From Gammaproteobacteria bacterium (GTDB lineage: Bacteria; Pseudomonadota; Gammaproteobacteria; CAJXQU01), in assembly GCA_965238175.1 (NCBI GenBank), contig CBDEGZ010000003.1, positions 2,784,001-2,848,000 of the forward strand: DNA of 64,000 nt, written 5' to 3'. The translations under genes and the position numbers were made by a program. Below the pieces are notes generated by a model. The model saw only the letters and a list, made by a program, of their open reading frames with translations. It was not told the DNA's origin and did no database searches. Position 1 is the stretch's first letter. Each line of letters starts with the position of its first letter. This document shows positions 1-64,000 of this stretch, piece after piece.

Positions 1-41
1 AAACCTTACTACGAATAACTAAAAACAGTCTGAGACCCAAT

Positions 42-1397
42 ATGCTTGAATATTTAACAGAAACCAGCGGCGCACTTTCAGGATTACTTTGGAACAATAT
101 TTTCACCCTTAGCGCACTACTCGGTATAGGGGCCTACTTGACGATCAAATTAGGCTTTATCCAATTTCGAGGCTTCAAACATTCGGTTGAATTGATCCAA
201 GGCAAGCACAGCAAAGCCGAACATATAGGTGAAGTCTCACACTTTCAGGCGCTCTCAACCGCACTCTCCGCAACCGTCGGAACTGGGAATATTGCCGGTG
301 TCGCTACTGCAATTATTCTCGGCGGACCCGGCGCATTATTCTGGATGTGGGTTACGGCTATTTTTGGTATGGCAACAAAATTTACCGAAAGCACACTTGC
401 GATCAAATTTCGAGAAGTCACTCCCAATGGTGAAATTGCCGGCGGCCCCATGTACACCTTATTAAATGGTTTGAACATGCGCCCCCTCGCAATTATGTTT
501 GCTGTATTTGCAATGGTAGCCTCTTTTGGGATCGGCAATATGGTGCAAGCAAATTCAGTCATTGATGGACTGGCTTTTATCTACCCAGAACTAAAAGAAT
601 ATCGCTGGTGGTTAGGCTTGGGAATGGCGATTCTGGTCGGCTTAGTCATCATCGGCGGAATAAAAAGAATCGCAAAAGTAGCAAGTATACTCGTCCCCTT
701 TATGGCTGTGATTTATGTAGGCGCAGCACTGCTTGTATTGATCAAAAACTACACCGCAATTCCACAAGCCTTTGGTTTGATCTTTAATAACGCGCTGAAT
801 ATTTGGGCCGTCGGTGGCGCAGCAGTCGGTGAAGCAATTCGCTGGGGTGTTGCACGCGGTTTATTTTCAAACGAAGCGGGTTTAGGCTCCTCCCCCATGG
901 CACACGCAGCTGCAAAAACAAATGAGCCAGTGCGCGAAGGCCTAGTTGCAATGTTAGAACCTTTTATAGATACATTGATCATATGCACATTGACTGGCCT
1001 GGTTATTTTGGTTTCCGGCGCATACGGAACGCAACCAGAGGAATTAACCGGCGCAGCATTTACCGCCTATGCGTTTGAACAATCACTCGGCGGATTTGGA
1101 TCAAAACTGGTTGGCTTTGGCTTAATGTTATTCGCCTTCTCGACCATGATAGCCTGGTCATATTATGGTGATCGATCAGTTAAGTTCCTGTTCGGTGACA
1201 GCGCAGTTCTCCCCTACCGAATTGTCTATGCCATTCTCGTTATGGTCGGGGCCGCCGTTCCGTTACAACTGGTATGGAACCTCGCGGATATCACCAATAT
1301 TTTAATGGCTGTTCCGAATCTACTTGGACTTGTTTTATTGGCTGCGGTGGTTAAGAAATTGAAAGGGGAATACTTTTCGGACTCAGCTGGGAAATAA
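42..1397 (+). CDS. Alanine/glycine:cation symporter (AGCS family)
   Basis: Motifs FQALSTALSATVGTGNIAGVATAI, GGPGALFWMW, RGLFSNEAGLGS, FIDTLIICTLT. Confidence 0.95.
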   Translation: MLEYLTETSGALSGLLWNNIFTLSALLGIGAYLTIKLGFIQFRGFKHSVELIQGKHSKAEHIGEVSHFQALSTALSATVGTGNIAGVATAIILGGPGALFWMWVTAIFGMATKFTESTLAIKFREVTPNGEIAGGPMYTLLNGLNMRPLAIMFAVFAMVASFGIGNMVQANSVIDGLAFIYPELKEYRWWLGLGMAILVGLVIIGGIKRIAKVASILVPFMAVIYVGAALLVLIKNYTAIPQAFGLIFNNALNIWAVGGAAVGEAIRWGVARGLFSNEAGLGSSPMAHAAAKTNEPVREGLVAMLEPFIDTLIICTLTGLVILVSGAYGTQPEELTGAAFTAYAFEQSLGGFGSKLVGFGLMLFAFSTMIAWSYYGDRSVKFLFGDSAVLPYRIVYAILVMVGAAVPLQLVWNLADITNILMAVPNLLGLVLLAAVVKKLKGEYFSDSAGK

Positions 1398-1504
1398 TCA
1401 TTAAACAAATTCATTAAGGGTTAGATTCTAGCCTATTTCAAATAAATCCCCCTATTTGTGTTTTTTCTCACAACGACATAATTCGTATTCATGTTTAAAT
1501 AAAA
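1074..1504 (+). repeat. Direct repeat copy 1 (3' part of AGCS gene plus 107 bp downstream)
   Basis: Aligns to 4353-4783 at constant offset 3279; 11 substitutions counted by eye. Confidence 0.97.
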
Positions 1505-1531
1505 TCAACTTGCAAGGTAGGTTCCTTCAAT

Positions 1532-2175
1532 ATGACTACTCGGGAAACATTACTCGCTAAGATAAAGACTCTTACTGAGCGTTATGGAACTGGGGACATA
1601 AAATACATGATGCTAACGAAGCAACAACGAGAGTAGTTTTAATTGATGAAATTCTAGATGCTTTAGGTTGGGATAAATCCCAACTTAACCCTGAAGTAAG
1701 AACGAACAGAGGGCAGTATTTGGATTATCAGTTGACAACTAACGAGATTCCTCACCTTATCGTGGAAGCAAAAAAAATTGGTCATACTTTCACTGCAACT
1801 AAAAAGCTGAGAAAAACAGAATATACCTTATCCTATGTTCAATCAGCCTTCGGACAGGCATTCGCAGAAGTTCTAGAACAGGCAAAGTCATATACAGAAG
1901 ATACACAAATTCCATATGCGGTGATTACGAATGGTGTTGAGTGGTTTTTGTTGAATCTTTTAAAGCCACCAGGTAAAACGATATCAGAATTGAAATGTTT
2001 TTATTTCGGTAATTTGTTGAGCGACGATAGTGGTATAGATTTATTCTGGAATTTATTGTCAGAACAATCAGTTTCACAAGGGGGCGCAGGGTCAGGCCTT
2101 ACAATTGACATTTTCCAGCCTCCTATTTATTCTAATCAGATGCGAATACTTTATGGACTGAATACACATGTCTAA
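1532..2175 (+). pseudogene. Frameshifted, truncated HsdR_N-like PD-(D/E)xK restriction nuclease domain
   Basis: ATG at 1532, frameshift near 1600, then NEATTRVVLIDEILDALGW...PEV...LDYQL...IVEAKK...AVITNGVEW; homology appears to end at a REP-like motif near 2083. Confidence 0.75.
2080..2116. repeat. RAYT-associated REP-like half site (GGCGCAGGGTCAGG...)
   Basis: 13 of 14 bases match GGCGTAGGGTCAGG at 6120-6133. Confidence 0.55.
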
Positions 2176-4321
2176 ACCTATATGGCTTTCTACTCCAAAA
2201 GAACAGGATAGATTGTCGCTTTTGTTTCTTATTTTAGGCATTCCTCTTTTCTTTCCTCAAATTTTTTTAGGGAAAGCTCCAGGCCCCTTTGCAGCAGGTG
2301 TTGGTGATAGCTACACATTTTTTGAACCTTACGCACGAATTTTTTTTCAAGCAATTAGTAATGGTACAAATCCTTTCTGGAGTCATGAATCTTCCTTTGG
2401 TGCTCCAACCCTGCTAACCCTTGGTACGGGTGCATTACACCCATTTCATATTTTCCACTTATTTATGTCAGATTGGCTTGCATTCGTAATTGGCTGGTGG
2501 GCACGTATCGCAATATTTAGTGCCTTTTTCTATGCTTACCTGAGAAACAGGCTTGTACGTCCATGGGTGGCGATATCATTTACTTTATCCTTAAGTTTCG
2601 GCAGCTTTTTTGTCAATTACTCACTTGAGATTATTGGTTATGTGATGGCATTTTTCCCAATGGTGCTTTACTACACAGATAAGCTCTGCGAAGAAAGCAA
2701 AGCTACTGACTTCGTTTTCTTAGTGTTAGCTATAGCAAGTATGATTTTGGGAGGGTTTCCATCGGTTATCTTATATCTACTATTGACTCTAGGTGCATAT
2801 CTTTTAGTCATGTCAAAAAACTGGAGACAATTCGTAATTATATTTTCTGCGTGTTTCACCGGTATTTTAATTGTGTTGCCAGCTATTGTTGAAACTTTAA
2901 GTTTTTACCCTAGCACAGGGTATGACCCCGAACAGCGAAAACTACTGTTTTTTTACGATCCTCCCTCAATAACAGCTTTAAACTTACTAATCCCGTCAGT
3001 TTTTGGTAATATCCACGAGTATTCGATGGCTGGCATGCGTGACTACTTCGGCAGTTTGCTTGGTGCTGGAATTCTGACCTTACCGTTAGCTACAATATTC
3101 GGTCTTTACTCGATCATCGTGAAAAAATATCTCAACAGAGAAATAACTTTTTGGCTGGTTGTTTTAATTTTTTGCTTGGTAGCATACTTTAATATTTTTG
3201 AAGTGAAGCAACTCCTTAAATATGTACCCATATTAAACGAACATCCTTTTACACGGTTACAAACATTGATCACATTAGCATCAGTATCGTGCTCTGCCTT
3301 GTTACTGGAACATTTGTTACGGTTACGAATTAATCCCCGCCATTGGTACACGCTTTTAGGTTTGCTGGTACTGACTCTCTTCTGTACCTATGGCTATACA
3401 GTAATAACAGTAAAAGCTGAACAAACATTGATCAATTGTATTGTTTATGGAGCGATCGCTGCTCTTAGTGTTATAACATTAGCCTTAGCAATTCTACGAC
3501 CAAGCAAACATTCGAGCCTGGCATTTATTGGCTGTAATATAATCCTCGGAATAGCTACGTCAGTTAGTTACACCTACTATTTTTCTCCTAAAGATTATTA
3601 TCCCGAGAATGAGTTAATTACATACGTTAAAGAGCACCTGGTACCGGGCGCACGAATTCTCGATGTTAAAAATGCATTATATAAAAACACAGCTATTGCT
3701 TATAGTGTTCCATCTATAACTAACCATTGGTTTGTTCAACCGTCTTTACGGAATTTGGTTTACCAAGTAAGTACACACGCACCCAGCCAAGGATTAACTC
3801 ATGATGTTATCAACTCAATTGATGATAAAAAGGCATGGCCTGTCTTAAGGCAGATGCATGTACAGTTTGTATCATTACCCTATACCGAAAATCAGAAATG
3901 GATTGATTCTCATAACAACAATTCAGATTGGAAAGTGATCTCACAAAACATAAAAGGTATATCACTTTTAGAAGTGCTATATAACGACAAACCTATAGAA
4001 AACAAACTAGGTATTTCAGGTAAAGGTTATTCAGAATATATAGAACAAGCTGGCAGGATCAGCTTTAAACCAACTGAAGAGGAAGAGATTACAATCCCAG
4101 TAAGGTTTCACGATGGATGGCATATTTCAAAAGGAGCTACCGCCATAAAAACAAGTAGTGACGCACTGATAACTATATTACCCAAAAGCAATATTGAACG
4201 AGTTGAGCTTGAATATTTTCCTCGTCACTTTTACTTTCTATTAATCATAGGCCCGATTATTTTATTGTTGTTTTTTCTATCTTTAAAATACTCAGAAAAT
4301 AACAGGCAATATAATAAGTAA
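2168..4321 (+). CDS. YfhO-like multi-TM protein (putative GT-C fold glycosyltransferase)
   Basis: About 12 TM segments; N-terminal D...FEPY, PFWSHESSFGAP, LHPFH pattern; periplasmic C-domain with FHDGW and a terminal TM helix. Confidence 0.65.
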   Translation: MSKPIWLSTPKEQDRLSLLFLILGIPLFFPQIFLGKAPGPFAAGVGDSYTFFEPYARIFFQAISNGTNPFWSHESSFGAPTLLTLGTGALHPFHIFHLFMSDWLAFVIGWWARIAIFSAFFYAYLRNRLVRPWVAISFTLSLSFGSFFVNYSLEIIGYVMAFFPMVLYYTDKLCEESKATDFVFLVLAIASMILGGFPSVILYLLLTLGAYLLVMSKNWRQFVIIFSACFTGILIVLPAIVETLSFYPSTGYDPEQRKLLFFYDPPSITALNLLIPSVFGNIHEYSMAGMRDYFGSLLGAGILTLPLATIFGLYSIIVKKYLNREITFWLVVLIFCLVAYFNIFEVKQLLKYVPILNEHPFTRLQTLITLASVSCSALLLEHLLRLRINPRHWYTLLGLLVLTLFCTYGYTVITVKAEQTLINCIVYGAIAALSVITLALAILRPSKHSSLAFIGCNIILGIATSVSYTYYFSPKDYYPENELITYVKEHLVPGARILDVKNALYKNTAIAYSVPSITNHWFVQPSLRNLVYQVSTHAPSQGLTHDVINSIDDKKAWPVLRQMHVQFVSLPYTENQKWIDSHNNNSDWKVISQNIKGISLLEVLYNDKPIENKLGISGKGYSEYIEQAGRISFKPTEEEEITIPVRFHDGWHISKGATAIKTSSDALITILPKSNIERVELEYFPRHFYFLLIIGPIILLLFFLSLKYSENNRQYNK

Positions 4322-4352
4322 GCTAACTAGGCCATCCTTGCGTACTTTCGTA

Positions 4353-4676
4353 TTTGAACAATCACTCGGCGGATTTGGATCAAAACTGGTTGGCTTTGGC
4401 TTAATGTTATTCGCCTTCTCGACCATGATAGCCTGGTCATATTATGGTGTTCGATCAGTTAAGTTCCTGTTCGGTGACAGTGCTGTTCTCCCCTACCGAA
4501 TTGTGTATGCCATCCTCGTCATGGTCGGCGCAGCCGTTCCGTTACAACTGGTATGGAACCTCGCGGATATCACCAATATTCTAATGGTTGTTCCGAATCT
4601 ACTTGGACTTGTTTTATTGGCTGGGGTGGTTAAGAAATTGAAAGGGGAATACTTTTCGGACTCAGCTGGGAAATAA
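4353..4676 (+). pseudogene. 5'-truncated duplicate of the AGCS symporter C-terminus
   Basis: FEQSLGGFGSKLVG...YFSDSAGK matches 42..1397 except three residues. Confidence 0.9.
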
Positions 4677-4783
4677 TCATTAAACAAATTCATTAAGGGT
4701 TAGATTCTAGCCTATTTCAAATAAATCCCCCTATTTGTGTTTTTTCTCACAACGACATAATTCGTATTCATGTTTAAATAAAA
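4353..4783 (+). repeat. Direct repeat copy 2 of the AGCS 3' end and downstream region
   Basis: Near-identical to 1074-1504. Confidence 0.97.
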
Positions 4784-4829
4784 ATAACACTATAAAAATA
4801 CCATTTTCTTTTTACTAAGAAAAAATAAC

Positions 4830-6101
4830 ATGACTAAAAATTATGAGAGAGGATCTAGAATGAACAAAAGAAACTTGCTAAAAAAGACATTACTTCTATG
4901 CACAATTTTTTTATTGAAAATTGGAACCATATCGGCTTGCATCGTGAACTTAGATCCCAGCTATGATACTGCTCAAATACAAGCAGTCTTTAGCACGACA
5001 TGTCCAAACCCATCGGAGCATCGCACAATTGATGGTGGTAATAATACATTTTCCGTCTATGGCACCCTTGAGTTACGTGGTGATATTGATATCACGCTTA
5101 AAAATGCAAGGTTCAATCAAACCAAAACAGGCGATCCTGATGTTAGAACCCTTTTTAAAAGAGGAGGTGTTCTTAATCTTCATAACATCATCGTAGATAG
5201 AGGAAATGATGAACGTAATGGCAGCATCTCAAATAGTGCAGGTATATGGTTAGAAATCCACGATTCAACTCTTGATAGCGTTGAAGTTACAGGTGATGGC
5301 TATGGCACAGGTTTATCTATCATTGATTCTTACAATGTAACTATGACTAATATAAACGTACATGATATGAGATGGTCTACTCCTTCAACTCCCAATACAG
5401 AACAAATTTTTGGGATTCTTATCTTGAGATCAGACGACATTACTCTTCAATACTCAAGGGTCGATAGGTTACGTGGAGAATATGGAAGTGGTACTTATAA
5501 TGGGTACCAGTCGGATGGCATTGCTGCGGGTGGCACGAATAGGCTCTTTATTCTTAGTACATCAGTTGCTGAAACAGGAGAAGGCATTGATATTACAGGA
5601 TCTGATGGCAATGATGATTTTGAAATTGCTCACTCTGCGGTAATTGACCTTCATAGTTTCGGCTTTAAATTTGCTAATACAGCTACAAATGGAATAATTC
5701 GAGATTCAATCGCTATTAGAGCAGGCTGGGCTGGCTTTGTATTTAGTGGGAAAAATGGAGGTAGCCTCCAAGAAACAATAGATATGCCAGGTCCTTCAAC
5801 TGAAAACATATTGGTAGATAATTGTGAAGCATGGAATACAGGTCATAATACCAATTGGCCAACACAAGAAATCTCTGGCTTTCTTGTTTTACATGGTCTT
5901 CTAACTGGTGATCCTGACGATGATGATTATCCTGCAAACATACATATTAAAAACTCGAAAGCACTTAATGATGCAGAACATTATGGAACAATGGAGTTTG
6001 GTTTCTATAATGAACCCAATCACTATAATACTACTTACAACACAGATTCAGTTGGCCATTCAATTGAAGGAAATCGTTATTTTCATGTAGGAACGCCTTA
6101 A
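4830..6101 (+). CDS. Secreted right-handed parallel beta-helix (pectin lyase-like) protein; start may be ATG 4860
   Basis: Signal peptide; repeating strands such as GLSIIDSYNVTMTNINVHD, DGIAAGG, GEGIDITGS, FGFKFAN. Confidence 0.7.
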   Translation: MTKNYERGSRMNKRNLLKKTLLLCTIFLLKIGTISACIVNLDPSYDTAQIQAVFSTTCPNPSEHRTIDGGNNTFSVYGTLELRGDIDITLKNARFNQTKTGDPDVRTLFKRGGVLNLHNIIVDRGNDERNGSISNSAGIWLEIHDSTLDSVEVTGDGYGTGLSIIDSYNVTMTNINVHDMRWSTPSTPNTEQIFGILILRSDDITLQYSRVDRLRGEYGSGTYNGYQSDGIAAGGTNRLFILSTSVAETGEGIDITGSDGNDDFEIAHSAVIDLHSFGFKFANTATNGIIRDSIAIRAGWAGFVFSGKNGGSLQETIDMPGPSTENILVDNCEAWNTGHNTNWPTQEISGFLVLHGLLTGDPDDDDYPANIHIKNSKALNDAEHYGTMEFGFYNEPNHYNTTYNTDSVGHSIEGNRYFHVGTP

Positions 6102-6107
6102 TAAAAA

Positions 6108-6170
6108 AATCAATAGGAAGGCGTAGGGTCAGGTTAAATTGATAATCAATTCACACTGCCCCTATTGATT
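6108..6170. repeat. REP-like palindrome of the RAYT-associated GGGGTCAG/CTGACCCC type; may also terminate the convergent genes
   Basis: Outer arms AATCAATAGG/CCTATTGATT, inner AATTGAT/ATCAATT, GGGTCAG/CTGCCCC. Confidence 0.65.
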
Positions 6171-6191
6171 TACGGAAGGTTTTTACCTTAT

Positions 6192-6758
6192 CTATTGCTT
6201 TATTGTTAAAGTAAATTCACCTACTTTTTTATCAAAACTATCATACACTGTGACGAGTACATTTTTATCATTCGCTTTTGTTAGCATTTCTTTTACATCG
6301 TATTTAGTATTTAACACAACCTCCGCACAAGAATCCTGCTCTAACGCAACAACAGAATATGCTGAATCTATCCATATCAAAAAAATATTTGACCATGCAC
6401 CATTGTGAAACCTATGCCAGACACTTCCTCCTCTATCCTGCAGCGGTTTATATTCTTTTTTATCGATGTAAAACGTGAATTTTTCATGAGGTATATGAAA
6501 ACGAATTGGCTTGCCACGATAACAATGCAATCCAACCACATATAGATTACGCTTTGGAGAATAAATTATTTTTTCTTTGAAAGTATAACTAAAACCCTGC
6601 TTAGCATTTTTATCGACAGGGACAGTCCAGGCACGATCAACATTTTTTACTGAAGACGACTTTTCTTGATGAGTATATTTTGCAGCTTGGGATGAAAAAG
6701 ATACGAAGGTTATATATAACAAAGAGAATAACACTGCTGATATTTTGCTTTTCTTCAT
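6192..6758 (-). CDS. Hypothetical secreted protein
   Basis: 188-aa ORF with Sec signal peptide (…SFSSQA-A); no recognised domain. Confidence 0.7.
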   Translation of the reverse strand: MKKSKISAVLFSLLYITFVSFSSQAAKYTHQEKSSSVKNVDRAWTVPVDKNAKQGFSYTFKEKIIYSPKRNLYVVGLHCYRGKPIRFHIPHEKFTFYIDKKEYKPLQDRGGSVWHRFHNGAWSNIFLIWIDSAYSVVALEQDSCAEVVLNTKYDVKEMLTKANDKNVLVTVYDSFDKKVGEFTLTIKQ

Positions 6759-6805
6759 AACTGTCTTTTATCTGACTTGGGCTGACAAAGAAATGTTAGC
6801 CTAAC

Positions 6806-7234
6806 ATACGTTATTTTAATACTGTACGAAAACGAACGGGTTCTCGCTGGGAAGGACGCTATAAATCCTGTTTAATCGACAATGTCAACTACCTGTTCAC
6901 ACTCTATAAATACATAGAAATGAATCCGATAAAAGCTAATATTGTGACAGAATTAGAAGATTACCCTTGGTCAAGTTATCACCATAATGCATTAGGTAAG
7001 GAGGACAAACTCATTATAGCCCATACACTCTATAAGAATTTGGCAAAGACAGCGGAACAACAAACAACAGCATACAAGGCTTTGTTTGAAAGTTTAAATC
7101 TATCGACGCAAAATACCGACATTACCCAAGCAACTCAAAAAGGCGAGGTTGGTTTTCATACTAAAATGGCAGCAATATTATCAAGACCGACAAAATTAAC
7201 ATCGCACGGTGGAGATAGGAAAAGTGAAGTGTAG
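6806..7234 (+). pseudogene. N-terminally truncated REP-associated tyrosine transposase (RAYT, Y1)
   Basis: RYFN...RTGSRWEGRYKSCLID...YIEMNPIKA...DYPWSSY...GGDRKSE; HUH-containing N-terminus absent; degenerate CTG(A)CCCC-like motifs at 7241-7275. Confidence 0.85.
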
Positions 7235-7303
7235 CAACAAAATCAAGCTGGTCCCTTTATATATTGATCCCCATTATTTAACTACAGAAGAAAACAAAAT
7301 TTA

Positions 7304-8296
7304 ATGTCATATACCTCATTACCCCCGTGGCCAAAAACGTATCCTGAGACAGGCGCACGCGGATCGCTAAAACAAAATAACGAAGATTTCCGTGTCACTG
7401 AACTGCCCTTGTCATTGCCGTCAGGTGAAGGCGAGCATATTTGGTTACAAGTTAATAAAGACGGTGCAAACACCGCTTTTGTTGCGCAATGTATCGCTGA
7501 CTATGCAAGCGTCAAACTAATGGATGTCGGCTACGCAGGCTTAAAAGATCGCTATGCGATTTCTGAGCAGTGGTTTAGTGTCTATTTCCCCAAAGGTGAA
7601 GCCCCGGACTTTTTGCAGTTAGCACATGATGAATTCACCGTGTTAGCACAGCACCGCCATGTTAAAAAATGTCGTCGTGGTGATTTATTGGGCAATCAGT
7701 TCGAAATTGTGCTGCGAGATGTGGAAGGAGATCACGCGCTCATTGAAGCAAACTTATTACAGATTCAACAATATGGCGTACCTAACTATTTTGGCCCTCA
7801 ACGATTTGGGCGCGATGGTGGCAATGTTGCGCAAGGTCATTTGATGCTCACACGAGATACCCGTGGACGCCAGCAAAAAAAGAAAGGTATTTATTTATCG
7901 GCAGTCCGTTCTTTTATTTTTAATGAAATACTGGCAGATCGCATCAATAATGGGCTGTGGGGCAAGACGCTTGAAGGAGATGTGTTTGATGAGCAAGGCA
8001 TGCCGACCGGAGCGCTATGGGGGCGTGGCCGTATTAGCACCGCAACAGCAGCTGCTGACTTAGAAAATGCTATAGCTAAACGACACGCAGCTTTATGTGA
8101 AGGCATGGAGTATGCCGGCCTAAAGCAAGAGCGTCGGACGCTAGCCGCCATCCCAAAGAACATGACATGGCAATGGCTAAACGAGTCGCAACTACAGCTC
8201 AGCTTTTCATTATCCGCAGGATATTATGCGACCTCTGTCATCCGAGAAATATTAGATGCGCAAGAACCTGATAGATTTAAAGCTAGCGACAAATGA
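7304..8296 (+). CDS. truD: tRNA pseudouridine(13) synthase
   Basis: EDFRVTE, YAGLKDRYA, GNQFEI, GVPNYFGPQRFG, YATSVIRE. Confidence 0.95.
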   Translation: MSYTSLPPWPKTYPETGARGSLKQNNEDFRVTELPLSLPSGEGEHIWLQVNKDGANTAFVAQCIADYASVKLMDVGYAGLKDRYAISEQWFSVYFPKGEAPDFLQLAHDEFTVLAQHRHVKKCRRGDLLGNQFEIVLRDVEGDHALIEANLLQIQQYGVPNYFGPQRFGRDGGNVAQGHLMLTRDTRGRQQKKKGIYLSAVRSFIFNEILADRINNGLWGKTLEGDVFDEQGMPTGALWGRGRISTATAAADLENAIAKRHAALCEGMEYAGLKQERRTLAAIPKNMTWQWLNESQLQLSFSLSAGYYATSVIREILDAQEPDRFKASDK

Positions 8297-8410
8297 AAAG
8301 TCATACGTAATGTTGATAACCTCAGTTATTTCATGATCGATTTAATACGATTTGACAATATTTTAAATCGGCATAAAGCGCATTTAACAAAATTGCCATC
8401 AATAGCACGA

Positions 8411-9304
8411 TCATTCTAACGATAAGTTACGGTCACAACTAAAGCATCTTTCCTGTTGAGAGACTGGGTCAATAAACTGAAGTTCTTTTGCTAATAACTG
8501 CAATGGTGCTGAATAGTCATCTGCTGATAGCGGTTGTAATTGCGGGTAGTACTTGTCATGCAGTATCGGCCAGCCCAATGCCTGCATGTGAAGTCGTAAT
8601 TGATGGGTTTTACCCGTAATTGGATTTAATTCAAATAACGCTTTCTGATCAGATTGTTGCAGGCATCGAATCACAGAATGGCTATTGGCCTCGCCCTCCT
8701 CCGCCACTCGCATGCGAAAGTGTTGTTTGGCCCGCACGAGTCGATTTTTAACTTCCCATTCCTGCCCTATCAGTTTTTCATCGGCACTAATGTTCGCAAT
8801 TGCCTGATAGGTTTTGTGCATTTGTCGTGTTTCAAATAAATGATGGTAATGATGACGGGTGTCCGGATTAACAGAAAATAAAACCAAGCCAGCTGTGACT
8901 CTATCCAAGCGATGTAATGCTTGTAAGGCCTCAATGCCGGTGCTGCGTCGTAAGCGATTTTGCAGGCATTCATTCACATAAACACCGCCTGAGGTTACTG
9001 CTAGAAAGTGCGGTTTATAGGCCACCAAAATATGCTGATCCTGAAATATGATCGTTTCCTTAAAGGGGATGCTAGGCTCGCTTTCGACCTCCCTGTAATA
9101 GTAGATCCGTTGCTGCGGTTGGAAAGGCGATTTTGTTGTTATCAGTGAGCCATCGTAGCAGTGTACCTTGCCATCGGCGATGCGTTGCCTCCAAATCTGT
9201 GCATTAATAGTAGGGAATTTAATCACCAGATATTCCAGTACTGTCGCGATGCCGGGGTTAATCTGCGGCAAACTTAGCTTCGACGGGTACTCGGAAATTG
9301 CCAT
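8411..9304 (-). CDS. RluA-family pseudouridine synthase
   Basis: KPHFL, HRLDRVTAG, TGKTHQLRLHM. Confidence 0.9.
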   Translation of the reverse strand: MAISEYPSKLSLPQINPGIATVLEYLVIKFPTINAQIWRQRIADGKVHCYDGSLITTKSPFQPQQRIYYYREVESEPSIPFKETIIFQDQHILVAYKPHFLAVTSGGVYVNECLQNRLRRSTGIEALQALHRLDRVTAGLVLFSVNPDTRHHYHHLFETRQMHKTYQAIANISADEKLIGQEWEVKNRLVRAKQHFRMRVAEEGEANSHSVIRCLQQSDQKALFELNPITGKTHQLRLHMQALGWPILHDKYYPQLQPLSADDYSAPLQLLAKELQFIDPVSQQERCFSCDRNLSLE

Positions 9305-9364
9305 TTAATGATCCAACTATTGGCTATAGAAAGAACTTAATAGCGCCAGGTTGAGGGAGCATAT

Positions 9365-11710
9365 TTATTTCTTCAAAGCCTGTTGCAACGCTGAAGCAAA
9401 GGCCGTGTTGCCAGGCGGTTTTGCCTGGTTATTTTTATTTGATTGATTAGGCTTTCTATTATTTTTTTTGCGATCTGGCTTCCTACTTGTTGGTACTGGC
9501 ACTGACACTTTCTTTTCATTATCAGCCCTATCAGTCGAGACTTCTTTCTTCATCGTCAAAGCAATTCGCTTACGTTTTTCATCTACTTCTGTAACGCGGA
9601 CTTTTACTATGTCACCTGCTTTCACCACTTCATTCGGATCTTTGACGAAGCGATCTGCTAGTTGTGAAACGTGCACAAGACCATCTTGATGTACGCCAAT
9701 ATCAACGAACGCACCGAAGTTGGTGACATTGGTGACAACACCTTCCAGTTGCATACCAATTTCTAGATCAGTAAGTTTTTCGACACCTTCTGAGAATTCT
9801 GCCGTTTTGAATTCAGGGCGAGGATCGCGCCCAGGTTTTTCCAGTTCCGCAATAATATCGACAATCGTCGGCACACCAAATTGTTCATCTGTGTAGTCGG
9901 AGGCTTTAAGGCTTTTCAAGAACTGGCTGTCGCCGATCAGATCTGTAATCTCTCGGGATTGCTGTTGCGAGATTTTTGTAACGACAGGATAAGCTTCTGG
10001 ATGAACGGCTGATGCATCTAGGGGATTGTCTCCTTTGCGTATTCTTAAAAAACCGGCCGCTTGTTCATAGGCTTTTGGACCTAATCGGGGAATACTGAGA
10101 AACTCTTTACGGTTTTTAAAGGCGCCATTAGCATCTCGATATTCGACCATATTTTGTGCGAGGGTTTCGTTGAGACCAGACACTTGTTTTAGCAATGCGG
10201 CAGAAGCAATATTCACATCTACGCCAACCGCATTTACACAGTTTTCGACGACGCCTTCTAGTGATCGCGCCAGTTGGGTTTGATTTACATCATGTTGATA
10301 TTGACCTACGCCAATTGCTTTTGGATCAATTTTAACCAACTCGGGCAGAGGATCTTGTAACCGTCGAGCAATCGAAACTGCGCCACGAATTGATACATCG
10401 AGATCCGGAAATTCTTTGGCTGCTATTTCAGAAGCGGAATAAACGGATGCACCCGCTTCTGACACCATCAATTTTTGCAGATCGAGATCAGGGTTTAGTT
10501 TAATCAAATCCGCAGCCAGTTTGTCGGTTTCTCGTGAGGCGGTTCCATTTCCAATACTGATCAAACTAATGGAATGTTTTTTGATCAATTTAGTTAAGGT
10601 TGCAAGCGATGCATCCCACTGTTTTTTTGGTGCATGTGGGTAGATGGTATCGAAATCAACTACTTTGCCGGTGGTATTGACTACAGCGACTTTGACGCCA
10701 GTACGAATACCCGGATCTAATCCTAACGTTGCTTTTGCACCGGCGGGTGGAGCGAGCAATAGTGCATTTAGATTAACCGAAAATACGCGGATGGCTTCTT
10801 CTTCAGCTTGTTCACGCAGACGCATTTTGAGATCTAAATCTAAATGCGTACGGACTTTAACTTTCCAGGCCCATTCGACTACTTCTTGTAACCAGCTATC
10901 TGCTGCACGGCCTTTGTCTTCGATATTGAATGTGTTAGCGATATCGGTAATCGCCGGATGTGTGGCCCGATATGTAGCTAGACCTTCGACAGGGATATCC
11001 AAATTGAGCATTAAGATCCCCTCATTACGGCCACGGAAGATGGCCAGTGCGCGGTGCGGCGGGACCTTATTGATAGCTTCACTGTATTCAAAGTAATCCG
11101 AAAACTTTTGGCCTTCCTGTTCTTTTCCTGCGATCACTTGTGAAGTGAGGATCCCTTGTTTCCAGAGTTGTTCGCGTAAACGACCGATGAGTTCAGCATT
11201 TTCGGAAAACTGTTCCATCAATATTTGTTTAGCGCCATCTAATGCATCTTTGATTTCGTTGATTTTTTGATCAGGTGCGAGAAATTTTGCGGCTTCTACT
11301 TCAGGATCATGTGTTGGATCTTCAAACAATAATTGAGCAAGTGGTTCAAGCCCAGCTTCTCGTGCGATTTGCGCTTTGGTGCGGCGTTTAGGCTTATAAG
11401 GCAGGTAGAGATCTTCCAGCTTGGTTTTGGTTTCAGCAGCCTCAAGAGAATCACACAGTTCCTCGGTTAATTTTCCTTGCTCATCAATACTTTTCAGGAT
11501 CGTTTCCCGACGTTCCTCCAACTCTCTTAAATATCGCAACCTTTCTTCAAGATTGCGTAGTTGCGTATCGTCTAAGCCACCGGTTTTTTCTTTTCTATAG
11601 CGAGAAATAAACGGAACGGTTGATCCTTCATCTAATAGTTCTATAGCAGCACTGGTTTGTTTCGGTGAGACATTGAGTTCTTGTGCGATCTGAGCAGAGA
11701 TATTCAACAT
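9365..11710 (-). CDS. tex: Tex-family transcription accessory protein (YqgF, HhH, S1)
   Basis: [31 protein letters not shown]1 domain [16 protein letters not shown]. Confidence 0.95.
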
Positions 11711-11864
11711 TGAGGTTGGTGATCCTTAAGGAGCTAGAAAAGGCTGCCATTATCCTGTTTGTTGAACGATCAATAAACCATTATTTTGAGATCCCTGGGT
11801 TGATTTCTCGGATTAATTATTATGAAAATGACTTCTCAGAGTAGATCTAAAGCTAAACGACTTG

Positions 11865-12097
11865 GTGATTGCTAAAAAATAATTGGAGTTAAAAACAATT
11901 AATTGAGATTACCAATGATTCGCTTAGGCAATTTTTTCCAAAAAAACTTCCGGATTGTGAACTAGAAACAGCTCAAGAATGTCGTGGACAATTTAAATAA
12001 CCGGTCCAGAAAACCAGTCATTATCTAACACCTAATCAGGTATTTAATAATGTCTTTTTCATTTATTTAAGTTGCACTTAACCTACTTGAATTCGAG
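11865..12097 (+). mobile_element. Decayed IS30-family 3' end (transposase C-terminal relic and right IR)
   Basis: Frameshifted TNDSLRQFFPKK...LNNRSRK/TSHYLTPNQVF resembles IS30 ENTNGLLRQYFPK...LNNRPRK.L...TP.EVF; IR-like GTTGCACTTAACCTACTTGAATTCGAG at 12071-12097. Confidence 0.75.
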
Positions 12098-12098
12098 T

Positions 12099-12683
12099 TT
12101 AATTCTCAGTACCAAAGAAAAATGTTTGGAATAAGCGGCCATCTTGTACATCACTACCGAAATAGTCCAGTGATGTATGGAAGTTATCTCCACGATATAA
12201 GATCAGTCTGTTGTATTTGTTACCGACAAAGTCTGTCATCTCCCATTTAGTCATATCCTGAGAATCTTTATAGATCTCATCCATTACTTCTTTGTTGTAT
12301 GAACCATCAACGTTTTTTACAGCCATTTCAAGACCCGTTTCTTTATGCCGGAATAAACCAGTACCACCAGTTAATGGAGCATCCGGAGTTAAATATAGAA
12401 CCCCTGCCCAAGTTGTAGTTTGATCAGCATGAACCCATGAACGATCTCTTTGAGTTGTATATTGAAATGCTCCAGTGTACTCACAAGATTCCCACATTGT
12501 GATTTCACCAGCATAAGGTTTGATAATATCACTGATGAGATTCTTAACTTGATCATTCTTTACAGGGACAGTTCTTTGACCTGGGTAATTACCTCTAACG
12601 CCAAATTCCATACCTAACGCCATCTCTCTTACTTCGTCGACATCTTCATAGAAGTTTTCGACACAAATACTATTTACATGCAT
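12099..12683 (-). CDS. DUF6445-like 2OG-Fe(II) oxygenase-fold protein
   Basis: VENFYEDVDEVR, GNYPGQRT, WVHAD, AGVLYLTP, GTGLFRH, NRLILYRG..FH, RLFQTFF (HxD...H...R). Confidence 0.75.
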   Translation of the reverse strand: MHVNSICVENFYEDVDEVREMALGMEFGVRGNYPGQRTVPVKNDQVKNLISDIIKPYAGEITMWESCEYTGAFQYTTQRDRSWVHADQTTTWAGVLYLTPDAPLTGGTGLFRHKETGLEMAVKNVDGSYNKEVMDEIYKDSQDMTKWEMTDFVGNKYNRLILYRGDNFHTSLDYFGSDVQDGRLFQTFFFGTEN

Positions 12684-13201
12684 TGCTAATTCCTTTTATT
12701 TGCTTCTGTTATTTCACCGTTAGTATTGTCAAATATAACTACGGCTTGATTTCCGTTAAGTGCATCAATGCGTTCAATCTTTTTTCAAGTAACCATTAAC
12801 TTTCTACCTAGCTCAAACGCTTTATGCATATCCTTTTTAACTGTGATCAATGCAACCATATAATCACTATAAAATTTATACACGTTGATTTCAGCGCATC
12901 ACCAATAACATAATTATACTATTATCTTCTGTTGTAACTTGCACTGTTTGATAGGAATCATTGTAATTGAGGCACACCCAACGATATTAATTAGTTAAGG
13001 CTGCCAATCATGATGAGTTTTATGAATCCATTCATATTTCGACTACTTCAATAATTATTTTTAGAATAATCATTGTAAGTATGCTCAGTTGTAATATAAC
13101 TAAACTTACTGATAATCGAATGTGTATTTTAATATGAATGTAAATTAATTTATAGCCTAGCTGGATACTTTACCTCACTTTTTTACAGTTTATTGAAACA
13201 A

Positions 13202-13370
13202 TTCGAATTCAAGCAATAAGTGCAATTTAACTTAAATAACCCTCAGTTCGATGTATAGACTCTCCCACCTTACAGTCGTAAATTGATGTCTACAAAAACC
13301 AAAAGAGTCCAACCATGAATAATTGACCAATCATTTCACTCAATTTAGCAAAAAAACGATCCAAAATTGT
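13202..13370 (+). mobile_element. Probable decayed IS30-family left end
   Basis: TTCGAATTCAAGCAATAAGTGCAAT (13202-13226) is an inverted match to the 12071-12097 IR; weak tnp-start-like relic near 13315. Confidence 0.5.
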
Positions 13371-13451
13371 CAAGTCAATAAACAATGAAGTACCACATTA
13401 TTGAATGTTGCTACGATGCTTTCCCTGTCAATTTTAGGTTAAAATTTATGA

Positions 13452-14228
13452 TCATCCGGCCGACAATCCTAATGTATCGTCATTTAGTTTCTGTTCGGAT
13501 TTCTGACAAGGAATAACAATATCTTCTAGTTTTTTTATGTCGAGAATTTTTACATTACGGTAGTCGACCTTGAGTATCCCTTTATTATCAAAACTCGTTA
13601 ATTGACGACTAACCGTTTCCGTTGTAATGCCGAGAAAATTGGAAATATCGTTCCTGGACATGCTTAAGTTAAATTCGGTCGCTGAAAAACCCCTTTCAGA
13701 AAATCTCCTCGAAAGACTGAGCAAAAAAGCAGCAAGCCGTTCTCTGGCTGTTCTTGTACCTAGCAGCAAGTGAATATCGCGATCATCCGATAACTCTTTT
13801 CCTAACAAGCGCATCATTTGTCGTTGCAAGCTTGGTAAGGTCGCACACAACTCTTGCAAACGATCAAATGGGAGTTCACAAACCGACGTCATTTCAAGCG
13901 CCATAGTCGTACAACCATGACTGCTGTTCTCTAATCCGTCTAGCCCTACCAATTCTCCCGGCAGATAAAATCCTAGCGTTTGTTCAGTACCATCTTCTGT
14001 AACAGTATAACTTCGCAATGAACCAGAATGGACAGCAAACAGGCTGTGTAAGCTATCCCCCTGGTGATATAAAACATCACCACGCGAAAGAGGCCGCCCT
14101 CGACCAACGATAGTATCCAGTCTTTCCATCTCAGAGCTTAGCAAGCCTCTTGGCAAACAAATCTCACTCAATCGGCAATTTTGACATGCAACTTTTAGTC
14201 GTTTTATATTGATTACAGATTCATGCAT
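13452..14228 (-). CDS. fnr: FNR/Anr oxygen-sensing regulator
   Basis: N-terminal CxxC...C cluster, GELVGLDG, SVCE, HTH ETVSR. Confidence 0.93.
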   Translation of the reverse strand: MHESVINIKRLKVACQNCRLSEICLPRGLLSSEMERLDTIVGRGRPLSRGDVLYHQGDSLHSLFAVHSGSLRSYTVTEDGTEQTLGFYLPGELVGLDGLENSSHGCTTMALEMTSVCELPFDRLQELCATLPSLQRQMMRLLGKELSDDRDIHLLLGTRTARERLAAFLLSLSRRFSERGFSATEFNLSMSRNDISNFLGITTETVSRQLTSFDNKGILKVDYRNVKILDIKKLEDIVIPCQKSEQKLNDDTLGLSAG

Positions 14229-14561
14229 TCGCTCTCTATCTCCCTGGCTTAAAAGAAAACCGACTAACTTGATCCTAAGTTCAATCCTATTCCTATTTTT
14301 ATTCTTTACAATGTGTTATTAATTAAACATCTTGTTTCTCAATAAGTAACAAATTTAGGGGTTCACCCTTTCTTATCGCTCTATTTTATACTATCCATGA
14401 ACAACGAAGAATATCTAATGGCACTGACAATCAGATTAAGTGAGGAAAAATGCTTTGAAGAAGGTTTTCAATCGCCTAAATTATGCTTTTGACAGGCCCA
14501 AATTATAAAATCAGTAATATAGCAAGCTCTTTCGAGCTTGAAGAATTGAAATGTCTTGAAT

Positions 14562-14705
14562 AAAAAAAACATCGCTACAGCCAGAATCTAAACTTATTTA
14601 GTCTGACTATAACGATGTGATCACAAACTTGTTTTTGAGCAAAAATCTAATTGTTCTCAGACGTGTGATCAGTATTGGGATGCTCCCAGCGTAAATGGGA
14701 GCGTT
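14562..14705 (-). ncRNA. Candidate structured sRNA or leader with intrinsic terminator
   Basis: Three adjacent hairpins; the last has a 16-bp stem with three G-U pairs on the minus strand and is followed by U8. Confidence 0.45.
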
Positions 14706-14734
14706 GATTTGAACATATAGGAAAAATGAAAATA

Positions 14735-14748
14735 GTGATGTAGATCAA
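14735..14748. promoter_or_regulatory. FNR-like box GTGAT-GTAG-ATCAA
   Basis: One mismatch to TTGAT-N4-ATCAA. Confidence 0.6.
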
Positions 14749-14819
14749 TTATTCTCCATTTAGATAAAATCGAGTTCAAAACTAGTTGTACTAACTCACT
14801 ACATGTGTAAATTTAATCT

Positions 14820-15548
14820 ATGAACAATGAATTTTCTTATGTTGTACTTTTCACTCTCGGTTTATTCAGCAGCTTCCACTGCATCGGCATGTGTGGCGGG
14901 GTAATCAGCGCATTAACATTTGGATTGGATCAGAAAATTCGTGACGATAAAGTGACACTTGCTGTATATCTATTTGCTTATAATTTTGGTCGTCTCTTTA
15001 GCTATTTCGTTGCTGGTCTCATTGTAGGTTATATAGGCACAACGATAGTCGGTGTGATAGGAATGAGTTCGGCTCACCAAACAATAAAAACCTTTTCTGC
15101 AATCATGATAATTCTAATCGGTCTGTACATAGCTGGCTGGTTTCCACAATTCTCCAAAATAGAGCATCTCGGCGTAAAACTGTGGAAAAAAATACAACCT
15201 TTTGGTCAACGCTTGATCCCGGTTAAAACACCAAAACACGCAATCTGTTTTGGAATGATTTGGGGCTGGCTACCTTGTGGGCTGGTATACACCGCATTAT
15301 TGCTAGCCGCTTTAAGTGGCAATGCAATCAACGCGGGCTTAGGCATGCTAGCATTTGGCCTGGGAACAGTACCTGCCGTTATTGGTACGGGACTAATTTC
15401 CGGCAAGCTAAATAATACATTACGTAAACCAACTGTCCGAAAGTTATTTGGGTTTGCAATGATCATTCTGGCTGTCTTGATGATGGCAATACCGATGGAC
15501 CATTCAGATCATGTGATCCAGAAACATCCCAATATGCATCAGCATTGA
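14820..15548 (+). CDS. DsbD_2/TauE-SafE-like cbb3 biogenesis-associated membrane protein
   Basis: SFHCIGMCGG, YNFGRLFSY, GWLPCGLVY, MLAFGLGT; His-rich tail. Confidence 0.85.
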   Translation: MNNEFSYVVLFTLGLFSSFHCIGMCGGVISALTFGLDQKIRDDKVTLAVYLFAYNFGRLFSYFVAGLIVGYIGTTIVGVIGMSSAHQTIKTFSAIMIILIGLYIAGWFPQFSKIEHLGVKLWKKIQPFGQRLIPVKTPKHAICFGMIWGWLPCGLVYTALLLAALSGNAINAGLGMLAFGLGTVPAVIGTGLISGKLNNTLRKPTVRKLFGFAMIILAVLMMAIPMDHSDHVIQKHPNMHQH

Positions 15549-15736
15549 TCTTCATTATTTGAGTTTTCTTGTTCTGAACTAGACGTTGTATCTGGTTTAT
15601 CGTCATCCATAAGAATACGGTGCGCGGGGCCTTCCATATCATCAAATTGACCTGATCGAATAGCCCAAAATAAAACAGCAATAATGACACCAACTAATAT
15701 TAAAGAAAGTGGTATTAGTAAAAAAATAATATTCAT
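15539..15736 (-). CDS. ccoS: cbb3 oxidase maturation protein
   Basis: LIPLS...FWAIRSGQFDDMEGPAHRILMDDD. Confidence 0.93.
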   Translation of the reverse strand: MNIIFLLIPLSLILVGVIIAVLFWAIRSGQFDDMEGPAHRILMDDDKPDTTSSSEQENSNNEDQC

Positions 15737-15739
15737 AAA

Positions 15740-18193
15740 TCAAACAGCCTTTCTGATCCTTAAGGCATTTGTAACAACGATCAATGAGCTCAACGACATT
15801 CCGACTGCTGCCATCCAGGGCTCTAATAATCCAGTCACTGCGAGTGGTAAAGCAATAATATTATAGAGCACTGCCCAGGTAAGATTCTGCTTTATTATTT
15901 TGATGGTTTTTCGGGAAATATCTATAGCTCTGACAATGATAGCAAGCTGATCTCTTAATAAAATAAGATCAGCATTAGCGCGAGTAATTTCTGCGCCACT
16001 GCCCATCGCAATTGAAACCTCTGCTCCTGCTAGCACTGGAGCATCATTTATACCATCACCAACCATTGCGACAATTTCCCCCTGTTGTTGCAACTTCCGT
16101 ATCTCAGTTAGTTTTTGATCTGGTTTCATACCAAACTTAAAGTGATCAATTTTTAATTTTTTTGCCAGTGTTCTCACCACCGCTTCACAATCTCCGGAGC
16201 AAAGTGAAACATTTTTGACTCTTTCTTTTAACATGGAGATCATTTCCATTGCATCAGAACGCATTGCATCCTCGAAAATAAAAACAGCAAGCAATTTATT
16301 TTCATCGGCAAGAAATACATTCGATAAACCTGACATTCCTAATGAATGAATTAATGTTTTTGGTAATGTCGCTTGTGACCCATCCTTAATATGATCCACA
16401 TTACCGATCAAATATTTAACATCCTTAATAACACCGGTAAATCCTGCGCCAGGAGCATTAAATAATTCTTTTGCCTCAAGTAATAATGCTTTGTTATCGA
16501 ACATGGATAAGATTGATTTAGCGATGGGATGTTCGGAATATTGCTCTAATGAAGCCGCAATTTGTAGACATTGTTCTTTTGTCTCCTCTGAAAATATTTC
16601 AATTTTTTTTAATTGCAAATGACCTTTCGTCAGAGTACCCGTTTTATCAAAAACAAAATGATCGACATGAGCAAGTGTTTCTATCGCATGTCCGCGTATA
16701 CCTAAAATACCTGCTTTCATCAGTACATCTGTTGCGACAGTCATCGCGGCAGGAGTTGCCAACGACAGTGCACAAGGACAAGTCACCACCAATATCGACA
16801 ACATGATTTCAAACCAGTGTGGATTACCGATGAACCACCAATAAAAAGAAGTAAGCACTGTAAGACAAATAATGATCGGCACAAACCATGCTGCAGCCCG
16901 ATCGGCTAACTTTGTGATCTCGGGCTTTTCCATTTGTGACTGTTCCATAAGATGGGTAATACGAGACAGCAAACTATCCTTGCCAATAGAGTCAACAATG
17001 ATTTGTAATGGGCTTTCAACATTAATACTTCCACCAATAACCTGATCGTCAATACTTTTCACTATAGGCACACTTTCACCCGTTAATATTGATTCATTAA
17101 TGCTGGATCGCCCTTCGACAATATGACCATCAGCAGGAATTTTTTCACCCGCTAGCACCAGAACACGATCACCGATATTTAAACGTGCTACCGGGATACA
17201 CTCTTGCAAATTATTGTTGATTCGTACTGCTGTGCTTGGCGTCAAATAGATCAGGTTTTCTGATGTTTCGGATGCTTTTTTACGCGAGATCAACTCCAAG
17301 TATCGTGCCGTTAACAAAAAGAAATTAAACATAACTACAGAATCAAAATAGATCTCGCCAGAACCTGTTATGGTTGCTTTCACACTGCCCAGAAAGGCAA
17401 TCAATATTCCTAAAGAAACAGGAACGTCCATTCCTAATTTTCGATGTTTTAAGGCACGTATTGCGGGATCAAAAAAGGCTCTGGATGAAAATACTACGAC
17501 TGGCACTGTTAAGAATAAACTTACCCAACGAAAGAAATGTTGGTACTTGTAACCATCTCCTAAAAAATCCCCACTGTATAAAGCAATTGCCAACATCATC
17601 ACTTGCACTCCCATGATTCCGGCAATTCCAAGTTGTTGTAATAGACGTTTTTGCTCGCTCTCTATGAGATGCTGATACTGTTCCGAATTGTAGGGATAAG
17701 CTTTGTAACCAATAGCATGAATCGCCTTCAAAATTCCACTGAACTTAACCGTGTTTTCATTCCACTTAACATGCAAACGTCGGGTGGAAAAATTTGCTTG
17801 AGCATTAAGGATGCCCGGGGTGTTTTTTAAATGTTGCTCATTCATCCAAACACATGCTGGACAAGTAATTCCTTCAATAATCAATGTCGCTTCGCGTTCA
17901 TCGTGGATCAGTTCAGTGACAAAACTTTTCTGTAATTCAGGTTCATCATAAACCGTTAGTTGCTCTAAAAAATCAGGTAAGACATTCTCGGCAGTCGGGG
18001 CGGACGCAGTGCGATTTCGATAAAAACCTCCCAAACCTGAAGCAACAATAATTTCCGCTACCGCTTGGCACCCCGCGCAACACATCGATCGATTCAGACC
18101 GTCAATACTTACTTGCAGCTCCAGATCCGTAGAAACAGGCAACCCACAGTGATAGCAAATTTGATCGTGTAAAGCGTCATCCATTCGTAACAT
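15740..18193 (-). CDS. ccoI: Copper P1B-type ATPase for cbb3 assembly (start 18184-18208 uncertain)
   Basis: CYHCG, CCAGC, CPAC, TGES, CPCALSLATP, DKTGT, GDGINDAP. Confidence 0.93.
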   Translation of the reverse strand: MLRMDDALHDQICYHCGLPVSTDLELQVSIDGLNRSMCCAGCQAVAEIIVASGLGGFYRNRTASAPTAENVLPDFLEQLTVYDEPELQKSFVTELIHDEREATLIIEGITCPACVWMNEQHLKNTPGILNAQANFSTRRLHVKWNENTVKFSGILKAIHAIGYKAYPYNSEQYQHLIESEQKRLLQQLGIAGIMGVQVMMLAIALYSGDFLGDGYKYQHFFRWVSLFLTVPVVVFSSRAFFDPAIRALKHRKLGMDVPVSLGILIAFLGSVKATITGSGEIYFDSVVMFNFFLLTARYLELISRKKASETSENLIYLTPSTAVRINNNLQECIPVARLNIGDRVLVLAGEKIPADGHIVEGRSSINESILTGESVPIVKSIDDQVIGGSINVESPLQIIVDSIGKDSLLSRITHLMEQSQMEKPEITKLADRAAAWFVPIIICLTVLTSFYWWFIGNPHWFEIMLSILVVTCPCALSLATPAAMTVATDVLMKAGILGIRGHAIETLAHVDHFVFDKTGTLTKGHLQLKKIEIFSEETKEQCLQIAASLEQYSEHPIAKSILSMFDNKALLLEAKELFNAPGAGFTGVIKDVKYLIGNVDHIKDGSQATLPKTLIHSLGMSGLSNVFLADENKLLAVFIFEDAMRSDAMEMISMLKERVKNVSLCSGDCEAVVRTLAKKLKIDHFKFGMKPDQKLTEIRKLQQQGEIVAMVGDGINDAPVLAGAEVSIAMGSGAEITRANADLILLRDQLAIIVRAIDISRKTIKIIKQNLTWAVLYNIIALPLAVTGLLEPWMAAVGMSLSSLIVVTNALRIRKAV

Positions 18194-18247
18194 TTTGCCT
18201 GATCCCAAAGTAACAGGATAACAACAAGCTCAAAAACTGCATGTTCT

Positions 18248-18261
18248 TTGATTTAGATCAA
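18248..18261. promoter_or_regulatory. Consensus FNR box between divergent ccoI and ccoN
   Basis: TTGAT-TTAG-ATCAA; -10-like AATAAT at 18283-18288 gives class II spacing for ccoN. Confidence 0.9.
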
Positions 18262-18393
18262 ATTTGTTTTATGAATTATGCCAATAATGCTTATTGGTTC
18301 ATATATTGAGCTTAAGCAGATCAGATTCAGATCAAATAGTTCAAACACTATTGCTTGACTCTGTTAATGATAATTTTTCCAAGGAGTGGCTCT

Positions 18394-19815
18394 ATGGCCG
18401 AGCAAGAAACCTATAATTACAAAATCGTACGGCAATTTGCCATTATGACTATCGTCTGGGGTATTGTCGGCATGTTTGTTGGCGTTTTTATCGCCGCACA
18501 ACTGACATGGCCTGCTTTGAATTTTGATATTCCTTACCTGACGTTTGGCCGTTTAAGGCCATTGCATACCAATGCAGTCGTCTTTGCATTTGGTGGATCA
18601 GCATTATTTGCCACATCGTATTATATCGTTCAGCGTACATGCCATGTTCGTCTCTTTTGTGACAAGTTAGCCGCTTTTACATTTTGGGGCTGGCAGACAG
18701 TCATCGTGTTGGCTGCGATCACGCTCCCACTCGGAATTACCAGTTCAAAAGAGTATGCAGAGCTTGAATGGCCAATAGATATTTTAATCACCTTAGTCTG
18801 GATTTCTTATGCGCTTGTTTTTTTCGGCACAATCACGAAAAGACGAATCAAGCATATCTACGTTTCTAACTGGTTTTTTGGTGCTTTCATCATTACCGTT
18901 GCAATGTTGCATGTGGTCAATAGTGCTGCCATTCCGATTTCTCTAACAAAATCCTATTCGGCTTACGCCGGTGTTCAAGATGCGATGATTCAATGGTGGT
19001 ATGGCCATAATGCCGTTGGGTTTTTCCTGACATCAGGCTTCCTTGGGATAATGTATTACTTTATTCCTAAGCAGGCAGAACGACCGGTTTATTCATACCG
19101 ACTTTCTATTGTTCATTTCTGGGCACTCACATTTACCTATATCTGGGCAGGACCACACCATTTGCATTACACCGCCCTGCCTGACTGGGCTCAGTCATTA
19201 GGAATGGTGATGTCCCTGATTCTGTTAGCGCCCTCATGGGGAGGAATGATCAACGGCATGATGACTTTGTCTGGCGCCTGGGATAAATTACGAACCGATC
19301 CTATTCTGCGATTTTTGATCGTCTCAGTCTCTTTCTACGGCATGTCTACATTTGAAGGTCCCATGATGGCGATCAAAACTGTGAATGCCCTCTCTCATTA
19401 CACCGACTGGACAATCGGACATGTGCATTCCGGCGCATTAGGCTGGGTGGCAATGGTTTCGATCGGCAGTATGTATTATTTAATACCGCGTCTTTTTAAT
19501 CGTGAAATTTATAGCACTTATTTGATCGAAGTCCATTTCTGGGTTTCTACCGTGGGTATTGTTCTGTACATCGTCGCCATGTGGGTTTCAGGGATTATGC
19601 AGGGCTTGATGTGGCGTGCAGTAAATGACGACGGCACATTGACTTATAACTTTGTTGAAACGGTAGAAGCCATGCATCCATTTTATTTAATCAGAACGCT
19701 GGGGGGATTCTTGTTCTTCGCCGGGATGTTGATAATGACCTTTAATCTCTGGAAAACGATTAAGGGTGCAACACCTGCAGAATCTCAAATTCCTAACCCA
19801 GTCATGGCTCACTAA
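18394..19815 (+). CDS. ccoN: cbb3-type cytochrome c oxidase subunit I
   Basis: [34 protein letters not shown]; AAGGAG RBS before ATG 18394. Confidence 0.97.
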
Positions 19816-19827
19816 AGGAGATCCGGT

Positions 19828-20442
19828 ATGGCTTTCACCCATGAAAAAATAGAGACAAATATCGGCCTAATGATCATTCTGGTTCTAATTACAGTCAGTA
19901 TTGGCGGCATGGTTCAGATTGTCCCACTATTTTTTATGCATTCAACCACAGAACCCGTTGAGGGCTTGCAACCTTATTCAGCATTACAACTTGCCGGGCG
20001 TGATATCTATGTTCGAGAAGGTTGTTATCTCTGCCATTCACAAATGATTCGCCCCTTCCGAGCCGAAACAGAACGCTATGGTCATTACTCTCTCGCCGGT
20101 GAGTTTGTTTACGATAGACCGTTTCAATGGGGTTCAAAACGAACGGGGCCTGATCTGCATCGTGTAGGAGGTCGATACAGTGACGAGTGGCATCGTGACC
20201 ATCTAATTGCACCACGAGATCTGGTTCCTGAATCTGTGATGCCGGGATACCCATGGTTTGCAGATACGCCGGCTGATGCTTCCAACATCAAGAAAAAAAT
20301 GCAAGTTTTACGATCATTGGGAGCGCCATATACTGATGAACAAATCGCAAAAGCACCGTCAGATCTAAAAGATAAAACCGAAATGGATGCCATGATTGCT
20401 TATCTGCAAGGTTTGGGTACATCGGTTAAAACTCGCAGGTAA
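19828..20442 (+). CDS. ccoO: cbb3 oxidase subunit II
   Basis: [24 protein letters not shown]. Confidence 0.97.
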
Positions 20443-20447
20443 ATACC

Positions 20448-20645
20448 ATGCAATATCTCACTACTATTCAATCAATCTGGACACTCATCGTATTTTTGCT
20501 CTTTATTGGCATTGTTTTTTGGGCGTGCAGTGGAAAGAACAAAACCGATTTTGAAGAAGCTGCTCAAATTCCTCTTAACGACGATATTGAAATCGAATCA
20601 AAGAGTAATAAAGAGTCTGATAAAAAGGAGAGTTTAAATGGCTGA
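20448..20645 (+). CDS. ccoQ: cbb3 oxidase subunit CcoQ
   Basis: Single TM helix plus FEEAAQIPLNDD; position in operon. Confidence 0.9.
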   Translation: MQYLTTIQSIWTLIVFLLFIGIVFWACSGKNKTDFEEAAQIPLNDDIEIESKSNKESDKKESLNG

Positions 20646-21552
20646 TTTCGTCAATGAATTCTGGAATTGGTTTGTCATTGTTCTAACCGTGTTAAGCATG
20701 ATTGCATGTTGGTGGTTGGTGATTAGCCAATCTAAGAAAGGCCAAAAACCGTTGACAGGTGAGGTTAAATCTACCGGTCATATCTGGGATGAAGATCTGC
20801 AGGAACTAAATAATCCTCTGCCCAGATGGTGGTTGTATTTATTTTACATTACGCTTTATTTTGGATCGGCTTACCTTATTCTTTATCCAGGTTTAGGCGC
20901 TTTCCAGGGCTTATTGGGCTGGAGTCAGCTTAAAGAATACCAAGAAGAAATTACAAAAGCTGAAAATTCCTATGGTCCGATCTTCAACAAATTTGTTGAT
21001 CAGGATTTAAACATCGTCGCAAACGATCCTGAAGCACGCGAAATTGGTAAACGTTTATTTTCAACTTATTGCACACAATGTCATGGTTCCGATGCGAGGG
21101 GAGCAAGGGGTTATCCAAATCTCATCGATAATGATTCTCTGTACGGCCATGATCCAGAAACGATCAAAACGTCAATTATGAAAGGTCGCAATGGTGTAAT
21201 GCCAGCCTGGAAACAAATTCTGGGTAACGAAGGTCTTTTCAATGTAACCGCTTATATTCAATCTTTTAGAGGCAAAGAAGCCGATCTTGTCACTGTCGCT
21301 AAAGGTAAAGATATCTTTTCCAAAAACTGCGCCGCCTGCCACGGAGCAGATGCAACAGGTATTCAAGCATTGGGGGCTCCAAATTTAATAGATGATATTT
21401 GGTTATATGGTGGTTCAAACAAAAGAATCATGGAATCCATCGCCCAAGGACGCCAAGGGCAAATGCCACCCCATAGTGAATTCCTCGGTGAAGCAAAAGT
21501 GCACTTACTCGCTGCATATGTCTATTGGTTATCTACTAACACTGATCCATAA
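20638..21552 (+). CDS. ccoP: cbb3 oxidase subunit III (diheme)
   Basis: TGHIWDE, NNPLPRWW, CTQCH and CAACH. Confidence 0.96.
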   Translation: MADFVNEFWNWFVIVLTVLSMIACWWLVISQSKKGQKPLTGEVKSTGHIWDEDLQELNNPLPRWWLYLFYITLYFGSAYLILYPGLGAFQGLLGWSQLKEYQEEITKAENSYGPIFNKFVDQDLNIVANDPEAREIGKRLFSTYCTQCHGSDARGARGYPNLIDNDSLYGHDPETIKTSIMKGRNGVMPAWKQILGNEGLFNVTAYIQSFRGKEADLVTVAKGKDIFSKNCAACHGADATGIQALGAPNLIDDIWLYGGSNKRIMESIAQGRQGQMPPHSEFLGEAKVHLLAAYVYWLSTNTDP

Positions 21553-21580
21553 ACAATATTAAGACATTCGAGTGATATAA

Positions 21581-21844
21581 ATGATTGAAGACGATGCAGA
21601 ACAAAGCCATCAATTATCTAAGACTAAACGCGTCATTGTCATTTTTTGGTTGTCCTATCTTATGGCCGGGATCGCAACAGGTGTATTTTTTTCGGCCATC
21701 GATCCAGAGGTTTTAAAATCTTGTGTGAGTTTCCCCGAGATAAGTCGAATGGGAGCTTACTCAATTGGCTTTTTCTTATTCTGGTTACTAACTTCCTCAA
21801 CTTGTGTGCTTGCAGATTTCATCCTCAGCCCTAAAAGAAAATGA
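21581..21844 (+). CDS. Small 2-TM protein between ccoP and ccoG
   Basis: FWLSYLMAG.ATGVFFSAIDP...SRMGAYSIGFFLFW; overlaps the ccoG start. Confidence 0.75.
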   Translation: MIEDDAEQSHQLSKTKRVIVIFWLSYLMAGIATGVFFSAIDPEVLKSCVSFPEISRMGAYSIGFFLFWLLTSSTCVLADFILSPKRK

Positions 21845-23250
21845 ATAAAATTGATCCTGTAAAGGAAATACATCTTGATTCTGATGTCGCGCAATCACTC
21901 TACGCTAAAAGAAAAAAGATCCATCCGCGTGAGGTTCATGGAATTTTTGCACAACTACGAGTAGCGGCTGTTTTTGCATTACTAGGTCTGTTCTATGGTC
22001 TACCCTGGCTACAGTGGGATGGTCGTCAAGCTGTATTACTGGATCTTCCCGCCAGAAAGTTCCACATATTTGGTTTGACCTTATGGCCACAAGATTTTTT
22101 GTTACTGACTTTGTTATTAATTATTGCCGGACTTAGTCTGTTCTTTTTCACCACACTCGCAGGTCGCTTATGGTGTGGTTATGCTTGCCCACAAACAGTT
22201 TGGACAGAAGTATTTTTAACGATAGAACGTTGGGTTGAGGGTGACAGGGCAAAACAGATTAAGCTCGATAAAGCACCAATGTCGGTAAAAAAGTTTCGCA
22301 TTAAGGCAACAAAACATACTGCATGGATACTATTTTCTGCCTTTACCGGCTTCACATTTGTAGCCTATTTCACATCACTTAGAGATCTTGCAGCAAATCT
22401 TACCGTTTTTTCGCTGGGTCCCTGGGAAACATTCTGGATCATCTTTTACGGATTCGCCACTTATGGGAATGCTGGCTGGATGCGCGAACAAGTATGCTTA
22501 CATATGTGTCCCTACGCCCGCTTCCAAAGCGCTATGTTTGATAGTGACACTTTGATCATTTCTTACAATCAAGACAGAGGCGAACCTCGCGGTGCTAGAA
22601 AAAGAAGTGATGATCATAAAGAGCTGGGGTTAGGAGACTGCATTGGTTGTACCATGTGTGTACAGGTCTGTCCGACCGGAATTGATATTCGTGATGGTCT
22701 GCAATATGAGTGTATCGGCTGTTCGGCCTGTATAGACGTCTGCAATGACGTTATGAATAAAGTGGGTTATGAAAAAGACCTGATCGCTTACACCACACAA
22801 AATAGTGTTGATGGAAAACCTTCAAAAATAATCCGTCCTCGTATCATTATTTATGCATTAATCTTAGCAGGTTTAATCGGCACATTAACTTATCTCCTCG
22901 CGACTCGAGTTCCGTTACAACTTGATATAATTCGTGATCGAAATGCGTTATTTAGAGAAACTAATGAAGGCCTGATCGAAAATGTTTATACACTGAAATT
23001 GATCAATATGGATGATTATGCACACGACTTTACCCTGACAACCAGAGGCCTCAATGGCCTTGAATTAATTATCGAACATGAAAACATCTTTGTGAAAGGA
23101 GGAAATGTTGTCGATCTCCCTGTTCGATTAAGAGTGGATGAAACAGATCTGAAACAACACAGTTCAACGATTTATTTTAATCTAACTGCAAAAGATAACC
23201 CTGAATTAAATGTCACTGAAGAAGGACGATTTCTAGGACCAAGAAAATGA
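21841..23250 (+). CDS. ccoG: cbb3 accessory protein (4Fe-4S, cupric reductase)
   Basis: GRLWCGYACPQT, CPYARFQS, CIGCTMCVQVCPTGIDIR. Confidence 0.96.
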   Translation: MNKIDPVKEIHLDSDVAQSLYAKRKKIHPREVHGIFAQLRVAAVFALLGLFYGLPWLQWDGRQAVLLDLPARKFHIFGLTLWPQDFLLLTLLLIIAGLSLFFFTTLAGRLWCGYACPQTVWTEVFLTIERWVEGDRAKQIKLDKAPMSVKKFRIKATKHTAWILFSAFTGFTFVAYFTSLRDLAANLTVFSLGPWETFWIIFYGFATYGNAGWMREQVCLHMCPYARFQSAMFDSDTLIISYNQDRGEPRGARKRSDDHKELGLGDCIGCTMCVQVCPTGIDIRDGLQYECIGCSACIDVCNDVMNKVGYEKDLIAYTTQNSVDGKPSKIIRPRIIIYALILAGLIGTLTYLLATRVPLQLDIIRDRNALFRETNEGLIENVYTLKLINMDDYAHDFTLTTRGLNGLELIIEHENIFVKGGNVVDLPVRLRVDETDLKQHSSTIYFNLTAKDNPELNVTEEGRFLGPRK

Positions 23251-23711
23251 TAAAAGATAGAACAAACTGGTATCAAAACCCTTATGTCTGGCTGATAATT
23301 TTTTTCCCTTTATCAGCCGTTGTCGCTGGAATTATTACCATAAAACTGGCCATCACCTCTGATGATGGTCTAGTCATAGATGATTATTACAAAGAAGGGT
23401 TAAAAATTAATCAGGTTCTTGAACGAGATAGAACTGCCCAACAAATGGAATTGATTGCAACAATCAACATGGAACACGATACTCAAAAAGTTAAGCTTTT
23501 ATTATCTGCCCGTAAAGAGTTTCTATATCCCTCAAAAATTCAAGTCACCTTTATGAACAAAACTCGCAAAGGTTATGATAAAAAATTACAAGCCATTCGA
23601 ACACCCGCTGGCTTTTATGAAGCACCTTTACCGGAACTGATCCGAGGTATGTGGTATGTACAAATTGAGAGTGATAACTGGCGTCTGATTAATTCTGTTA
23701 CAACCAACTGA
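23247..23711 (+). CDS. ccoH: FixH-family cbb3 assembly protein
   Basis: WYQNPYVWLII, LVIDDYYKEG..IN. Confidence 0.88.
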   Translation: MIKDRTNWYQNPYVWLIIFFPLSAVVAGIITIKLAITSDDGLVIDDYYKEGLKINQVLERDRTAQQMELIATINMEHDTQKVKLLLSARKEFLYPSKIQVTFMNKTRKGYDKKLQAIRTPAGFYEAPLPELIRGMWYVQIESDNWRLINSVTTN

Positions 23712-23770
23712 TCAGTCACTAATTGTTCAATCATTTGGCCACTCCAGCACTAACTATTTTGGCCGTTTAA

Positions 23771-26335
23771 TTAGGTGACAAACTCGCCATCCCCAAGTGG
23801 TTTAAATCGAACGATCAAAACTGATAACAACGTCATATTTGCAAATAGTGCACACAACATTGAGAAACCTGTCAGAAGCCCAAAGTAGATAGTTGGAATA
23901 AAATTCGAGAAGGCCAAAATCGAAAACCCTAATGTGATTGTGATCGATGTGTAGTACATCGCACGACCAATCGTACTGTGACTTTGTCTGGCCGCATTCC
24001 AATAATCAGGATTTTTTTCGTACTCTTCCATAAACCGATAAACATAATGGATCGTGTCGTGAACAGCTATCCCGATACAAATTGCAGCGATCGTAATCGT
24101 CATCATATCCAATGGGATTTTCAACCAACCCATCAAGCCCAAAACCATTCCTGCAGAGATCATATTAGGAATAATGGCGAGTATAGCGACTTTAAAATTA
24201 CGGAATAAAATGGCGAACATAATCATAATCGCGATAAACACAACACCAATCGTCAAGATTTGCGAACGAAACAAACTCTGTAACATATTGTTGTACAGAA
24301 CAATCATCCCGGTGATTTTAATCTGATCCTCTTCGAGACCAAAATCATTTTTTAGATCATGCCGAATTCTGGTTAATAATTCTTCGCGTTTGAGTGTTGC
24401 GTCTGTTTCAAAAACGCGAATTCCGAATCGTAATTGATTACCATCCTCTGACATATACGGATCAATTAATTGTTCTTTAACCACCTCTGGAAGCTGCTTA
24501 TAAAGAATCGCGAGTTCAAAATCATTAGTCAAAATATTTTCATCCAGACTTTCAAGCATTCTGAATGTTGTTGTCAAAGAAAGTACTTTGCCCGTCTCTC
24601 TTAAACTATCAAGATAGTCATGTATCTTGGCAATGTCATTTAACATATAACTTTTGAACCAATAACTTGATCCAGTTATCCCAATATCAGAACTGTCTTC
24701 TTCGAATTCGTCCGCAAACTCATCTTCGAATTCATCCTCTTCATCACTAAAAAGATCATCGTTTTCTTCATCTGCGAATTCTGGATCAAATTCTTCGATC
24801 TCTTCTTCAAAAAAACTTTTAGGTGCATCAAGAATAATATCCAAAGGGGTTGTGCCGCCAAGTCGTTTATCAATTAATTCCATACCTTGATAAATCTCAG
24901 TGGAATCTTTGTAGTAATCAATAAATCTATTTTCAACCGTCAACTTGGTAATTCCCCAAACACTTACCACTGCAAGTGCTAGGTAGAAAAACAGTATCAG
25001 ACCACCATGCTTTTCATTGTTACTAGCAAAAAACTGGGTAATTCCCGCAGTGAAATCATTGTCGCCAGATAGTTTTTCTCGATCAAAAAGTACCAATGCT
25101 GCCGGGAATAAAGTAAACGCAATAATTTGAGCAACGACAATTCCTATCACCATCATCCAACCAAAATCGATAACGGGTCGAATACCACTGACTAATAATG
25201 ATCCAAACGCAACCATTGTCGTGAGTGAAGTATAAAGACATGGGTTTGTTTTACTTTTGATCGTTTCAAGAATTAACTCGCGTTGAGAAAGCGTAGAATT
25301 TTCCCTGAGTAATTCCCTATAGCGCACAATCAAATGCACCATTAATGAAAGCGTCAAGATTAATAACAGCGAAACAAAGTTTGAAGAAACGACTGTCACT
25401 GGCCAATCCAACATGCCAAGTATTCCCACCATAGTGACCCCAGCCGTCACACAAGTCAGCATCGATAGCACAACCCAGCGAGCACGACCAAAAATTATAC
25501 TGAGAATAATGATCAAAAATACCAGAATTCCAACACCAAAGGTCACCAGATCATGTCGAACAAAGTCAACTGAGTCGCTGGAAATCATTGGTACGCCACC
25601 TAGGAAAAGACTCGCAGAATCTCTATGTTCATCCATAATCGAGCGAACTTGTTTTATGTCTTTTGCCGATTGTGTCTGTAGCGATGCATTGTGAGCGTCA
25701 AACTGTTTAACCACGTTTTTCAGTGATTCATTTTCCTGCTCTGTTAGCTCACTTTCTATGCGTTTAGCAAAAAGTGCATCACGTTGTTCAAGCAATTTTT
25801 TCCACTCTTCATCATGTTTAAACAAAATCTGTAAAGCCGTTGTTTTACCATCTGCACTGATCAAAAGTTCTTTATAGAGAGGACTTTCAAGAAATTCTTT
25901 TTTAGCTAAAGTGCGATCTGCTTTTGGACTTTCGAGCGTTAAAATTTCTTCAGCCAATTCAGAGAAAGTAACCGGTGGGCTCTTAATCAGTGGCACATCA
26001 AGTAAACTGGTTACGGAATCAACACGTTCAATTGTTTTTAACTTATCACGTAAACTTTTTAGATCATTCAACACCTCGTCAGAGAACATTTCCAACCCTT
26101 CGTTTGGTGTATAGGTAACAAATAAACCATCATCCGAACCATAGATCGCTTTTATCGAACGATAGTATTTTAATGATTGATCATTTTCCAAAACCAGCGT
26201 ATCAGCAGATGCATCCAATCGAAAATCAGGAACATGGCGTACAAAACTAAATACAATCAAAAACACAACCAACAACGTAATGATCGGATGACCTAAAATG
26301 ATTCGGTCATAGGCTTTTATAAGAAATGATGTCAT
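23771..26335 (-). CDS. MMPL/RND-family exporter
   Basis: Two TM bundles; LDASADTL, TSLTTMVAFGSL, GIAVHDTIHY; long acidic loop. Confidence 0.88.
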   Translation of the reverse strand: MTSFLIKAYDRIILGHPIITLLVVFLIVFSFVRHVPDFRLDASADTLVLENDQSLKYYRSIKAIYGSDDGLFVTYTPNEGLEMFSDEVLNDLKSLRDKLKTIERVDSVTSLLDVPLIKSPPVTFSELAEEILTLESPKADRTLAKKEFLESPLYKELLISADGKTTALQILFKHDEEWKKLLEQRDALFAKRIESELTEQENESLKNVVKQFDAHNASLQTQSAKDIKQVRSIMDEHRDSASLFLGGVPMISSDSVDFVRHDLVTFGVGILVFLIIILSIIFGRARWVVLSMLTCVTAGVTMVGILGMLDWPVTVVSSNFVSLLLILTLSLMVHLIVRYRELLRENSTLSQRELILETIKSKTNPCLYTSLTTMVAFGSLLVSGIRPVIDFGWMMVIGIVVAQIIAFTLFPAALVLFDREKLSGDNDFTAGITQFFASNNEKHGGLILFFYLALAVVSVWGITKLTVENRFIDYYKDSTEIYQGMELIDKRLGGTTPLDIILDAPKSFFEEEIEEFDPEFADEENDDLFSDEEDEFEDEFADEFEEDSSDIGITGSSYWFKSYMLNDIAKIHDYLDSLRETGKVLSLTTTFRMLESLDENILTNDFELAILYKQLPEVVKEQLIDPYMSEDGNQLRFGIRVFETDATLKREELLTRIRHDLKNDFGLEEDQIKITGMIVLYNNMLQSLFRSQILTIGVVFIAIMIMFAILFRNFKVAILAIIPNMISAGMVLGLMGWLKIPLDMMTITIAAICIGIAVHDTIHYVYRFMEEYEKNPDYWNAARQSHSTIGRAMYYTSITITLGFSILAFSNFIPTIYFGLLTGFSMLCALFANMTLLSVLIVRFKPLGDGEFVT

Positions 26336-26363
26336 TTTTATAACCTTGTTAGCTTTTAATTTT

Positions 26364-27446
26364 TTATTCTGATACCAAGTTTTGAACCTGGTCTAATAAT
26401 TGTTGACGCGCCTTTTCATCCTCACCACAAACAGTAATATGCCCAACCTTCCTACCTGCTCGCGGAGATTTACCATAACGGTGTAAATGCGCACCAGAAA
26501 TACAAAGAATTGCAGCCGTATCTGGTAACTCTCCGATCAAATTTACCATGGTTGGACAACCAATATTCTGCGTAGATCCTAAAGGTTGATCAATAACGGC
26601 ACGAATGTGATTTTCAAACTGACTGCAAATTGATCCTTCTATAGTCCAATGCCCGGAGTTGTGTACACGCGGTGCCATTTCATTAGCAAGCAGTTGCTCC
26701 CCAAGTTGAAAAAATTCAATTGCCAACACGCCAACATAATCAAGTTTTTTCAAAACTCGTCGCGCATAATCCTCAGCTAATTCTTGTACAGAGTCATTTG
26801 TCTGGCTAGTTGATAACCTAAGAATTCCTTCGCGATGAACATTTTCTGCGACGGGGTAAAATGCCATTTCACCAGAAACATTTTTTACCGCAATAATTGA
26901 AACTTCTCGATCAAATGGAACTAGTGATTCTAAAATGGCGGGTGCGTCATTAAAATCCTTCCAGACAGCGACAAGATCCGTCCCTGCTCTGAGCATTTGC
27001 TGACCTTTGCCATCATAACCCAAGGTTCGTGTTTTTAAGATTGATGGCAAACCAATTTCCTTAACGGCTTGTTGTAAAGACTCAAGACTATCGACCGTTG
27101 CAAACTCGGCTGTTCCAATACCAAGTTCACGGAACATAGTTTTCTCGTTTAACCGATCACGAGCACAAGCAAGTGCTTGAGCAGGCGGATAGACAGGACA
27201 TTTATCAGCCAAAAATTCAACGGCACTGGCAGGTACATTTTCAAACTCATAAGTAACTACGTCGACTTTTTGTGCCAATTCAGCCAGCGCTTTTTCATCG
27301 TCATAATCTGCACAAACGTGCTCAACTAACTGCGTTGAACAAGCTTCTTTAGCTGGCTCTAAAACAACAAAATCCAAACCTAATGGGTATCCTGCAATCG
27401 CCAGCATACGTGCAAGCTGACCGCCACCAATAATTCCTACCTTCAT
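26364..27446 (-). CDS. purK: N5-CAIR synthetase
   Basis: GGGQLARM, GYDGKGQ, NEMAPRVHNSGH, GRKVGH. Confidence 0.97.
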   Translation of the reverse strand: MKVGIIGGGQLARMLAIAGYPLGLDFVVLEPAKEACSTQLVEHVCADYDDEKALAELAQKVDVVTYEFENVPASAVEFLADKCPVYPPAQALACARDRLNEKTMFRELGIGTAEFATVDSLESLQQAVKEIGLPSILKTRTLGYDGKGQQMLRAGTDLVAVWKDFNDAPAILESLVPFDREVSIIAVKNVSGEMAFYPVAENVHREGILRLSTSQTNDSVQELAEDYARRVLKKLDYVGVLAIEFFQLGEQLLANEMAPRVHNSGHWTIEGSICSQFENHIRAVIDQPLGSTQNIGCPTMVNLIGELPDTAAILCISGAHLHRYGKSPRAGRKVGHITVCGEDEKARQQLLDQVQNLVSE

Positions 27447-27481
27447 TTTTATTCTTCTCTATATATTACTTTTCTATTATT

Positions 27482-27988
27482 TTACTTTTTTCTGGGATCT
27501 GGATTGTTAAGCACTTTTTCTGTTTGTTCGGAACGAAATTTTTTCAGTACCGTACGAATCTCAGGATATTTATTCCCAAGAATTGCAGCAGCCAGTAATG
27601 CCGCATTGCTTGCACCAGAATTTCCAATCGCTAACGTACCCACCGGGATCCCCGCAGGCATTTGTGCAATCGACAATAGCGAATCCATACCATTGAGTGC
27701 CTTTGATTGAACCGGAACACCAAGCACAGGGACAGGTGTTTTAGCTGCTAGCATTCCGGGTAAATGTGCTGCTCCACCAGCACCAGCAATGATTACTTCG
27801 ATGCCACGTGTTTCGGCATCTTCAGCATATTGAAATAACTTATCTGGGGTACGATGCGCAGAGACCACTTCGACCTCACAAGCAATATCCAGTGATTTCA
27901 GCATACTAACGGCACTGGTCATCGTCTCCCAATCTGAACAAGAGCCCATCACGACGCCAACCAAGGGGATTTCAGTTCCCATTTTCAC
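27482..27988 (-). CDS. purE: N5-CAIR mutase
   Basis: [29 protein letters not shown]. Confidence 0.97.
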
Positions 27989-28034
27989 TTCTCTTTGTCA
28001 GGAAACGGCTTATTGTAAACCGAACGAGGTGAAA

Positions 28035-29255
28035 TCACGAAATCCGTTGTTGCTCAAGTAACTCTATCCAATGTAAAACTGGCACGTCGGTTTTTTGCTG
28101 TAAAAACTGCTGGCAACCAATATTAGCAGTGAGGATGACATCAGGTTGACCAAAGGTGAGATTTTTTAGCTTATTGTCCCGCAACTGTTCGGCCATTTCT
28201 GATTGTAAAATTGAATAGGTTCCCGCAGAACCACAGCAGAGATGACTCTCTTTTACTGGGCTTAATTCACAACCGATTTTCTGTAAGAGATCTTCCACTC
28301 GACCGGGCAATTTTTGCCCATGTTGTAAACTGCAAGGAGATTGAAAGACTATTTTTTGATCGCTTCTTCTGAGATTAAACGGCGATAGGTTTTCGCCTTC
28401 AATTACCTCGATCAAATCTTTGCATAAACGAGAAACCTGCGCAGCTTTTTTGGAATAACATTCATCATCTCTCAACAAATACCCGTAATCTTTTACCATC
28501 GCGCCACAACCACTGGCGGTGATCAAAATTGCCTCGACACCCGCTTCAATATGCGGCCACCAACTGTCAATATTACTTTTAATATGAACCATTGCATCAT
28601 CAAACTGGGATAGATGTTGATTGATCGCACCACAACAACCAGCTTCTTTTTCATTAATCAGAAAAATCCCTAATGCTGCAAGCACATTTGCTGCCGCAGT
28701 ATTAATCGAAGGTGATAATACAGGTTGCACACAACCGTCCAGGATCAACATTTTTCTTTGCTGTTTTATCACCGGCCAATTTGTTTGCTGTTGTTTGGTT
28801 GGAATTATTTCTGCAATTTTTTCAGGTAAGACAGGTCGGAAAAACTGACCTAGTCTAACTAAACTCGCAAAATAGTTTTGCCTGGGTAAAATTTTCCCCA
28901 GTAATGATCTAATAATTCTGTCTTTAAGAGATCGTGGCGTTTCTTTCTTACTCAACTGTCGTCCTATATCAAGTAAATGCCCATACTCAACACCAGAGGG
29001 ACACGTCGTTTCACATGCTCTACAGCTTAAACATCGATCAAGGTGCAACTGCGTTTCTTCGGTTGCTTTATTTCCTTCAAGCAAATTTTTGATCAAATAA
29101 ATTCGACCACGCGGCCCATCTAATTCATCACCCTTAATTTGATAGGTTGGGCAGGTTGCAGAACAAAAACCACAATGCACACACTTGCGTAAAATACGAT
29201 CCGCTTCAATCCCTTGCGGTGAATTTCTAATCTGTTCTGGAATAAACGTTTGCAT
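28035..29255 (-). CDS. glcF: Glycolate oxidase iron-sulfur subunit
   Basis: CVHCGFCSATCPTY, CLSCRACETTCPSG, CCG domains. Confidence 0.95.
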   Translation of the reverse strand: MQTFIPEQIRNSPQGIEADRILRKCVHCGFCSATCPTYQIKGDELDGPRGRIYLIKNLLEGNKATEETQLHLDRCLSCRACETTCPSGVEYGHLLDIGRQLSKKETPRSLKDRIIRSLLGKILPRQNYFASLVRLGQFFRPVLPEKIAEIIPTKQQQTNWPVIKQQRKMLILDGCVQPVLSPSINTAAANVLAALGIFLINEKEAGCCGAINQHLSQFDDAMVHIKSNIDSWWPHIEAGVEAILITASGCGAMVKDYGYLLRDDECYSKKAAQVSRLCKDLIEVIEGENLSPFNLRRSDQKIVFQSPCSLQHGQKLPGRVEDLLQKIGCELSPVKESHLCCGSAGTYSILQSEMAEQLRDNKLKNLTFGQPDVILTANIGCQQFLQQKTDVPVLHWIELLEQQRIS

Positions 29256-30394
29256 TAAAAATCCTTGTACATTTTCCCAATATTAAAAATCCCATCAGGA
29301 TCAAAAGATTGTTTTAATCGGTGATGGATCTTTTTGATTTCTGGAGACAACGGTGAAAAAACATCGATCTGTTCATTCTTATTCGATGTAAGCTTCGAGT
29401 TAGATCTAAACAAAGTCGCATGCCCTTTATACTTTAATGCTCGACGGCGGATTTCTTCAACCGAAAGTTCTCCCTTCGAACTGATAAAATACCAACGTTG
29501 TGCTCCACCCCAATCGACAAAACAATCCTCGTTAAAATCGAGTACCTCAGATGCTGGTGGAACGCTTATTCGCCATAGTGATTTTTGATCATTTTGTGTA
29601 GAAAAAAATGGATGTTGTTGCTCTTTAACTGAATGCCAGAAAACATCTGCATTTTCCATCAATTGCCCACCAATTTTTTCATGTGCAGATTTCAACGCAG
29701 AAGGAAAACCAGACAAACGCAGGCTCAAAATTCCATCCACATGACAAGCTGCAGAAAGGGGTAACGGCTGGCCAGCGAGCTGGTTCATAATTTTAAGTGC
29801 TTGCGCTTGATCGCATTCCTGTTGAATAGTGATCTCCGCTTCAGGCTTGGGCAATAATTTTATCGAGACTTCTAAAATAATCCCTAAGGTACCCAGCGCG
29901 CCAGTCATTAATCTTGATACATCAAAACCGGCAACGTTTTTCATTACCTGACCACCGAAAGTTAAATCTTCACCCTTTCCATTGATCATTCTCACACCCA
30001 GAACAAAATCTCTGACGCTGCCCGAGTAAGGTCTAATGGGTCCAGAAAGTCCGCACGCTATCGTGCCTCCAATCGTGGCTGTCTCCGCAAAATGTGGAGG
30101 TTCAAATGGCAGCATCTGATATTGATCTGCCAGGACAGACTCAATATCTCTCAGTGGAGTGCCGCAACGTGCAGTGAGCACAAGCTCCGTCGGTTCATAA
30201 CTAACGACACCCTGATAACCTGAAACAGCTAATTCCTGACCTTCTAAACTGTGATCTATACTCTGGCCATAAAAAAACTTCGAATTACCACCAACTATTT
30301 TGATCGGTGATTTATCTGCCACCGCTTGTTGAACTGCGTTTAAAATTGATGAAACTTCTGTATAACGACTGGGTGATGAATTTGATGGTGACAT
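29255..30394 (-). CDS. glcE: Glycolate oxidase FAD-binding subunit
   Basis: YEPTELV, MLPFEPP, GGQVMKNVAGFDVSRL, DWGGAQRW, FDPDGIFN. Confidence 0.93.
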   Translation of the reverse strand: MSPSNSSPSRYTEVSSILNAVQQAVADKSPIKIVGGNSKFFYGQSIDHSLEGQELAVSGYQGVVSYEPTELVLTARCGTPLRDIESVLADQYQMLPFEPPHFAETATIGGTIACGLSGPIRPYSGSVRDFVLGVRMINGKGEDLTFGGQVMKNVAGFDVSRLMTGALGTLGIILEVSIKLLPKPEAEITIQQECDQAQALKIMNQLAGQPLPLSAACHVDGILSLRLSGFPSALKSAHEKIGGQLMENADVFWHSVKEQQHPFFSTQNDQKSLWRISVPPASEVLDFNEDCFVDWGGAQRWYFISSKGELSVEEIRRRALKYKGHATLFRSNSKLTSNKNEQIDVFSPLSPEIKKIHHRLKQSFDPDGIFNIGKMYKDF

Positions 30395-30448
30395 AATGAA
30401 AGGATTATCTCATTCATCAGGTAAAAAACCCAAGCTCATGTGCAAGGC

Positions 30449-30479
30449 AAAAAAAGCCCATCAATGAAAGATGGGCTTT
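30449..30479 (-). terminator. Intrinsic terminator after the DUF2853 gene
   Basis: AAAGCCCATC...GATGGGCTTT stem with an A7 tract. Confidence 0.75.
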
Positions 30480-30504
30480 GTATATACTTCTAAGCGGTCA
30501 AAAT

Positions 30505-30822
30505 TTAAAGATCGCCTAATACACCATAATTTTCAGCTAATAAATAATAAAAACATACACGACATTTGCTCGGATTACTGCGACCCATTTTTTCAACCAC
30601 GTCATCTATCGCAGCATTTAAATCATCATCACTTTCTGTCCGGCCAAGTTTCTTTTTCAACCAACTTTCGCGAACACGATCTAACTCTTTTTGGTCAGTT
30701 CCAGAAACCAGTGAAGAATCCTTACTACGCAATGCAATACCAAGATGTTTAACTATCTTTGCAACCGCATCTTCATCAACGTTGTTAGTATATTTTGCTA
30801 ACTTTTCGCCATAATCACTCAT
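30505..30822 (-). CDS. DUF2853-family protein
   Basis: HLGIAL...DSSLVS.TD.KELDRVRE.WLKKKLG...RVCFYYLL. Confidence 0.85.
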   Translation of the reverse strand: MSDYGEKLAKYTNNVDEDAVAKIVKHLGIALRSKDSSLVSGTDQKELDRVRESWLKKKLGRTESDDDLNAAIDDVVEKMGRSNPSKCRVCFYYLLAENYGVLGDL

Positions 30823-30920
30823 TAGTGCTCCTCCTCAGTTTTATTTTTTTAAGACAAGCAGAATACTACCATAAACTATTGACCATGTTCATAATTTAGA
30901 TTTTCCTGTGTTAGTAAACA

Positions 30921-32069
30921 TCAAATCGCAATCTCTGTTCGAACCCATTTCCAGACGATCAAACTTGCCAATACACTCACCATTCCTGCAAAAACAAAAA
31001 CTTCTGAAGGCCCAAGACCTTCCCAAATATAACCACTTAAAAGTGAACCCAATGCACCGCCAGCACCGTAACTCAGCGCACTATATAAGGCTTGTCCTCG
31101 CCCTTGGTGTCGACCTTTGAAATAACGGTGGATCAATTGGATCGCAACTGCATGGTGAATTCCAAAAGTCGCTGCATGTAAAAATTGTGCAAAGAAAATA
31201 ATTATCCTGTCTTCAGGAAATGTACCGATCAAAAACCAACGTATTGCTGCACAGATCAAACTTGTCAGGAGTAATGATTTCAAACTAAATCGATTCAGCA
31301 ATTTCAACATGATCAAAAAAAGTCCAACTTCAGCAATCACTCCAAGCGCCCATAATTGCCCAATTAAGCTACGTGAATAGTCGAATTTTTCGAGATACAA
31401 AGAATAAAATGAATAATAAGCGCCATGTCCAATCTGCATCAAGAAAAAGGCGATCATCATCGCGATCACCGTTGGGTTTTGGATCACATTTTTGATCGGT
31501 TTGTTTTCTGACGTATGTTGGTGGGGAATATCATCCGGTGCGATCAAACTGGTTAACCATATTCCGATGGTCATTACAAAAACTATCCACGGTAATGGTT
31601 GCACTCCAAATCGTTCAAGTGCTGCACCCAGAAAGATTACCGTCAAAATAAAGCCAATCGATCCCCATAACCGTATCTTCGAATAAGCGTGGGCTTCCTC
31701 ACCGAGATGATTTAAGGTCACCACTTCAAACTGAGGTAGGGAGGCACTCCAGAAAAAACCAAACACCAGCATAACGAGTGCTAATGCACCATAAGAGCTT
31801 GCAAATAAAGCACCGGTAAAAACCAAAATCGAGACCAATCCAGCAAAACGGATCACGCCCATTCGATTACCATTATGATCAGCAATCCAGCCCCACAAAT
31901 ACGGTGCGATAATCTTACCGACCACCAGTAAGGCCATGAGCTCGCCGATCTGTGCTGGTGAAAAATCTAATGATTCAAGATATATTCCCCAGAAGGGTAG
32001 AAATGTACCGACAGTGGCAAAATAGAACAGGTAAAAACCTGACAGACGCCAGTATGGAACTTGAGTCAT
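30921..32069 (-). CDS. MFS transporter (MFS_1_like/HcaT-like), coupled to aroC
   Basis: [42 protein letters not shown]. Confidence 0.88.
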
Positions 32070-33169
32070 TCTCCAGGTTGTGCGGGAATAATCGGTGTTT
32101 CAGATTGAACATCTGCATTTTGAGCACGATTCCGCATCAAATGATCCATCACTACTAGCGCCATCATTGCTTCAGCAATAGGTGTTGCCCGAATACCAAC
32201 ACAAGGATCATGACGACCTTTAGTAACCACCTCGATGGTCTCACCTTGCTTGTTCACCGACTGTCCGGGCAAATGCAAACTAGAGGTTGGTTTTAGTGCC
32301 ATGCTGACAAGAATATCCTGGCCAGAAGAAATTCCACCCAGCACACCACCGGCATTATTACTGAGAAATCCTTCAGATGAGATCTCATCACGATGCTCAG
32401 TACCTTTTTGCTCAACGCTATCAAAACCAGCGCCGACTTCGACGCCTTTAACCGCATTAATGCTCATCATCGCTTTGGCTAAATCAGCATCCAATCGATC
32501 AAAAACAGGCTCGCCCAAACCAGGCGGCACACCCTTCGCCACCACATTAATTCGCGCACCGACAGATTCGCCTTCTTTACGTAACGCCTTCATGTAGGCA
32601 TCAAGCTCATCAACCTTACCCGGATCAGGGCTGAAAAAAACATTCTCATAAACCGCATCCCAATCTTTTAACTCAACTTTGATCGGCCCTAACTGAGCAA
32701 GATAACCTTTAATTTTTATGCCGTATTTTTCGGACAAATATTTTTTTGCAATACCACCTGCCGCAACCCGCATTGCAGTTTCTCGAGCAGACGAACGACC
32801 ACCGCCACGATAATCACGGATCCCATATTTTTGTTGATAGGTGTAATCCGCATGCGCCGGACGAAAGGTATCTTTTATATTAGTATAATCTTTGGATTTT
32901 TGATCAACATTGTCGATAATCAAACCAATTGGCGTACCGGTGGTTTTGCCTTCAAAAACACCCGATAAAATCCGCACCTGATCGGGCTCTTTACGCTGGG
33001 TTGTATGGCGCGATGTTCCCGGCTTGCGCAAATCAAGATCACGCTGCAAATCCGCTTCACAAAGCTCCAATCCCGGAGGACAGCCATCAACAATCGCCCC
33101 CAACGCCAAACCGTGACTTTCACCGAAAGTTGTAACGGTGAATAATTTTCCGAAGCTATTTCCTGACAT
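32066..33169 (-). CDS. aroC: Chorismate synthase
   Basis: [29 protein letters not shown]. Confidence 0.98.
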
Positions 33170-33337
33170 AGTACAATTCTAATATTTTTCTCAAACGCTT
33201 ATTCTATCCTATATCGTCATGAAGATTCTTACTCACTTTATCTCAACGAGATACGTTTCTTTATTTCAGTGCATTGACTTGTTTAGCCAAATTGGCTGAT
33301 ATTAGAAAACAAATTAGATACATTCAGACAGGAAAAT

Positions 33338-33964
33338 ATGGAAGAAAATACATCTGGAAAAGGTGAGGAATCAATTGTCCCCCAAGAAATAATGAAATGG
33401 AATTGGGGTGCATTTATATTTAGCTGGCTATGGGGTATCCGACACAGTACATATCGTGCACTTTGGATTTTCTTCCCTCCCGTTGGTTTCTTTATGCTTT
33501 TTGCCCTTGGCTTTAAAGGTAGCGAGTGGGCTTGGAAGCACACAAAGTGGCAAAGTATTAAACACTTCCAACAAGTTCAAAGAAAGTGGGCCAAAGCTGG
33601 TGCTATTTTTACTCTTTGTTTAATTCCTCTAATCTTTGCATTTTTTCTAGTTATTAATATCTACATAAAAGATTCGGAACCATATAGATTATCTTTTGGG
33701 ATAGCTTCAACTGATCCAGAAGTCATTAGTATTGTTGGTACTCCAATTGGATCTGGCTTTGTCACTGGTAACATGCAAACATCTGGGCCAGATGGTGAGG
33801 CTAATTTAAGTTATGACATTAAAGGCCCAAATGGTTCTGCAACCGTCTTCGTTAACTCAGTAATGAAAATGGGAAAATGGTCAATTAACTGTTTAGAGGT
33901 TGAAATGCCCAACAACTCTCGCAAAGTTATAGTTGAGTGCGAAAAAAGTATTCAATATTTATAA
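33338..33964 (+). CDS. Membrane protein with WNWGAF N-domain and Coa1-like C-domain
   Basis: KWNWGAF...WAW...F...QRKW; C-terminal G.PI..G...G.ANLSYDIKGPNGSATV. Confidence 0.65.
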   Translation: MEENTSGKGEESIVPQEIMKWNWGAFIFSWLWGIRHSTYRALWIFFPPVGFFMLFALGFKGSEWAWKHTKWQSIKHFQQVQRKWAKAGAIFTLCLIPLIFAFFLVINIYIKDSEPYRLSFGIASTDPEVISIVGTPIGSGFVTGNMQTSGPDGEANLSYDIKGPNGSATVFVNSVMKMGKWSINCLEVEMPNNSRKVIVECEKSIQYL

Positions 33965-34030
33965 ATCGCCGCATAAATCAAAAACACCCCTTCCCAAACT
34001 TGCTCTAATTCCAGCCAGGTAATCGAAAAA
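33953..34030 (-). pseudogene. Possible relic of the prmB 3' end
   Basis: ITWLELEQVWEGVFLI resembles PrmB C-terminal FTWLEF..GG.GVFL; prmB commonly precedes aroC on the same strand. Confidence 0.45.
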
Positions 34031-34158
34031 AGGATAGGATCATCATAGAACGCATATCAAGCGAGCTTGTTTTTCTTCTGTTTAAAGCACTAGTAAAAAC
34101 CGACAAACCATAGATATATTAATTGCGTTCCAATTAAGTCAGCGGTATAAATATCACC

Positions 34159-34527
34159 ATGGCTAATATAAATAACTCCAAAATGGAAAAGGTGGTCGCC
34201 GAAGCACGTCGTGCCAGCGAAAAGCGTGAGCACGGTTACCGCGAGAAGTCATTGAAGATGTATCCGCACATTTGCGGACGCTGTGCTCGTGAATTTACGC
34301 GCGAGAATCTGCATGAGTTGACGGTGCATCACCGTGATCACAATCACGACAATAATCCTGATGACGGTAGTAACTGGGAGTTATTGTGTCTGTATTGTCA
34401 CGATAATGAACACCAACGGCATGAAGAGGCGGCGCGCGGGAATACTTCTACTCGTAGTGCTAAGGTAACCTCTGCCACGCATAATCCCTTTGCCGATCTG
34501 AAATCTATATTGGACAGTAAGAAGTAA
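34159..34527 (+). CDS. yajD: YajD-family HNH nuclease
   Basis: YREKSLKMYPHICGRCAREF, TVHHRDHNHDNNP.DGSNWELLCLYCHDNEH, THNPFADL. Confidence 0.92.
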   Translation: MANINNSKMEKVVAEARRASEKREHGYREKSLKMYPHICGRCAREFTRENLHELTVHHRDHNHDNNPDDGSNWELLCLYCHDNEHQRHEEAARGNTSTRSAKVTSATHNPFADLKSILDSKK

Positions 34528-34539
34528 TGTGCTGTGTTG

Positions 34540-34983
34540 GGTAATGGTAGTGAATATTCTCCGAAGTCATTAGAAACTACCGAGGTAGGCGGCTTCGAAT
34601 TGAGATCCTTCGCAAAAACAGGATAACAAAGTAAAAAGGGCATTTTAACAACCTCAAAGTTAATAGGGTCCTATAACCCTCCTGACCTTGTGAAAGCTCA
34701 TTTCAAATTCTCAACTCCAAAATTCGGTCTTACACAACCTGGCCTAGTTCCGACAGGTCATGCGATATAATCCCGACAGATAGAAATTGATCCAAACCAG
34801 CCATAAAACCATAACTATCGCCTCAGGCGACATAATTTGCCCAAAAATCCATATTCCCAGATCTTGTTTATGGATAATGTGTCACCAGGTAATGTCTCAG
34901 CAATACCTGTTCCTGTTGCAATGTGGTTGTTTGATCCTGCATTGATGGGACTTGTGGGCTTCAAACACAAAAAAACGGCCTGA
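34540..34983 (+). pseudogene. Decayed VPLPA-CTERM (PEP-CTERM class) exported protein; 5' boundary approximate
   Basis: 34861-34983 reads ...VSAIPVPVAMWLFDPALMGLVGFKHKKTA*; upstream frames broken by stops. Confidence 0.65.
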
Positions 34984-35502
34984 TATTAAAACTGCTAAAT
35001 CCTGATCAATAAGGGGATAAATACTTTTACTGACCATACTCTATGAAATACTGCGGTCGGTGCTGGTAATTTTGTCACCAAAGAATTTAATGTCGCAAGA
35101 AACACACGATTATCCCATGGTTCAACTGATGTTGGCGCTTTTAATGTCCGGTATACCACTCGTAGTAGCGTGAATGAGAACTTGAATACTATAATTAATT
35201 CCACGAGTTCTCGATCTGCTGGTCTAATCAATATTGATCACCTGCGGTTGAGATGGGAGAGTCAAGACTCTGATAGTATGACCTCCTTGATAGAAATTAT
35301 CTTTGAAGCCCTGTTAATACCTTTGCCGCAAATTTTGTCGGAGTGAGAGGGCCCAGTGGTTTAGTCTTGAATCTGGATGGTACATCGGTAAATCCTTTTA
35401 ATATTACAGGGACACGGGGCTTCTCGGTTGGGCCTTTGATAATGCCGTATCCTCGATCAGTTTTTCAGCCACCGGATCGGATATATACTGTTCATAAAGA
35501 AT

Positions 35503-35527
35503 AAAGGGGGTATAAGCTACCCTCTTT
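35503..35527 (-). terminator. Probable nuo operon terminator
   Basis: AAAGGGGGTA/TACCCTCTTT hairpin just after the nuoN stop. Confidence 0.55.
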
Positions 35528-35540
35528 TTATTTGGAGCTA

Positions 35541-36977
35541 TCAGTTAAAAACAGCTAAACAAACCGTCAATAAAATCCCCGGCATCAAACCTAGCATCAA
35601 CACAACTAATCCGTTTAGACCTAAAAATAATTTATGATCTGTCGGAGCGATAATTTCAATCTCTTCGGCAGAATCAAAGTACATCAACCTTACAATTCGC
35701 AAATAGAAAAACACACCTATAATCGCAAAAAAGACTGCCGCTACAGCTAACCAGAGATGCCCTACTGCAACAATTTCTTTTAACACAAACCATTTGCTCC
35801 AGAACCCGCCAAATGGCGGAACTCCAGCCATAGAAAACATTAATATCAGCATAATCAAAGCCAACCAAGGACAGCGTTTACCAAGCCCTTTTATATCCTG
35901 TAGTTGATCAGCTTCTTGCCCTGACTGGCTGATTAGGGTAATTACACCAAACGCACCAGCAGTCATAATTGTGTAAACGAGCGTATAAAATAGTGAAGCT
36001 GCAAAACCACTTTGCGTTCCTGCGAGTAGGCCCAGCATCATATAACCCATATGCGCGATCGCGGAATAGGCCAGCATGCGTTTTATGTTTGTTTGTGCAA
36101 CCGCAACGACATTGCCAAGACCAATCGACAGTATCGATAGAATGATCAACATTTGTTGCCAGTCCGCACCAAGCCCCATCAAGGCATCTACCAGCAAACG
36201 ATAAGCTAATATAAACCCAGCCAGTTTAGGAACTGTACCGATAAACATTGTCACTGCGGTTGGTGCGCCTTGATAAACATCGGGTGCCCACATATGAAAC
36301 GGTGCAACCCCAAGCTTGAAGGCAATGCCTGCAACAATAAAAACAAGACCAAAAATTAATAATATTTTGTCATCTTGATAGTTTGCAATCGCATTATTGA
36401 TCACAGAATGATCGAGGCTTCCCGTGGCTCCGTAAATCATCGACATACCGTACAACAACATGCCAGATGCAATTGCACCGAGGACGAAGAATTTCATCGC
36501 CGCCTCTGAGGCTTGTTTGGAATCACGATACATCGCAACCATTGCGTACATCGACAAAGACAATAATTCCAATCCAAGATACATAGGCAGAAAGTTGGCT
36601 GCCGAAGCCATGATCATCATGCCTAATACAGCGAATAATATCAGGACAAAATATTCACCCTTAAACAGATTTCTATCGACGAGATATTGTCGAGAGTAGA
36701 TCAAAACCACAAAACTGATCATATAAATAAATATTTTCAAAATCGTGCTCAACGGATCACTAATAAATAGTCCATTAAAAGCAATTTGTGCTGTCTCAGA
36801 TGAAAACTGTACGCTTAAAAATACGGCAATGGCAAGTGTAAGCAGCGATAAAGAATAAGCTAACTTTTGATGTGTTTTACCAAAGAAAACATCAGCCATC
36901 AGAACAGTGCATGCCATACTGAGCACGAATATTTCAGGAATGGCCAAGCTATAATTCAGCGCGTTAAGGGCGTTCAA
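35541..36977 (-). CDS. nuoN: NADH-quinone oxidoreductase subunit N
   Basis: EAAMKFF, FKLGVAPFHMWAPDVYQGAP. Confidence 0.96.
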   Translation of the reverse strand: MNALNALNYSLAIPEIFVLSMACTVLMADVFFGKTHQKLAYSLSLLTLAIAVFLSVQFSSETAQIAFNGLFISDPLSTILKIFIYMISFVVLIYSRQYLVDRNLFKGEYFVLILFAVLGMMIMASAANFLPMYLGLELLSLSMYAMVAMYRDSKQASEAAMKFFVLGAIASGMLLYGMSMIYGATGSLDHSVINNAIANYQDDKILLIFGLVFIVAGIAFKLGVAPFHMWAPDVYQGAPTAVTMFIGTVPKLAGFILAYRLLVDALMGLGADWQQMLIILSILSIGLGNVVAVAQTNIKRMLAYSAIAHMGYMMLGLLAGTQSGFAASLFYTLVYTIMTAGAFGVITLISQSGQEADQLQDIKGLGKRCPWLALIMLILMFSMAGVPPFGGFWSKWFVLKEIVAVGHLWLAVAAVFFAIIGVFFYLRIVRLMYFDSAEEIEIIAPTDHKLFLGLNGLVVLMLGLMPGILLTVCLAVFN

Positions 36978-38497
36978 TTTATTTTACTCTGCGTAATTTG
37001 ATGGACTAGATTTTCGATACTCGCATGCATCAAATCGAATAATGGTGCTGGCCACAAACCAAACAGTAAAACCATAAACGCCAGACTGGAAAGGATCAAC
37101 TTTTCTCGGCCATTTATATCAACCAACTTCGAAACTTGATCATTGGTCACTTCACCAAAAATCACACGCTTATACATCCACAAGGTATAAGCGGCGCCTA
37201 GAATAAGTGTCATCGCAGCAAAAAATGCGATCCAGAAACTTGCTTTGAATGCTGTCAGTACGATCAAAAACTCCCCAACGAAACCAGAGGTTCCCGGAAG
37301 CCCTGCATTCGCCATTGCAAACAACATCATAAAAGCAGCAAACACCGGCATTGTATTTACGACACCACCATAATCATCAATCTCGCGGCTATGCATTCGA
37401 TCATATAAAACGCCGACGCAGAGGAACATCGCGCCTGAAATAAATCCGTGTGAGATCATTTGAACCATGCTGCCTTCCATGGCCATCGCCGCGCTTTCCG
37501 TCGAACCAGTTCTGTCAATAATCTGGTAGATCATAAACATTCCTAATGTCACAAAACCCATGTGTGAAATGGACGAATAAGCAATTAGCTTTTTCATATC
37601 ACTTTGAACCAAGGCCACAAAACCAATGTAGACGATCGCGATTAAAGACAGGATGATCATAATCCCAGCAAATTCCTGGCTTGCATCTGGCGTGATCGGC
37701 ATGGAGAAACGCAAGAATCCATAACCACCCATTTTCAACATGATGGCGGCCAAAATCACTGAACCACCGGTAGGTGCTTCAACATGTGCATCCGGTAACC
37801 AGGTATGCACCGGCCACATAGGAATTTTTACGGCAAAAGCTAAAAAGAACGCGACGAAGATCCACTTTTGTGCAGCCATCGACAAAGGTAGTTGATGTAA
37901 GGTTTGAATATCAAAACTACCACCCGCTTTACTGTATAGATACAAAAAAGCCACTAACATGAATACTGAGCCAAGGAAGGTATAGAGAAAAAATTTGATC
38001 GTGGCATAGATCCGATTCGGTCCGCCCCAAATTCCAATAATCATAAACATTGGGATCAACATTGCTTCCCAGAAAACATAAAACAGGATCGCATCCTGGG
38101 CGCTGAACACTGCGACCATCAACCCATTCAGGATCAGAAATGCACCTAAATATTGTGATTGCCGATCAGTAATCGATTCCCAGGCAGCCAAGACAACAAG
38201 GATCGTCGTAAAGGTCGTCAGTAAAATTAGCGGCACAGCAATACCATCTACGCCGAGATGATAATGAATATTAAAAATGGGGATCCAGGACAGCTTTTCA
38301 ACAAATTGCATTACGTGCGTGCTGTTATCAAAACCGCTATAAAGTGGGATCGACAGTGAAAAGGTCAGAACCGAAACCAATAGCGCAATTGATTTTGTAG
38401 TATTAACCGAAATATTAGATTTTGTGATCGTTAAGACCAGTCCTGCAACAATCGGCAACCAAATAATGAGACTGAGTAATGGGAAATCAGAAATCAT
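36974..38497 (-). CDS. nuoM: NADH-quinone oxidoreductase subunit M
   Basis: HTWLPDAHVEAPTGGS, KKLIAYSS. Confidence 0.96.
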   Translation of the reverse strand: MISDFPLLSLIIWLPIVAGLVLTITKSNISVNTTKSIALLVSVLTFSLSIPLYSGFDNSTHVMQFVEKLSWIPIFNIHYHLGVDGIAVPLILLTTFTTILVVLAAWESITDRQSQYLGAFLILNGLMVAVFSAQDAILFYVFWEAMLIPMFMIIGIWGGPNRIYATIKFFLYTFLGSVFMLVAFLYLYSKAGGSFDIQTLHQLPLSMAAQKWIFVAFFLAFAVKIPMWPVHTWLPDAHVEAPTGGSVILAAIMLKMGGYGFLRFSMPITPDASQEFAGIMIILSLIAIVYIGFVALVQSDMKKLIAYSSISHMGFVTLGMFMIYQIIDRTGSTESAAMAMEGSMVQMISHGFISGAMFLCVGVLYDRMHSREIDDYGGVVNTMPVFAAFMMLFAMANAGLPGTSGFVGEFLIVLTAFKASFWIAFFAAMTLILGAAYTLWMYKRVIFGEVTNDQVSKLVDINGREKLILSSLAFMVLLFGLWPAPLFDLMHASIENLVHQITQSKIN

Positions 38498-40445
38498 GTA
38501 CAAAAATTCCTAATAACGCTAACAGTCCTAGAATCATTGCAAACGCATAATGATAAAGATAACCAGATTGAATTTTGCGAACAATTTCTGAGAAAAATCC
38601 GATCATTTTCGCAGAACCATTCACGAACATGCCGTCGATCAAAAATCGATCACCGAGACCCGAAAACAAGCTTCCCACACCTCTCGCACCACCAGCAAAA
38701 AACAGCTGGTTAAATTGATCAAACCCATATTTTTTCGTCAACATCCAATGTACTGGTTTAAAGATGGTAGCAACATATCGAGGTAATTGAGGAAAAACGA
38801 TATAACCTAGCCAGGCAGCAAAAACTCCCGACATAGCTAGAATAAATGGTAATTGAGTTATCCCATGCTCGATCATTTCTAACCATCCATGAAAATGTTC
38901 GCCCATTTCTTTTAAGGAGTTATTTTCCGGGAAAACAAAAATACTCTCGCCGAAATAATCTCCAAACAACATCGGGCCAATAAACATCGCACCAACAACG
39001 ACCGACGGAATAGCCAACAAAATCAGTGGAATGGTCACGACGGCCGGAGACTCTTTAAGATTAGTACAGACATTCGCACCCATTCTCTCTTTACCGTGGA
39101 AGACCATAAACACCAGCCGGAAAGAATAAAGTGCGGTGATAAAAACACCCGCAAGTACTGCCCAATAAGCGATGTGAGCACCATAACGATCGGAATGATG
39201 TACCGCTTCTATGATCGCATCTTTAGAGAAAAATCCGGCAAATCCGGGGAAACCGATCAATGCCAGCGAACCAATCAAACTGGTGATCCAGGTTATCGGC
39301 ATATATTTTCTCAGACCACCCATTTTCCGCATATCTTGTTCATGATGCATGCCGATAATCACAGAACCGGCGGCAAGAAATAATAACGCTTTAAAAAACG
39401 CATGCGTTCCCAGATGGAAAATACCCGCAGCATAGGCCGAAACGCCTAAGGCGACTGTCATATAACCAAGCTGAGAAAGCGTTGAATATGCGACGACACG
39501 TTTAATATCCGTTTGAACTAGGCCAAGTAAGCCCATAAAGAAAGCGGTAAACGCACCAATCAAAAGTACGAAGCTCAACGCTGTTTCCGACAATTCAAAT
39601 AAGGGTGACATTCGAGCCACCATAAAAATCCCGGCGGTGACCATTGTTGCAGCATGGATTAATGCTGATATCGGCGTTGGACCTTCCATCGAATCTGGCA
39701 GCCAAACATGCAGAGGTGCTTGTGCTGATTTACCCATCGCTCCGATGAATAATAATATGCAGATCACCGTCATTAACGACCATTGTTTATCTGACCAGAT
39801 ATTGATCGTTTTGTCTGCCATTGCTGGGGCTTGCTTAAATACTTCTGCATAATCCATCGAATTGAAATACATCAGTACAGCTGAAATTCCTAACAAGAAT
39901 CCAAAATCACCAACACGATTAACTAAGAATGCTTTTAGATTCGCAAAGATCGCCGTGTCTTTTTTATACCAGAAACCGATCAAAAGATAAGACACAAGCC
40001 CAACCGCTTCCCAACCAAAAAACAGCTGCATAAAATTGTTCGCCATCACTAACATCAACATGCTAAAAGTGAACAGCGAAATATAACTAAAGAAACGCTG
40101 GTAGCCCGGATCATCATGCATATAACCGATGGTATAAATATGCACCATCAGTGAAACAAACGTCACCACCACCATCATGGTGGCACTCAATTCATCGATC
40201 AAAAAACCAACGTGAAAATCAATCCCACCACTGCTTAACCAGCTATAAATATTAGTATTAATGGCCTGTTCATTGCCCCAAACAATACTCATATAAATGA
40301 TCATCGAAAACACAAAACTAATTCCAACGCCTATAATCGTCAACCAATGCGCGCCGAACCGACCTACCTGTTTTCCAAACAAACCCGTCGTAACAGAAGC
40401 CATCAACGGCGCAAGAACAACGATGACTGCGAGATCAAAAATCAT
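38487..40445 (-). CDS. nuoL: NADH-quinone oxidoreductase subunit L
   Basis: [30 protein letters not shown]. Confidence 0.96.
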
Positions 40446-40750
40446 CCTTCTAACTCATCCAATTCAGCGACATTAATCGTCTCATGGTTACGGAACAGCA
40501 CAACGAGAATTGCTAATCCAATTGCTGCTTCTGCTGCCGCAACAGTTAGAATAAAAAAAACAAAAACCTGTCCTGCGATATCGCCAGAAAAATAAGAGAA
40601 AGCGATAAAATTCATATTGACCGACAACAACATCAACTCAATACACATAAGAATTATGATCAAATTTTTTCGATTCAGAAAAATCCCCGTCACACTCAGC
40701 GTAAATAAAATCGCGCCGAGAATAAGAAAATGAGAAAGCCCTAACGTCAT
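40442..40750 (-). CDS. nuoK: NADH-quinone oxidoreductase subunit K
   Basis: [17 protein letters not shown]. Confidence 0.95.
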
Positions 40751-41388
40751 CAGCTGGCCTCCTCTTTGTTTACTTGTTCGATTTTTACGGGATGCATTTT
40801 CACAATACGCAAGCGATCTTGTTTTTTCACCAAAACCTGTTGCCCAGGATCTGCTGTTTTATTACTACGCGTTTTGCGTAAGCTCAGCATAATCGCAGCA
40901 ATTATCGCCACCAATAAAATCACTGCAGCAATCTCAAACGCATAAACATAATCGGTATACAAAACGCGGCCAAGCTCTTCGGTATTACTATATTCAGCCG
41001 TATGCCGAACCGGCGGAGAAACTTTGTCCGCTGCAAATTTATCTGGCCCAACAACACCAATCATTAAACCCAACATAGAAACTGCAATCACACCACCAAT
41101 CAATAAAAATTTAACGAATCCTTCTTTTAAAACGGCTAAATTAATATCTAACATCATGACAACAAAAAGGAACAACACCATCACCGCACCGACGTAAACA
41201 AGGATCAAAACAATCGCAAGAAATTCGGCTTCTAACAACATCCAGATCCCAGCACTGGCAAAAAATGACCAGACTAAAAATAATGCGGCGTGAACAGGGT
41301 TTCTTACAAAGATCACCATTGCCGCAGCAAAAACCAATATGCTGGCAAAAAGATAAAAAACGACTAGATCATAAGGCAATCCCATCAT
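40750..41388 (-). CDS. nuoJ: NADH-quinone oxidoreductase subunit J
   Basis: [24 protein letters not shown]. Confidence 0.95.
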
Positions 41389-41870
41389 CGGTATTTCGCC
41401 TCCACTTCCCGATCGGCAGCGATCTCATCTTCTAACAACACGGCGTTGGCTAATAACTTTTCTTTTGTCATTATCAGCTCACTTCGTTCTTCAGCATGGT
41501 ATTCGAAATGTCGTGATTCTACGATGGAATCCACTGGGCAAGACTCTTCACAAAAACCACAGTAAATACACTTACTCAAATCAATTTCGTACTTTGTTGT
41601 ACGTCTGGAACCATCCTCCCGCGCTTCTGACTCAATGCTGATAGCGGTAGCTGGACAAACCGCTTCGCAGAGTTTGCAAGCAATGCAACGCTCTTCGCCA
41701 TTGGGGTAACGACGCAATGCATGTAGTCCTCGGAAACGTGGCGACTGTGGCGTTTTCTCATCAGGGTATTGAACCGTTATTTTTCGGCCAAATAAGTGGC
41801 TTCCCGTTTGTCGAAGACCTTTGAGCAATTCCCACAGAAATAAACTTTTTATGACCTGCCAGATCTTCAT
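41385..41870 (-). CDS. nuoI: NADH-quinone oxidoreductase subunit I
   Basis: [24 protein letters not shown]. Confidence 0.96.
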
Positions 41871-42931
41871 GCGTCAAACCACGGTGGAATTTCAAACACT
41901 ACCATGCCTCCTACAACAACAATCCAGATGATCGTGAGTGGAATAAATATTTTCCAACCCAAGCGCATAATTTGATCATATCGATAACGTGGAAATGTTG
42001 CTCGAAACCACAAAAAGAGGAATAAGAAGAAAGATGTTTTCAGAATCAACCATAAAATTCCAGGAACCCAGAAAGTATACTTTTCGATGCTCTCTATGCC
42101 TTGAAATGGCGACAACCAACCACCGAGAAACATAATCGCAGAAAGTGCCGAGATCAAAATCATATTAGCGTATTCGGCGAGAAAAAATAATGCGAAAGCC
42201 ATACCCGAATATTCCACATGGAACCCGGCAACAATTTCTGATTCACCTTCGGCCACATCGAACGGTGCGCGGTTTGTTTCCGCAACACCTGAAATAAAAT
42301 AGATCACAAATAACGGCAGTAATGGCAACCAGAACCAGTGAACAATACCACCTTGCTGTGCGAGCACAATCTCTCTCAGATTTAAACTTCCGGCCGCGAT
42401 CAAAACCCCAACCAATGCAAAACCCATCGCAATCTCATAAGAGACAATTTGCGCTGAAGCACGCATGCAACTTAGAAAAGCATATTTAGAATTTGATGAC
42501 CAACCGGCGATCAAAACACCATAAACCGCTAAAGAAGTAAGCGCGAGAATATAGAGTAATCCAGCATTAATATCAGCCAACACACGCAGATCATCAAACG
42601 GGATAACTGCCCAAGCAGCAAGTGCTGGAGCCAAGGTAATAATCGGGCCTAGAAAATAAAGTGTCTTACTGGCTTTTGTTGGCAGAATAATTTCTTTGGA
42701 TAATAATTTGATCGCATCTGCAATCGGTTGCAACCATCCCCCTGGTCCAACTCTATTCGGCCCAACGCGCATCTGGATAAAACCAATAATTTTTCTTTCC
42801 GCAAAGGTAAGATATGCAACGCAACCCATGATCGGTAAAACAATCGCAACAATTTTGATCATGATTATCATAAGCATGGGTATTGGTTCTGGTAACCAAC
42901 CAGAAAACCAAACTTCTAACGAAGTCATCAA
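41867..42931 (-). CDS. nuoH: NADH-quinone oxidoreductase subunit H
   Basis: [27 protein letters not shown]. Confidence 0.96.
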
Positions 42932-45312
42932 CTAATTTTCTCCAGGGCAAACTCACCCGGCTTTAAACCAAAATCAGGTTCGGGTTTATGACCTCGTTGC
43001 CAGAGTGCACAACTTGAAGGTACGCGATTATTGATCAAACATTTTAATTCAACGGCATGCTTTCCCTGTCGGACTCGCACATGCTCACCATTATCAATTT
43101 TCAATTGATCTGCCAGAGAAGAATTGATTTGCAGAACACTCTCTTCAACATCTTGCATTTGTTGTAAGGCTTTTGCTCGACGAACCAATGCATCGGTAAA
43201 ATAGATCGGCGTCTCAAACACCAATTCAATACCTTGTCCTGTTTTTTGAATTTCTCTAGGTGAGATCGTCTGCATTTTATTGTCTGGTACGACCTCTTTG
43301 GTCAAGCTTTTAACCTCATCCAAAACCTCGACGGAAGAGTCGTAATCAAATCCTTCCAGATTAAACTTATTTGCTAATACTCGGAGAATTTTCCAGGCGG
43401 GTCGTGCTTCATTTTTGGGTTTAACCGCACCAGAAAAAGATTGCATTCGGCCTTCCAAATTCACAAACGTACCAGATGTTTCTGCAAATAATCCAATCGG
43501 TAACATCACATCGGCATAATCCATCATAATCTCTGATCGAAAACCAAAAAGAGAAACTACAAATTCAGCAGATTTTAGTGACTCAACTGCAGCAACTGAA
43601 GTTAACGAATCCAGCTCCGGTTCAGTGCCAAGCAAAACATAGCCTTTCATACCCTGTTCAAACATGGCTCGCGCATCTAAACCTACCGTACTTACCTCTC
43701 GACCACCCACTTGACGATGAGGAACAACACCCGCCAGCCAGGCACCGCATGTATTCGCCGCTTCGGGAAAATAGCCTAATTTCGAGTCACTTAGTTTTGC
43801 GATTAAATTGGATAAAGTACGTAGCCGATTAGCATTAGGTACTAACGCGGCAATGTGCCCAAGAAACACAGCCGATTGATCATCATTCTGTAAACTTTCT
43901 GCAATAATTTTTTGTTCTCTGGTTGGTTCAATATCTTTCAAAAAATTAGCGATATCAGAATGACTATTTAAATTCGAATCTGTTTTATCCATCAATGCTT
44001 TTGCTATACCGGATAAAACACTTTCTATTTCAGAAGGTGGCAAGATAACACTACCTGTTGGCTGCCAGTTAAAATCAAAATCCACCGGATTAATGACAAA
44101 GATTTCCGCACCTTTTTCTGAAGCCTTACGTAAGCGATAATTCACCAATGGTAGTTCTTGACGAACATCGCTGCCAATTAATAATACCGAATTAAGATCT
44201 TCCAGATCAGAAATATTTTGTCCTAGCCAGGGGAAAACCGGTAGATCATTTTGATCACTAAAATCGGTTTGCATTAGTCGATGATCAATATTTCCGCAGC
44301 CTATTCCACGGATCAACTTTTGAAATAAAAATAATTCTTCCAAGGTGCTGGTTGGAGACGCAAGTGCTCCAATTTTTGTCGGGAAAATTTTCTTTAATCC
44401 TGCTACAGTAAAATCAAGCGCATTATCCCAATCTGATTCTTGCCATTTACGATCTACTTTGATCATCGGTTTTTGCAAGCGTTCTGCGCTGTTCAACCCT
44501 TCATAACTAAAGCGATCTCGATCAGAAATCCAGACTTCATTAATCGCTTCGTTCTCTTTCGGTACCACTCTTTTTACGACATTACCTTTGACATGCAAAT
44601 GAATGTTTGAACCCACTGCGTCATGTGGTGCGATACTGTCATATTGTCTAAGCTCCCAAGCGCGCGCAGAGTAGCGATACGGTTTAGAAGTTAGTGCACC
44701 GACCGGACAAAGATCGATAATATTTCCTGATAATTCTGATATAACCGCTTTTTCAATATAGGTACCGATCTGCATATTTTCACCACGCCCTGTGGCACCC
44801 ATTTCGCGCATTCCAGCTATTTCTTCACCAAAACGCACACAACGAGTACAGTGGATACAACGTGTGAGATCAGTTTGAATCAAAGGCCCAATATTTTTAT
44901 CTTGTACGACACGCTTTTGCTCAGAATAACGCGAAACATCACTGCCATAACCAACGGCCAGATCTTGCAGCTCACATTCACCACCTTGATCACAAATCGG
45001 ACAATCGAGCGGATGATTGATCAATAAGAATTCCATCGTCGACTTTTGTGCTTCTTTCGCCAACTTCGACTTGGTAAACACTTTCATACCGTCCATCACC
45101 GGTGTCGCGCAGGCAGGTAGAGGCTTAGGTGCTTTTTCAACTTCTACTAGACACATTCTGCAATTGGCCGCGACGGTTAATTTTTTGTGGTAGCAAAATC
45201 TCGGAACATCAGCATTGGCGGCATCTGTCACCTCAATCAACATTGATCCTTTTCGCGCCTGTAGTGGCTTTCCATCGACCTCAATGTTGACGAATTGATC
45301 CGAATCCGACAT
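42928..45312 (-). CDS. nuoG: NADH-quinone oxidoreductase subunit G
   Basis: [35 protein letters not shown]. Confidence 0.96.
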
Positions 45313-46628
45313 CAGGCCGCTTCTCCGCGATTAGCTTGCAACTTACTATGCCCGTGGATAATGTAATATTCGAATTCTGGCAAATAATGCTTAAGCATTC
45401 CCTGCACAGGCATTGCCGCCGCATCACCCAAAGCACAAATCGTTCTACCTGCTATTTTCCCGGCGATATCTTCAAGTTTTTCCAAGTCTTCCATCTCACC
45501 TTTGCCGTCTACAATTCGTGTCAACATGCGATACAACCAGCCTGTTCCCTCACGACATGGAGTGCATTGACCACAGGATTCAGCATAATAAAAACGAGAT
45601 AACCGCTGTAATACTTTAACCATATCAGTCGTGTCATCCATGACGATCACGGCACCCGATCCCAGCATTGATCCAACTTTTGTAATGGAATCGTAGTCCA
45701 TCGTTGTTTCCATCATTTGATTACCCGGAACAACGGGTACTGATGAACCACCGGGTATCACGGCTTTTAACGTTCGTCCGTTTCGCATACCTCCGGCTAG
45801 CTCTAACAAATCTTTAAATGACGTTCCCATCGGGATCTCAAAATTCCCTGGCTTAGCAACATGACCGCTGACTGAAAAGATCTTCGTTCCACCATTATTC
45901 GGAATACCCAGATCGAAAAACCATTGCGCGCCTTTCCTAAAGATCGTCGGAACAGATGCGAGAGATTCAGTATTATTGATCGTCGTTGGTCGTCCATATA
46001 AACCATAGCCCGCAGGGAAAGGTGGTTTAAAACGTGGCTGCCCTTTTTTACCTTCCAGAGATTCCAGCAATGCAGTTTCTTCACCACAGATATAGGCACC
46101 GGCACCTAATGTTCCGTGTAGATCAAAGTCAATGCCACTACCTTTTAAATTTTTGCCTAATAAACCTTCTTGATAGGCTTCTTGAAGTGCCTGATCAAAA
46201 CGCTTAAAAGGTTCATCCATAAACTCGCCACGCATATAGTTGTATCCAACTGTCGCACCGATGGCATAACCGGCAATCGCCATACCTTCAACTAGTGCAT
46301 GCGGATTAAAGCGCAAAATATCACGATCTTTACAGGTGCCTGGTTCACTCTCATCTGAATTACAAACGATATAACTCTGTTGATCATTTTTGGGCATAAA
46401 GCTCCATTTAACGCCGGTCGGAAAACCTGCGCCACCACGACCACGTAAACCCGAATCTTTTATGACTTCGATCAACGCATCTGGTGGTATTTTTTCACTG
46501 AGAATTTGATTCCACGCTTGATAACCACCTAACGAAGTGTAATTTTCCATTAGCCATGGTTCGGCAAACTGTAAGGTTTCAAAACAAGTTTGGTTGAGTA
46601 ATATATCTTTATCTTTTTCCTTACTCAT
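45312..46628 (-). CDS. nuoF: NADH-quinone oxidoreductase subunit F
   Basis: [33 protein letters not shown]. Confidence 0.96.
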
Positions 46629-47143
46629 TTTAGATCGTCCAGGATTTGATCGACTTTTTCAGTGGTTAAATTCTCAAAGTAAACATGATCAACCATCATC
46701 ATCGGCGCACCACAACACGCGGCCAAACATTCTTCTTCTTGCTTAAGAAAAATCCGACCATCTTCTGTGGTTTTTCCAGTTTTTATCTTTAATTTTTTCT
46801 CAATATGATCAATTAAAGCATCCGCGCCATTCAACATACATGAAATATTATTACAAACAGAAACACTGTGACGTCCAACCGGTTCGGTTTCGAGCATAGA
46901 ATAAAAACTTGCCACTTCGTAAACGGCAATCTTTGACATATCAAGATATTCTGCAACAGCGTCCATTAATTCCACCGTTAAAAATCCTTTGTTCTCATGT
47001 TGCACTTCTTGTAATGCACCAAGAATGGCAGATTGTTTTTGATCAGCTGGAAACTTTTTCAAGCAGTTATCAATGACACTTTTCGCGTGATCAGAAATTA
47101 CCGATAGATTCATATTTGGGTTATCTGATTGGGAATGACTCAT
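46625..47143 (-). CDS. nuoE: NADH-quinone oxidoreductase subunit E
   Basis: [16 protein letters not shown]. Confidence 0.95.
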
Positions 47144-48393
47144 CGATCAATTTCTCCAAAAACGATATCTTGTGTTCCTATTACCGCAACAACATCCGCC
47201 AGCATATGACCTTTGACCATTTCATTGATTGCAGCAAGGTGTGCAAAACCGGCTGCACGGATTTTCACCCGGTAAGGCTTATTTGCACCATCGGAAATCA
47301 TATAGATCCCAAACTCGCCTTTGGGATGCTCAATCGCGGAATAGACTTCGCCTTCTGGTACACAATAACCTTCCGTGAATAATTTGAAATGATGGATTAA
47401 AGATTCCATATCACCTTTCATATCTTCACGTTTTGGTGGTATCAGCTTATAGTCATCCAAAATTACCGGTCCAGGATTTTCGTTTAACCAATCAACACAT
47501 TGCTTAATGATCTTATTTGACTGGCGCATCTCTTCGACGCGAACAAGATACCGATCATAGCAATCACCGTTTGTACCGACAGGAATATCAAAATCCATTA
47601 GATCATAAACTTCATAAGGTTGCTTTTTACGCAAATCCCATTCGATGCCAGAACCTCTGAGCATTGGCCCTGAAAAACCCATTTGTTTTGCACGTTCCGG
47701 TGTAACCACTCCAATATCAACAGTACGTTGTTTCCAAATTCGATTGTCCGTCAAAAGTGTTTCATATTCATCAACACAGGCAGGAAAACGACTGACAAAA
47801 TCATCTATAAAATCAAGTAAGCTGCCTTGACGATTTTCATTTAACTTTTTGACTCGACGTTTGCCTTTCCATTTTGATTCCTGATACTGCGGCATGCTAT
47901 CTGGGAGATCGCGATAGACTCCACCAGGTCGATAATAAGTGGCATGCATGCGAGTACCCGAGGCCGCTTCATAGCAGTCCATTAGATCTTCTCGTTCACG
48001 AAAGCAATACAAAAACATGGTCATCGCACCAACATCAAGCCCATGCGTACCTAGCCACATCAGATGGTTCAAAATGCGGGTAATCTCGTCAAACATAACA
48101 CGAATATATTGAGCACGGATCGGCGGTTCTACACCGAGTAATTTTTCAATCGCGGACACATATGCATGTTCGTTGCACATCATCGAAACATAATCGAGTC
48201 GATCCATATAACCGATACTTTGGTTGTACGGTTTACTCTCCGCCAACTTTTCCGTTCCTCGATGCAGTAAACCGATGTGCGGATCAGCTCGCTCAATCAC
48301 CTCACCATCCATCTCGAGAATCAAACGCAGAACACCATGCGCAGCAGGATGTTGAGGACCGAAATTTAAGGTCATGTTTTTGATCTCAGGCAT
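47140..48393 (-). CDS. nuoD: NADH-quinone oxidoreductase subunit D (start at MPEIKN)
   Basis: [30 protein letters not shown]. Confidence 0.96.
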
Positions 48394-49087
48394 GATCTTG
48401 ATCCTGTTCTTCTTCACTGGATAAACGATCATCTTTTCTGATCACGCGAGGAACTAATACGCGACTTTCGATGGTCACTGGTTGATAAATCACCCGACCC
48501 TTCTCTTCGTCATAACGAACTTCTACATTACCTTCCAACGGAAAATCCTTACGGAAAGGATGTCCAATAAAACCGTAATCTGTCAGGATCCGCCGTAAAT
48601 CAGGATGGCCATCAAATAAGATTCCAAACAGATCAAAAGCCTCTCTCTCATACCAGTCGGCAGAATTCCAGATTGAGACAACCGAAGGTAAAATTAACGA
48701 TTCATCTGCAACGAAAACACGTAAACGCAAACGTTGATTGTGTTTGAGAGACAGTAATTGGTAAACAACCGCATATCGCTTTTGTTCAAAATTATCTGTC
48801 GCTTTGTGCGAGGTCACACCGCGACTAAAACCAGAACTGGTTGCTTCTTGAGTCTGCCAGTCATCTTGACCATACGTTGAATAATCAACACCACTCAAAT
48901 CCATTAATTGTTCGAATTCGAAAGGTGTTTCGTCACGCAGAGCTGTAACCACCTCAATCAAATTACTAACGGAAACATCCAGGTTAATTTGATTCACACA
49001 AAGCTCACAATTATCAATTTGATCGGTAAATCTTTGTTCGAGCTGTGAACAAATTTGATCAATATTGGGCGCGACGGTAGAAGCCAT
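48386..49087 (-). CDS. nuoC: NADH-quinone oxidoreductase subunit C (not fused to D)
   Basis: [33 protein letters not shown]. Confidence 0.96.
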
Positions 49088-49096
49088 TATTATTTA

Positions 49097-49603
49097 TTAT
49101 TCTTGGTTTGCCTGAGTGGGTTGAGCTGGTCGGGCGATTGTGTTCGTTCTTTTGATTTTCTTCTGTAATTGTAAAATCCCATACAACAGTGCTTCTGCTG
49201 TTGGTGGACATCCGGGCACATATACATCTACTGGGACAATACGATCACAACCTCGAACAACCGAATAAGAGTAATGATAATAACCGCCACCATTAGCACA
49301 TGACCCCATTGAGATCACCCAGCGAGGTTCGGCCATTTGGTCATACACTTTGCGTAATGCAGGCGCCATTTTATTAACCAGAGTTCCGGCAACTATCATC
49401 ACATCCGATTGTCTGGGGCTCGGTCGAAAAACCACTCCGAATCGATCCATATCATAGCGCGAGGCTCCAGCTTGCATCATCTCGACAGCACAACAAGCAA
49501 GACCAAACGTCATGGGCCATAATGATCCTGTTCGAGCCCAGTTGACAACATTATCAACGGAAGTTGTGACAAATCCTTCTTCTAAAACACCTTCTATTCC
49601 CAT
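49097..49603 (-). CDS. nuoB: NADH-quinone oxidoreductase subunit B
   Basis: [26 protein letters not shown]. Confidence 0.97.
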
Positions 49604-49950
49604 TCAAGTGCTCCTTTTTTCCATTCATAAATGAAACCAATCACCAAAATACCGAGAAAAATAAGCATCGCGACAAAACCGAACATTCCCAGTTCGTCTA
49701 AGACTGTAGCCCAGGGAAACAGAAAAGCAATTTCCAGATCAAAAATAATAAATAAGATGGCGACAAGATAATAACGAACATCAAACTTCATTCGTGCATC
49801 TTCGAATGCTTCAAAACCACATTCGTAAGGAGAGTTTTTTTCTTTATCAGGTTTTGTTGGGCCAATTAAATGCCCAAACGCAAGGGATACGATACCAATG
49901 ACGGTTGATACGCCAAGAAAAATTAACACCGGTATGTATTGTTCAAGCAT
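49594..49950 (-). CDS. nuoA: NADH-quinone oxidoreductase subunit A
   Basis: [23 protein letters not shown]. Confidence 0.97.
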
Positions 49951-50052
49951 GGTTTGTAACGTGCACCCTCACACGAAATCTTATCTTGCTCAATTATTAA
50001 TGACAATCTCGATAAAAGAAACAGAGATATTCCACAATTGAAACACTCAAAA

Positions 50053-50137
50053 TGGTGCCGATGGCCGGAGTCGAACCGGCACGGCTTACGCCACTACCCC
50101 CTCAAGATAGCGTGTCTACCAATTCCACCACATCGGC
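50053..50137 (-). tRNA. tRNA-Leu (anticodon GAG)
   Basis: Reverse complement GCCGATGTGGTGGAATTGGTAGACACGCTATCTTGAGGGGGTAG...GGTTCGACTCCGGCCATCGGCACCA; long variable arm, encoded CCA, follows secG. Confidence 0.97.
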
Positions 50138-50148
50138 AAGTATTCTAG

Positions 50149-50529
50149 TTATTCTGGAACAACCGGCAGATCGGATTGGCCTGTTTGTTCTGGCATTACA
50201 GGAACATCTATTTTTTGTTCAACTTCTGATGTATCAAGAACTTTTTGATCCATCACATCTGTTTTTTCCACTGTTTCCATCAAACTTTCTCCCTCAACAC
50301 CTGTAGTTGAAAGATACGACAGGAAAAAACTGTTGGCAAAAAAGACAAATGCCAAAATACCCGTCGCTCGTGTTAGAAAAGATGTTGAACCCGATGCACC
50401 AAATACTGTTGAAGATGCGCCGCTACCAAAAGCAGCGCCAGCATCGGCACCTTTGCCATGTTGGATCAAAATCAGGCCAATTAAAGATAAGGCCATTAGT
50501 ACATGTAAAATTAATAAAATAGACTGCAT
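50149..50529 (-). CDS. secG: Preprotein translocase subunit SecG
   Basis: QHGKGADAGAAFGSGASSTVFG; tpiA-secG-tRNA-Leu synteny. Confidence 0.96.
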   Translation of the reverse strand: MQSILLILHVLMALSLIGLILIQHGKGADAGAAFGSGASSTVFGASGSTSFLTRATGILAFVFFANSFFLSYLSTTGVEGESLMETVEKTDVMDQKVLDTSEVEQKIDVPVMPEQTGQSDLPVVPE

Positions 50530-50553
50530 TACTTACTCCATTATGCCTTACTG

Positions 50554-51315
50554 CTATACTACTGCCGCCTGGCAAATTCCAAGGAAATCTTCAGGTTTGA
50601 GGGCAGCACCACCTATTAACCCACCATCGATGTCTTTCATCGCAAATATTTCTGCGGCATTCTCTGGTTTGACACTACCACCATACAAAATACGTATTTG
50701 CTCAGCCACTACGCGTTCTTCTTCGTATTCTGCCACTAAATCTCGTATAAAACTATGTACTTCCTGTGCTTGATCTGGAGTTGCGGTTAATCCAGTACCA
50801 ATTGCCCAAACAGGCTCATAAGCAATTACTGCTTTTTTGAATCCTTCTGCTCCTACCTTGTCTAAAACTGCGCGCATTTGTTGACTAATCACATCTTCCA
50901 TTTTGCCACTCTCACGCTCTTCAAAAGATTCGCCAACACATAAAATGGGGACTAAACCAGAGGCTTGTGTCTGGATATATTTCTCCGCAACCAAATCACT
51001 CTTTTCACCATATAAACTACGTCTTTCTGAATGGCCAAGAATGGCATAATGACAGCCAATGTCATTCAACATTGCACATGATACTTCACCTGTATACGCA
51101 CCTTCATTTTCATTCGAAGCATTTTGAGCACCCAATGAAATGGGACAATCATCTATCAAATTTGAAACATATTCGAGATAAATAAATGAGGGGCAAATCG
51201 CAATTTCTACTTGCTCTAAACCTGTGATCCCGCTTTTAATTCCATTAACCAACGGATCAATAGTCGAAAGAGTTCCGTTCATCTTCCAGTTACCTGCTAC
51301 CAGTGGTTTACGCAC
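50554..51315 (-). CDS. tpiA: Triosephosphate isomerase
   Basis: AGNWKMN, GHSERR, AYEPVWAIGTG, YGGSV. Confidence 0.98.
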   Translation of the reverse strand: MRKPLVAGNWKMNGTLSTIDPLVNGIKSGITGLEQVEIAICPSFIYLEYVSNLIDDCPISLGAQNASNENEGAYTGEVSCAMLNDIGCHYAILGHSERRSLYGEKSDLVAEKYIQTQASGLVPILCVGESFEERESGKMEDVISQQMRAVLDKVGAEGFKKAVIAYEPVWAIGTGLTATPDQAQEVHSFIRDLVAEYEEERVVAEQIRILYGGSVKPENAAEIFAMKDIDGGLIGGAALKPEDFLGICQAAVV

Positions 51316-51536
51316 TCTATTAGAACCTCACTTTTTCAGACCACAATTACCAAGGATTAAGATGCGGCGGCAAGCATACCGTCTGGAACATGGGAAATCA
51401 ATTCCAAATCTCTTAGTGTTAAAACTAGAGCCTCTTCTTTGCTAATTTTATTTTAGTCTAAAAAGAAGATCTGACGTTTTACATAAAAATAAAACTCGTA
51501 CAAACCAGCCTTACTTTTGTATGAAATTATTGGAAC

Positions 51537-52223
51537 CTATTTAGGGACAAGACTCTTTATTACACTGGGTATGCCTTTCGCAACATCGATCCATTCAGCA
51601 ACAGTCTCAGTGTCAGGCACCGATGGTGTTCTACGCTCATCAGTATTCACACTGACCATCCTTCTCGCTAAACTTGATGCCTCCTGCCGTGCCAATTCTC
51701 CGATAGAAGCCATACCAGAAGCTTCAAGTAATTCAGCATATTGGCCATGGATACCCGGCACTCGCATCATATCTGACATACTGACCCATTTACCTACAAC
51801 AAATGGTTCGACCTTAACCGTTTTAGATACTTCAGCTTGTTTCGATGCCTCGCAACATTCGCTTAGCAATTGTTCTGTTGTTGCAATATTGATCGAACGT
51901 AACCTTTCGCCATAAACGGAACCGATACCTTCTATCTCTTCCACTGGATATGGCCATTCATTTTGATCACTTTCTACACTGGGTTGACTGACCAAGGTAA
52001 CGGCACCTCCAGCATTAGCTATCAAATTACTCATGTAATTATTGAATTCAGCTCGGTAAGTATCACGTTCTATTTCCAGGTTAGTTAAGTTATGTAGATA
52101 TTCGTCTTCCAACTCTAAAAATCTACGATCACAAGCTATTTTTTTTAACCACCAACCAATTATTACCCCAATTAATGCCGCCAGCATAAGAAAAACTAAT
52201 ATCTGAGCAACTAAATATCCCAT
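51537..52223 (-). CDS. Membrane-anchored DUF4332 (HhH-like) protein
   Basis: N-terminal TM and coiled segment; VEEIEGIG.VYGERL, DMMRVPGI.GQYAELLEASG, P....VAEWI. Confidence 0.8.
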   Translation of the reverse strand: MGYLVAQILVFLMLAALIGVIIGWWLKKIACDRRFLELEDEYLHNLTNLEIERDTYRAEFNNYMSNLIANAGGAVTLVSQPSVESDQNEWPYPVEEIEGIGSVYGERLRSINIATTEQLLSECCEASKQAEVSKTVKVEPFVVGKWVSMSDMMRVPGIHGQYAELLEASGMASIGELARQEASSLARRMVSVNTDERRTPSVPDTETVAEWIDVAKGIPSVIKSLVPK

Positions 52224-52226
52224 GAA

Positions 52227-53510
52227 CTATTTCCTCTGAACATTGAATTCAATACGACGATTCTTTGTCATTCCTTTTTCAGTTGAGTTATCCACTAATG
52301 GTCGTAGTTCTCCATATCCGACAGCCTTAAGATTTTTTGATGCGACACCTTTCTCTTGTAAATACTTTACGACTGCCTTCGCGCGCAATTCACTCAAATA
52401 TTGATTATAGGATTCATCACCCTGATCATCCGTATGCCCAGCAATCTCAAGCTTAGTTCTCGAACATTCTTTTATTGCAACGTAAGCTAATCGATCAAGT
52501 AGAACATAACTTTCCAATTTAATATCCGCTTGACCAAAATCAAATAAGATCTGGTTATTTTTGAGTAAATTATTAAATTTCTGCTGGCATGTCTTGGTCG
52601 TACTATCAGATACTGAAGTTTTACCAGCAGGTGTCGTTATATCGTAGCTTATACCCATTTTACTGGTGTCTACATTATCATCTACTTTTTCTATTTTCGA
52701 TTTAAGCTCTGTTGACGATACCTGTCCCGATATAAGCATTTTTGAACCACTTAACACAGCTTTTCCCTTTTCAAATAATGCAAGTTTCCTCAGAGAAGTA
52801 CTGACTGCAGAATACCAACTTTGAGGTTCACCGGTAGCTACCGTCATTAAATCAGTTACATTTTCCTCTGCATATTTTTCGATCGCAAGATCTGTTAACC
52901 AGACTCTAGCAGATTGATCAGGAACATGCCCTTTCAAAACGATTTTGCCAAAATCATAAATAATCTCCGTCTGATAGTTCTCTATTGCTGAAGGCATCTT
53001 CTGTGCAGGTTGGCTATCTAATGGTTGAGGAGCTTTGACCATATAGGTTGGAATTGGATCAGACTCTTCAACCTCTATATTGAACTCAGCTGTATGAAGG
53101 GCATCAAGACTATCATTTTGAGGATCTTTAGCATGCAAACTATCCGCTTTATGCTCTCGGGTCGAATCTAATTCAGTTTGCTGAAGGGTTACTTTTTCAG
53201 ACGTCTGAGTTGAACTTTGAGCTGTATTGGCTAGAGAAAGTGTTATCTGATTATTTACACTACGGACACCGATGGTCGTACTTGCTAACTCGACCGCTCT
53301 TTCTCTTGATACTTCGTTGGGTGCAATACCAGTAAGAATAAGATCACGACCATCAATACCCACTTTGGTATATCCCACACCTCCGGTCATAAGTGCATGC
53401 TTAGCCCGTGTTATAAGATCATCTTCAATCCTTGGGGTATGTTTGTTTACACATAAAAAAGCAAGAACTGTTAATGCAATAAAACCGAGAACAACAAGTA
53501 ACCTTCCCAT
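52227..53510 (-). CDS. BON-domain/OmpA-family protein (ArfA-like architecture)
   Basis: BON DGRDLILTG...GVRSVNNQI; OmpA_C IAGHTD...LSELRAKAV...GYGE..P...NRRIEF. Confidence 0.85.
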   Translation of the reverse strand: MGRLLVVLGFIALTVLAFLCVNKHTPRIEDDLITRAKHALMTGGVGYTKVGIDGRDLILTGIAPNEVSRERAVELASTTIGVRSVNNQITLSLANTAQSSTQTSEKVTLQQTELDSTREHKADSLHAKDPQNDSLDALHTAEFNIEVEESDPIPTYMVKAPQPLDSQPAQKMPSAIENYQTEIIYDFGKIVLKGHVPDQSARVWLTDLAIEKYAEENVTDLMTVATGEPQSWYSAVSTSLRKLALFEKGKAVLSGSKMLISGQVSSTELKSKIEKVDDNVDTSKMGISYDITTPAGKTSVSDSTTKTCQQKFNNLLKNNQILFDFGQADIKLESYVLLDRLAYVAIKECSRTKLEIAGHTDDQGDESYNQYLSELRAKAVVKYLQEKGVASKNLKAVGYGELRPLVDNSTEKGMTKNRRIEFNVQRK

Positions 53511-53655
53511 TTACTCTCCCTAGAATGGTACTGAGTTTTAATAAAACCACTTTTCACTCAGGGATACTGCCCTCTTTACCTAAATTTTTCAAGCAAGTTT
53601 AACCTCCTGAAAACTATCTAGAGGGGGGCTTACAAAGACAAAGTAAAAGTTCGAG

Positions 53656-54474
53656 CTATTCTGGGGCGACCTTAAATACTTTAGAAAATTTACGACCTTT
53701 TGAATCTTCCATTTCTGCTTTTAGTTCACCTTCTTCATCAGGATTAAAAAAGAAGCGAAAGCTAGGATCCTGACTAATAGAAATGTCTGTCTCTGCCGTC
53801 ATGATGTGGGTATCGTTGTAACTGATCATTACTTTTGTCACATAATCCGGAGGAATAATGGAGCGTGTTCGTTGATCAAGTTGTAAGCCATTAACATTAG
53901 GGTGTCGAATACGTAATTGGCCTAAAGTACCTTCCTCATTATTGGAACCAAAAGATCGAAAATTCATTTCTCCAATGTGCTTTTTCGCTTCTTGAAGCTC
54001 TAAAAAGGGTGGCGGTAATGAACAACCACCACTTGCCCGAACAAATTTCGTATCCATATATAACTCGCCAGTATTCAATTCAGCAACCGCCCTTACACTC
54101 GTGTACTGATCAATTCTGATACGCATCGCAAGATCGGCCTTACCCATCTCTGGAGTAAGCCTGAAAGTGCCTGCTAAAGGTTCAGGATTATTATCTGCGA
54201 ATAGATAAATTGTTTTAATATAACGATCTTTAGTTTGTGGGATTTGAGCATTGACGCTTACGGGTACAACAGCAGCATCTTCTGCTCGATACGGTACATT
54301 CAACTGAACTATAGATTCGCCTTCATGCAGCGTTTTGTCTTGAAAATGTTTTGGTTTAATAAAGGCAGTCCAAACATCAATAGTGGATTGATCTTTTTCT
54401 ACTGAAAGACCTGCAATCGGCAAAAGAGTAGTGATTGATAAGAAACTCAAGAAAAACAACCGTAAAAACTTCAT
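53656..54474 (-). CDS. Quinoprotein dehydrogenase-associated SoxYZ-like carrier
   Basis: PYRAEDAAVVPV, DNNPEP, RASGGCS, RIRHPNVNGLQLDQ, SISQDPSFRF. Confidence 0.85.
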   Translation of the reverse strand: MKFLRLFFLSFLSITTLLPIAGLSVEKDQSTIDVWTAFIKPKHFQDKTLHEGESIVQLNVPYRAEDAAVVPVSVNAQIPQTKDRYIKTIYLFADNNPEPLAGTFRLTPEMGKADLAMRIRIDQYTSVRAVAELNTGELYMDTKFVRASGGCSLPPPFLELQEAKKHIGEMNFRSFGSNNEEGTLGQLRIRHPNVNGLQLDQRTRSIIPPDYVTKVMISYNDTHIMTAETDISISQDPSFRFFFNPDEEGELKAEMEDSKGRKFSKVFKVAPE

Positions 54475-54615
54475 AGCACACTCTCCATATTTCTATGCTG
54501 TATATTAAAACCTTCGTTGTTACTTAAGTATCGGCCAATCAAAAAAGAATATATATATATCTAAAGGTCTATTCCCTATGGTTTGTTAAGAGTGACTGTA
54601 TTAAACACCTGAAAA

Positions 54616-56319
54616 TCAGGCGTTTTTCAATTCTTCTTCTGTCATGTGATGCTTAGGGTTAACAGGTTTCATGAACATATTTGCAAGTAAAGCAATAAAC
54701 AACAATGCCGCCATTAAATACATCGTTTGATTGTAGAGACTAGAAGTTGGATCAACCGTCCCTACAGGTGAAATCTCCATTAACTTAGAAATGGTGACTG
54801 TTTTTGTTTCGACTAGTTTATCTAACTGATCAGCTCCTGCCCCAAAAGTCGTTTGAAATTTGGATGGGTCAATATTTTCTACTAGACCTTTTATCGCATT
54901 AATCACTGAATTTTCTCGTAGTGAAGTAATGGCCAATGGTCCAAGAACCCCAGCTGTACTCCAAGCAGTCAATAATCGTCCATGGATACCTCCGACATAT
55001 TTTGTTCCAAAAATATCTGCTAGATAGGCAGGAATTGTTGCAAAGCCACCGCCATACATTGTGAAAATGATCATGGTTGCACCATAGAAAAGCACTAGCC
55101 ACATAATTGATGGGCTAACACTGACCTGTTGGGCAAAATAAGGGATCGAACTATAAAGAAGTATACCTAATCCAAAAAAGATGAAGTAGGTCATTTTACG
55201 ACCAATATAATCAGATATACTCGCCCAGAAGAAACGCCCCACCATATTAAACAAACTCAACATCAGTACATACGTGGCAGCAAATTCAAGATCAACGATG
55301 TCCGGTAATGTTGATCCAAAAATTTCTGTAACCATCGTTTTTGCAACAGCAATTACACCAATACCTGCAGTTACATTAAGGCATAACATAATCCATAGCT
55401 GATAAAACTGTGGTGTTTTGAGTGCCTGATCAATATGTACGTGATGCTGTGTGATCATACCTTGTTTGGCCGTTTCTTTAGGTGGCTCCCAACCTTGTGG
55501 TTTCCAACCTTCTGTTGGGATACGGTAAGAAAACGCTGATATCAACATTATGACAAAATAAACGGCACCTAAAGTGAAAAATGTTTCAGCCACTCCAACT
55601 GTTCCTGTTCCTGCAAGGTAAACACCTTCTGGGCCCGGCACTAGCATACTAGCAACATCATTTCCTCCAATGACAACCGCTTCTTTCATCTGGCCACCCA
55701 CTTCGACCATCCTTCGTCCAGCTTCAGTCACCAGGTTAATGCTATCCACTGAACCTAGATATTCAGGGGCTTGATAAAAGGATTTCATAATTGGCCCAAT
55801 CAAAAATTTGGCTATCATCGCGCCACCACCAAAACCCATGATCGCAATTCCAGTCGCCATACCACGTCTATCTGGAAACCAGCGAATCAAGGTACTCACA
55901 GGAGAAACATAACCAAGACCAAGACCACAACCACCAATCACCCCATAACCTAAATAAAGTAACCAAAGATCACCTGAGAGAATACCTAGTCCTCCAACGA
56001 GAAAACCTCCTCCCCAACAAAATGCTGCAACGGTTCCCACCTTTCTTGGCCCTACCTTTTCGAGCCATTTTCCAGCAATAGCTGCCGATAAACCTAGAAA
56101 AACAATTGCAACTGTAAAGATCCATACAACACTTTTTAAAGACCAATCATCCGCTGCACTGGTCACCACACCAATACGTTTGATTAATGCTGGATTAAAA
56201 AGGCTCCATGCATAAACAGAACCGATACAAAGGTGAATTCCTAAAGCGGCTGGTGCTATTAACCAGCGATTAAAATCAGGCTTTGCGACAATTCGTTCTT
56301 TTGAAAGTAAACCGGACAT
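54616..56319 (-). CDS. OFA-family MFS transporter (oxalate/formate antiporter-like)
   Basis: HLCIGSVYAWS, WFPDRRGMATG, YGGGFATIPAYLAD, IHGRLLTAWS. Confidence 0.9.
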   Translation of the reverse strand: MSGLLSKERIVAKPDFNRWLIAPAALGIHLCIGSVYAWSLFNPALIKRIGVVTSAADDWSLKSVVWIFTVAIVFLGLSAAIAGKWLEKVGPRKVGTVAAFCWGGGFLVGGLGILSGDLWLLYLGYGVIGGCGLGLGYVSPVSTLIRWFPDRRGMATGIAIMGFGGGAMIAKFLIGPIMKSFYQAPEYLGSVDSINLVTEAGRRMVEVGGQMKEAVVIGGNDVASMLVPGPEGVYLAGTGTVGVAETFFTLGAVYFVIMLISAFSYRIPTEGWKPQGWEPPKETAKQGMITQHHVHIDQALKTPQFYQLWIMLCLNVTAGIGVIAVAKTMVTEIFGSTLPDIVDLEFAATYVLMLSLFNMVGRFFWASISDYIGRKMTYFIFFGLGILLYSSIPYFAQQVSVSPSIMWLVLFYGATMIIFTMYGGGFATIPAYLADIFGTKYVGGIHGRLLTAWSTAGVLGPLAITSLRENSVINAIKGLVENIDPSKFQTTFGAGADQLDKLVETKTVTISKLMEISPVGTVDPTSSLYNQTMYLMAALLFIALLANMFMKPVNPKHHMTEEELKNA

Positions 56320-56493
56320 CTGCGAGACTCCTGTGGAATTATTGTTAGTATTATTATATTAGTTTATAGCTTTCTTGGGGGATGAACTTCTTACGCAGGA
56401 TAGATCTACCCCTTTGTTTAGTGACAAAATGAGAGTGACGAATCCGAGTGATTATGTCAAGCACTATCCCTAAGTCTGGAGTATAATTTTGTT

Positions 56494-57501
56494 ATGGATA
56501 AAAATGAATTTGACTCTCCTTTAACTGATTCTTTTGGTCGGACTGTGTCTTATGTCAGGATCTCTGTTACGGATCGATGTGATTTCCGTTGTGTTTATTG
56601 CATGAGTGAAGACATGCAATTTGTACCACGAGCACAAGTTTTAACATTGGAAGAATTGAGCCTCATCGCACGTGCATTTTCAGAACTTCAAGTAAGCAAG
56701 ATTAGAATCACCGGTGGCGAACCACTGGTACGCAAAAATGTCATCCAGTTATTTAACAATATTGGAAAGCTTCCTGGCGTCGATGAATTAGTGCTCACAA
56801 CTAACGGATCACAATTACCCCACCTGGCCGCTGATTTAAAAACCGCTGGTGTCAAACGTATTAATATTAGTCTGGATACACTTAAGGTAGACAAATTCCG
56901 AGAACTCACACGCGTTGGCGATCTAACAAAGGTTTTGGCTGGAATTGATGCTGCACTCGACGCCAAGTTTCAAAAAGTTAAGCTCAATTCGGTCATCCTA
57001 AAAAATCGAAATGATGATGAGGTGACAGATCTCGTCAAATTCGCCATTGAACGAGAAATGGATATCAGTTTTATAGAAGAAATGCCACTTGGTGAAATAG
57101 ATGATCACAATCGACAAGAAACTTTCTACTCTAGCGACGAGATCAAGCATGAACTAGGTAAGACATTTGATCTTATCTCGACAACAGAAAAAACTAATGG
57201 ACCTTCACGTTACCTCAAAATTCCAAACACTAAAACTCGTGTTGGTTTTATCTCTCCGCACAGTCATAACTTTTGTGCAGATTGTAATCGTGTCCGAGTC
57301 ACTGCAGAAGGCCGGTTATTATTATGCCTCGGCCAAGAACATTCCGTCGATCTAAGAAAAATCATTCGATCAAATCCTGGTGACCTACAAAAGTTAAAAA
57401 CAGCCATTAGAGAATCTATGAAAATCAAACCTGAAGGTCATAATTTTGATCTCAGTGTAAAACCCATTTTGTTCCGACACATGAACAACACTGGTGGCTG
57501 A
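56494..57501 (+). CDS. moaA: GTP 3',8-cyclase
   Basis: CDFRCVYC, FCADCNRVR...LLLC, C-terminal GG. Confidence 0.97.
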   Translation: MDKNEFDSPLTDSFGRTVSYVRISVTDRCDFRCVYCMSEDMQFVPRAQVLTLEELSLIARAFSELQVSKIRITGGEPLVRKNVIQLFNNIGKLPGVDELVLTTNGSQLPHLAADLKTAGVKRINISLDTLKVDKFRELTRVGDLTKVLAGIDAALDAKFQKVKLNSVILKNRNDDEVTDLVKFAIEREMDISFIEEMPLGEIDDHNRQETFYSSDEIKHELGKTFDLISTTEKTNGPSRYLKIPNTKTRVGFISPHSHNFCADCNRVRVTAEGRLLLCLGQEHSVDLRKIIRSNPGDLQKLKTAIRESMKIKPEGHNFDLSVKPILFRHMNNTGG

Positions 57502-58360
57502 TTTTTATTGTCCCGAAATGACTCAGGCTGGGCTTTCTCCAACCTGTTCTGTCAAAGCACATGATGAATATGGTTCTCAAAGAGAAATACAGATCGCTGG
57601 CGAACGACCTCTGTCGATATATCTTGACCGAAGAGAAATCGTCACTTTAATGACTCTGGGTGGTCATCCAGAGGCTTTGGTTCTAGGTTATCTAAAAAAT
57701 CAAAACTTGATCAAAAATATTGAAAGTGTAAAAGCCGTTCAAATTGACTGGGAAACCAATGCTGCCGCTGTCACTACTTTAAAACCTATCGCTGATCTTG
57801 ATCAAAAACTGGCAAAAAAAACCGTTACCACCGGTTGTGGTCAAGGAACCATGTTTGGAGAAATAATGAGTTCTCTCAATAAGGTCAAAATGCAGCCGTC
57901 CCGTCTCAAGCAATCTGTTATATATGATCTGCTCTATAACATGCGAGAGTATAACGATGTCTATAAATCTGCTGGTGCCGTTCATGGCTGTGCACTGTGC
58001 GAGCAAGATCAAATTTTAACCTTTGTTGAAGACGTTGGCCGACACAATGCTGTCGACGCAATTGCAGGAATTATGTGGCTGGGTCACCTTTCTGGTGATC
58101 AGAAAATTTTCTACACCACCGGCAGGCTAACATCCGAAATGGTAATAAAGGTATCTCAAATGGGGATCTCGATATTGTTGTCCCGTTCAGGAGTCACGCA
58201 AATGGGGCTTGAATTGGCTCAAAAAACCGGCGTTGTCATGATTGCACGAGCTAAGGGTAAACACTTCCTGGTTTTTAATGGATACGAACTAATTGATTAT
58301 GATGCTGAGAATTATATTCCTCCTTCCAGACGATCAACTAGCAAACCAAATCTCGACTAG
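57494..58360 (+). CDS. fdhD: Formate dehydrogenase accessory sulfurtransferase
   Basis: TTGCGQG, GAVHGC, EDVGRHNAVD, TGRLTSEMV. Confidence 0.93.
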   Translation: MADFYCPEMTQAGLSPTCSVKAHDEYGSQREIQIAGERPLSIYLDRREIVTLMTLGGHPEALVLGYLKNQNLIKNIESVKAVQIDWETNAAAVTTLKPIADLDQKLAKKTVTTGCGQGTMFGEIMSSLNKVKMQPSRLKQSVIYDLLYNMREYNDVYKSAGAVHGCALCEQDQILTFVEDVGRHNAVDAIAGIMWLGHLSGDQKIFYTTGRLTSEMVIKVSQMGISILLSRSGVTQMGLELAQKTGVVMIARAKGKHFLVFNGYELIDYDAENYIPPSRRSTSKPNLD

Positions 58361-58384
58361 TTTCCACCCATCCTTTTACGATTT

Positions 58385-58710
58385 ACTACCGAATCGATGG
58401 CATCCCCTGGAAATGCAGATTTCAGCGAGTCCAAGCGTCTACACAGTAAGGCAGCGTACGCCGAGAATGGCCTAGTGTGTAATTTGGCCATTTTCAAGTA
58501 AGCTAACGTTGTTGTGTGGACGCTTGGACTCGCCCTCGATGCATGTTCCAGACAGCACTCTACCTCCTGCGTTCATGCAGTCGTTTGGGTGACCCTATCA
58601 TTCTCGCTGGGCAGCGTTGTGTTTCTTGAAAAGGACCAAGCAACTACCCCCTTTCTGATCCGGTGAAACATGCCTTGCCAGCAAGAATGATAGAGAATTG
58701 TGTCAAAGTG
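58385..58710. repeat. Composite palindromic (ERIC/MITE-like) intergenic element
   Basis: 21-bp IR 58425-58445/58513-58533 with one mismatch and an inner GAATGGCC/GGCCATTT stem; 16-bp IR 58595-58610/58678-58693 with one mismatch. Confidence 0.75.
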
Positions 58711-58857
58711 ACAGAAGAATGTCACAAATTATAAACTAAGAGGCCTTGCTATTTACTTGCGTCAATTATTCATTATTATGGACACATACATCGGGTTCCT
58801 AAACCGGACGTTCGATTGATAAAGGATTATCAATTTTTATTTATAAGGAGATACACT

Positions 58858-59499
58858 ATGAAATTCACAGCTAAAAAGTTAGTTCCTGCCATTGTTTTAA
58901 CCGTAGCATCAACCATCACATTTTCAACACAAGCAACAGTTTATAGTTTCTCAAAAAACGTTACTGGCAAGGCGGTAGAAACTTTTTCAAGTTCTTGGGA
59001 TACTCAGAGCAGTGTTCTCAAATTATCATCAAACTTCAATAATAAGAGAGGGAAGATTGATAAGTACTCTTTTCTTTTGTCGGGTGGTGGTGTCCCTAAT
59101 AGAGCAAAGAAATATTTCCAATATAATTTAGATTTAGTAAACAACCGTGTAACTATTACTGACTATTATGACAAAACTGCCACAAAAGCGACATTTGATA
59201 ATATTATCGATATTAAAGACGGTAGTTTTTCATTGAGTCTTGATCATTCGAGTCTTCTTCAAAAGGATTACATTAAAAAGAATTACAATGTTGGATATGG
59301 AGAAAACATTGGTATTTGGAACTTTTTGTATAGTGGTGGCAGGAAAGTAGATCAGCTTGATGTTCATCGTGCAAAAACTACTGCGACACAATCACCTACT
59401 CCTGGTACTGGCGTACCTGTATCAGAGCCGGGCACATTAGCATTAATGGGCTTAGGATTGTTAGGGATGGTTGGCCGTAGGAAGTTAACTAAGAAATAA
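58858..59499 (+). CDS. PEP-CTERM sorting-domain protein
   Basis: AAGGAG RBS, signal peptide, C-terminal VSEPGTLALMGLGLLGMVGRRK. Confidence 0.9.
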   Translation: MKFTAKKLVPAIVLTVASTITFSTQATVYSFSKNVTGKAVETFSSSWDTQSSVLKLSSNFNNKRGKIDKYSFLLSGGGVPNRAKKYFQYNLDLVNNRVTITDYYDKTATKATFDNIIDIKDGSFSLSLDHSSLLQKDYIKKNYNVGYGENIGIWNFLYSGGRKVDQLDVHRAKTTATQSPTPGTGVPVSEPGTLALMGLGLLGMVGRRKLTKK

Positions 59500-59525
59500 C
59501 AATAAGTCATTTTAATTTGACACTC

Positions 59526-59554
59526 AAAGCCGAAGTTAATCTTCGGCTTTTTTT
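59526..59554 (+). terminator. Intrinsic terminator
   Basis: AAAGCCGAAG-TTAAT-CTTCGGCTTT followed by T tract. Confidence 0.88.
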
Positions 59555-59644
59555 GTTTAAGGGATAAAGGCTCAGTAACAAGATGACCGAATCGACCAGC
59601 GATAATAAAATGAAAGCTCCTTCTCTAGTCGAAATGCTGAATAA

Positions 59645-60023
59645 ATGCTGACTAAAAGCCATACGGGTGGTTTTCAACCGAATTTGATTGGGAATGAGAC
59701 TTACTTCAACTACTAACTCCCTCTACCCCTTTACTAGTGCTATCCGCTCGCAATTCCCTGGCATGACTTTGAGCAAGCCCTTGCCAAGCACTACACTCAG
59801 GGATTTAGCTATATGGCAGAAAAATCTCCATTGCCAGCACAGCGAAAGGCAATATCATCGTTGGTACAATGAGTCACTTACAGAGCCTGCATGACAGCCA
59901 TACTTTTTACTGCCGTAGTGATGCATATCGAAACGTTACGGGGTAAAGTCGTTCACACAGTTGTTTGTGTTCGAGACTATCGAAGCCATCATTGGCTATC
60001 TGAAATCAGATTTTCGGTTATGA
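59645..60023 (+). mobile_element. Internally deleted, frameshifted IS5-family transposase relic
   Basis: Fragments PLLVLSA/IPWHDFEQALAKHY, KISIASTAKGNIIVG...LHDSHT, VCVRDYR (cf. DRGYRG), IEAIIGYLKSDFRL (cf. IEPIIGHLK.D.RL). Confidence 0.8.
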
Positions 60024-60290
60024 AAAAAGACCATCGAATTTTTGGTTATGAGAAAAATGATATTTACTCAACAAAAATGATTCTATTATCAATTTTTACA
60101 AATGAAGTAGAAAACAATCCATTTTATTGTAAATATAGAACATTTTACGACACAAATGGAATGACACATTTGAAGCTAAAATATGTAGCCACTGAAGGTG
60201 ATTTTTTGAATATTGAGATAATAAAAGAAGGGAAAACGATTGATGAAGTTTATATGCTAAAAAAATAGTTTGAATTTGAGAAAAAAGCCA
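60020..60290 (+). pseudogene. 5'-truncated cassette gene fused to the IS5 relic
   Basis: Abrupt drop to AT-rich coding sequence KDHRIFGY...MILLSIFTNEVENNPF...; reading continues KK*FEFEK up to the first attC-like site. Confidence 0.55.
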
Positions 60291-60423
60291 GTTGCCAATT
60301 AAAATATATAATTTATTGTTAGTTCTAGCCTGCTTACAAAAATCTCCGCAGATTTTCTATTCGGACTTTATTTACTAAATTAGATGCTTATCCACACAGC
60401 AAACTATATACCAAACGTTAGCT
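60291..60423 (+). other. attC-like site 1 (degenerate R'')
   Basis: TGCCAAT...GTTAGCT ends; internal AAAATCTCCGCAGATTTT hairpin. Confidence 0.6.
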
Positions 60424-60442
60424 ACAGTTAGAGACAACCAAA

Positions 60443-60963
60443 ATGAATGAAAAATTAGAAAACATAAAATTTGAATTGGTGAAATTTACTGAACTTGAAG
60501 TTGAAAAGTTTTTAAGAGAAAACTCTGAAAAAAACATTTTATGCATTTGCCTACGATTACAATGCTGAATATGCAGAAATTAATATTTGTTTCAATACAG
60601 AAGAAGATTTTGAAAAGACACTGAAACATTATCAAATATGGAAATTTGTCTCAGCATTACCAAACCAAAGAAGATATTGTGGACTTAAAATACAGTACTG
60701 GAGATTGGGGTTATCAATGCTTTTCTTCTATAAATGTATTTTCAGAAGATGAACTAACTAAAATACTTGAGAATTTTCCCGAGGATAATTACAAATCTTG
60801 GAAAAAATTTGTTGAGGAATTGATCCAGTCGTTTACTAAATCCATAGCTGATTTTAGTAAAACAAGAACCTTTGAGAAAATTTCTAAAACTGACAACTTT
60901 AAATTTTTTTGTATAGACCATGATGAAAATATTGAAGAAGTCGAAAAAAGAATAAAAAAATAA
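60443..60963 (+). pseudogene. Frameshifted DUF4303-like cassette gene
   Basis: ATG 60443; shifts near 60535 and 60637; FYAFAYD...ICFNTEEDF...LKYSTGDWGY...FFCIDHDE. Confidence 0.65.
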
Positions 60964-60967
60964 AAGT

Positions 60968-61096
60968 AGCTAACAATATATAAAAATAATAGCGATTTTA
61001 GTACTAAATTCAAAGTGAGTTTTTGTACAAAGTTTAGTACCAAATTGAAAGATTAGCACTTTAAATCCGCTACCATTCTTATATTCATCGTTAGCA
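60968..61096 (+). other. attC-like site 2 (best preserved)
   Basis: AGCTAAC...GTTAGCA; nested arms AATATA/TATATT, TAGCG/CGCTA, GATTT/AAATC, AGTACTAA/TTAGCACT. Confidence 0.75.
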
Positions 61097-61115
61097 AACC
61101 TTAAGAGGGGAAAAT

Positions 61116-62354
61116 ATGGGAATAGTTACTGGATTAGACTTAATACATCGTGAAATCACCTCAGAAATGTATCGAATAAATAAGGGAGAAACCACGTCTT
61201 TTATTAAGCAATTAAAAGCAAAACCGTTCAAGATAAAAGACCTTTATCCTTTGTTGAAATCTGAACTGACCGATAACACAAAATTTCAAATCAATAGAAT
61301 TGCGGAAGACACACTAGAAATAGAAGAAATTATTGACGAGGAGTATCAAGAAGAATGCAATGTTTATGATCTATCCAACACCAGTGAAAAAGGAGTAACC
61401 ATAACGAGTCACTATTTTATGCCCTTGCTGCATGAGCTGCTTTCCCACTTTGCACTCGTTGGCAAAAATGTTCAAATAGATTGTAATGGCATTACTAGTT
61501 ACTATCGCACCCCAGAAACCTTTACAAACAATGAGTATCGTTATTACCACTATGTCGAAACATTTGGCATTAACGACCTCTATGCGGGGATACAGAAACA
61601 CATTGACAACTTTAAGGGCTATACTGATTATTGGACATTAACCTTGTTTGATGAGAATTTTCAAATTGAACTAAGTAATCGCAGCAGTGATATATATGAA
61701 GGAGACACAGTAGTCACTCCTGAAGATGAATTCTATAACATCACTATTAGTCAATTACTGCTCCCTCTGGGCGGTCTTGAAAAAGCATATGAAATAGATG
61801 ATAACTATTACTATTCTAGACTATCCTATGCTGAAGTACTCGCTAGTACAAAAAGCTTAATTGAAGCGTTGATAAAAACAGGGAAGGACGGCTTTCTTAC
61901 CACCTTTACGCCAAGCAGCCCATACTATTATAATTTGACTGCCCATATAGAAGAGACAAGCGTAGACCATGTCCTAGAATTTTTGGATATGCCTGATCGT
62001 TATAAGCAAGGGAATAAAATCACACATACCATCCATAAACAAGACCAGGATACGATTAAAATTACCGCTACCCAAAAAGGCACTCGTGTTGGGAATTCTA
62101 TCACCATAACGGATAATAATATTTTAAAGGGAGGACTCGACTTTGATAAATTTTATGATGAGGAAATATTTGCTGTTTTAACCAATACCATTGCCAAGCA
62201 CTTCTGTCCTTGTTATATCAGCTGCGTCGAAATGATTGAATACAGTGGATTTGCTATTTATTACAACGATGAAAAGGATAAACAACTCATTGAAAAGAAT
62301 TTTGCAAAAATAATTGGCATGGAAGAATATGGTTATCAATTTATAAAAGTATAA
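61116..62354 (+). CDS. Hypothetical acidic protein (cassette gene)
   Basis: 412-aa ORF bounded by attC-like sites; AGAGGGG RBS. Confidence 0.75.
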   Translation: MGIVTGLDLIHREITSEMYRINKGETTSFIKQLKAKPFKIKDLYPLLKSELTDNTKFQINRIAEDTLEIEEIIDEEYQEECNVYDLSNTSEKGVTITSHYFMPLLHELLSHFALVGKNVQIDCNGITSYYRTPETFTNNEYRYYHYVETFGINDLYAGIQKHIDNFKGYTDYWTLTLFDENFQIELSNRSSDIYEGDTVVTPEDEFYNITISQLLLPLGGLEKAYEIDDNYYYSRLSYAEVLASTKSLIEALIKTGKDGFLTTFTPSSPYYYNLTAHIEETSVDHVLEFLDMPDRYKQGNKITHTIHKQDQDTIKITATQKGTRVGNSITITDNNILKGGLDFDKFYDEEIFAVLTNTIAKHFCPCYISCVEMIEYSGFAIYYNDEKDKQLIEKNFAKIIGMEEYGYQFIKV

Positions 62355-62358
62355 CATT

Positions 62359-62485
62359 TGCTAACAATAGATATAAAAAATAGTGGAGCAAGTGCCAAAA
62401 CGAAAGTATAAAAATAAAGGCCAGTAATAGTTTGAAAAGTTGGAATGTTATAATCTACTGCTTTTTACATGCTAAACGCTGAGCA
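62359..62485 (+). other. attC-like site 3 (degenerate R')
   Basis: TGCTAAC just after the stop; TAAAAAATAGTGGA / TCTACTGCTTTTTA arms; ends AAACGCTGAGCA. Confidence 0.6.
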
Positions 62486-62496
62486 ATATTTAAAAT

Positions 62497-63159
62497 ATGA
62501 TTCTAAAAGATATCTTTAATAGTAAAGAAATTGATAATTATTTGGTTGCTCATTGGAAGAATATTTTTCATTCTGATTTCATTGCCAAAAGAAAAATCCA
62601 TAATAATGTGGATGAAAAAGAAATGCCCTTCATTATTGAATTGCTTAATGATGAAAACAAAAAATGGTTTGTTGCATCATATATCAATACGGTCGACTCC
62701 TTTAATAAAGAATTATTCAAGAAACTTATTGAGGTTGGAGTTAATACACCGGATCCTAGTTATAATAGTCTCTTTATTCATCCTTGTTCGAGAGTTTTTG
62801 GATGCAATAAAGTATTAGAAGAATTGGGTAAATTATTAGATAAGAATTTTGAAAATGCAGATGGGATCTTAAAATCAATTTATCACGTTTACTCTCTTAT
62901 AGTCTCAGTTAGACAATTTGATGCTGACTGGGAACAAATTGGTTTAAAATACTTATGGGATTCAGATAAAGGTTTTTTCGATTTCAGCCCTAAAAATCCG
63001 GGCTGTAAAATGACTTCTAAAGAATTTCAGGAATACTTACCAACACATTATGAATTTCTTGAAAGAAAGAAAAATTTGATTGTATCTATCAAAAATAAGA
63101 CAACTAATAAGAGTACCATTAAACAAGCCGATCATTTAATTCTACTAATGGAAGAATAG
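62497..63159 (+). CDS. Hypothetical protein (cassette gene)
   Basis: 220-aa AT-rich ORF between attC-like sites; PDPSYNSLFIHPC motif. Confidence 0.75.
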   Translation: MILKDIFNSKEIDNYLVAHWKNIFHSDFIAKRKIHNNVDEKEMPFIIELLNDENKKWFVASYINTVDSFNKELFKKLIEVGVNTPDPSYNSLFIHPCSRVFGCNKVLEELGKLLDKNFENADGILKSIYHVYSLIVSVRQFDADWEQIGLKYLWDSDKGFFDFSPKNPGCKMTSKEFQEYLPTHYEFLERKKNLIVSIKNKTTNKSTIKQADHLILLMEE

Positions 63160-63161
63160 TC

Positions 63162-63335
63162 GCACAACACAGCATATAAAACATAGTTAGCAAGCACTAA
63201 ACAGAAAGAGTTGCTCCTGTTTACAAAGACTGCGAAATTTTTTAAATTTGATTTTTAAGACCATATTCGTCCACATAAATTCTTGCACCTCAACTAGGAA
63301 ACAATATCTATCATATAGATCGAAATCGAACGTAT
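63162..63335 (+). other. attC-like site 4 (left half clear, right end decayed)
   Basis: GCACAAC-ACAGCATATAAAACATAG..GCAAGCACTAAACAGAAAG parallels site 3 GCTAAC-AATAGATATAAAAAATAG..GCAAGTGCCAAAACGAAAG. Confidence 0.55.
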
Positions 63336-63436
63336 TCCCTAAATAAACAAAATATCCTCCAGACCAATTCAAATTATTTACAATTTACGGGGGGAGACGT
63401 AAATTACTTTTAGGAATTTTCCAAACCTTAAAACAA

Positions 63437-64000
63437 TTATGGAAGTTTCACTTTTTTCTTCTTCGGAACCACTCTTTTGGGGTCTTTAAACGTTATACCT
63501 GTTAATTCATGAGTTTCAAATTTGGTTTTAAAGTCCAAAGTGCAATATAGCAAAAGATCAGACATATTTTTATCCAGAAAAAGACTGTTTCCAAGCTTAT
63601 CAGAAGTAGAAAAATCATAAATTGTTTGATTATTTTTCTCTATAATTGTACAGGCTGTTTCTACAGCCTTAACTCGCATTCCAAAATACTTTAATCTTGA
63701 ATGAATATTTATGGCTTGGAATACATCGCCACAATCGAATAAGTCCGATTCAAATAGCTGCCAAAATCTCTGAGAGAAAATAATTATTGGTCGACATTTA
63801 GCAGAGAAATCTATACCAACTCCCTTATAAATTTCGCCCTCCCTGTTAAGAGATTCGATAGGAAATTCCATGGTTGCGTCTATATGGCTTATTCCTTCGA
63901 TGTATATCTTAGTGGCGATAAGATCATCATAATCTGCATCTTCGTCGTCGACAAAGTCCAGTTCCCCGGTGTTCTCATCTGGTATAACTTCAAATAACAT
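63437..64000 (-). CDS. Putative Imm11/Imm43-like immunity protein (start at window edge)
   Basis: IIIFSQRFWQLF and C-terminal LYCTLDFKTKFETHELTGITF pattern. Confidence 0.45.
   Translation of the reverse strand: MLFEVIPDENTGELDFVDDEDADYDDLIATKIYIEGISHIDATMEFPIESLNREGEIYKGVGIDFSAKCRPIIIFSQRFWQLFESDLFDCGDVFQAINIHSRLKYFGMRVKAVETACTIIEKNNQTIYDFSTSDKLGNSLFLDKNMSDLLLYCTLDFKTKFETHELTGITFKDPKRVVPKKKKVKLP

What the first reader, a model, noticed from the sequence alone, without database searches (positions are those of the whole stretch)
60020..63335. Integrase-less array of Flavobacteriaceae-style attC-like cassettes in a gammaproteobacterial chromosome
Seen: four same-strand AT-rich genes or gene relics, each followed within a few bases of its stop by a 125-175 bp imperfect palindrome. 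These begin xCYAAC (TGCCAAT 60293, AGCTAAC 60968, TGCTAAC 62359, GCACAAC 63162) and, where intact, end GTTAGC (60417, 61090). Sites 3 and 4 share their left-arm sequence. Known: this one-gene-one-attC layout is the integron cassette architecture (a CALIN when no integrase is present). Inference from recalled pattern: the long arms (CCAGTTGCC..ATATAATTTATTG.TAGTTCTAGCC..CTTAC.AAAATC..CGC.GATTTTCTATTCGG) resemble Flavobacteriaceae intergenic cassette repeats more than gammaproteobacterial attC. That would mean cross-phylum transfer of a whole array from a poorly characterised cassette system.
Basis: partly seen in the sequence, partly recalled or inferred. Interest (0 to 1): 0.85.

Follow-up and report, generated by a model that had tools for sequence, protein, structure and literature searches.

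The report
Bacteroidota-type cassette array remnant in proteobacterium
A short, decaying string of gene cassettes in this proteobacterial chromosome carries recombination-site-like palindromes of a family that is common in Flavobacteriaceae and other Bacteroidota, where it forms long arrays next to an integrase-like gene, so it looks like a piece of a little-described integron-like system that crossed phyla.

Summary
The motifs and coordinates are correct, but only site 2 (60968-61101) is a significant palindrome. A covariance model recognises site 3 as a decayed copy. Site 1 is marginal and site 4 is a left-arm stump. Gene 1 is truncated at the island edge (60023/60024), gene 2 has two frameshifts, and genes 3 and 4 are intact orphans.

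The sites do not belong to this genome's own attC family. A model of 20 native attC finds 31 sites in the genome's true integron, 670 kb away, and none here. They belong to a ~136-bp family found in 58 of 151 sampled genomes of the Tenacibaculum phylum, against 2 of 150 other genomes of the host's class.

In Bacteroidota the sites form co-oriented arrays:
- 61 of 61 sites lie on one strand.
- The median gap from stop codon to site is 8 nt.
- The arrays lie beside a Xer/IntI-like tyrosine recombinase that lacks the IntI insertion.
- One duplicated cassette places the crossover in the ACGTT core, as in integrons.

The host has 10 copies in several AT-rich islands next to its own IS elements, and no cognate recombinase.

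Verdict: this is a recombinase-less, decaying remnant of a Bacteroidota integron-like (rAID-like) array.

The parts
59565..60023 (+). Copy of a host repeat (decayed IS-like remnant) cut off at 60023. This is the left edge of the AT-rich island.
   Evidence: 97-98% identical copies at C3:1195673-1196134 and C3:1225361-1225988 continue with other sequence beyond the point that matches 60023.
60024..60268 (+). 5'-truncated relic of cassette gene 1. The apparent ATG at 60021 is created by the junction.
   Evidence: No Pfam hit.
60293..60428 (+). Site 1: a heavily decayed copy of the cassette site, with core GCCAAT...GTTAGC.
   Evidence: R2 9.9 bits, E 0.39. 69.7% identity over 132 nt to C3:1083102-1083232, E 1e-12. 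Not a significant palindrome.
60443..60963 (+). Cassette gene 2: a DUF4303 pseudogene that reads through three frames (two frameshifts).
   Evidence: Pfam DUF4303 E 4.7e-9 on the 3' piece. Three-frame reading.
60968..61101 (+). Site 2: an intact ~134-nt cassette site, GCTAAC...GTTAGC, whose bottom strand folds best.
61116..62354 (+). Cassette gene 3: an intact 412-aa orphan ORF.
   Evidence: No Pfam hit. One relative (82% identity) found among 5183 candidates drawn by shared words from the 5.8-billion-protein database.
62359..62490 (+). Site 3: a decayed full-length cassette site.
   Evidence: R2 52.9 bits, E 6e-11, model positions 1-138. It was not a seed of the model.
62497..63159 (+). Cassette gene 4: an intact 220-aa ORF of unknown family.
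   Evidence: Only sub-threshold Pfam hits. Atlas leads uninformative.
63162..63230 (+). Site 4: a left-arm stump only. The right arm is lost where the array meets convergent minus-strand genes.
   Evidence: Left arm matches those of sites 2 and 3 and of copies at C3:1084145-1084324 and C3:2855269-2855428. No R2 match over the left arm; only a 5.6-bit hit at 63196-63230, E 3.8.
63437..64000 (-). First of the convergent minus-strand island genes. The island runs on to about C3:2863000, beyond the window.
   Evidence: Minus-strand R2 sites at L008 10624-10739, 11370-11505 and 12269-12428.

Best explanation
Window 60024-63230 is a recombinase-less, decaying fragment of a Bacteroidota-type integron-like cassette array that entered a Pseudomonadota chromosome.

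In the donor lineage, each cassette is one or a few co-oriented genes followed by a ~136-nt imperfect palindrome. The palindrome has invariant AAC and GTT cores, an asymmetric internal loop and covarying arms. A Xer/IntI-like tyrosine recombinase is encoded beside the array, together with a short simple site (TATAAAC-NN-GTTRGCAG type). It most likely excises and inserts cassettes by crossing over inside the ACGTT of the 3' core. It probably acts on a folded single strand, as integron integrases do on attC.

In this host no cognate recombinase exists, so the cassettes are stranded. Host IS elements have cut and scattered the array into several AT-rich islands. Sites and genes are eroding: one of four sites and two of four genes are intact here.

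What is shown: family membership, distribution, array architecture, recombinase adjacency, one crossover mapping, and decay in the host.

What is inferred: catalysis by that recombinase, the single-strand substrate, the direction and route of transfer, and an immunity or defence role for the cargo.
For: Family membership and distribution:
- Site 2 aligns end to end with sites from Flavobacterium, Tenacibaculum, Cytophagales, Kapabacteria and a Parcubacteria-labelled MAG, with 41 invariant columns.
- Model R2 finds sites 2 and 3 in the window and 10 copies in the host genome, none of them in the native integron.
- R2 hits 58 of 151 genomes of the phylum of G032 (Tenacibaculum; Bacteroidota), against 2 of 150 non-self genomes of the host's class.

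Array architecture in Bacteroidota:
- 61 of 61 sites in 200 kb lie on one strand.
- 107 of 115 ORFs lie on the array strand. The median stop-to-site gap is 8 nt, and the median gap from site end to ATG is 26 nt. The window has the same layout.

Site structure:
- 89% of cells are paired, against 26-37% when the partners are slid. There are 284 cells changed on both sides, against 101 in shuffles. The AAC/GTT pairs hold in 59-61 of 61 sites.
- The bottom strand folds better in 52 of 61 sites.

Recombinase:
- Homologues at E<=1e-40 occur in 51 of 151 genomes. 34 of those also carry sites, and 76 genomes have neither.
- By my reading of the two coordinate lists, recombinase and sites lie within about 16 kb in at least 22 genomes.
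- The recombinase scores 213.5 bits to XerA_Arch and 202 bits to TIGR02249, both below cut-off. It does not match TIGR02249 model positions 180-241.
- A simple site of the TATAAAC-NN-GTTRGCAG type lies just after the recombinase gene in 8 of 16 genomes examined.

Crossover:
- A cassette duplicated at 99.75% over 2000 bp begins within AC|GTT of the upstream site and ends right after the GTT of its own site.

Host side:
- The left edge at 60023/24 truncates a host repeat.
- Host IS481-like and IS3 copies lie in or beside the islands.
- The host genome has no orthologue of the recombinase.
- The array was not found in 6 same-genus genomes.
Against: - Only one cassette duplicate was found in 200 kb, so the crossover point rests on a single case.
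- No recombination was observed.
- R2 was seeded with site 2 and with loci found by a pattern taken from host copies, so ascertainment is circular for the seeds. It is not circular for site 3, the other host copies or the 57 other Bacteroidota genomes.
- 24 of 58 site-bearing genomes show no recombinase at E<=1e-40, and 17 of 51 recombinase-bearing genomes show no site.
- The asymmetric loop puts the extra bases in the gene-distal arm of the sense strand. That is the opposite arm to the extra base in this genome's native attC, so attC rules may not apply.
- No cassette gene of the host islands has a homologue in the 16 Bacteroidota loci searched, so gene-level taxonomy is unproven.
- Gene 3 has a Shine-Dalgarno-like GAGGGG before its ATG. 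I recall this as atypical for Bacteroidota.
- Phylum and class samples are unnamed, and related genomes are not independent.
Confidence: 0.78

Rival explanations
1. It is an ordinary integron CALIN. The sites would be canonical attC made or captured by the host's own IntI, with the array later separated from the integron.
For: - The genome has a true intI and an array of at least 31 cassettes.
- Some native attC share the same cores, TGCTAAC and CGTTAGCA.
- R2 gives one weak same-strand hit on a native attC (18 bits, E 0.2).
- The abstract listed (10.1101/2022.09.11.507474) reports that integrases can insert cassettes outside att sites.
Against: - The native attC model R1 finds 31 sites in the integron. 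It finds 0 in the window and L008, 0 at site 2 with filters off, and 0 in 223 kb holding the 61 Bacteroidota sites and three host islands.
- The sites are about twice as long as the native ones, AT-rich, and differ in loop geometry.
- The family is rare in the host's class (2 of 150).
- The host intI is apparently frameshifted.
Confidence: 0.07
2. The palindromes are not recombination sites. They would be REP-like or terminator hairpins that happen to sit after genes, and the island an ordinary horizontally acquired immunity-gene island.
For: - The sites follow stop codons closely and form strong hairpins.
- Island genes match polymorphic-toxin immunity-type Pfam families: DUF4303 above cut-off; Imm11, Imm26 and DUF4304 just below cut-off; also DUF4240 and DUF1963.
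Against: - The duplicated cassette is bounded exactly by the GTT cores of two sites.
- The outer core pairs are often unpaired (35 and 17 of 61) while AAC/GTT is invariant, as expected if the crossover makes hybrid ends.
- The sites are repeatedly adjacent to one recombinase family and to a simple site sharing the 3' core.
- Site orientation is strictly uniform within arrays.
Confidence: 0.08
3. It is an assembly chimera or contamination, with Bacteroidota DNA wrongly joined to a proteobacterial contig.
For: - There is a sharp G+C drop at 60024.
- The only run found is probably the source sample and is held as short contigs.
Against: - The island lies inside a 3.33-Mb contig.
- It contains the same IS481-like and IS3 elements as other host loci.
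- Related site copies lie in at least four separate host regions.
- One Logan contig of 5796 nt with 0 differences covers 59992-64000 and bridges 60023/24, with 32 nt on the left.
Confidence: 0.02
4. The direction is reversed or the family is ancient. It would be native to some Pseudomonadota and shared by old descent or by transfer into Bacteroidota.
For: - Two other genomes of the host's class carry sites: G008 has 1 and G088 has 5.
- No cassette gene could be assigned to a phylum.
Against: - The family occurs in 58 of 151 genomes against 2 of 150.
- The cognate recombinase is absent from the host, G008 and G088; their best matches are at Xer level, E 1e-24 to 1e-29.
- G088's site contigs are short and uniformly low in G+C, in a bin with 5% contamination.
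- Host copies are decayed and AT-rich relative to the genome.
Confidence: 0.05

Closest known systems
Integron cassette arrays and CALINs (IntI / attC; IntegronFinder definitions, passages read)
   Same: - One or a few genes per cassette, each followed by an imperfect palindrome with AAC...GTT cores.
- Structure is conserved more than sequence.
- The crossover maps to the 3' core.
- A simple site lies next to the recombinase gene.
- The cargo is heterogeneous, including defence-like genes.
- Recombinase-less clusters occur.
   Different: - The sites are ~136 nt (a second class is ~190-205 nt), AT-rich and strongly conserved in sequence. Their asymmetric loop is on the opposite arm.
- They are not hit by a model of this genome's attC.
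- The associated recombinase lacks the IntI-specific insertion and scores below the TIGR02249 cut-off.
- The recombinase is often co-directional with the array rather than divergent.
rAID-1 systems of Bacteroidales (Ross et al., bioRxiv 10.1101/471110, passages read; 10.1101/2025.05.03.651265, passages read)
   Same: - A tyrosine recombinase followed by co-directional low-G+C arrays of short genes.
- Conserved intergenic motifs, which the authors call reminiscent of integrons.
- Orphan immunity genes. The host islands here carry DUF4303, Imm11-, Imm26- and DUF1963-type genes.
   Different: - rAID-1 is defined in Bacteroidales by at least 44% identity to one B. fragilis recombinase. That sequence and the published motif logos (figure and supplement) were not available to me, so identity with this family is untested.
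- Of the 20 Flavobacteriia array ORFs sampled here, 9 had Pfam hits and none was an immunity family: AIPR, PLD, exonuclease, hydrolases. 11 had no hit.
- The window copy has no recombinase.
This genome's own chromosomal integron (C3:2156000-2175925)
   Same: Same genome. The R-box letters (TGCTAAC / CGTTAGCA) are shared by some cassettes. The gene-then-site layout is the same.
   Different: The native sites are 51-106 nt, richer in G+C, and carry the extra base in the gene-proximal arm. They are detected by R1 and not by R2, and the reverse holds for the window sites.

Membership tests
Integron cassette array / CALIN | attC sites recognised by an attC covariance model | tested here: not met
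   IntegronFinder and its model were not available. A stand-in model R1, built from 20 native attC of this genome, finds 31 native sites. It finds 0 in the window and L008, nothing at the four sites with filters off, and 0 in 223 kb of related arrays. R1 is narrow, so this does not exclude a hit by the general model.
Integron cassette array / CALIN | Imperfect palindrome with conserved 5' ...AAC and 3' GTT... cores directly after the cassette gene | tested here: met
   Site 2 meets this fully. Across the family, the AAC/GTT pairs hold in 59-61 of 61 sites and the arms covary. Sites 1, 3 and 4 meet it only as decayed copies.
Integron cassette array / CALIN | Extrahelical bases and spacer geometry of attC (extra base in the R''/L'' arm) | tested here: not met
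   Native attC carry the extra base in the 5' arm. In this family the 3' spacer is 2 nt longer, 5-6 nt against 3-4 nt.
Integron cassette array / CALIN | Integrase of the IntI family (with the IntI-specific insertion) in complete elements | tested here: not met
   In 5 carrier genomes no match reaches the TIGR02249 cut-off of 265 bits. The adjacent recombinases do not match model positions 180-241.
Integron cassette array / CALIN | Crossover at the G/TT of the 3' core, so that cassettes are bounded by successive cores | tested here: met
   One duplicated cassette in a Tenacibaculum array has both ends within ACGTT. This is a single case, and it is not in the window itself.
rAID-1 (Bacteroidales) | 5' XerD-like recombinase at least 44% identical to BF9343_RS08045 | not testable with these tools
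   The reference sequence could not be fetched. The window array has no recombinase at all.
rAID-1 (Bacteroidales) | Two or more co-directional downstream genes with G+C of 41% or lower | tested here: met
   There are four co-directional ORFs or relics. G+C is 27-38%.
rAID-1 (Bacteroidales) | Conserved intergenic motif of rAID-1 | not testable with these tools
   The motif logos are in a figure and supplement that are not held as text. A conserved intergenic element exists here (model R2), but it could not be compared with the published motif.
rAID-1 (Bacteroidales) | Cargo of orphan immunity genes | tested here: inconclusive
   In the window, 1 of 4 genes has a family (DUF4303). Wider host islands show Imm11, Imm26 and DUF4304 (all just below cut-off), plus DUF4240, DUF1963, ankyrin and LRR. 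The sampled Bacteroidota arrays show other cargo.
~136-nt cassette-site family defined here (model R2) | Full-length match to R2 at E<=1e-3 | tested here: met
   Site 2 scores 114 bits (a seed) and site 3 scores 52.9 bits. Site 1 scores 9.9 bits (E 0.39), and site 4 has no match over its left arm (only 5.6 bits, E 3.8, at 63196-63230), so these two do not meet it.

The most novel reading that the evidence does not exclude
The ~136-nt sites and the adjacent Xer/IntI-like recombinase would form a second, widespread integron-type gene-capture platform of Bacteroidota. It occurs in roughly a third of sampled genomes, and standard integron detection appears to miss it. It would work without the IntI-specific domain, yet cross over at the same GTT core. 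The window would then show that its cassettes escape into other phyla, where they persist as stranded arrays.
Probability: 0.5. Interest if true: 0.85.

Novelty: new variant of a known kind. Interest (0 to 1): 0.74.

Why it matters
Passages read treat Bacteroidota as nearly free of integrons. The only comparable system I found in print is rAID-1 of gut Bacteroidales, whose recombination sites and crossover are not characterised in the passages I read.

The window gave the lead to a site family with integron-like logic:
- invariant AAC/GTT cores;
- covarying arms;
- a crossover in ACGTT;
- a simple site by the recombinase gene;
- a recombinase that lacks the domain thought essential for attC handling.

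If this holds, it widens the known ways in which bacteria stockpile and exchange genes. It makes the question of which features of IntI are really needed for folded-site recombination directly testable. It also documents cassette flow from Bacteroidota into Pseudomonadota.

For this genome alone the element is probably inert and of modest consequence.

Tried and rejected
- Rfam gave no family. The three weak hits have E >= 0.72; one is site 2 matching a microRNA hairpin model at 21.9 bits against a gathering score of 90.
- The pattern GCTAAC-gap-GTTAGC was not found in the native integron.
- nhmmer seeded with site 2 alone found only two marginal copies.
- Loose regular expressions for the arms gave mostly chance hits.
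- The 412-aa protein has one relative and no name.
- The Atlas look-up of the 220-aa protein gave uninformative leads.
- blastp among island ORFs found no paralogy linking sites to their upstream genes.
- tblastn of host-island ORFs against 16 Bacteroidota loci found only a transposase, so gene-level taxonomy stays open.
- Seven of the eight literature searches returned listings and one found no paper. Only the rAID papers describe anything similar. I found nothing in print on ~136-nt site arrays in Flavobacteriia within that open-access library. Supplements were not read and may hold the rAID motif.
- Read laying showed minor contigs with loose ends at 60255 and 62382.
- The Elusimicrobiaceae locus L018 has no R2 site and is taken as a chance pattern match.
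- I did not run structure prediction, fold search, complex prediction or the search of protein representatives.

Full report
**Setting**

The window is G000:C3:2784001-2848000, inside a 3.33-Mb contig of a 3.35-Mb genome with 40.4% G+C. From 60000 onward G+C falls to 27-38%, against 40-45% upstream. This low-G+C island continues beyond the window, with interruptions, to about C3:2863000. The host's 16S gene is 85.5% identical to E. coli's over its full length. The nearest Atlas clusters for MoaA are mostly Pseudomonadota. This fits a gammaproteobacterium, but no tool named the class.

**The observation**

The four plus-strand genes are:
- Gene 1 (60024-60268): a 5'-truncated relic whose apparent ATG is made by the island junction.
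- Gene 2 (60443-60963): a DUF4303 gene that runs through three frames, so it has two frameshifts.
- Gene 3 (61116-62354): an intact 412-aa orphan with one known relative.
- Gene 4 (62497-63159): an intact 220-aa ORF.

As palindromes, only site 2 stands on its own:

| Site | Arm-versus-arm test | Fold | R2, filters off |
|---|---|---|---|
| 1 | 203 of 500 shuffles reach the score | z > 0 | 9.9 bits, E 0.39 |
| 2 | score 21 against 9.3 +/- 1.9; 0 of 500 | bottom strand -20.2 kcal/mol, z -5.3 | 114.2 bits (a seed) |
| 3 | 89 of 500 | z > 0 | 52.9 bits, E 6e-11 |
| 4 | 500 of 500 | z > 0 | no match over the left arm |

The left arms of sites 2, 3 and 4 are 70-81% identical.

**Not the genome's own attC**

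The genome has a genuine integron. Its intI scores 396.5 bits to TIGR02249 at C3:2174968-2175925, and its N-terminus lies in another frame. An array lies on the opposite strand.

I aligned 20 of its attC sites. I confirmed a two-helix structure with covariation: 77% of cells paired, against 30-41% when slid. I then built model R1.
- R1 finds 31 sites in that array.
- It finds none in the window or the next 15 kb.
- It finds nothing at the four sites with filters off.

The native sites are 51-106 nt and richer in G+C. Their extra base is in the gene-proximal arm.

**A family, and where it lives**

The four spacers have relatives elsewhere in the host:
- C3:1082-1086 kb
- C3:1343-1348 kb
- the minus-strand part of the same island

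A 21-22-nt pattern from the conserved right arm, scanned over one genome per species, gave 7 loci: Flavobacterium, Tenacibaculum, an uncultured Flavobacteriaceae, Cytophagales, Kapabacteria, Elusimicrobiaceae and a Parcubacteria-labelled MAG.

Five of these show a full palindrome that aligns with site 2 over its whole length, with 41 invariant columns. A sixth (L020) has an R2 site over the match. The Elusimicrobiaceae hit has none.

Model R2 was built from site 2 and five of these loci. It scores the given strand far above the opposite strand, for example 137 against 26 bits. It finds site 3 (52.9 bits) and three minus-strand sites further along the island. It finds 10 copies in the host genome, none of them in the native integron.

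In samples drawn by the tool, at E<=1e-6 with the stricter filters:
- R2 hits 58 of 151 genomes of the phylum of G032. G032 is the Tenacibaculum genome, and the phylum is Bacteroidota.
- R2 hits 2 of 150 non-self genomes of the host's class.
- One of those two is an 86%-complete bin with 5% contamination. Its site-bearing contigs are short and uniformly low in G+C.

Six same-genus genomes lack the array by BLASTN.

**What the family does in Bacteroidota**

In five carrier genomes R2 finds up to 95 sites or more per genome. In 200 kb of fetched arrays, all 61 sites lie on one strand.

Between the sites lie 51 cassettes:
- The median length is 1556 bp.
- 107 of 115 ORFs of at least 60 aa are on the array strand.
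- The median gap from stop to site is 8 nt.
- The median gap from site end to ATG is 26 nt.

The window has the same layout.

Structure counts are as follows:
- 89% of cells are paired, against 26-37% when slid.
- 16 of 22 pairs show changes on both sides.
- The A-T and C-G pairs of AAC/GTT hold in 59-61 of 61 sites.
- The two outermost core pairs are unpaired in 35 and 17 of 61 sites. This is the pattern expected if crossovers create hybrid ends.

That alignment was fitted to the model, which favours the structure.

The bottom strand folds better in 52 of 61 sites. This fits the conserved A.C mismatches in the top strand. Lengths are bimodal: 49 sites of 134-139 nt and 12 of 190-205 nt.

One cassette is duplicated within the Tenacibaculum array, at 99.75% identity over 2000 bp. 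Identity begins within AC|GTT of the upstream site and ends right after the GTT of the cassette's own site. This places the crossover in the 3' core, as in integrons. It is the only such duplicate in the 200 kb.

**The recombinase**

In three of the five carrier genomes, a tyrosine recombinase or a fragment of one lies just upstream of sites and co-directional with them: G032 and G033 with arrays, G035 with a single site.

The 383-aa Tenacibaculum protein has the following features:
- Pfam Phage_integrase and SAM-like domains, plus an N-terminal extension of about 95 aa.
- Best NCBIfam scores of 213.5 bits to XerA_Arch (cut-off 220) and 202 bits to the integron-integrase model (cut-off 265).
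- No match to model positions 180-241 of the integron-integrase model, where I recall the IntI-specific insertion to lie.

In the same 151-genome sample, homologues at E<=1e-40 occur in 51 genomes. 34 of these also have sites, and 76 genomes have neither. By reading the two coordinate lists, I count at least 22 genomes with the recombinase and sites within about 16 kb. About 15 are co-directional and about 7 divergent. The lists were truncated, so these are lower bounds.

Just downstream of the recombinase gene, 8 of 16 genomes examined carry a short site of the form TATAAAC-NN-GTTRGCAG. It repeats the 3' end of the cassette sites and looks like an attI equivalent.

The cargo of 20 sampled cassette ORFs is mixed. 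It includes AIPR, a PLD-like nuclease, an exonuclease with BRCT, hydrolases, TPR and cNMP-binding proteins. 11 have no Pfam hit.

**The host side**

The left edge is exact. Window 59565-60023 is a copy of a host repeat whose other copies (97-98% identical) continue differently beyond that point.

The island contains IS3 and IS481-like elements. Copies of these also flank the other site-bearing islands.

Site 4 has lost its right arm where the plus-strand genes meet convergent minus-strand genes.

The host has no orthologue of the Bacteroidota recombinase. It has no tyrosine recombinase near any island.

Island genes match families typical of polymorphic-toxin immunity loci:
- DUF4303, above cut-off
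- Imm11, Imm26 and DUF4304, just below cut-off
- DUF4240, DUF1963, ankyrin and LRR

A public run, probably the source sample, holds a 5796-nt contig with no differences. It covers 59992-64000 and bridges the junction with 32 nt on the left.

**Comparison with known systems**

The architecture is that of integron cassettes, but three defining features of integrons failed or could not be tested:
- The attC model: only a narrow native one could be run, and it did not hit.
- The attC extra-base geometry.
- An IntI-type integrase.

The closest published system is rAID-1 of Bacteroidales. It has a XerD-like recombinase, co-directional low-G+C arrays of orphan immunity genes, and intergenic motifs 'reminiscent of integrons' (passages read). 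I could not compare the recombinase or the motif, because the reference sequence and the figures or supplements were not available.

The IntegronFinder 2 paper reports only In0 elements and one complete integron in Bacteroidetes (passage). A 2024 preprint refers to clades, Bacteroidota among its examples, 'previously found without any integrons' (passage). Eight searches found no description of these sites.

**Verdict**

The window holds a stranded, eroding piece of a Bacteroidota-type cassette array.

The element itself is probably inert in this host. Its value is as a pointer to a widespread, apparently little-described integron-like platform, and as evidence that its cassettes cross phyla.

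Noticed in passing
G000:C3:2156000-2175925 (L007), outside the window: A true chromosomal integron. Its intI scores 396.5 bits to TIGR02249, and its first ~40 codons are in another frame, so it is apparently frameshifted. At least 31 attC sites lie on the opposite strand.
   Followed up: partly
window 58816-59499 and 59565-60023: A PEP-CTERM protein gene followed by a decayed repeat. The pair recurs at C3:1224738-1225988 (81%, rising to 98% over the repeat part). The repeat alone recurs at C3:1195673-1196134, 228122, 413177 and 707198.
   Followed up: partly
L034-L043 (Bacteroidota arrays): Site lengths are bimodal: 49 sites of 134-139 nt and 12 of 190-205 nt. The longer class carries an insertion of about 58 nt in the loop.
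   Followed up: no
window 60255 and 62382: Minor contigs of run X1 match up to these points and then continue with unrelated sequence (loose ends of 178 and 91 nt). This could be another arrangement or another organism's copy.
   Followed up: no
window 63299-63429: This stretch is 75% identical over 132 nt to C3:2852987-2853118, at the 3' end of an Imm26-like minus-strand gene. It is probably a relic of a paralogue downstream of the convergent gene at 63437-64000.
   Followed up: no
L023 (contig labelled Candidatus Parcubacteria) and L021 (Kapabacteria): A 4.6-kb contig binned as Parcubacteria carries four R2 sites, and a Kapabacteria chromosome carries seven. Either the family reaches beyond Bacteroidota or the small contig is misbinned.
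   Followed up: no
G088:C36, G088:C90 and G008:C194 (same class as the host): Two further genomes of the host's class carry R2 sites without the recombinase. G088's site contigs are short and uniformly 30-40% G+C, in a bin with 5% contamination.
   Followed up: partly
G000:C3:3156886-3157020 (L052 4886-5020, minus strand): A further R2 site (58 bits) lies 5 nt after the stop of a 381-aa minus-strand ORF, in a 4-kb stretch of 28-33% G+C. This is a fourth host region holding the family.
   Followed up: partly
L008 17322-17481: A 160-nt inverted repeat with 40-nt arms that are 70% complementary lies between two minus-strand island genes. R2 does not hit it, and its nature is unknown.
   Followed up: no
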